This document shows, piece by piece, positions 1 through 24,000 of a stretch of DNA of 24,000 bases. Position numbers and translations under genes: made by a program. Each line of letters begins with the position of its first letter. The stretch's first letter is position 1. Source of the stretch: an uncultured Verrucomicrobiae bacterium (lineage in GTDB: Bacteria > Verrucomicrobiota > Verrucomicrobiia > Palsa-1439); assembly GCA_963766065.1 (NCBI GenBank), contig CAVYAC010000061.1, forward strand, positions 74,090-98,089, read 5' to 3'. Below the pieces are notes generated by a model. It was not told where the DNA came from. It saw only the letters and a list, made by a program, of their open reading frames with translations, and searched no databases.

Positions 1-103
1 ATGCCCGACATAGCGCGCGGGTTTCAAGCCCATGCCGCCATAGCGTCCGCCGAACTTTTCGCTCGGCAACGCTGGAGCCGTCAGGCATCCTTCGCGCCAG
101 CAC

Positions 104-493
104 ATGAAATCCAGCCGACTCGAAGCGTTCAGCGATGGCGTGATCGCGATCATCATCACCATCATGGTGCTGGAGTTGAAAGTCCCGCACGCCACCGCAC
201 TTGCCGACCTGAAACCGTTGTTGCCGGTGTTCCTGAGTTACGTGTTGAGCTTCCTCTACGTCGGCATCTACTGGAACAACCACCACCACCTGCTCCATTC
301 CACCAAGCACGTCACCGGCGGCATCCTCTGGGCCAACCTCCACCTGCTGTTCTGGCTGTCGCTCTTTCCGTTCACCACCGCCTGGATGGGTGAGAACCAT
401 CTCGCCCCCACACCCGCCGCCGTCTACGTCTTCGTCGCCCTCCTCTGGCTCATCCCCGACCGCCGCATCGAACGCGTGCTGGTGGACCAATAG
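104..493 (+). CDS. DUF1211/TMEM175-family K+ channel-like membrane protein, unusually short (129 aa)
   Basis: ORF ATG 104 to TAG 491-493. The N-terminus RLEAFSDGVIAIIITIMVLEL is the DUF1211/TMEM175 signature. About four hydrophobic helices follow and the protein ends IPDRRIERVLVDQ. It is shorter than the roughly 190-250 aa I expect for this family. Confidence 0.75.
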   Translation: MKSSRLEAFSDGVIAIIITIMVLELKVPHATALADLKPLLPVFLSYVLSFLYVGIYWNNHHHLLHSTKHVTGGILWANLHLLFWLSLFPFTTAWMGENHLAPTPAAVYVFVALLWLIPDRRIERVLVDQ

Positions 494-578
494 TGCTATC
501 GCTCAGCGCTGAATAGATGCGACTTCCGCGCTTTTGGTTTGTTTCGTGCGGCAACGAGCGGTACGTTTTGCGACTACC

Positions 579-1109
579 ATGAAGACTTCCGGTGAACTCG
601 AACACGCAGCCGCTCAACATGTCGCCGCTCTGATGGCGGCGTCCGCGCGCACGGCCCCCAAAACACGCGGCATTGACAACATCAAGATCATCGCGATCGA
701 CGACGAGCCAACCCGGCGAAAGCTCGTCTCCACAATGCGTGAGATCGCCCAGAAGGAAGACCGTCCCAGCATCGCCCGCGACGCCGGCAACATCGAAAAT
801 TCCCCCGCCGTCGTCGTCATCGGCGTTGAATCCAACACCGCCGGTTTGAACTGCGGGTTCTGCGGCCACCTATCGTGCGAGGCGCTCGAAAAAACCAGGG
901 GCGTTTGCGCGTTCAACTCAATCGACCTCGGCATTGCCACCGCGTCCGCGGCGGAAATCGCCGGCCGGTTACATTTCGACAACCGTGTGATGTTCTCCAT
1001 CGGCCGCGCCTGCCTCGATTTGAAACTGTTCGGACCCAAGGTCAACCAGGCGCTTGGGATTCCGTTGAGCGTCACGGGCAAAAATCCGTTCTTCGACCGT
1101 CAACCGTGA
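579..1109 (+). CDS. DUF2148 ferredoxin-domain (Fe-S) protein
   Basis: The ORF track gives 534..1109. I prefer the ATG at 579 (MKTSGELEH) because 534 lies in the T-rich tract just after the upstream stop. TAPKTRGIDN, GLNCGFCGHLSCEA, GVCAFNSIDLGIA and GKNPFFDR match my memory of DUF2148 proteins. Confidence 0.8.
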   Translation: MKTSGELEHAAAQHVAALMAASARTAPKTRGIDNIKIIAIDDEPTRRKLVSTMREIAQKEDRPSIARDAGNIENSPAVVVIGVESNTAGLNCGFCGHLSCEALEKTRGVCAFNSIDLGIATASAAEIAGRLHFDNRVMFSIGRACLDLKLFGPKVNQALGIPLSVTGKNPFFDRQP

Positions 1110-1110
1110 T

Positions 1111-1842
1111 ATGCCCCATCGACTGCTCACTCTTGACGAGGTCGCCGATTATCTGCACCTCACATCCGCTGACATCGAGCAGCGGGTGAAAGACCGCGAG
1201 ATCCCCTTCGAAAAGCGCGGCGAACGGGTCGTCTTTCGCAAACGCGAAATTGACCAGTGGGCCTCGCAGCGGATCCTCGGATTTACTCCCCAGCGGCTGG
1301 CGGCTTACCATCACAAATCCACGCACCAAATACGAAATGTTCTCTCCCAGGCCGCCATTCTGCCGGACATGCTCGCCGCTGGTGCCATCGCCTCGGCCAT
1401 GTCGTCGAAGACCAAAGCGTCCATCCTGCGTGATTTGGTCGCCCTCGCGGAGAAAACCGGCCACCTGAACGATCCCCAAGCGCTGCTGGCGAGCCTGGAG
1501 GCGCGCGAGGAGTTATGCTCCACGGCCATGCCGGGCGGCTTCGCGCTGCCGCACCCGCGCTTCCATGAAGCTTACCTGTTTGAGACCTCATTTCTTGTCG
1601 TCGGACGGCCGATTCAGGAAATCCATTTCGGCGCGCCCGACGGTGAACCAACGCGTCTGTTCTTCCTGGTTTGCTGCCAGGATGACCGGCTGCACTTGCA
1701 TACACTGGCCCGGCTCTGCCTTATCGCGCAGAAATCTAAAATCATCGACCAACTCCTCGCCGCGCCCGATCCCCAAACCATCCGCGACTCCCTCATCGCC
1801 GTCGAAGAACAACTCCTCGCCGACCCAAAAACCGGCCCATAG
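1111..1842 (+). CDS. Helix-turn-helix (excisionase/MerR-type) + PTS EIIA type-2 (PtsN-like) domain regulator
   Basis: ATG at 1111, one nt after the DUF2148 TGA (1107-1109). The N-terminus LLTLDEVADYLHLTSADIEQRVKDREIPFEKRGERVVFRKREIDQW is an HTH. The C-terminal ~150 aa (SKTKASILRDLV, PGGFALPHPR, RLFFLVCC) resemble the EIIA-2 fold. Confidence 0.75.
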   Translation: MPHRLLTLDEVADYLHLTSADIEQRVKDREIPFEKRGERVVFRKREIDQWASQRILGFTPQRLAAYHHKSTHQIRNVLSQAAILPDMLAAGAIASAMSSKTKASILRDLVALAEKTGHLNDPQALLASLEAREELCSTAMPGGFALPHPRFHEAYLFETSFLVVGRPIQEIHFGAPDGEPTRLFFLVCCQDDRLHLHTLARLCLIAQKSKIIDQLLAAPDPQTIRDSLIAVEEQLLADPKTGP

Positions 1843-1866
1843 CGGCTCCATCACGATTTTTCGCCG

Positions 1867-3453
1867 TTGACAGTTGGGCGTTGGGAAAGAGTATTCTGTC
1901 CAGTGGTGAACTCCCGTCACGACAGAATCCTCTTCTGGGGCTGTTTCATCGCTCTCATCACCACAAGTTACGCGTTCATCAGCCGCATGATTTTGTGCGG
2001 CGGCCAGTTCGTCACCGACTTCGGCCTCGACAAGGTGGCCGTCGGCGAACTCCAGGGCGCGGGCATCTGGCCGTTCGGCGTCAGCATCATTCTCTTCAGT
2101 CTGTTCATCGACCGCGTCGGCTACAAGGTCGCGATGATCTTCTCGTTCGTCAGTTATCTCGCCTATGCGGCGCTGGCAATGATGGCGTACAGTTCGATTC
2201 ACGGCTTGACCGGCGACGCGCTGGTTGCCGCGCAGAAACACGGCTATCAACTGCTCTATTGGGGCAGCATCATTCTTGGCTTGGGCAATGGCAGCGTCGA
2301 GTCCTACATCAACCCGATCGTGGCCACGATGTTCAACACGGACAAAACCAAATGGCTTAATCGCCTCCATGCCGGCTGGCCGGGCGGACTGGTTCTCGGT
2401 GGACTGTGCACGATTGCCCTGGCCAATAATCCGGACTGGCGCATCACGCTGGGGCTGATTCTGATTCCCGCGTTCATTTTCTTTTTCATTCTCGTCAGTT
2501 TGAAATTCCCCAAAAGCGAGCGTGAGCAGGCCGGCGTCAGTTATCGGGACATGCTCCGGGAACTCGGCGTGTTTGGCGCGCTCGTCGGGTTTGGACTGGT
2601 GTTCGCCCAACTCGGTCAGGTTTTCGGCTGGAGCAGCAGTGTGGTTTGGGGCCTCACTGGTGCGGTCGTCGCCATCTTCGCCGTCGTGACCAAATCCTTT
2701 GGTCGGCTCATTCTCGCCTTTCTGATCGTCATCATGATGCCGCAGGCGACGACCGAACTGGGCACGGACGGCTGGATCACCTCGCTGATGCAAACCCCCA
2801 TGCAGGCCGCCGGACACAATCCCGCCTGGGTGCTGGTTTACACGTCCGCGATCATGACGGTTCTGCGCTTTTCCGCCGGGCCGCTGATCCACAAACTTTC
2901 CCCGCTCGGACTGCTGGCGACCTGCTCGGCGCTCGCTGCGATCGGACTCGCCGCGCTTTCCCACACCAGCGGCGCGGGCATCCTCGCCATTTTTGCCGCC
3001 GCGACACTCTACGGTGTCGGCAAAACCTTCTTCTGGCCGACCATCCTCGGCCTCACCTCGGAACAATGCCCCAAAGGCGGCGCGCTCACCCTGAACGCGA
3101 TGGGCGGCATCGGCATGCTGGCCGTGGGCATTCTCGGCGCGCCGTTCATCGGCTACTTGCAGGAATCCTCCGCCACGAAACAACTGTCATCTAGCCCCGC
3201 GCTCTATCAAACGGTGACCATCGAGAAAACCTATTTGCTTGGCGCCTACAAAGCCATCGACCCCGTAAAAGCGGCTGCCGTCACCGACAACAGTTCCAGG
3301 GAACAAATCAAATCCGCCACAACAACCGGCCAGTTCAGCGCCCTCGGCAAAATGGCCCTTTTCCCCCTCTTCATGCTGGCCTGTTACCTCGCCCTGATCG
3401 CCTACTTCAAATCCCGCGGCGGCTACCGCCCCGTCCGCCTCGATTCAAAATAG
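1867..3453 (+). CDS. MFS-type polytopic transporter
   Basis: 1.6 kb ORF with about 12 hydrophobic segments and glycine-rich loops (GSIILGLGNGSVESYINP, GWPGGLVLGGL). Start uncertain: TTG 1867 in the ORF track, GTG 1903 or 1906 also possible. Stop TAG 3451-3453. The 531-aa antisense ORF is treated as a shadow. Confidence 0.7.
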   Translation: MTVGRWERVFCPVVNSRHDRILFWGCFIALITTSYAFISRMILCGGQFVTDFGLDKVAVGELQGAGIWPFGVSIILFSLFIDRVGYKVAMIFSFVSYLAYAALAMMAYSSIHGLTGDALVAAQKHGYQLLYWGSIILGLGNGSVESYINPIVATMFNTDKTKWLNRLHAGWPGGLVLGGLCTIALANNPDWRITLGLILIPAFIFFFILVSLKFPKSEREQAGVSYRDMLRELGVFGALVGFGLVFAQLGQVFGWSSSVVWGLTGAVVAIFAVVTKSFGRLILAFLIVIMMPQATTELGTDGWITSLMQTPMQAAGHNPAWVLVYTSAIMTVLRFSAGPLIHKLSPLGLLATCSALAAIGLAALSHTSGAGILAIFAAATLYGVGKTFFWPTILGLTSEQCPKGGALTLNAMGGIGMLAVGILGAPFIGYLQESSATKQLSSSPALYQTVTIEKTYLLGAYKAIDPVKAAAVTDNSSREQIKSATTTGQFSALGKMALFPLFMLACYLALIAYFKSRGGYRPVRLDSK

Positions 3454-3693
3454 CTCCAGCGAGATCCCCGATGGCGCAGCTTCAGGTGCGTTTGTGGCAT
3501 GCATTGGCTGGCCGACGCATCAAACGTGCCCTCGTAAGTTGGGAGCGAGTGTGAGCTAGGGCAACTCAGTTAAATAGCCGAGTTTCACGTTAGCAATTGA
3601 GCGAGGTCCAGGCCCACTCGATTGAAAATTTGTTTCTCGAAAACGGCGAATGGAACTGACACAATCCTCGTACATACCACGTGTGCAACATCT

Positions 3694-4869
3694 ATGAGCG
3701 CAGACCAATATAGATACCCACGACGCCCACTGACAGCTGCCCAAAAGAAACGACTCATCGACGAGATGGGCAACAAATGTGCCATTTGCGGAGCCACAGG
3801 CGTTCCCTTAGAGTTCGATTATATTATCCCACTTCACCTCGGAGGATCACCCGAAACTTCTAACATCCGATTGCTATGCCCAAACTGTCATGCGTTTGGA
3901 GCCCAGTCGCCCCTCGAATCTGAATTTGTCCAGTATTTGGGATTGCTCTTATCGAACCACCCCCAATTCGAGTTGGTCCAAGTGGAGCCCATCTTGGGAA
4001 AGGACACAAAGTGGCGCCCGGATTTATTCGTCAAACGACTTGTCGGAAACAAACCGAAGTCTGTCCTGATAGAATGCAAATCCAAATCTGCATTTTCCCC
4101 CGGTGATTTGCGGAGAACCGCCGAGCAAGTGTTGATCTATCGACATGCGTTGAATCCGGATGTAGTTGTTCTCGCTTTCCCCGGAAGACTATTGGCCCAA
4201 GATGCGCAACTACTAGCAGAAAGAGGTATTGAGGTATGGGATATAGATTATATCTCAAGAACTTTTGCTGCCCAGATTGATAAAACCAAGCACCCATACT
4301 TCCAGCGATTGTTTCAGGCGGTACTGCCAAGCGCATCGCCTCAACCTGAGAAGTTGTTGATTACGCAGCTACAAAACTGCAAGCCAGGTCGCGACCAGTG
4401 GCCAGTATATCAGAAATTTGTCGGTAAAGTCATAGAGCAGTTGTTTTGTCCACCTTTATCGATGCCGATTTCTCAATCCGAAGATTTGTCCGGCGTGAAT
4501 CGGCGAGACTTTATTGTTCCGAACTATGCTGACAGCGGCTTCTGGCGGTTCGTCAGGGAAACGTATAGCGCGGATTACGTCGTGGTAGATGCGAAGAACT
4601 CCGCAGAGCCAGCCCAAAAGGATGACGCGTTGCAGTTGGCGAATTATCTAAAACCTCATGGGGCAGGTTTATTCGGCTTAATAGTTTGCCGGAAAGGTGC
4701 AGACGAAGGGTGTCTTCATACGCTTCGTGAACATTGGGTTGCTTACAGAAAGCTCATCGTTGTCCTTGATGATCACGACATCGAGAATATGCTTCTCTCA
4801 CGCTCTGCGGGTGGTAAACCCGAAGATCTAGTTGGCGAGAAGATCCAAGGGTTTCGGCTGTCTATGTAG
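3694..4869 (+). CDS. Orphan multi-nuclease protein: HNH-like Zn ribbon + two PD-(D/E)xK (Mrr/restriction-endonuclease-like) domains
   Basis: The ORF is open from TTG 3622 and the first ATG is at 3694. Motifs, numbered from 3622: C53-A-I-C56 and C86-P-N-C-H90 with LEFDYIIPLHLGG between them; P-D134-LFV then E151-C-K153; RR-D296-FIV then VVV-D323-A-K325. The gene is clearly AT-richer than its flanks. Confidence 0.7.
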   Translation: MSADQYRYPRRPLTAAQKKRLIDEMGNKCAICGATGVPLEFDYIIPLHLGGSPETSNIRLLCPNCHAFGAQSPLESEFVQYLGLLLSNHPQFELVQVEPILGKDTKWRPDLFVKRLVGNKPKSVLIECKSKSAFSPGDLRRTAEQVLIYRHALNPDVVVLAFPGRLLAQDAQLLAERGIEVWDIDYISRTFAAQIDKTKHPYFQRLFQAVLPSASPQPEKLLITQLQNCKPGRDQWPVYQKFVGKVIEQLFCPPLSMPISQSEDLSGVNRRDFIVPNYADSGFWRFVRETYSADYVVVDAKNSAEPAQKDDALQLANYLKPHGAGLFGLIVCRKGADEGCLHTLREHWVAYRKLIVVLDDHDIENMLLSRSAGGKPEDLVGEKIQGFRLSM

Positions 4870-4977
4870 TCTGAATTACGCCGTACTGCAAGCCTCCGCC
4901 TCAGCAATCCTATGCTCGCAGGGATATTTCGGAACGCACTAGTGATTTTCATCCGAGGAGCATGCGGGCCGCTCACG

Positions 4978-6105
4978 CTACGGAAGCGGGCGAGCGTGCA
5001 CGGGAAGATCAATCCGTTTCCCGGTCGCGGCGGACTCGCGCGCGGCATCGAGAATCTCCTGCGCGGTCATGTTCACGTCCAACGACGAAAGGTCGCCGGT
5101 GGGTTGTATCTCCCCGCGCACAACTGCTACCAGATAGGAAATCGGGTCGGCCTCCTGGCCGGTCAACGGCGGGATGGTCGTCTGGGTTTCATCTTCGAGA
5201 TGGTCGCCCTTTAGCACACGCAACAAATCCCTCCGCGGCACCAGCACGTAACCGGTCTGACCGTAAATTTCCATGTCCTTTCGGTTGTACGGCCAGTTCC
5301 AGGACGCCTGGATGATTCCCTGGGCTTTGGGATACGTCACCACAATCGTCGCTTCATCGTCCACTTTCGGATAGACATTGGGCTTGATGTGTTGGGTCAC
5401 CGCGAACACCGACGTCGGCCGCTCGCCGTGCATGAGCCAGGTGATCAGGTCGGCACCGTAACAACCAAAATCCGTCAGCGCCCCGCCGCCATCCAGCACC
5501 GGGTCCGTGAGCCACTTCAAGAACTCCGGCGGACAGCCAATTTCTTTTGGCCCTTGATGTCCGTCATGAACCACGAACTTGCGTAGGTCCCCGATCGCAT
5601 GCTCGCCGCAGACCAATTTGTACGCCGCGTGGTTGGCGGGATACCAGGTCGTCTCGTAATTGACAAGCAGATGAATGCCGCCCTTTTTGGCGGCGGCAGC
5701 CATCGCGCGGGCGTGCTCCATGTTCACCGCCAACGGCTTTTCCATCATCACATGTATGCCGCGCGACGCGCACGCTTCCACGACGCGCGCGTGATCGAAC
5801 GTGCTCGTAAACAGCGCTACCGCCTGCACGTTGGTCTTGGCCAGCAAATCCTCCAGGCTGCTGAAGAACAGATTCGTGTTGAGTTGCCAGCGCTGGACAG
5901 CCTGCGCCACCAGCGCCTGATCCGGCTCCACGACGCCGACCACCTGCACGTCCCGATTCGTGATCGCCTGCGGCAGGAAACCCCGCACATGGGTGTGGAC
6001 GAGCCCAATAATCGCAATACGCACCGGTGGTTTGTTGCTCTCCTCAGAAAACGCCGGCAGTGCGCTTAAGCCGAGTAAATAAAGAGCGAGAAGCAAGTTC
6101 TTCAT
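4978..6105 (-). CDS. Gfo/Idh/MocA family oxidoreductase with N-terminal signal peptide
   Basis: ATG at 6105 gives MKNLLLALYLLGLSALPAFSEE (Sec-type signal), then a Rossmann-like RIAIIGLVHTHV and the family EKP motif (HVMMEKPLA). The ORF-track start at 6144 would overlap thiC. Stop TAG 4978-4980. Confidence 0.85.
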   Translation of the reverse strand: MKNLLLALYLLGLSALPAFSEESNKPPVRIAIIGLVHTHVRGFLPQAITNRDVQVVGVVEPDQALVAQAVQRWQLNTNLFFSSLEDLLAKTNVQAVALFTSTFDHARVVEACASRGIHVMMEKPLAVNMEHARAMAAAAKKGGIHLLVNYETTWYPANHAAYKLVCGEHAIGDLRKFVVHDGHQGPKEIGCPPEFLKWLTDPVLDGGGALTDFGCYGADLITWLMHGERPTSVFAVTQHIKPNVYPKVDDEATIVVTYPKAQGIIQASWNWPYNRKDMEIYGQTGYVLVPRRDLLRVLKGDHLEDETQTTIPPLTGQEADPISYLVAVVRGEIQPTGDLSSLDVNMTAQEILDAARESAATGKRIDLPVHARPLP

Positions 6106-6106
6106 G

Positions 6107-7909
<1,803 letters not shown>

Positions 7910-7911
7910 CT

Positions 7912-7946
7912 AAAACAAAAAACCGACCCTGAAATCCAGGCGTCGG
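7912..7946 (-). terminator. Intrinsic terminator acting as the TPP-riboswitch expression platform
   Basis: Minus-strand RNA CCGAC-G-CCUG-GAUUU-CAGG-GUCGG forms a 9-bp stem with one bulge. It is followed by UUUUUUGUUUU and sits between the aptamer and the thiC SD. Confidence 0.7.
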
Positions 7947-7949
7947 CTT

Positions 7950-8046
7950 CGCTACGTGTTTCCCTACGCCAGCATTACCTGGATCAGGTTCAGTGGGTCT
8001 CCCGCCTCGTGCGGAATCTCAGCCTCGAAAGGCTCCCCAAACGAAT
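7950..8046 (-). promoter_or_regulatory. TPP (THI-box) riboswitch aptamer upstream of thiC
   Basis: The minus strand reads UUGGGGAGCCUUUCGAGGCUGAGAUUCCGCACGAGGCGGGAGACCCACUGAACCUGAUCCAGGUAAUGCUGGCGUAGGGAAAC. It contains the conserved CUGAGA, ACCC..UGAACCUGAUC..GGUAAUGC..GGCGUAGGGA elements. Confidence 0.9.
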
Positions 8047-8061
8047 CTGCCTATGAAATTG

Positions 8062-8379
8062 TCAATTGAACGAACGTCCGCACCCACAGCTCGAATGCGC
8101 ATTGGGATTCTTGATGCGGAACCCCGAACCCTGCAAGCTGTCCTGATAGTCGATCTCGCTGCCCTTCAGGAAATTCATGCTCATCGGATCGACAACCACC
8201 TCGACGCCATCCTGCGCAATCACCTCGTCATCGGGCTTCTTGTCATCGAACGCCATGCCGTATTCCATGCCCGAACAGCCCCCGGTCTCAATATACACGC
8301 GCAACGGTTTCGCCTGCGCGCCCGGATTGGCGAGCAGTGTCTTGATATGCTTCGTTGCGTTTTCCGTGAGTGTAATCAT
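8062..8379 (-). CDS. Iron-sulfur cluster insertion/assembly accessory protein (HesB/IscA/ErpA family)
   Basis: ATG at 8379 gives MITLTENATKHIKTLL, then GGCSGMEYGMAFD and a C-terminal SCGCGRSF, the three-Cys A-type carrier signature. The ORF-track start at 8439 adds 20 non-conserved residues. Confidence 0.85.
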   Translation of the reverse strand: MITLTENATKHIKTLLANPGAQAKPLRVYIETGGCSGMEYGMAFDDKKPDDEVIAQDGVEVVVDPMSMNFLKGSEIDYQDSLQGSGFRIKNPNAHSSCGCGRSFN

Positions 8380-8445
8380 GTCGTCACCACCAAACTGCAC
8401 CTCAACTCTACCAAGCCCGCGCCACGCTGTCAAACCCACCTCCGC

Positions 8446-9300
8446 TCATTCGATCACCACCCCGCCATACCCCACCACGCGCGAGAAATCGCCATTCACG
8501 TCGCCGCTGGTGCGGTATTCGAGAACTTCGGCGTGCCTGGCCCCAAGTCCCAAGGCCGCCGTCAGCACGATATACGTGGGCGCAACTCCACACATGGAAA
8601 CCTCGGCATTGATGACCTGGTCCATCAGCGCGTCAGCGTCCAACTTCACAATCGCGTCCAACACGAGTTTGTCCTTTCCGTGAGATGTTTCCTGATCTTC
8701 ATAGTGGTTGAGGTCCGTGAACGCGATGAGCAACACGGGCTTGCCATATTCGTGCACGCATTGCGCCAGAGCACCGCCGATCTCTTTAAGTTCGCGACGC
8801 CCGCCGCTTTCGGGCCAGTGGCCACCGATCAGAAGCGGGACAACGTGAACGTTCGGATTCGCCCGCAAGAGCATTGGCATCTGGACTTCCAACGAATGTT
8901 CCTGTGTGTGGGCCCGGGGATCCTCAGCCAGCAATTCGCAATGGTCGAGAAGCTCCAACGCCAACGGCTCGGCCACCGGCACATTCCCCACGGGTGTATG
9001 CCAGGCGCCCGAACTATACACGGCGTAGCGGCTGCCGGCATTGCGATGATTGGGGCCGACCAGTATCACTTGGTCGGGAATTTCCACGCTGGAATAAACA
9101 AGCCCTGCTGTGTGGCCGGAATACATCCAGCCCGCGTGTGGACAAACCACCGCGATGGCTTTGCGCCTGGGGATGGCGGAGGGAATCAACGCGTCGAGCG
9201 TCGTACCGATCTCCGACGCTTCCGCCGGGTAGAACTCCCCGGCCACTGCTGGTTGACGAATCACGGTATTCCCTTTCCGGCCACCCGTCGCTTCATCCAT
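8446..9300 (-). CDS. amrB: AmmeMemoRadiSam system protein B (Memo-like)
   Basis: 284-aa ORF with PAVAGEFYP, VVCPHAGWMYSG, QEHSLEVQMPML and VVGYGGVV, typical of Memo/AmrB. Its ATG at 9300 shares one base with the bioA stop. Confidence 0.85.
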   Translation of the reverse strand: MDEATGGRKGNTVIRQPAVAGEFYPAEASEIGTTLDALIPSAIPRRKAIAVVCPHAGWMYSGHTAGLVYSSVEIPDQVILVGPNHRNAGSRYAVYSSGAWHTPVGNVPVAEPLALELLDHCELLAEDPRAHTQEHSLEVQMPMLLRANPNVHVVPLLIGGHWPESGGRRELKEIGGALAQCVHEYGKPVLLIAFTDLNHYEDQETSHGKDKLVLDAIVKLDADALMDQVINAEVSMCGVAPTYIVLTAALGLGARHAEVLEYRTSGDVNGDFSRVVGYGGVVIE

Positions 9301-10620
9301 TATGGCACCGTTTGGACCGATTCCGCAAGCACACTCAACACACGCTCCAACTGCTCGCCGTTAATGCAGTACGGCGGCATCAGCACGATGGTGTTGCCAA
9401 TGGGCCGGGTGAGCACGCCTCGTCAACGCATTTCCGCACAGACCTTGATGCCAATCCTGTCGGTCAACGGAAACGGCTTCTTCGCGCCAACATCTTGAGA
9501 CAATTCGATGGCGCCGATCATCCCGATGTGCCGCACGTCTCCGACGTGCGGAAGTTGTCTCATCAATTCCAAGCCGGCGCGCAGGTGTTCACACTTTGGT
9601 TGGAGCGCCTTCAACGTTTGCTCTTCTTCGAACACTTGCAAATTTCCCAACGCCGCCGCGCAGCCGAGCTGGTTGCCTGTGTAACTATGGCCATGGAAGA
9701 ACGTCTTGAACTCGCTGTAGTCGCCAAGAAATGCCCGGAAAATTTCCTCGGTCGTCAGCGTCACCGCCAGCGGCAGATAACCACCGGTGAGGCCCTTCGC
9801 CACCGCCATTAGGTCGGGCGTCACGCCTTCCTGCTCGCAGGCGAACATCGTTCCCGTGCGCCCGAAGCCGGTCATTACTTCATCGGCAATCAACAGCGCG
9901 CCCGGCTCGGTGCATAGACGCCGCAATTCGCCCAGCAGTCCGCGCCTCCACAGCCGCATCCCGGCCGCGCCTTCAACGAGTGGCTCGATCACAACCGCCG
10001 CAATCGAGTCCTTATGCCCGTGAAACACCCTCTTCAAATTCGATAGATCGCTTACCCGAATCACGTCAAACAATAGAGGTTTGAACGCCGCGTGAAACAA
10101 ATCAATCCCCCCCCACGCTGACCGCACCCAGCGTGTCGCCGTGGTACGCATCGGCAAACGCCACAAACTTCGTGCGCTGCGGCTGTTTCCGGTGCCGCCA
10201 GTATTGCAGCGCCATTTTGATGGACACCTCCATCGCGGTCGAGCCGTCATCGGAATAGAACACCCGCGTCAGTCCCCGCGGCGCAATCGCCACCAGTTTT
10301 TCCGCCAGTTCAATGGCAGGCCCATTCGAGAGGCCAAGGAATGACGAATGTGCGATCCTGTCGAGCTGATCCTTGATGGCCTGTGTAATCTTCGGGTGCT
10401 GATGACCATGGAGATTCGTCCAGATCGAGGAATTCGCATCGATATACTCGCGCCCGTTCACGTCCCGCAGAATTGCGCCCTGCCCCGACTCAATGATGAC
10501 GGGCTCTTCTCCCATCCAGTCCTTCATCTGCGTGAACGGATGCCAGAGGTGGCGATGGTCCTTGTCAGCGAGTGAGTCCACCAAACTCCCCCAGGAATTG
10601 TTCGATATCGCGTGGCTCAT
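9300..10620 (-). pseudogene. bioA: Adenosylmethionine-8-amino-7-oxononanoate aminotransferase BioA, reading frame disrupted as sequenced (frameshift + in-frame TGA)
   Basis: The N-terminal fragment 10102..10620 ends YHGDTLGAVSVGGD*. The C-terminal homology (GGIDLFHAAFKPLLF to CAEMR) is in another frame (ORF 9423..10250). After the TGA at 9423-9425 the same frame continues RGVLTRPIGNTIVLMPPYCINGEQLERVL to TAA 9300-9302. The frames switch in a G8 run (C8 on + strand, 10107-10114). Confidence 0.85.
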
Positions 10621-11731
10621 GCGCGGCGGTCACCGTGACCCGCAGGCGGGCTTTGCCCTTCGGAACGGTCGGAAAACGAATGGCCGGAACAAAGATACCG
10701 CGCTCGTAAAGCCTCTGTGAAGTTTCCACGGTGGCCGCCTTGTCCCCGATAATGATCGGGATGATCGGACTGCGGGATTCATTCTGGATACCGAGCGCCG
10801 ACAATCCGTTTTTCATGAGGCTCACGTTGCGCCAGAGCCGGTCGCGTCGTTCATGCCCACGCTCGCTCATGACAAAGTCCACGGCTGCCGCGGACGCCGC
10901 GCACACCGCCGGCGGCAACGCTGTCGAATAAATCAGGCTGCGCGCCCGATTTCGCAGGAAGTCGATCAACACTTGGGATCCGACAACAAAACCGCCCAGG
11001 CACCCAAGCGCTTTGCTGAGCGTGCCGAGTGTGACATCGACCTTGTCCTCCACGCCGGTGGCCTCAGCAAGACCACGGCGATTCTTCGCATACAATCCGG
11101 TCGCGTGCGCTTCATCAATCATCAGCCATGCCCCGTATTCTTCTTTCAGCTCGACGATCTCCGCCAACGGCGCCAGATCGCCGTCCATGGAAAATACCGT
11201 CTCGGTCACGACAAGCGTCCGTCGAAACGAGCCGCTCTGTTGAAGAATGGCTTCGAGCTTTTTCAGGTTCTTGTGCGGGTAGACGCGAATCGTCGCGCCG
11301 CTCTGGCGGGCGCCGTCGATGATGCTCGCGTGATCCAGCTTATCGAGAATGACCACATCTCGTTCCCCGACCAGCGCGGTAATGGTGCCGACATTGGCCG
11401 CATAACCGCTGCTGAAAACCAGTGCGGCTTCCTTTGCCTTGAACGCCGTGAGTCTGCGCTCCAAGTCCTCGTAGGGTTGCAAGTTCCCGGACACGAGGCG
11501 CGACGCGCCGGCCCCGACCCCATACTTCTCCATCGCATTCACCCACGCCTGTCTCAACACCGGGTCGTTGGCCAAGGCAAGGTAATCGTTGCTGGAAAAG
11601 TTCAGAAACTCGCGGCCATTGAGCTGGATGCGCGGGCCTTGCGCCGATGTCACGTTCCGCAGGGTGCGGTACAACCCTTCCGCACGCGTCTTGTCCAAGT
11701 CAGCGCCGAGTTGATCACGGAGATTTGACAT
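10565..11731 (-). CDS. bioF: 8-amino-7-oxononanoate synthase BioF
   Basis: 388-aa ORF with FSSNDYLAL, GAGASRLVSGN and the PLP-lysine region GTLSKALG. It lies directly upstream of bioA. Confidence 0.9.
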   Translation of the reverse strand: MSNLRDQLGADLDKTRAEGLYRTLRNVTSAQGPRIQLNGREFLNFSSNDYLALANDPVLRQAWVNAMEKYGVGAGASRLVSGNLQPYEDLERRLTAFKAKEAALVFSSGYAANVGTITALVGERDVVILDKLDHASIIDGARQSGATIRVYPHKNLKKLEAILQQSGSFRRTLVVTETVFSMDGDLAPLAEIVELKEEYGAWLMIDEAHATGLYAKNRRGLAEATGVEDKVDVTLGTLSKALGCLGGFVVGSQVLIDFLRNRARSLIYSTALPPAVCAASAAAVDFVMSERGHERRDRLWRNVSLMKNGLSALGIQNESRSPIIPIIIGDKAATVETSQRLYERGIFVPAIRFPTVPKGKARLRVTVTAAHEPRDIEQFLGEFGGLTR

Positions 11732-12301
11732 TCGATGAGGAAGATTCCGGCGGCGCTTGATAGATCACCACGGCATGCGGATCGACCCGATAGCGCAGCC
11801 CGGCGCTCTCCGTCACATACTTCAACACATCCGCCAAAGGAACACTGCGAAGATTCATCGTGATCTTGGCGGTCTTGAAGGTCTCTGGTGCCTGCCAGAC
11901 GAAGTTGATCGGAGTATCCGCCCCCGAAACCTTCTGACTTTCCGCCTGCAAAAAGTCAATGACCCCCGCCACACCCGCCCCGCGGAAGTTGACCTCGGGG
12001 ATGATGATTTCATCCAATGTCTCTCGCAGTGCCATGGAGGAATGGGGATCATGCTTCGCAACTTCGATCCCGGAAGCAAGCGCTTGTATTCCAAGTTGTC
12101 CGGGTATAGCTGCAACATCTGCTTGCAGCGCACCTCGGCTTCTTCATACCGGCCTGTCCGCTCCAGAAGGAGCACTGTCTGTTGATCGGTGAGCTGGTAT
12201 GTGTTGGTTTCCATTTCCGCAGCCACAGCCGGCGCGAGGGGCAGCAAACAGGTTAGCGCCAGGAGACCGATGCACACGGTCGCTGAGTTATCGTGTCTCA
12301 T
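11715..12301 (-). pseudogene. Secreted hypothetical protein (signal peptide + TPR-like helices + secretin/TonB-N-terminal STN-like domain), probably frameshifted
   Basis: Fragment A starts at ATG 12301: MRHDNSATVCIGLLALTCLLPLAPAVAA, then TGRYEEAEVRCKQMLQLYPDNLEYKRLLPG, then an R/S-rich off-frame-looking tail down to 11855. Fragment B (first ATG 12035, stop 11715) carries IIPEVNFRGAGVAGVIDFLQ and ITMNLRSVPLADVLKYVTESAGLRYRV. One extra G at the GGG run (12069-12071) would fuse them. Confidence 0.45.
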
Positions 12302-13511
12302 CAACAACCACCTCGCCCCCCACCATTGAGAAACTCACCTGCTTGTCGGCGTAGACAATCGCCTCATAGGGGTCCCCGCCGGTGCCGTCCATCGGCGCGG
12401 CAATCAGGTCGGCCCAAGCGCCGACAGCAACGCGTCCCAGTTTCTCACGGAGGTTCAACGCCTTCGCGGCGTTGACCGTGGCCAAGGTCAACAATTCCTG
12501 GGCTGCCATACGCGGGAACATATGGCCGAGCGTTTGCATTTCGCTCAGCATGTTCAGTGTATCGTTGCTGGCCATGCTGTCGGTACCGAGGCAGGTATTG
12601 ATCCGGTGCTCTTTCCAGGTGTTCAGCGGGGGGCTGCCACGGCCGAAGAAGCGATGCGTCTTGGGGCAGTGCACCACGTGTGTGCCCGTCTGCGTGAGCA
12701 GAGAGACGTCCAGCGGCGTGAGGTAATTCGCGTGGGCGGCGAGGCAGTTGGGCCCAAGCACACCGCACTCGGACAGCAATTGCGTCGGACTTACGCGTTT
12801 GCAGTCGGACATGTCGCGGCCGGCGCGTAAAAAATAGTCATACATATGCCCCGTGCCGCGACGAATCATGTCGTCTTCTTCCTCCGACTCGGCAAGATGC
12901 GTCGTCAACGGAATGTTGCGCCCGCGAGAGTATCGGGCGCAGAGCCGGTACAACTCGGCGGTCGCCGTGTAGGGCGCATGCGGGGAAAACCCAAAACCTC
13001 CGTGCGGGTTGGAATGGCCCGCGATGAACTCCAACACCTGCGCCGCCACTTCGCGGGCGCCTTCGGGACGATTGAAATCGATCATTTCCAGGCACCACCA
13101 CACTCGCAGTTGTGGCGGCGGAATCTGCTCGATGAACCTTGGGAACGACTCGATGTTCACCACCGTGGTCGTCCCGGACCGTGCCAGCATATCCAGACCC
13201 ATTTGGATTCCCTCAAGATACTCCTTTTCGGGGTGAAGTTGCTTCGCGGCGACCAACTGGAGCAGCCACTCGGTGAAACTGCCGCGCCACTGGACCTCAT
13301 CGTGCAGGCGTGTGTAGTCGAGATGGCAATGCGCGTTAATCAACCCCGGTGCCAGCGCCCGTTCGCCCAGGTCGCGAACGTCACCCGTGTGAGCGGCCCG
13401 CACTTCCGCGGTCTTGCCCACGGCCACAATCGTGTCGCCTTCGATGGCTACCGCGCCGTCTTCGATCGGCGGCTGGTCCATCGGCAACACGTATCGCGCT
13501 CGCAAGATCAT
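12288..13511 (-). CDS. Amidohydrolase-family metal-dependent deaminase/chlorohydrolase-like protein
   Basis: ATG at 13511 gives MILRARYVLPM, then GLINAHCHLDYT, THLAESEEE, HCPKTH and LGTDSMASN, the amidohydrolase metal-ligand motifs. The 93-aa extension in the ORF track overlaps the upstream gene and is R/C-rich. Confidence 0.85.
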   Translation of the reverse strand: MILRARYVLPMDQPPIEDGAVAIEGDTIVAVGKTAEVRAAHTGDVRDLGERALAPGLINAHCHLDYTRLHDEVQWRGSFTEWLLQLVAAKQLHPEKEYLEGIQMGLDMLARSGTTTVVNIESFPRFIEQIPPPQLRVWWCLEMIDFNRPEGAREVAAQVLEFIAGHSNPHGGFGFSPHAPYTATAELYRLCARYSRGRNIPLTTHLAESEEEDDMIRRGTGHMYDYFLRAGRDMSDCKRVSPTQLLSECGVLGPNCLAAHANYLTPLDVSLLTQTGTHVVHCPKTHRFFGRGSPPLNTWKEHRINTCLGTDSMASNDTLNMLSEMQTLGHMFPRMAAQELLTLATVNAAKALNLREKLGRVAVGAWADLIAAPMDGTGGDPYEAIVYADKQVSFSMVGGEVVVDETR

Positions 13512-13515
13512 GAAC

Positions 13516-14307
13516 TCATTCTCTCTCGTCGCAAGGGATTCGGATTCGTTCGATGGAACGGGCGCGACCGGTCGTCTCGTCCACGTTGACAATCGCACCA
13601 CACAACGCAACGTCACCCTCCGCAACCTCCATTTTCTGTGGCATCTGGGTGAGAAACCGCTGCAGCACCGCGCCCACGTCCCGTCCCAGCACCGAATCAT
13701 GCGGCCCGCACATGCCGGCGTCCGACAGGTACGCCGTGCCCTTGGGCAGGACGTGCTCATCTGCCGTCGCCACGTGTGTGTGTGTTCCAATCACCGCACT
13801 CACCTTTCCATCCAGAAATCGACCCATGGCAATTTTCTCGCTCGTGGCTTCGGCATGCAAGTCCACAATGATGACTTTCGTCTGCGTGAGCAACCGCGCG
13901 ACCTCGGCTTCGGCAGCGCGAAATGGACAATCCGTGTTCGGCATGAACACCCGGCCAATCAAGTTCAGCACCCCGACGGGCGGTAATCCGTCCAATCGTA
14001 CCACCGTCGATCCCTTCCCCGGGGCGGAAGCGGGGAAGTTCAGAGGACGCAGCAGCCGCGGCTCGCGTTGGATGACCTCGTAGACCTCTTTTTGATCCCA
14101 CACGTGGTCGCCCGAGGTGATCACGTCCACCCCGCTCGTGAGCAATGCGTCCACGGTTGATGCTGTCAGGCCGGCTCCGTGCGCGCTGTTTTCACCGTTG
14201 GCGATGACGAAGTCGATATCCCGTTCCTCCCGCAGGCGCGGCACCAAGGTGGCGACCGCCCGTCGCCCGGGTTTGCCGACGACGTCGCCAATGAACAGGA
14301 TCCTCAT
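13516..14307 (-). CDS. ymdB: YmdB-family metallophosphoesterase (2',3'-cyclic-nucleotide 2'-phosphodiesterase-like)
   Basis: MRILFIGDVVGKPGR, ANGENSAHGAGLT, DLHAEATSEK and GTHTHV. Immediately downstream of rny, the same pairing as in Bacillus. Confidence 0.9.
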   Translation of the reverse strand: MRILFIGDVVGKPGRRAVATLVPRLREERDIDFVIANGENSAHGAGLTASTVDALLTSGVDVITSGDHVWDQKEVYEVIQREPRLLRPLNFPASAPGKGSTVVRLDGLPPVGVLNLIGRVFMPNTDCPFRAAEAEVARLLTQTKVIIVDLHAEATSEKIAMGRFLDGKVSAVIGTHTHVATADEHVLPKGTAYLSDAGMCGPHDSVLGRDVGAVLQRFLTQMPQKMEVAEGDVALCGAIVNVDETTGRARSIERIRIPCDERE

Positions 14308-15845
14308 TTCGCGTACTCCACGGCGCGTGTTTCGCGGACCACGGTGACCTTGATTTGACCGGGATACTGCAACTCCTGCTCGATCTTTTTGCTGATGTTG
14401 CGCGCCATTTGAATCGCCTCGTCATCGGTGACCGTATTCGGTAGCACAAACACGCGAATCTCCCGCCCGGCCTGAAGTGCGTAGCTTTTATCGACACCGG
14501 GAAAGGCGTTGGCGACAGTTTCGAGCTTCTCGAGGCGTTGGAGGTACAAATCCATACTCTCGCTACGGGCGCCGGGTCGCGACGCGCTAATGGCGTCCGC
14601 CGCGCTGGCCAGCACGCCGTACGTGGTGATCGGCTCCACTTCGTGGTGGTGACAGGCCACCCCCTGCCACACCTCTTCCGGCTCGCCGTACTTCCGGAGA
14701 AGCTCCGCACCGATCTTGGCGTGCGACCCTTCGACTTCATGGTCCACCGCCTTGCCGATGTCGTGAAACAGGCCCACGCGCTTGGCGATCTGCTGGTTGA
14801 GCCCGAGTTCCGCCGCCATCATGCCCTCGATCTCGGCGACTTCCACCGAGTGATCCAGCACGTTCTGGGCAAAACTGTGGCGGAATCGAAGCCGTCCAAG
14901 CAACCGGGTCACTTCGGGATGCACTTTCTGCAGCCCAACCCGAATCACCGCCTCCTCCCCCGCTTTGTGGATCAGCCCATCCAGTTCTTCACGGACCTTC
15001 GCGACCTCCTCTTCGATGCGGGCCGGGTTGATCCGGCCGTCGGCGATGAGGCGTTCCAACGTCTGCCGGGCCAACTCGCGACGGACGGGGTCGAACCCGC
15101 TGAGCACCACTGCCTGGGGCGTGTCATCAATGAGCACGTTGATCCCCGTGGTGGCTTCAAAGGCACGAATGTTCCGGCCCTCGCGGCCGATGATGCGCCC
15201 CTTCATCTCCTCGCTCGGGAGCGTAATGGTACAGCTTGTCGCCGTCTGGACGTAGCTCGATGCGCACCGCTCGATCGCAATGGTAATGGTCCGCTTGGCC
15301 TCGCGATCGGCCTGTTGCTTGGCCTCTTCGATGATTCGTCGGGTCATCGCAGCGGCTTCGGAATGTACGTCCTCCTGTAGTTGCATCAGTAGTCGCTTCT
15401 TGGCTTCCTCGGCGCTCAGACCCGCCACCCGTTCCAGTTCCCGCTGGGTCAGCTTCTTCAGATCGTCAATCTCGGTCTGGATCTTGTGGAGTTCTTTCTC
15501 CCGTTCCACAACCGTCACTTCCTTCTTGGAAACCTCCTCCGTCTTTCGGTCGAGCAAATCGGCCTTGCGATCCAGATTGGACTCGCGCTGCATGACCCGC
15601 TTCTCCATCTCCAGCAATTCCTGCCGTCGATCCTTGTTTTCCTTGTCAAACAGCTCTCGTGATTTGTATGTTTCTTCCTGTGCTTTTACCCGCGCATCCC
15701 GAAGCGTTTCGTCCGCTTCCTTCCGCGCGGTCTCAATGATCCCACCAGCCGTTTTGGTGTCCGCTTTCGCCTTCGTCTGGCAAAGTAACCAGCCAAACGC
15801 AACGCCGACGACCAGGGTGATGAGACCGATTATGATATAGGTCAT
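14304..15845 (-). CDS. rny: Ribonuclease Y
   Basis: 513 aa: N-terminal TM helix (IIIGLITLVVGVAFGWLL), a long coiled coil, a KH region (GRIIGREGRNIRAFE) and an HD domain (HSVEVAEIEG, LFHDIGKA). ATGA overlaps at both ends. Confidence 0.95.
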   Translation of the reverse strand: MTYIIIGLITLVVGVAFGWLLCQTKAKADTKTAGGIIETARKEADETLRDARVKAQEETYKSRELFDKENKDRRQELLEMEKRVMQRESNLDRKADLLDRKTEEVSKKEVTVVEREKELHKIQTEIDDLKKLTQRELERVAGLSAEEAKKRLLMQLQEDVHSEAAAMTRRIIEEAKQQADREAKRTITIAIERCASSYVQTATSCTITLPSEEMKGRIIGREGRNIRAFEATTGINVLIDDTPQAVVLSGFDPVRRELARQTLERLIADGRINPARIEEEVAKVREELDGLIHKAGEEAVIRVGLQKVHPEVTRLLGRLRFRHSFAQNVLDHSVEVAEIEGMMAAELGLNQQIAKRVGLFHDIGKAVDHEVEGSHAKIGAELLRKYGEPEEVWQGVACHHHEVEPITTYGVLASAADAISASRPGARSESMDLYLQRLEKLETVANAFPGVDKSYALQAGREIRVFVLPNTVTDDEAIQMARNISKKIEQELQYPGQIKVTVVRETRAVEYAK

Positions 15846-16435
15846 TGTCGGTTACCCCTGAGGTTGACCACTCGTGTTTCCGTCACAATAAAGTCCATGC
15901 GGGCGTCATGCGCTTCCGCCGGGACCTCGTCCAATACCTGGAAATCGAAGGCCAGCGCGATCTTGACACCGCTGGTTTGCCCCAGCAGCCGGTCGAAATG
16001 ACCTGATCCGCGGCCCAATCGGTTTCCCGTTTCGTCGAACGCCAACCCGGGCACCAGCGCGACGTCGATCTGATCGAGCGCCACCGGTCGTATTACCCCG
16101 GGTTTCGGTTCTAAAACTCCAAATTTGCCTGCCGTCAACTCGTTATCAAAATCCTGCAGCTCGGAAGCGGTGTAGCCTTGCGTCGCCGGTTCAAATCGCG
16201 GCACAGACACCTGTCGGCCCATGGCGAGCAACTGACGGATCAGTCCCTGCGTGTCCACTTCGTTTCCCATGGACACGTACACCAGCAACCGCGTGGCGAT
16301 TACGAATTCCCTCAGCACCGACAACCGCTCCCAGATGGCGGCGCTCTTCGCGCGAACATCGGCCCCGCCCTGCCCAGCCAAGCGCGCGCGCATCTGTTCC
16401 CGCAGCGCTATCTTTTCTTGAGCAGCTGTTTCCAT
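15842..16435 (-). CDS. 5-formyltetrahydrofolate cyclo-ligase
   Basis: ATG at 16435 gives METAAQEKIALREQMRARL, then VALVPGLAFDETGNRLGRGSGHFDRLL, typical of MTHFS/YgfA. The ORF-track extension to 16747 overlaps rarA and is R-rich. Confidence 0.85.
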   Translation of the reverse strand: METAAQEKIALREQMRARLAGQGGADVRAKSAAIWERLSVLREFVIATRLLVYVSMGNEVDTQGLIRQLLAMGRQVSVPRFEPATQGYTASELQDFDNELTAGKFGVLEPKPGVIRPVALDQIDVALVPGLAFDETGNRLGRGSGHFDRLLGQTSGVKIALAFDFQVLDEVPAEAHDARMDFIVTETRVVNLRGNRQ

Positions 16436-17742
16436 TTGTCCATTCGTTCGCGAACCTTGATCTCGAAGCCTTGGTCGCCCGGCTCGTAATACTTGCGATG
16501 CTCGGGTAGATGGTTTTGTTCGACAACGTGTCCTTCGAAATCGTGGGCGTACTTGTACCCTTCCCCGTGGCCGAGTCGCGCCGCACCCTTGTAATGCGTG
16601 TCCTTGAGGTGCTGGGGGACTTCCAGCGTTCGTCCCTGTTCCACGTCGGCTTTGGCGCTCCAGATCCCTTTCGCGCTGGCATTCGATTTCGGCGCGGTCG
16701 CGCAATATACCGTCGCTTCGGCCAACGGCAACTCGCCTTCGGGCCAACCGATGAACTCTACGGCGTGATGCGCCGCCACCGACAGAACCAGCGCCTGCGG
16801 GTCTGCCAAGCCGATGTCTTCCGCGGCCAGGATCACGATCCGTCGCGCGATAAATCGGGGGTCTTCCCCGGCAACCACCATTTTCGCCAGCCAGTACAAC
16901 GCCGCATCGGGATCGCTGCCGCGCATCGATTTGATGAACGCCGAGATCGTGTCGTAGTGCTCGTCCTCGTCCGCGTCGTAGACCACGGCCTTCTTCTGAA
17001 TGGACTCTTCGGCAATCTCCCTGGTGATATGCCCCGACGGAGTGGTCAGGACACCGATTTCCAAGGAATTAAGCGCTTTGCGTCCGTCGCCATCACAAGC
17101 TGTGGCGAGAAAATCCAGTGCGGCGGCGTCCACTTTGACTTTCTTCGTTCCGAGGCCACGGTCTTTGTCTGTCAACGCCCGCAGCATCAATTCCTTGATG
17201 TCCGCCGGTGTGAGCGGCTTGAGCTGGAAAATCTGCGACCGCGACACCAGCGGCGAGTTGACATAGAAGAACGGATTGTGCGTCGTTGCCCCGATTAGAC
17301 GGACCGTCCCGTTCTCCACGTCGGGCAACAGCACGTCCTGTTGCGCCTTGTTGAACCGGTGAATCTCGTCAATGAACAGGATCGTGCGTTGGCCCGCATT
17401 GGTGAGACGATTGGCCGCCGTGGCGATCACGCGACGGATATCCGCGACGTTCGATTCCACGCCGCTCAGGCTCTCGAACTTGCTCTTGGTGGCGTTGGCG
17501 ATGACCTGCGCAAGGGAGGTCTTGCCCGTTCCCGGCGGCCCATAGAAAATGATGGAACTGATGCGGTCGGCGTTGATCGCGCGCCACAGTAACTTGCCTT
17601 CTCCGAGGATGTGGCGTTGCCCGACGAAGTCTTCCAGTGTCCGCGGGCGCATACGCGTGGCCAATGGAGCCGTGGCGAGGTCGCCAGCCTCCGCCGTGGC
17701 GGCGGGTCTCGGGGATTGGTTGGAAAATAGGTTGTCGGTCAT
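16408..17742 (-). CDS. rarA: Replication-associated recombination protein A (AAA+ ATPase RarA/MgsA)
   Basis: Walker A FYGPPGTGKTSLA, Walker B ILFIDEIHRF, GATTHNPFF, and the C-terminal MgsA region (DAALYWLAKM, YKYAHDF). ATG 17742 is preferred over TTG 17751. Confidence 0.9.
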   Translation of the reverse strand: MTDNLFSNQSPRPAATAEAGDLATAPLATRMRPRTLEDFVGQRHILGEGKLLWRAINADRISSIIFYGPPGTGKTSLAQVIANATKSKFESLSGVESNVADIRRVIATAANRLTNAGQRTILFIDEIHRFNKAQQDVLLPDVENGTVRLIGATTHNPFFYVNSPLVSRSQIFQLKPLTPADIKELMLRALTDKDRGLGTKKVKVDAAALDFLATACDGDGRKALNSLEIGVLTTPSGHITREIAEESIQKKAVVYDADEDEHYDTISAFIKSMRGSDPDAALYWLAKMVVAGEDPRFIARRIVILAAEDIGLADPQALVLSVAAHHAVEFIGWPEGELPLAEATVYCATAPKSNASAKGIWSAKADVEQGRTLEVPQHLKDTHYKGAARLGHGEGYKYAHDFEGHVVEQNHLPEHRKYYEPGDQGFEIKVRERMDKWKQLLKKR

Positions 17743-18043
17743 GACCACCAATCTGGCCCCGTATTCTGAGCCGCGTGTGATCTGTGGCGTTGCCCGACAG
17801 GAGCCCGAACGCCCCGCGAGGGCGGGGCACCAAAACGAAATACCCCGCCGTAATGCCGTCTAAACGATATCTTTGAACCCCTTACTAATAGGGGGCTCTG
17901 CCGGCTGTTTCATGCTTCCAGTGAAGGCATGCAATCCACAACCGAACACCGAGCTCCGTCAATGACGGTGTTGGCTCAAAGAAGTGTCGTTTGTTACGTA
18001 CATGGCAGGGTATTTCGAAAATCTTGCCTTGGCAAAGAACATC

Positions 18044-18059
18044 GGCGACCACCGTCGCC
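18044..18059 (-). terminator. Possible intrinsic terminator after pheT
   Basis: Minus strand GGCGAC-GGUG-GUCGCC (6-bp GC stem, tetraloop) followed by GAUGUUCUUUG, about 95 nt downstream of the pheT stop. The U tract is weak. Confidence 0.35.
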
Positions 18060-18151
18060 CGCTTGTTTCCCTTGTAACACTTGTCCCGATCGAATTCAAG
18101 AGGATTCCAGTCACTTTTATGGTCGTCGCTTAATTACCCTGCTCATGTACA

Positions 18152-20434
18152 TCAGCTCTCGCGAATCTCACACTTCAACGTCTGCACCAACGAACGTTTC
18201 AACTGTTCATGCGCCCCGTTGACCTCCGCATCCGTCAGTGTCCTGTCGGCCGCGCGGAACGTCAACGAGTACGCCATTGATTTCTTTCCCGTCGCTATCG
18301 AACCCCCGGTATAAATATCAAAAAGCTCGACCTTTTCCAAGACTTTATTTCGACCCGTTTCGATGGCCCCCACGATTTCGGCATGCGACACCGTGTCATT
18401 GACCACTAGGGCCATATCACGCACCACGGCGGGGAACTTGGGCAATTCACGGAAGGTCTTTTCTCGTGTTTGCGACACCAGCAAGGCTCCCAGATCGAGT
18501 TCCGCGACGTACACCGCATCACGCAGGTCGAGTTTCTTGGCTTGAATCGGCGTAATCTGTCGGATCTCGGCGCTGACGGGTGCCCCTACCGCGTCCCCCA
18601 CCTCTTCCATGGCGCCTTTTACGTCATAATAATCCAGCTTGGCTTCCCGCGTGCCTGTCTCCCAGGAATCCGGTACGCGCCGCCCGGTGACTGCCAGCGC
18701 GAGGCACAACGATTCCTTCCCATTCGCCGCAAACACGCGGCCGATTTCAAAAAGCTTCACGTCGTACTCGTGACGCGAGACGTTCGTGCGCAGGTTTGCC
18801 AACAAACCCGGGACGAGCGAGTGACGTAGCGCCTGCTGGTCCGCACTCAACGGATTCTGCAGCTTCAGCTCGCCCTCGCCCACCAGCGTCTGGTTCTGCG
18901 CCTCGTGGAATCCGAGCGCCGTCAACACCTGTCGCACTTTCGCCCGCGCATCCCACTGCTTGTCAAATTCCGAAACGGTCGCAATTGATGGCTGCCGTTT
19001 CGCCGGTATCTTCTCGACGCCGCAAATGCGGCACACTTCCTCGATCAGATCGACCTCGCGCTCCAGATCCACGCGGTACGTTGGCACTTCGACTTCGCAT
19101 GACTGGGCATCCGACGAGAGAATTGCCAGGGAAAGGCCCGTGAAAATCTTCTTCACCGTCTCCGACGGCACGTCGACGCCCAGCAGGCGGTTCACCTGAG
19201 CATACCGGCATCGCACCCGCCGTTTCTCGATCGGTTTCGCAAGCGTGTCGATAATCCCGGTCGCCACCTGTCCGCCGGCCAATTGCTGGATCAACTGCGC
19301 CGCGCGGTTGCTCGCCCAGATGACGCCGTCAATATCCGCGCCGCGCTCGAATCGGTAGCTCGAATCACTCGACAGCCCGCACTGCTTGGAAGTCTTGCGG
19401 ACGTTGGCGGGCAGGAACCAGGCACTCTCCAGCAATACGTCCGTGGTGCCGTCGTGGATCTCACTGTCCTTGCCGCCCATAATGCCCGCCAGCGCCACCG
19501 CGCGGTTCGCATCGGCGATGACCAGCATGTCGCCGGTCAACGCGATCACGCTTCCGTCGATGGCCAGGAATTTTTCGCCCTTCGCCGCGCGGCGCACCAC
19601 GATGCGATGCTCCGCCAACCGATTGTAATCGAACGCATGCAACGGATGACCGCATTCGAGCAACACGTAGTTGGTCACATCCACCACGTTGTTGACTGAC
19701 CGCACGCCGATCCTTTCCAGAAGTTGTTTCAACCACGAGGGACTCGGGCCGATTTTCACGCCACGGATGACGCGCGCCGTGTAACGCGGGCACAGATCGA
19801 GTGATTCAACTTTGACGAAAGTGAGCTTTTCGACCGGGTCCCCCGACTCTTCAACAGCCACCGCAGGAAGCTTCAACAGCTTCCCACTGAGCGCGCTGAT
19901 CTCGCGGGCAATGCCGATGACGCTAAGCCAGTCGGGCCGGTTTGGCGTGACTTCGATGTCAAACACGGTGTCCGTCCCGCCGAGGGCGTCGCTGACCTTG
20001 ATGCCAATCGGTGTGTCGGCGGGCAAAATCAGCAACCCGTCCTCACCCTTCGGTAGGCCCAGCTCTTCTGCCGAGCACATCATGCCTTGCGATTCGACAC
20101 CGCGCAATTTGGCTTCTTTGATCGTCATGCCACTAGGCATCGTCACGCCCGGCAACGCCAACGGCACTTTGTCGCCGACCTTGTAGTTCTTCGCGCCGCA
20201 GACGATCTGGCGTTCGCCGTGGCCGTCAGTGACCCGGCATACTGAAAGCTTGTCCGCGTTTGGATGCTTGTCGCTGGAAAGAACCTGGCAGACGATGACC
20301 TGCTGGAGCACACCGCCCCCAACAGTTGTCATGTCTTCCACCTCAATTCCCGCAAAGGTCAGTTTGTCGGCCAATTCCGCGGGCGACCAATCGACATCGA
20401 CGTACTGCTTGAGCCAGTTGTAGGTGAATCTCAT
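18152..20434 (-). CDS. pheT: Phenylalanine--tRNA ligase beta subunit
   Basis: 760 aa. N-terminus MRFTYNWLKQYV, a tRNA-binding domain (HPNADKLSVCRV), B3/B4 and B5 regions, and a C-terminal FDX-ACB-like domain (KSMAYSLTFRA). Confidence 0.95.
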   Translation of the reverse strand: MRFTYNWLKQYVDVDWSPAELADKLTFAGIEVEDMTTVGGGVLQQVIVCQVLSSDKHPNADKLSVCRVTDGHGERQIVCGAKNYKVGDKVPLALPGVTMPSGMTIKEAKLRGVESQGMMCSAEELGLPKGEDGLLILPADTPIGIKVSDALGGTDTVFDIEVTPNRPDWLSVIGIAREISALSGKLLKLPAVAVEESGDPVEKLTFVKVESLDLCPRYTARVIRGVKIGPSPSWLKQLLERIGVRSVNNVVDVTNYVLLECGHPLHAFDYNRLAEHRIVVRRAAKGEKFLAIDGSVIALTGDMLVIADANRAVALAGIMGGKDSEIHDGTTDVLLESAWFLPANVRKTSKQCGLSSDSSYRFERGADIDGVIWASNRAAQLIQQLAGGQVATGIIDTLAKPIEKRRVRCRYAQVNRLLGVDVPSETVKKIFTGLSLAILSSDAQSCEVEVPTYRVDLEREVDLIEEVCRICGVEKIPAKRQPSIATVSEFDKQWDARAKVRQVLTALGFHEAQNQTLVGEGELKLQNPLSADQQALRHSLVPGLLANLRTNVSRHEYDVKLFEIGRVFAANGKESLCLALAVTGRRVPDSWETGTREAKLDYYDVKGAMEEVGDAVGAPVSAEIRQITPIQAKKLDLRDAVYVAELDLGALLVSQTREKTFRELPKFPAVVRDMALVVNDTVSHAEIVGAIETGRNKVLEKVELFDIYTGGSIATGKKSMAYSLTFRAADRTLTDAEVNGAHEQLKRSLVQTLKCEIRES

Positions 20435-20722
20435 TGGAGTTGCACTCTACCGATTCCCGTGGTAACCCGCAAGCACCTAGCTTGCATGCACTTTGTGCTT
20501 GCAATTCTGCTAAATGCTATTGTACAAAAATCGCCAGTACTCGGAGTTTACGCAGGAGCGGTGATGGCGAGCACCTATCTCTTGGGAAACAGGTTGGCTG
20601 GCTTGATCGACATGACAATGTCGAAGGCTCATGATTTCGTCCATCGTTCGACCCACACGGGTCTGGCGGCTGGTATCTGCGAATTGCGTGAAGCTTCTTG
20701 AGCGTGGGGAGGACGTTTCGTT

Positions 20723-21969
20723 ATGAAGATTAGCGCCCGTTCTTCAGGTTTGGCATTCATCTCTACTCTTACCCTAGCTATCGTGGCGATCAGTTCGACG
20801 GCTCACGCCGTGGGCGTCAGCTTCGATCAGGTCAGTTGGGGTAATGGCAGTGGAGGTTACGAGGATCAGAATTCACAATGGGGAGAGGCAACCGTGAATT
20901 TTTCGCCCGCGGATGCCGGCTCGCTCTCTGCCTTCGGATCCGGGTACATCGGCTTTGTGAACATTGTCACCTCGGTAGGTGGTGGTAGCAACAACAACTG
21001 GGCCGTTCAGAATATGCCCGTGGTCTTCGATCAGGCGAGCGAGCTGGGAAACGAATTGCCGGTGACCTACCAGTTCGACCTCGGCCAGACGGATGGGTTG
21101 ACCGTGAGTAGTTTGAACTATTCCCTTACGCTCTCACCGTTTGAAGTAGGCAGCGAGCCAGGCGGGCCGCTCACGAGCGCGTCCGTGGTGGCCGCAACCG
21201 ACGTCCAGGGAACAACGGCCGCTTCAGGGGCGGAAGGTGACGAAGAGGGGGGTCCGGAACGGATACGGAAGGTGCGGGTGTATCGAGCGCCTCGGCGTTA
21301 ACGGCAGGTCGGGGTGGAATCGCCACCGCAGACAAGAATATCGCCGTCGTTGCCGAACAGGTCAATGGCTGCGCACCCGGCGCGGCGGCGCGGTCCATCA
21401 AGTATCTTCAGAGCATGTACCCTTCGCTCAACGTCACTCAGACCGCGCAGCAGGTGTACGGCACGTTGACCAATTTGATGCAGAGTTGGACCGGGCCGCG
21501 CAGCAGCGGCACGCTACCGGGCAACTTCGTCTCCGGCAAGAACCTGTATTTCACGACGAACAATCTGGCAATCGCGCCCACGGTGGTCACCAACAATTTC
21601 GCCGCGGCGATCAGCGCGCTAAGTTCCACGGGTGACGTGGAATTGGGCGTAAACTGGGGAACCAACGGCGGTGGTCACTGCGTGTTCGTCACCGGTATCA
21701 CCACGCTGTACACCAACGGCGTCCCCTACCGGTACGTCGTGAACGCCATTCAGGATCCCAATCAGGGTGGCAACTCGACCAATAACGAGAGTGTCACCTA
21801 CACCTTCGATACCAGCGGTAACTTCGTGAACCGCAGTGGGGGCGTCAACAGCTTCCGCATCGAGATGGCCACGGTTCCAGAGCCGAGCAGTCTGGCGATG
21901 GGGGCCCTGGGCTTGGGAGCCCTTGGGTTGTCGCTGATCTATCGGCGGCCGAAGCGAAATCGCCCGTAG
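20723..21969 (+). pseudogene. PEP-CTERM-anchored secreted protein with C-terminal Cys/His (papain-like?) domain; frame broken in a G6 run as sequenced
   Basis: Fragment 1 (20723..21301) has GGGGAGGA upstream of the ATG and a signal peptide MKISARSSGLAFISTLTLAIVAISSTAHA. Fragment 2 is open from 21241 with its first ATG at 21415. It ends VPEPSSLAMGALGLGALGLSLIYRRPKRNRP, which is a PEP motif, a TM helix and a basic tail. One extra G at 21247-21252 joins ...AASGAEGDEEGG to SGTDTEGAGVSSASALTAG.... Confidence 0.6.
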
Positions 21970-21988
21970 CCTGTCTGTAAACCAAATT

Positions 21989-22031
21989 AACCACAACTCC
22001 CGAGGCGCCAAGCGCTTCGGGAGTTGTGGTT
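21989..22031. terminator. Bidirectional intrinsic terminator between convergent PEP-CTERM gene and pheS
   Basis: AACCACAACTCCCGAGGCGC-caa-GCGCTTCGGGAGTTGTGGTT forms a 20-bp stem (one G.U on the + transcript) with a 3-nt loop. It is flanked by TTGT on the + strand and by TTAATTTGGTTT on the minus strand. Confidence 0.8.
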
Positions 22032-22057
22032 TGTAGAAATCCCGTGATCAACGTGGG

Positions 22058-23097
22058 CTAAAACTGCTCCAGGAATCTCACGTCATTCTCGGTGAACAGG
22101 CGGATGTCGTTGATAGACCACATGATCATGGCGAGGCGGTCGATGCCGAAGCCGAACGCCCAGCCGGTGTACTCGTCGTCGGGATAGCCGACGGCCTTGA
22201 AGACGTTGGGGTCGACCATGCCGCAGCCGGCAATCTCGATCCATTCCTTCCCGCGGGCGCGGAACTGCGGCGTCGACAAATCAATTTCGAAACTCGGCTC
22301 GGTGTACGGGAAGAAATGCGGTCGGAACCGCACTTCGGTCTCGGGCGACAGCAGTTGTTTGAAGAAGAACTCCACCGTGCCTTTGAGGTCGGCGACGGTC
22401 ACGTTCTTGTCCACGTACAGGCCTTCGATCTGATGGAATGTTGGGCTGTGCGTGGCATCCAGTTCATCGCGGCGGAAGACCCGACCCGGTGCCACGATGC
22501 GGATCGGCGGTTTCTGCTTCAGCATCGTGCGAATCTGCACAGGCGACGTGTGCGTGCGCAGCAAATAGCGGCCGAGCTTTGGGTCGGGCGGCACCGCCTT
22601 GTCGTCGATGTACAGCGTGTCCTGCATGTCGCGCGCGGGATGGTTGGCGGGTGTGTTCAGTGCGTCGAAACAATGCCATTCGTCCTCGATTTCGGGTCCG
22701 TCCTCGACCGCGAATCCCATGCGGCGAAAAATCTCGACCGTGCGCTCGAAAACCTGGGTGAGCGGATGCTGGTGGCCGATGTGGTGGCGCGGCCCGGCAA
22801 TGTCACGTCGATGGCCGGCCCCGAGGACGCGGCTTTCGCTTCCAATTCCTCGCGCTTCGCTTCGATGGCTCCCGTGAGCGCAGTCTTCACCTCGTTGGCC
22901 AGCTTGCCAATGCGCGGCTTCTCGTCTCTGGGAAGTTTGCCCAATTGTTCCAAGGCGGCGGATACGACCCCGCTGCGGCCAAGGTACCGGGCCTTGAGTT
23001 GGTCAAGGGACGGAAGGTCGGCGCAAGCAGCGAGCGCGGCCTCAGCCTCGGCGCGGGCGGACTGAAGTTGTTGTTCCAATTCGGTCATACGATCCAT
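22058..23097 (-). pseudogene. pheS: Phenylalanine--tRNA ligase alpha subunit, frame interrupted by an apparent 1-nt deletion (probably an assembly artefact)
   Basis: The N-terminal fragment from ATG 23097 is good up to IDVTLPGR and then off-frame. The C-terminal fragment (ORF 22058..22720) reads [37 protein letters not shown]. The C-terminal frame read upstream gives [23 protein letters not shown], so one base is missing near 22787-22793. Confidence 0.85.
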
Positions 23098-23101
23098 AAC
23101 C

Positions 23102-24000
23102 CTATGGAATTGTCACAGGATTCGCAAGCCCGCGTTCGCCAGTGGTATCAACCAATCGCATCGAGATATCCGTCGCGCGGAGGAGATCTCTCTCGCTGGG
23201 CGTAAATTCCTCATACTGGTACGGCGCAAACTGCATCGGGTGCGCAAAGCGGAACACGATAACACCCGTGGGAGGGGTTTTCGCGCCATGAATCCGTGCC
23301 AGGTATTGCGCGTTCAAAAGCACGTATCGTGTCGGTTGCCCGGCCACTCCCAAAGGGGCAAATTCATCCTCCATCTTGGGGCAGTCAATCGTGGTCGCTT
23401 CGGAAAATGCCCCGTACTCCGCAGCGACGAGACGTTCAACGTCGCATGGAAACCATTGCTGCAGCGGAACGCGAAAATTCCATGCCGCTTGCAGAATCAA
23501 CAGGATAATTCCCATCTGGAGGATTCGTTTTCCCGCAACCGTGCGGGCCATGTCCCAAAGACGCCCGGCCGTAAACGCCCCAATCAAACAAAGGAACGGA
23601 ACCAATTGACGGGCCGTGCGCCCGTACACAACGAACCTGTGAAGCACCACGCTGCTGAGAATCAGCAATACATACAGGGTGCCAACCATCGCGATCCAGG
23701 TCAATCCGTAGGCGGCCATCGGTCGGCCTGTTCTCGCCGCCCAAAGAATCCATACCAATGCCGCCAGCCAAAAAATCAACAGCCCGTGTTCCGCGTACCA
23801 GAGATACGTCCACGGCGCCGACCATCCTTCCGCGTACATCTGGGGCGGCGTGATTGCGGCAAAGGACACGACTCCCTGCAAGAAAGATCGTCCGAACACC
23901 ACCTCGCGACCGACGGCAAACATCCCGAGCCATGTCACCGCCCCGATTACGAACCACAGCAGCCGATAGCCAGCTTCTCGTACGCTGGCAACCTTCCGTA
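23102..24000 (-). CDS. Polytopic integral membrane protein, 5'-truncated by window edge (function unknown; possibly glycosyltransferase-like)
   Basis: The frame is open from the window edge with no stop upstream of the GTG at 23938 (upstream reads RKVASVREAGYRLLWFVIGAV). There are several hydrophobic helices (LLIFWLAALVWILWAA, IAMVGTLYVLLILSSVVL, MGIILLILQAAW). Stop TAG 23102-23104, 4 nt before the pheS ATG. Confidence 0.65.
   Translation of the reverse strand, partial: RKVASVREAGYRLLWFVIGAVTWLGMFAVGREVVFGRSFLQGVVSFAAITPPQMYAEGWSAPWTYLWYAEHGLLIFWLAALVWILWAARTGRPMAAYGLTWIAMVGTLYVLLILSSVVLHRFVVYGRTARQLVPFLCLIGAFTAGRLWDMARTVAGKRILQMGIILLILQAAWNFRVPLQQWFPCDVERLVAAEYGAFSEATTIDCPKMEDEFAPLGVAGQPTRYVLLNAQYLARIHGAKTPPTGVIVFRFAHPMQFAPYQYEEFTPSERDLLRATDISMRLVDTTGERGLANPVTIP

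Follow-up and report, generated by a model that had tools for sequence, protein, structure and literature searches.

The single gene of a small, compositionally foreign islet in the genome of an uncultured Verrucomicrobiae bacterium is, on balance, probably a horizontally acquired, solitary DNA endonuclease from a widespread and uncharacterised family, carried as cargo at an insertion hotspot and most likely serving as a single-protein defence against phages or plasmids. The protein belongs to a known kind, of which it is a variant so far uncharacterised. Its features are collected in Table 1; the window is the whole 24,000-nucleotide stretch of DNA that was analysed, and residues are numbered from the ATG at position 3694, such that the residue numbers of an earlier reading made from the letters alone (the sequence-only reading) equal these plus 24.

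Table 1. Coordinates of the islet, the nuclease gene and its modules within the window
Feature	Positions	Strand	Residues	Remarks
Islet	3471–4992			Delimited by blastn breakpoints against the closest relative (L013); lowest GC in the window
Upstream intergenic DNA	3454–3693	+		GC 0.525; putatively contains the promoter and the 5' UTR
Nuclease gene	3694–4869	+	1–391	391 aa plus stop; start at ATG 3694
Module i, HNH/beta-beta-alpha-Me zinc module	3778–3891	+	29–66	53–90 in the sequence-only reading
Module ii, Mrr_cat-type PD-ExK domain	3907–4293	+	72–200	
Module ii triad	4021–4023, 4072–4074, 4078–4080		D110, E127, K129	D134/E151/K153 in the sequence-only reading
Module iii, FokI/MspJI-like PD-DxK domain	4315–4866	+	208–391	
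Module iii triad	4507–4509, 4588–4590, 4594–4596		D272, D299, K301	D296/D323/K325 in the sequence-only reading
Downstream spacer	4870–4977			Up to the stop of the convergent oxidoreductase gene

The mechanical open reading frame covers 3622–4869 on the forward strand (415 aa) and begins with a TTG codon at 3622. Since the database twin (P0001, 100% identical) is 391 aa in length and the N-termini of homologues align at M25 of the longer frame, the true start is the ATG at 3694; the gene is also called as 391 aa on four contigs. The motifs and spacings that the sequence-only reading had given for the longer frame (CAIC, 29 residues, CPNCH; D134, 16 residues, E151-C-K153; D296, 26 residues, D323-A-K325) are all correct, and they exceed what chance would produce, as the profile and fold matches described below show.

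The islet is 1.5 kb long and is filled by this one gene. Homology to the closest relative ends at window position 3470/3471 and restarts at 4992/4993 (blastn), which places the borders within 17 bp of those proposed in the sequence-only reading. The GC content of the gene is 0.489, compared with 0.594±0.010 in the window's 15 remaining genes (z = -10), and its GC3 is 0.505, compared with 0.721±0.055 (z = -3.9). Within the 24 kb, a gene-length segment has GC <= 0.50 only where it overlaps the nuclease gene, which is the sole compositional outlier; the five GC counts made by hand for the earlier description of a single AT-rich gene prove exact (0.50, 0.383 and 0.483 within the gene; 0.683 and 0.683 in the flanks). 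"AT-rich" is a relative term for a gene with a GC content of ~49%. As had been stated, the islet contains no methyltransferase, ATPase or mobility gene; the remaining genes of the window are housekeeping genes, and a DNA methyltransferase is absent from the window. Searches for a forward-strand promoter-like site, a terminator or an Rfam match in the upstream intergenic DNA, for a terminator-like hairpin in the downstream spacer, and for a tRNA as a mobility signature at the islet were all negative, and the islet is not enclosed by direct or inverted repeats, the matches found being short and at chance level.

The nuclease gene is absent from all four of the closest syntenic Verrucomicrobiia genomes (L012–L015), in which the amino acid identity to the window is 92–99% for thiC and 79–89% for the oxidoreductase. 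The slot that it occupies holds a PDC-S31/DUF2971 gene in L012 and 2.3 kb of other cargo in L013 (a weakly matching EVE/LmuA-like nuclease and a TPR protein), and is empty in L015. The islet DNA is thus foreign and has no counterpart in close relatives; it is not conserved at this locus with native composition, and the horizontal acquisition suggested from composition alone is borne out. A 51%-identical homologue adjoins thiC in another genome (L005); vertical inheritance at the thiC locus was nevertheless discarded as the principal explanation, given that the gene is missing from the four closer relatives and that the flanks do not correspond.

Both C-terminal modules are identified as nuclease folds by profile and structure searches, in agreement with the sequence-only reading. 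Module iii is confidently modelled (pLDDT 92, pTM 0.87), and the model resembles MspJI (Foldseek E 6e-4), FokI (TM 0.54-0.58) and N.BspD6I (0.57), a predicted fold that, together with the conserved triad, bears out the second PD-(D/E)xK core. Residue D272 is followed after 26 residues by D299-A-K301; D272, D299, K301 and N302 are present in 120/120 homologues and in 147-151 of 151 members of a wider set (D272 in 150, D299 in 147 and K301 in 151). No Pfam or NCBIfam family spans module iii of the window protein, Mrr_cat matches to the module are weak and limited to a few members, and a module iii profile has no match among PDB sequences. A Foldseek search of viral structures yields nothing beyond folds of the Rpb5 type and weak matches to "restriction endonuclease" entries. 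Across the family, module iii is the constant core.

Of the three modules, module ii varies the most, with a mean identity of 0.39 compared with 0.64 for module iii. Its D110 is followed after 16 residues by E127-C-K129, and the three catalytic positions are conserved in 120, 119 and 118 of 120 homologues. The window protein itself has no Mrr_cat (PF04471) match at E <= 1; among 36 full-length homologues, Mrr_cat matches the module in 20 and HSDR_N_2 in 25, several above the gathering score, and the Mrr_cat matches (several exceeding the 21-bit cut-off) cover profile positions 3-113 of 115. The predicted order of secondary structure is alpha-beta-beta-beta-alpha-beta (helix 75-88, strands 92-97, 111-117 and 120-128, helix 136-153, strand 157-161), and with the homologue matches and the triad it is in keeping with the Mrr-type layout proposed for this module. 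A profile search against PDB sequences yields nothing meaningful for module ii. In the wider set, 13-20% of members lack the E or the K, so in some of them module ii may be a recognition domain. A recent internal duplication of the two PD-(D/E)xK cores was considered and rejected, the hhalign comparison of module ii with module iii being insignificant (prob 0.2).

Module i matches Pfam HNH (PF01844) with 39 bits against a cut-off of 21.4 (E 8.8e-10); all 36 homologues also match this profile. The zinc ligands C29, C32, C62 and C65 are present, as are N57 and H66; the cysteines are kept in 118-120 of 120 homologues, N57 in 116, and a His or Asn at position 66 in 112. The best PDB match of the module is the HNH of EcoKMcrA, and when the whole protein is compared with PDB sequences by phmmer, all matches are to the HNH. 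The general-base position 43 is occupied by Tyr (codon 3820-3822; FDYIIP), where alignments have the catalytic HH in EcoKMcrA and AHI in the consensus of the family. A His at this position is found in only 88 of the 120 homologues (lost in 27%), making the HNH the least conserved catalytic centre of the protein. All three modules of the sequence-only reading are therefore present; however, because the general-base His is replaced by Tyr, there are probably two active nucleases, not three, and the HNH module of this copy is probably inactive as a nuclease. Inactivity is not certain, since a His at position 48 co-occurs with the loss of His43 and could conceivably substitute as the general base. 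An RNA-guided, IscB-type identity was rejected, as the sole NCBIfam match, to IscB, is sub-threshold (33.8 versus a cut-off of 175) and involves the HNH part.

The module iii family comprises 2,689 cluster representatives (~2,700) from many phyla; it is widespread by these sequence matches, hence the present gene is no one-off. Among the best 150 of the 2,689 representatives, 94 have the architecture ii+iii, 39 have HNH+ii+iii, and 17 have module iii only, a distribution that makes the HNH an accessory, present in some members only, of a larger tandem PD-(D/E)xK family. The catalytic residues hardly vary in the alignments, which indicates near-absolute constraint on both PD-(D/E)xK triads. In four other genomes, too, the family member is GC-poorer than its host. 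Full-length members number three in 2.9 million viral contigs and zero in 50,697 phage records, and none was found in plasmid records; a plasmid- or phage-borne origin of this copy is unsupported by these searches. No characterised family matches the protein, whose domain order the sequence-only reading had not recognised as a named system. Database names of the homologues are generic ("HNH endonuclease"), and the PADLOC candidate PDC-M36A covers module iii alone: residues 212-367 match its C-terminal ~150 positions (E 4e-17), and all 36 family members match likewise. Neither of the two PDC-M36A profiles aligns in full length: the match is limited to positions 278-430 in the profile of 457 positions and to 176-303 in that of 330, and the N-terminal two thirds differ from the window protein. 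PDC-M36 is an unpublished and unvalidated PADLOC candidate with no mention in the literature and no published function.

Across ten independent genomic contexts, the family has no recurrent partner and no neighbouring DNA methyltransferase family, such that the stand-alone nature claimed for this gene extends beyond the window. The flanks differ completely between family loci. Several contexts include mobile-element neighbours (a prophage integrase end, a tyrosine recombinase, a DDE transposase), and defence neighbours include MkoC (2e-287) and MkoA of Mokosh, SoFic (7e-41), PDC-S46, PDC-S08 and a ZorD-like Mrr nuclease; several contexts are ordinary metabolic neighbourhoods. Together with the defence candidates found in the same slot in relatives, the defence-island and mobile-element neighbours support, by association only, the defence role that had been proposed.

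Under the favoured explanation of a solitary defence nuclease, the C-terminal FokI-like domain would be the obligate cleavage engine, and the variable Mrr-like module ii would provide target engagement and a second active site. By analogy with BsmI and Mva1269I, which likewise have two different PD-(D/E)xK centres in one chain, the two sites of a single polypeptide might nick both strands and thereby generate a double-strand break; this intramolecular cutting is a conjecture because the relative domain orientation in the full-length model is of low confidence (pTM 0.53). Pairing of two molecules through their FokI-like domains is an equal option. Mva1269I is a monomeric type IIS enzyme with two active sites. 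BsmI is also a monomeric type IIS enzyme with two active sites (PMC11889245). The HNH of this copy would act as a zinc-stabilised, DNA-binding accessory and not as a nuclease. END nucleases, which are single-gene, methyltransferase-less systems of defence islands, consist of a type IIS-like nuclease fused to an inactive EndoIII, a catalytically dead enzyme fold that has been proposed as a DNA sensor (PMC12191111). Their dead sensor fold parallels the degenerate HNH, whereas the nuclease arrangement is different and the window protein has no EndoIII/HhH-GPD Pfam match. Since there is no methyltransferase, host DNA would most likely be spared through dependence on a modification, structure or end peculiar to foreign DNA, presumably sensed by a nuclease-fold domain instead of a classical reader. 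It is suggested tentatively, as a rather doubtful extension of this scheme, that the family represents a novel class of immune nucleases, each a single polypeptide composed of nuclease folds throughout, in which the fast-evolving Mrr-like module (and, in a subset, the HNH, whose catalytic His has been lost repeatedly while the zinc site was kept) has been re-purposed as a sensor of features of foreign DNA that licenses the strictly conserved FokI-like cutter, allowing discrimination of self from non-self with no methyltransferase, classical reader, NTPase or partner.

The most credible alternative, although improbable in itself, is a type IV enzyme that confines its cutting to modified DNA by recognising a specific modified base (5mC, hmC, 6mA, phosphorothioate or a hypermodification), as McrA, Mrr and MspJI do. 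The likeness is as follows: these enzymes are solitary and methyltransferase-less, as is the present gene in the window and its relatives in the ten contexts; the HNH, with two CxxC zinc sites, resembles that of McrA and is closest to EcoKMcrA; module ii is probably a domain of the Mrr_cat type, as in Mrr; module iii resembles the nuclease domain of MspJI; and the PADLOC model mREase_IV matches 31 of 36 homologues. However, the known enzymes are built as a reader plus a nuclease, in contrast to the three nuclease folds here, and the N-domain of McrA, the winged helix of Mrr and the SRA-like domain of MspJI are all missing. No modification-reader domain (SRA, EVE/PUA, YTH, winged-helix, SBD or other) is detected by Pfam in the protein, its 36 homologues or ten variant architectures, and the mREase_IV and McrA matches are confined to the catalytic HNH part. 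The type IV identity raised in the sequence-only reading is thus not established. A ~215-aa N-terminal extension carried by two 530-aa members was considered as a reader domain and discarded, as it has no Pfam match.

It is distinctly unlikely that the protein is an abortive-infection or toxin effector, auto-inhibited (e.g., by the HNH or module ii) until infection, signalled for instance by free DNA ends, unleashes cutting of all DNA, including that of the host, in the manner of Shedu and of effectors of the Cap4/NucC type. Fold matches to the nuclease domains of Cap4, Can2 and Avs4, weak SduA and CBASS-effector HMM matches in some homologues, and a Rhizobium plasmid on which a remote module iii relative adjoins a GTPase-associated conflict system are in keeping with such an effector, but the matches are weak (E > 1e-4), and no cyclase, STAND or CARF/SAVED sensor or signalling partner is found in cis or in the neighbourhood. 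Shedu (SduA, DUF4263) is likewise a single gene with a constant C-terminal PD-(D/E)xK nuclease under variable N-terminal modules; a weak SduA match is found in only 5 of 36 homologues (best E 6e-4) and none in the window protein.

An orphan type II or IIS restriction endonuclease, protected by a methyltransferase encoded elsewhere in the genome, is very unlikely. Module iii shares its fold and D...D-x-K site with the cleavage domains of FokI and N.BspD6I and its fold with EcoT38I, the two catalytic sites recall BsmI and Mva1269I, and PADLOC REase_II matches 10 of 36 homologues. Nonetheless, restriction endonuclease and methyltransferase genes are nearly always adjacent, none of the ten contexts (0/10) contains a DNA methyltransferase family, and a methyltransferase-less single-gene islet could not establish itself. 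Unlike BsmI, Mva1269I and FokI, the window protein has no methyltransferase and no recognisable sequence-recognition domain, and it has an additional HNH module; there is no sequence-level match to BsmI, Mva1269I, FokI or N.BspD6I.

Still less probable is a selfish element, either an addiction gene or a free-standing homing endonuclease, whose spread would depend on cleavage of empty sites: many homing endonucleases have an HNH domain, the PADLOC HEase model matches weakly, the composition is foreign and a homologue adjoins thiC in L005, but the gene is chromosomal and free-standing with no intron, intein or phage-genome setting, full-length members are all but missing from the viral contigs and phage records searched, flanks are unrelated between loci, border repeats are absent, and of the catalytic centres the HNH is conserved least. 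Least probable of all is a nuclease with a housekeeping role in DNA repair or recombination, or else an inactive remnant in decay, for although PD-(D/E)xK and HNH folds are also used in repair (EndoMS/NucS match) and the HNH centre of this copy is degenerate, the distribution is patchy, the composition is foreign, the gene is missing in sister genomes, the open reading frame is intact and identical on five contigs, and both PD-(D/E)xK triads are intact.

With a solitary defence nuclease as the preferred explanation, the TMEM175-oxidoreductase interval of this genome is marked as a hotspot of defence cargo in soil Verrucomicrobiia. Among anti-phage defences, nucleases that stand alone and lack a methyltransferase form an expanding class (e.g., type IV enzymes and END nucleases). 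The present family of ~2,700 representatives, for whose core domain Pfam and NCBIfam have no model, is flagged by current tools in part only, by way of a PADLOC candidate that is itself unvalidated. If validated, the protein would be a compact, 390-aa, single-gene defence in which recognition and cleavage both derive from nuclease folds, and the architectures iii, ii+iii and HNH+ii+iii, the last with an active or a degenerate HNH, would offer a natural series in which the conversion of nuclease domains into sensors of DNA could be followed.

The nuclease gene is foreign and solitary and lies in a defence-cargo hotspot, and its product combines two intact, strongly constrained PD-(D/E)xK centres with an HNH module lacking its general base. 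The sequence-only reading of an AT-rich, single-gene islet with nuclease modules is confirmed by the ORF, GC content, comparison with relatives, and profile searches; the proposed ORF is present, every motif and spacing read from it is correct, and the five GC counts made by hand are exact. Since the identical database protein (P0001) has 391 aa and the alignments of all homologues begin at Met25 of the 415-aa ORF, the gene is taken to start at the ATG at 3694, from which residues are numbered here; the residue numbers of the sequence-only reading are higher by 24. GC content is 0.489 in this gene compared with 0.594±0.010 in 15 other genes of the window (z = -10), and GC3 is 0.505 compared with 0.721±0.055 (z = -3.9); within the 24 kb, every gene-length stretch with GC ≤ 0.50 overlaps it. 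The remaining window genes are housekeeping genes (aminotransferases, amidohydrolase, RNase Y, MgsA, PheT), and no DNA methyltransferase was found in the rest of the window. In four other genomes, too, the family gene has a lower GC content than its host, which fits a gene moving between genomes.

The window derives from a Verrucomicrobiia MAG, and gene order is kept in four related genomes, with amino acid identities of 92-99% for thiC and 79-89% for the oxidoreductase. The islet proved to be variably present, with a nuclease homologue in 0/4 of these syntenic relatives. The slot between the TMEM175 and oxidoreductase genes has different content in each genome compared: 2.3 kb with a TPR protein and a 317-aa ORF in the closest relative (L013), a DUF2971 gene in L012, nothing in L015 (where TMEM175 directly adjoins the oxidoreductase), and the DUF2148, PTS_EIIA/HTH, MFS, and nuclease genes, in that order, in the window. 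The nuclease gene thus occupies a nested variable hotspot, which in sister genomes holds cargo of defence type. No tRNA, terminator, or bracketing repeats marking the islet borders were found. The two genes of the L013 cargo may together form a modification-sensing nuclease system; the same genome has the MFS gene and lacks the DUF2148 and PTS_EIIA/HTH genes upstream of it. These three genes have native composition (GC3 0.72-0.77), unlike the nuclease, and the hotspot is therefore nested and of mixed age. Beyond the islet, thiC and the oxidoreductase look co-transcribed. The oxidoreductase start is probably internal, because the database gene call has 375 aa rather than 388, and the gene at 7993-9498 probably starts further downstream because the 5' end of the mechanical ORF overlaps the riboswitch.

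Coordinates of the nuclease gene, its surroundings, and related loci (window positions unless a locus handle is given)
Feature	Position	Strand	Remarks
Nuclease ORF	3622-4869	+	415 aa
Islet	3471-4992		DNA homology to L013 ends at 3470 and picks up again at 4993
Block extra relative to L015	483-4962		DUF2148, PTS_EIIA/HTH, MFS, nuclease
Overlap of longest oxidoreductase ORF (TTG 6144) with thiC stop	6107-6144		38 nt
TPP riboswitch RF00059	7944-8049	-	complete; 75 bits; upstream of thiC
ORF	7993-9498	+	no Pfam match at E ≤ 1e-5; 63-80% conserved in relatives
L013 slot cargo	L013:11192-13158	-	317-aa ORF (sub-threshold EVE match, E 0.004; GGRIDVVV...YYEIK motif; LmuA-like nuclease segment, E 4e-7), then 338-aa TPR protein
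L012 slot cargo	L012:11253-12221	+	322-aa DUF2971 protein; PADLOC candidate PDC-S31 profile matched end to end, E 9e-35
Family member at integrase end of prophage	L099:6001-8511		directly adjoins integrase (Arm-DNA-bind_1 + Phage_integrase); prophage has cI/Cro-like genes
Remote ii-iii relative, Rhizobium leguminosarum pRLgr12_1	L098:4680-5738		26% identity over 60% of query
P0003 locus, GCA_016307145.1	L005:8001-12034		nearest named-assembly homologue; 51% identity

Across ten independent genomic contexts of family members, neither a recurrent neighbour nor a DNA methyltransferase family was found; in Achromobacter, the family gene has generic class-I SAM methyltransferases at a distance of 2-3 kb. 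Besides the prophage locus, the contexts include a tyrosine recombinase alongside (L102), a DDE transposase nearby (L103), adjoining large conflict-type ATPases or helicases (L100, L101), a nearby Mrr_cat/NA-iREase1 gene (L007), and two plain metabolic neighbourhoods. A position beside the integrase is classic for prophage-carried defence 'morons'. A PADLOC scan of 43 pooled neighbour genes returned MkoC (2e-287), MkoA, SoFic (7e-41), the candidates PDC-S46 (6e-275) and PDC-S08 (7e-138), and a ZorD-like Mrr nuclease. Viral contigs seldom carry the family (3 full-length matches in 2.9 million), none of 50,697 phage records contains it, and no full-length member was found among 72,556 plasmids. 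Rhizobial plasmids carry only remote relatives of module iii, one of them near a GTPase-associated conflict system: the L098 relative lies between hypothetical genes that come after a 'GTPase-associated system GASH' protein and an AAA ATPase, which suggests that multi-gene conflict systems also use the ii-iii-type domain as an effector. The P0003 gene is convergent to thiC across an 850-bp gap, without the oxidoreductase and with all other flanks different; this could reflect repeated insertion by the thiC 3' end, or long-standing residency with later loss.

Module i (aa 29-66) is an HNH domain (39 bits versus a Pfam cut-off of 21.4), with the HNH of EcoKMcrA as its nearest match. Module ii (aa 72-200) has no Pfam match in the window protein; in full-length homologues it matches Mrr_cat (20/36) and HSDR_N_2 (25/36), with the Mrr_cat profile nearly fully covered and the gathering score passed in several. 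No curated family covers module iii (aa 208-391); it matches the C-terminal part of PDC-M36A, a PADLOC candidate (E 4e-17; 36/36 homologues), and two PHROGs without assigned function. Modelled alone, module iii is very confident (pLDDT 92, pTM 0.87) and superposes on the PD-(D/E)xK domains of MspJI (E 6e-4), N.BspD6I (TM 0.57), and EcoT38I, on the FokI cleavage domain (TM 0.54-0.58), with which it shares a D...D-x-K site, and on the Rpb5 N-domain. The full-length model (pLDDT 84) has only weak structure matches, all to PD-(D/E)xK nucleases and McrA, and the structure search found no solved structure with the same architecture. Modules ii and iii have no detectable similarity to each other.

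Among 120 full-length homologues sharing 42-52% identity with the query, the module iii residues D272, D299, K301, N302, and Q314 are each kept in 120/120, the module ii triad D110/E127/K129 in 120, 119, and 118, and the HNH zinc cysteines in 118-120. The HNH general base, His43, is present in 88/120; it is Tyr in the window protein and S, Y, F, Q, A, N, R, or L in other His-less members from several lineages. His48, which the window protein has, occurs in 11/32 members without His43 versus 4/88 with it, the 11 representing only about three lineages, and relocation of the catalytic His to position 48 is possible from this pattern. In pairwise comparisons, identity averages 0.64 in module iii, 0.49 in HNH, and 0.39 in module ii.

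Exhaustive searching with a module iii profile recovered 2,689 cluster representatives (1,967 at E ≤ 1e-10; 377 at E ≤ 1e-30). The source names of these proteins go no further than 'hypothetical protein', 'HNH endonuclease', or 'restriction endonuclease'. In the best 150 of the 2,689, module iii is always C-terminal: 94 have ii+iii but no HNH (median 328 aa; Streptomyces, Kitasatospora, Sphingopyxis, and others), 39 have HNH+ii+iii (median 382 aa), and 17 have module iii alone. Two members of ~530 aa (P0272, P0277) carry a ~215-aa N-terminal extension before ii+iii that has no Pfam match and could be a sensor domain. Across this wider set, the triad of module iii is kept in 147-151 of 151, and module ii retains D in 133/134, E in 119/137, and K in 109/137. 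The architecture counts and triad retention thus make the tandem PD-(D/E)xK pair the family core, with module iii indispensable and HNH accessory.

The protein is predicted to act like a solitary restriction-type nuclease. It lacks the intron or phage setting of homing endonucleases, the methyltransferase of type II/IIS systems, the EndoIII domain of END nucleases, and the reader domain of type IV enzymes; Shedu matches are weak and limited to few homologues, and the match to the unvalidated candidate PDC-M36 is at the level of the C-terminal domain only. The nuclease is not a categorically new system, and PADLOC flags the family in part; the description that fits it best is an uncharacterised single-gene, methyltransferase-less defence nuclease. 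The earlier interpretation as an acquired stand-alone defence nuclease is supported, with the refinements that the HNH is probably inactive in the window protein, that it is an accessory to the tandem PD-(D/E)xK core, and that the family is large.

In the proposed mechanism, the FokI-like module iii would be indispensable for cutting, target engagement and a second active site would come from the variable Mrr-like module ii, and the HNH module of the window protein would be a zinc-stabilised DNA-binding accessory. Two active sites per chain would allow a single chain to cut both strands. Mva1269I is one precedent for such single-chain, two-site cutting. BsmI likewise cuts both strands with a single chain carrying two active sites (PMC11889245). 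Intermolecular, FokI-style dimerisation through module iii is equally possible, because the inter-domain geometry of the model is unreliable (pTM 0.53). With neither a methyltransferase nor a reader domain, self and foreign DNA would most likely be distinguished through foreign modification, or foreign DNA structure or ends, sensed by a nuclease-fold domain. Sensing by an inactive enzyme fold in END nucleases, in which an inactive EndoIII fold is the proposed sensor of hypermodified DNA (PMC12191111), parallels this proposal. The family is well worth validating by experiment and is a neat example of modular nuclease evolution.
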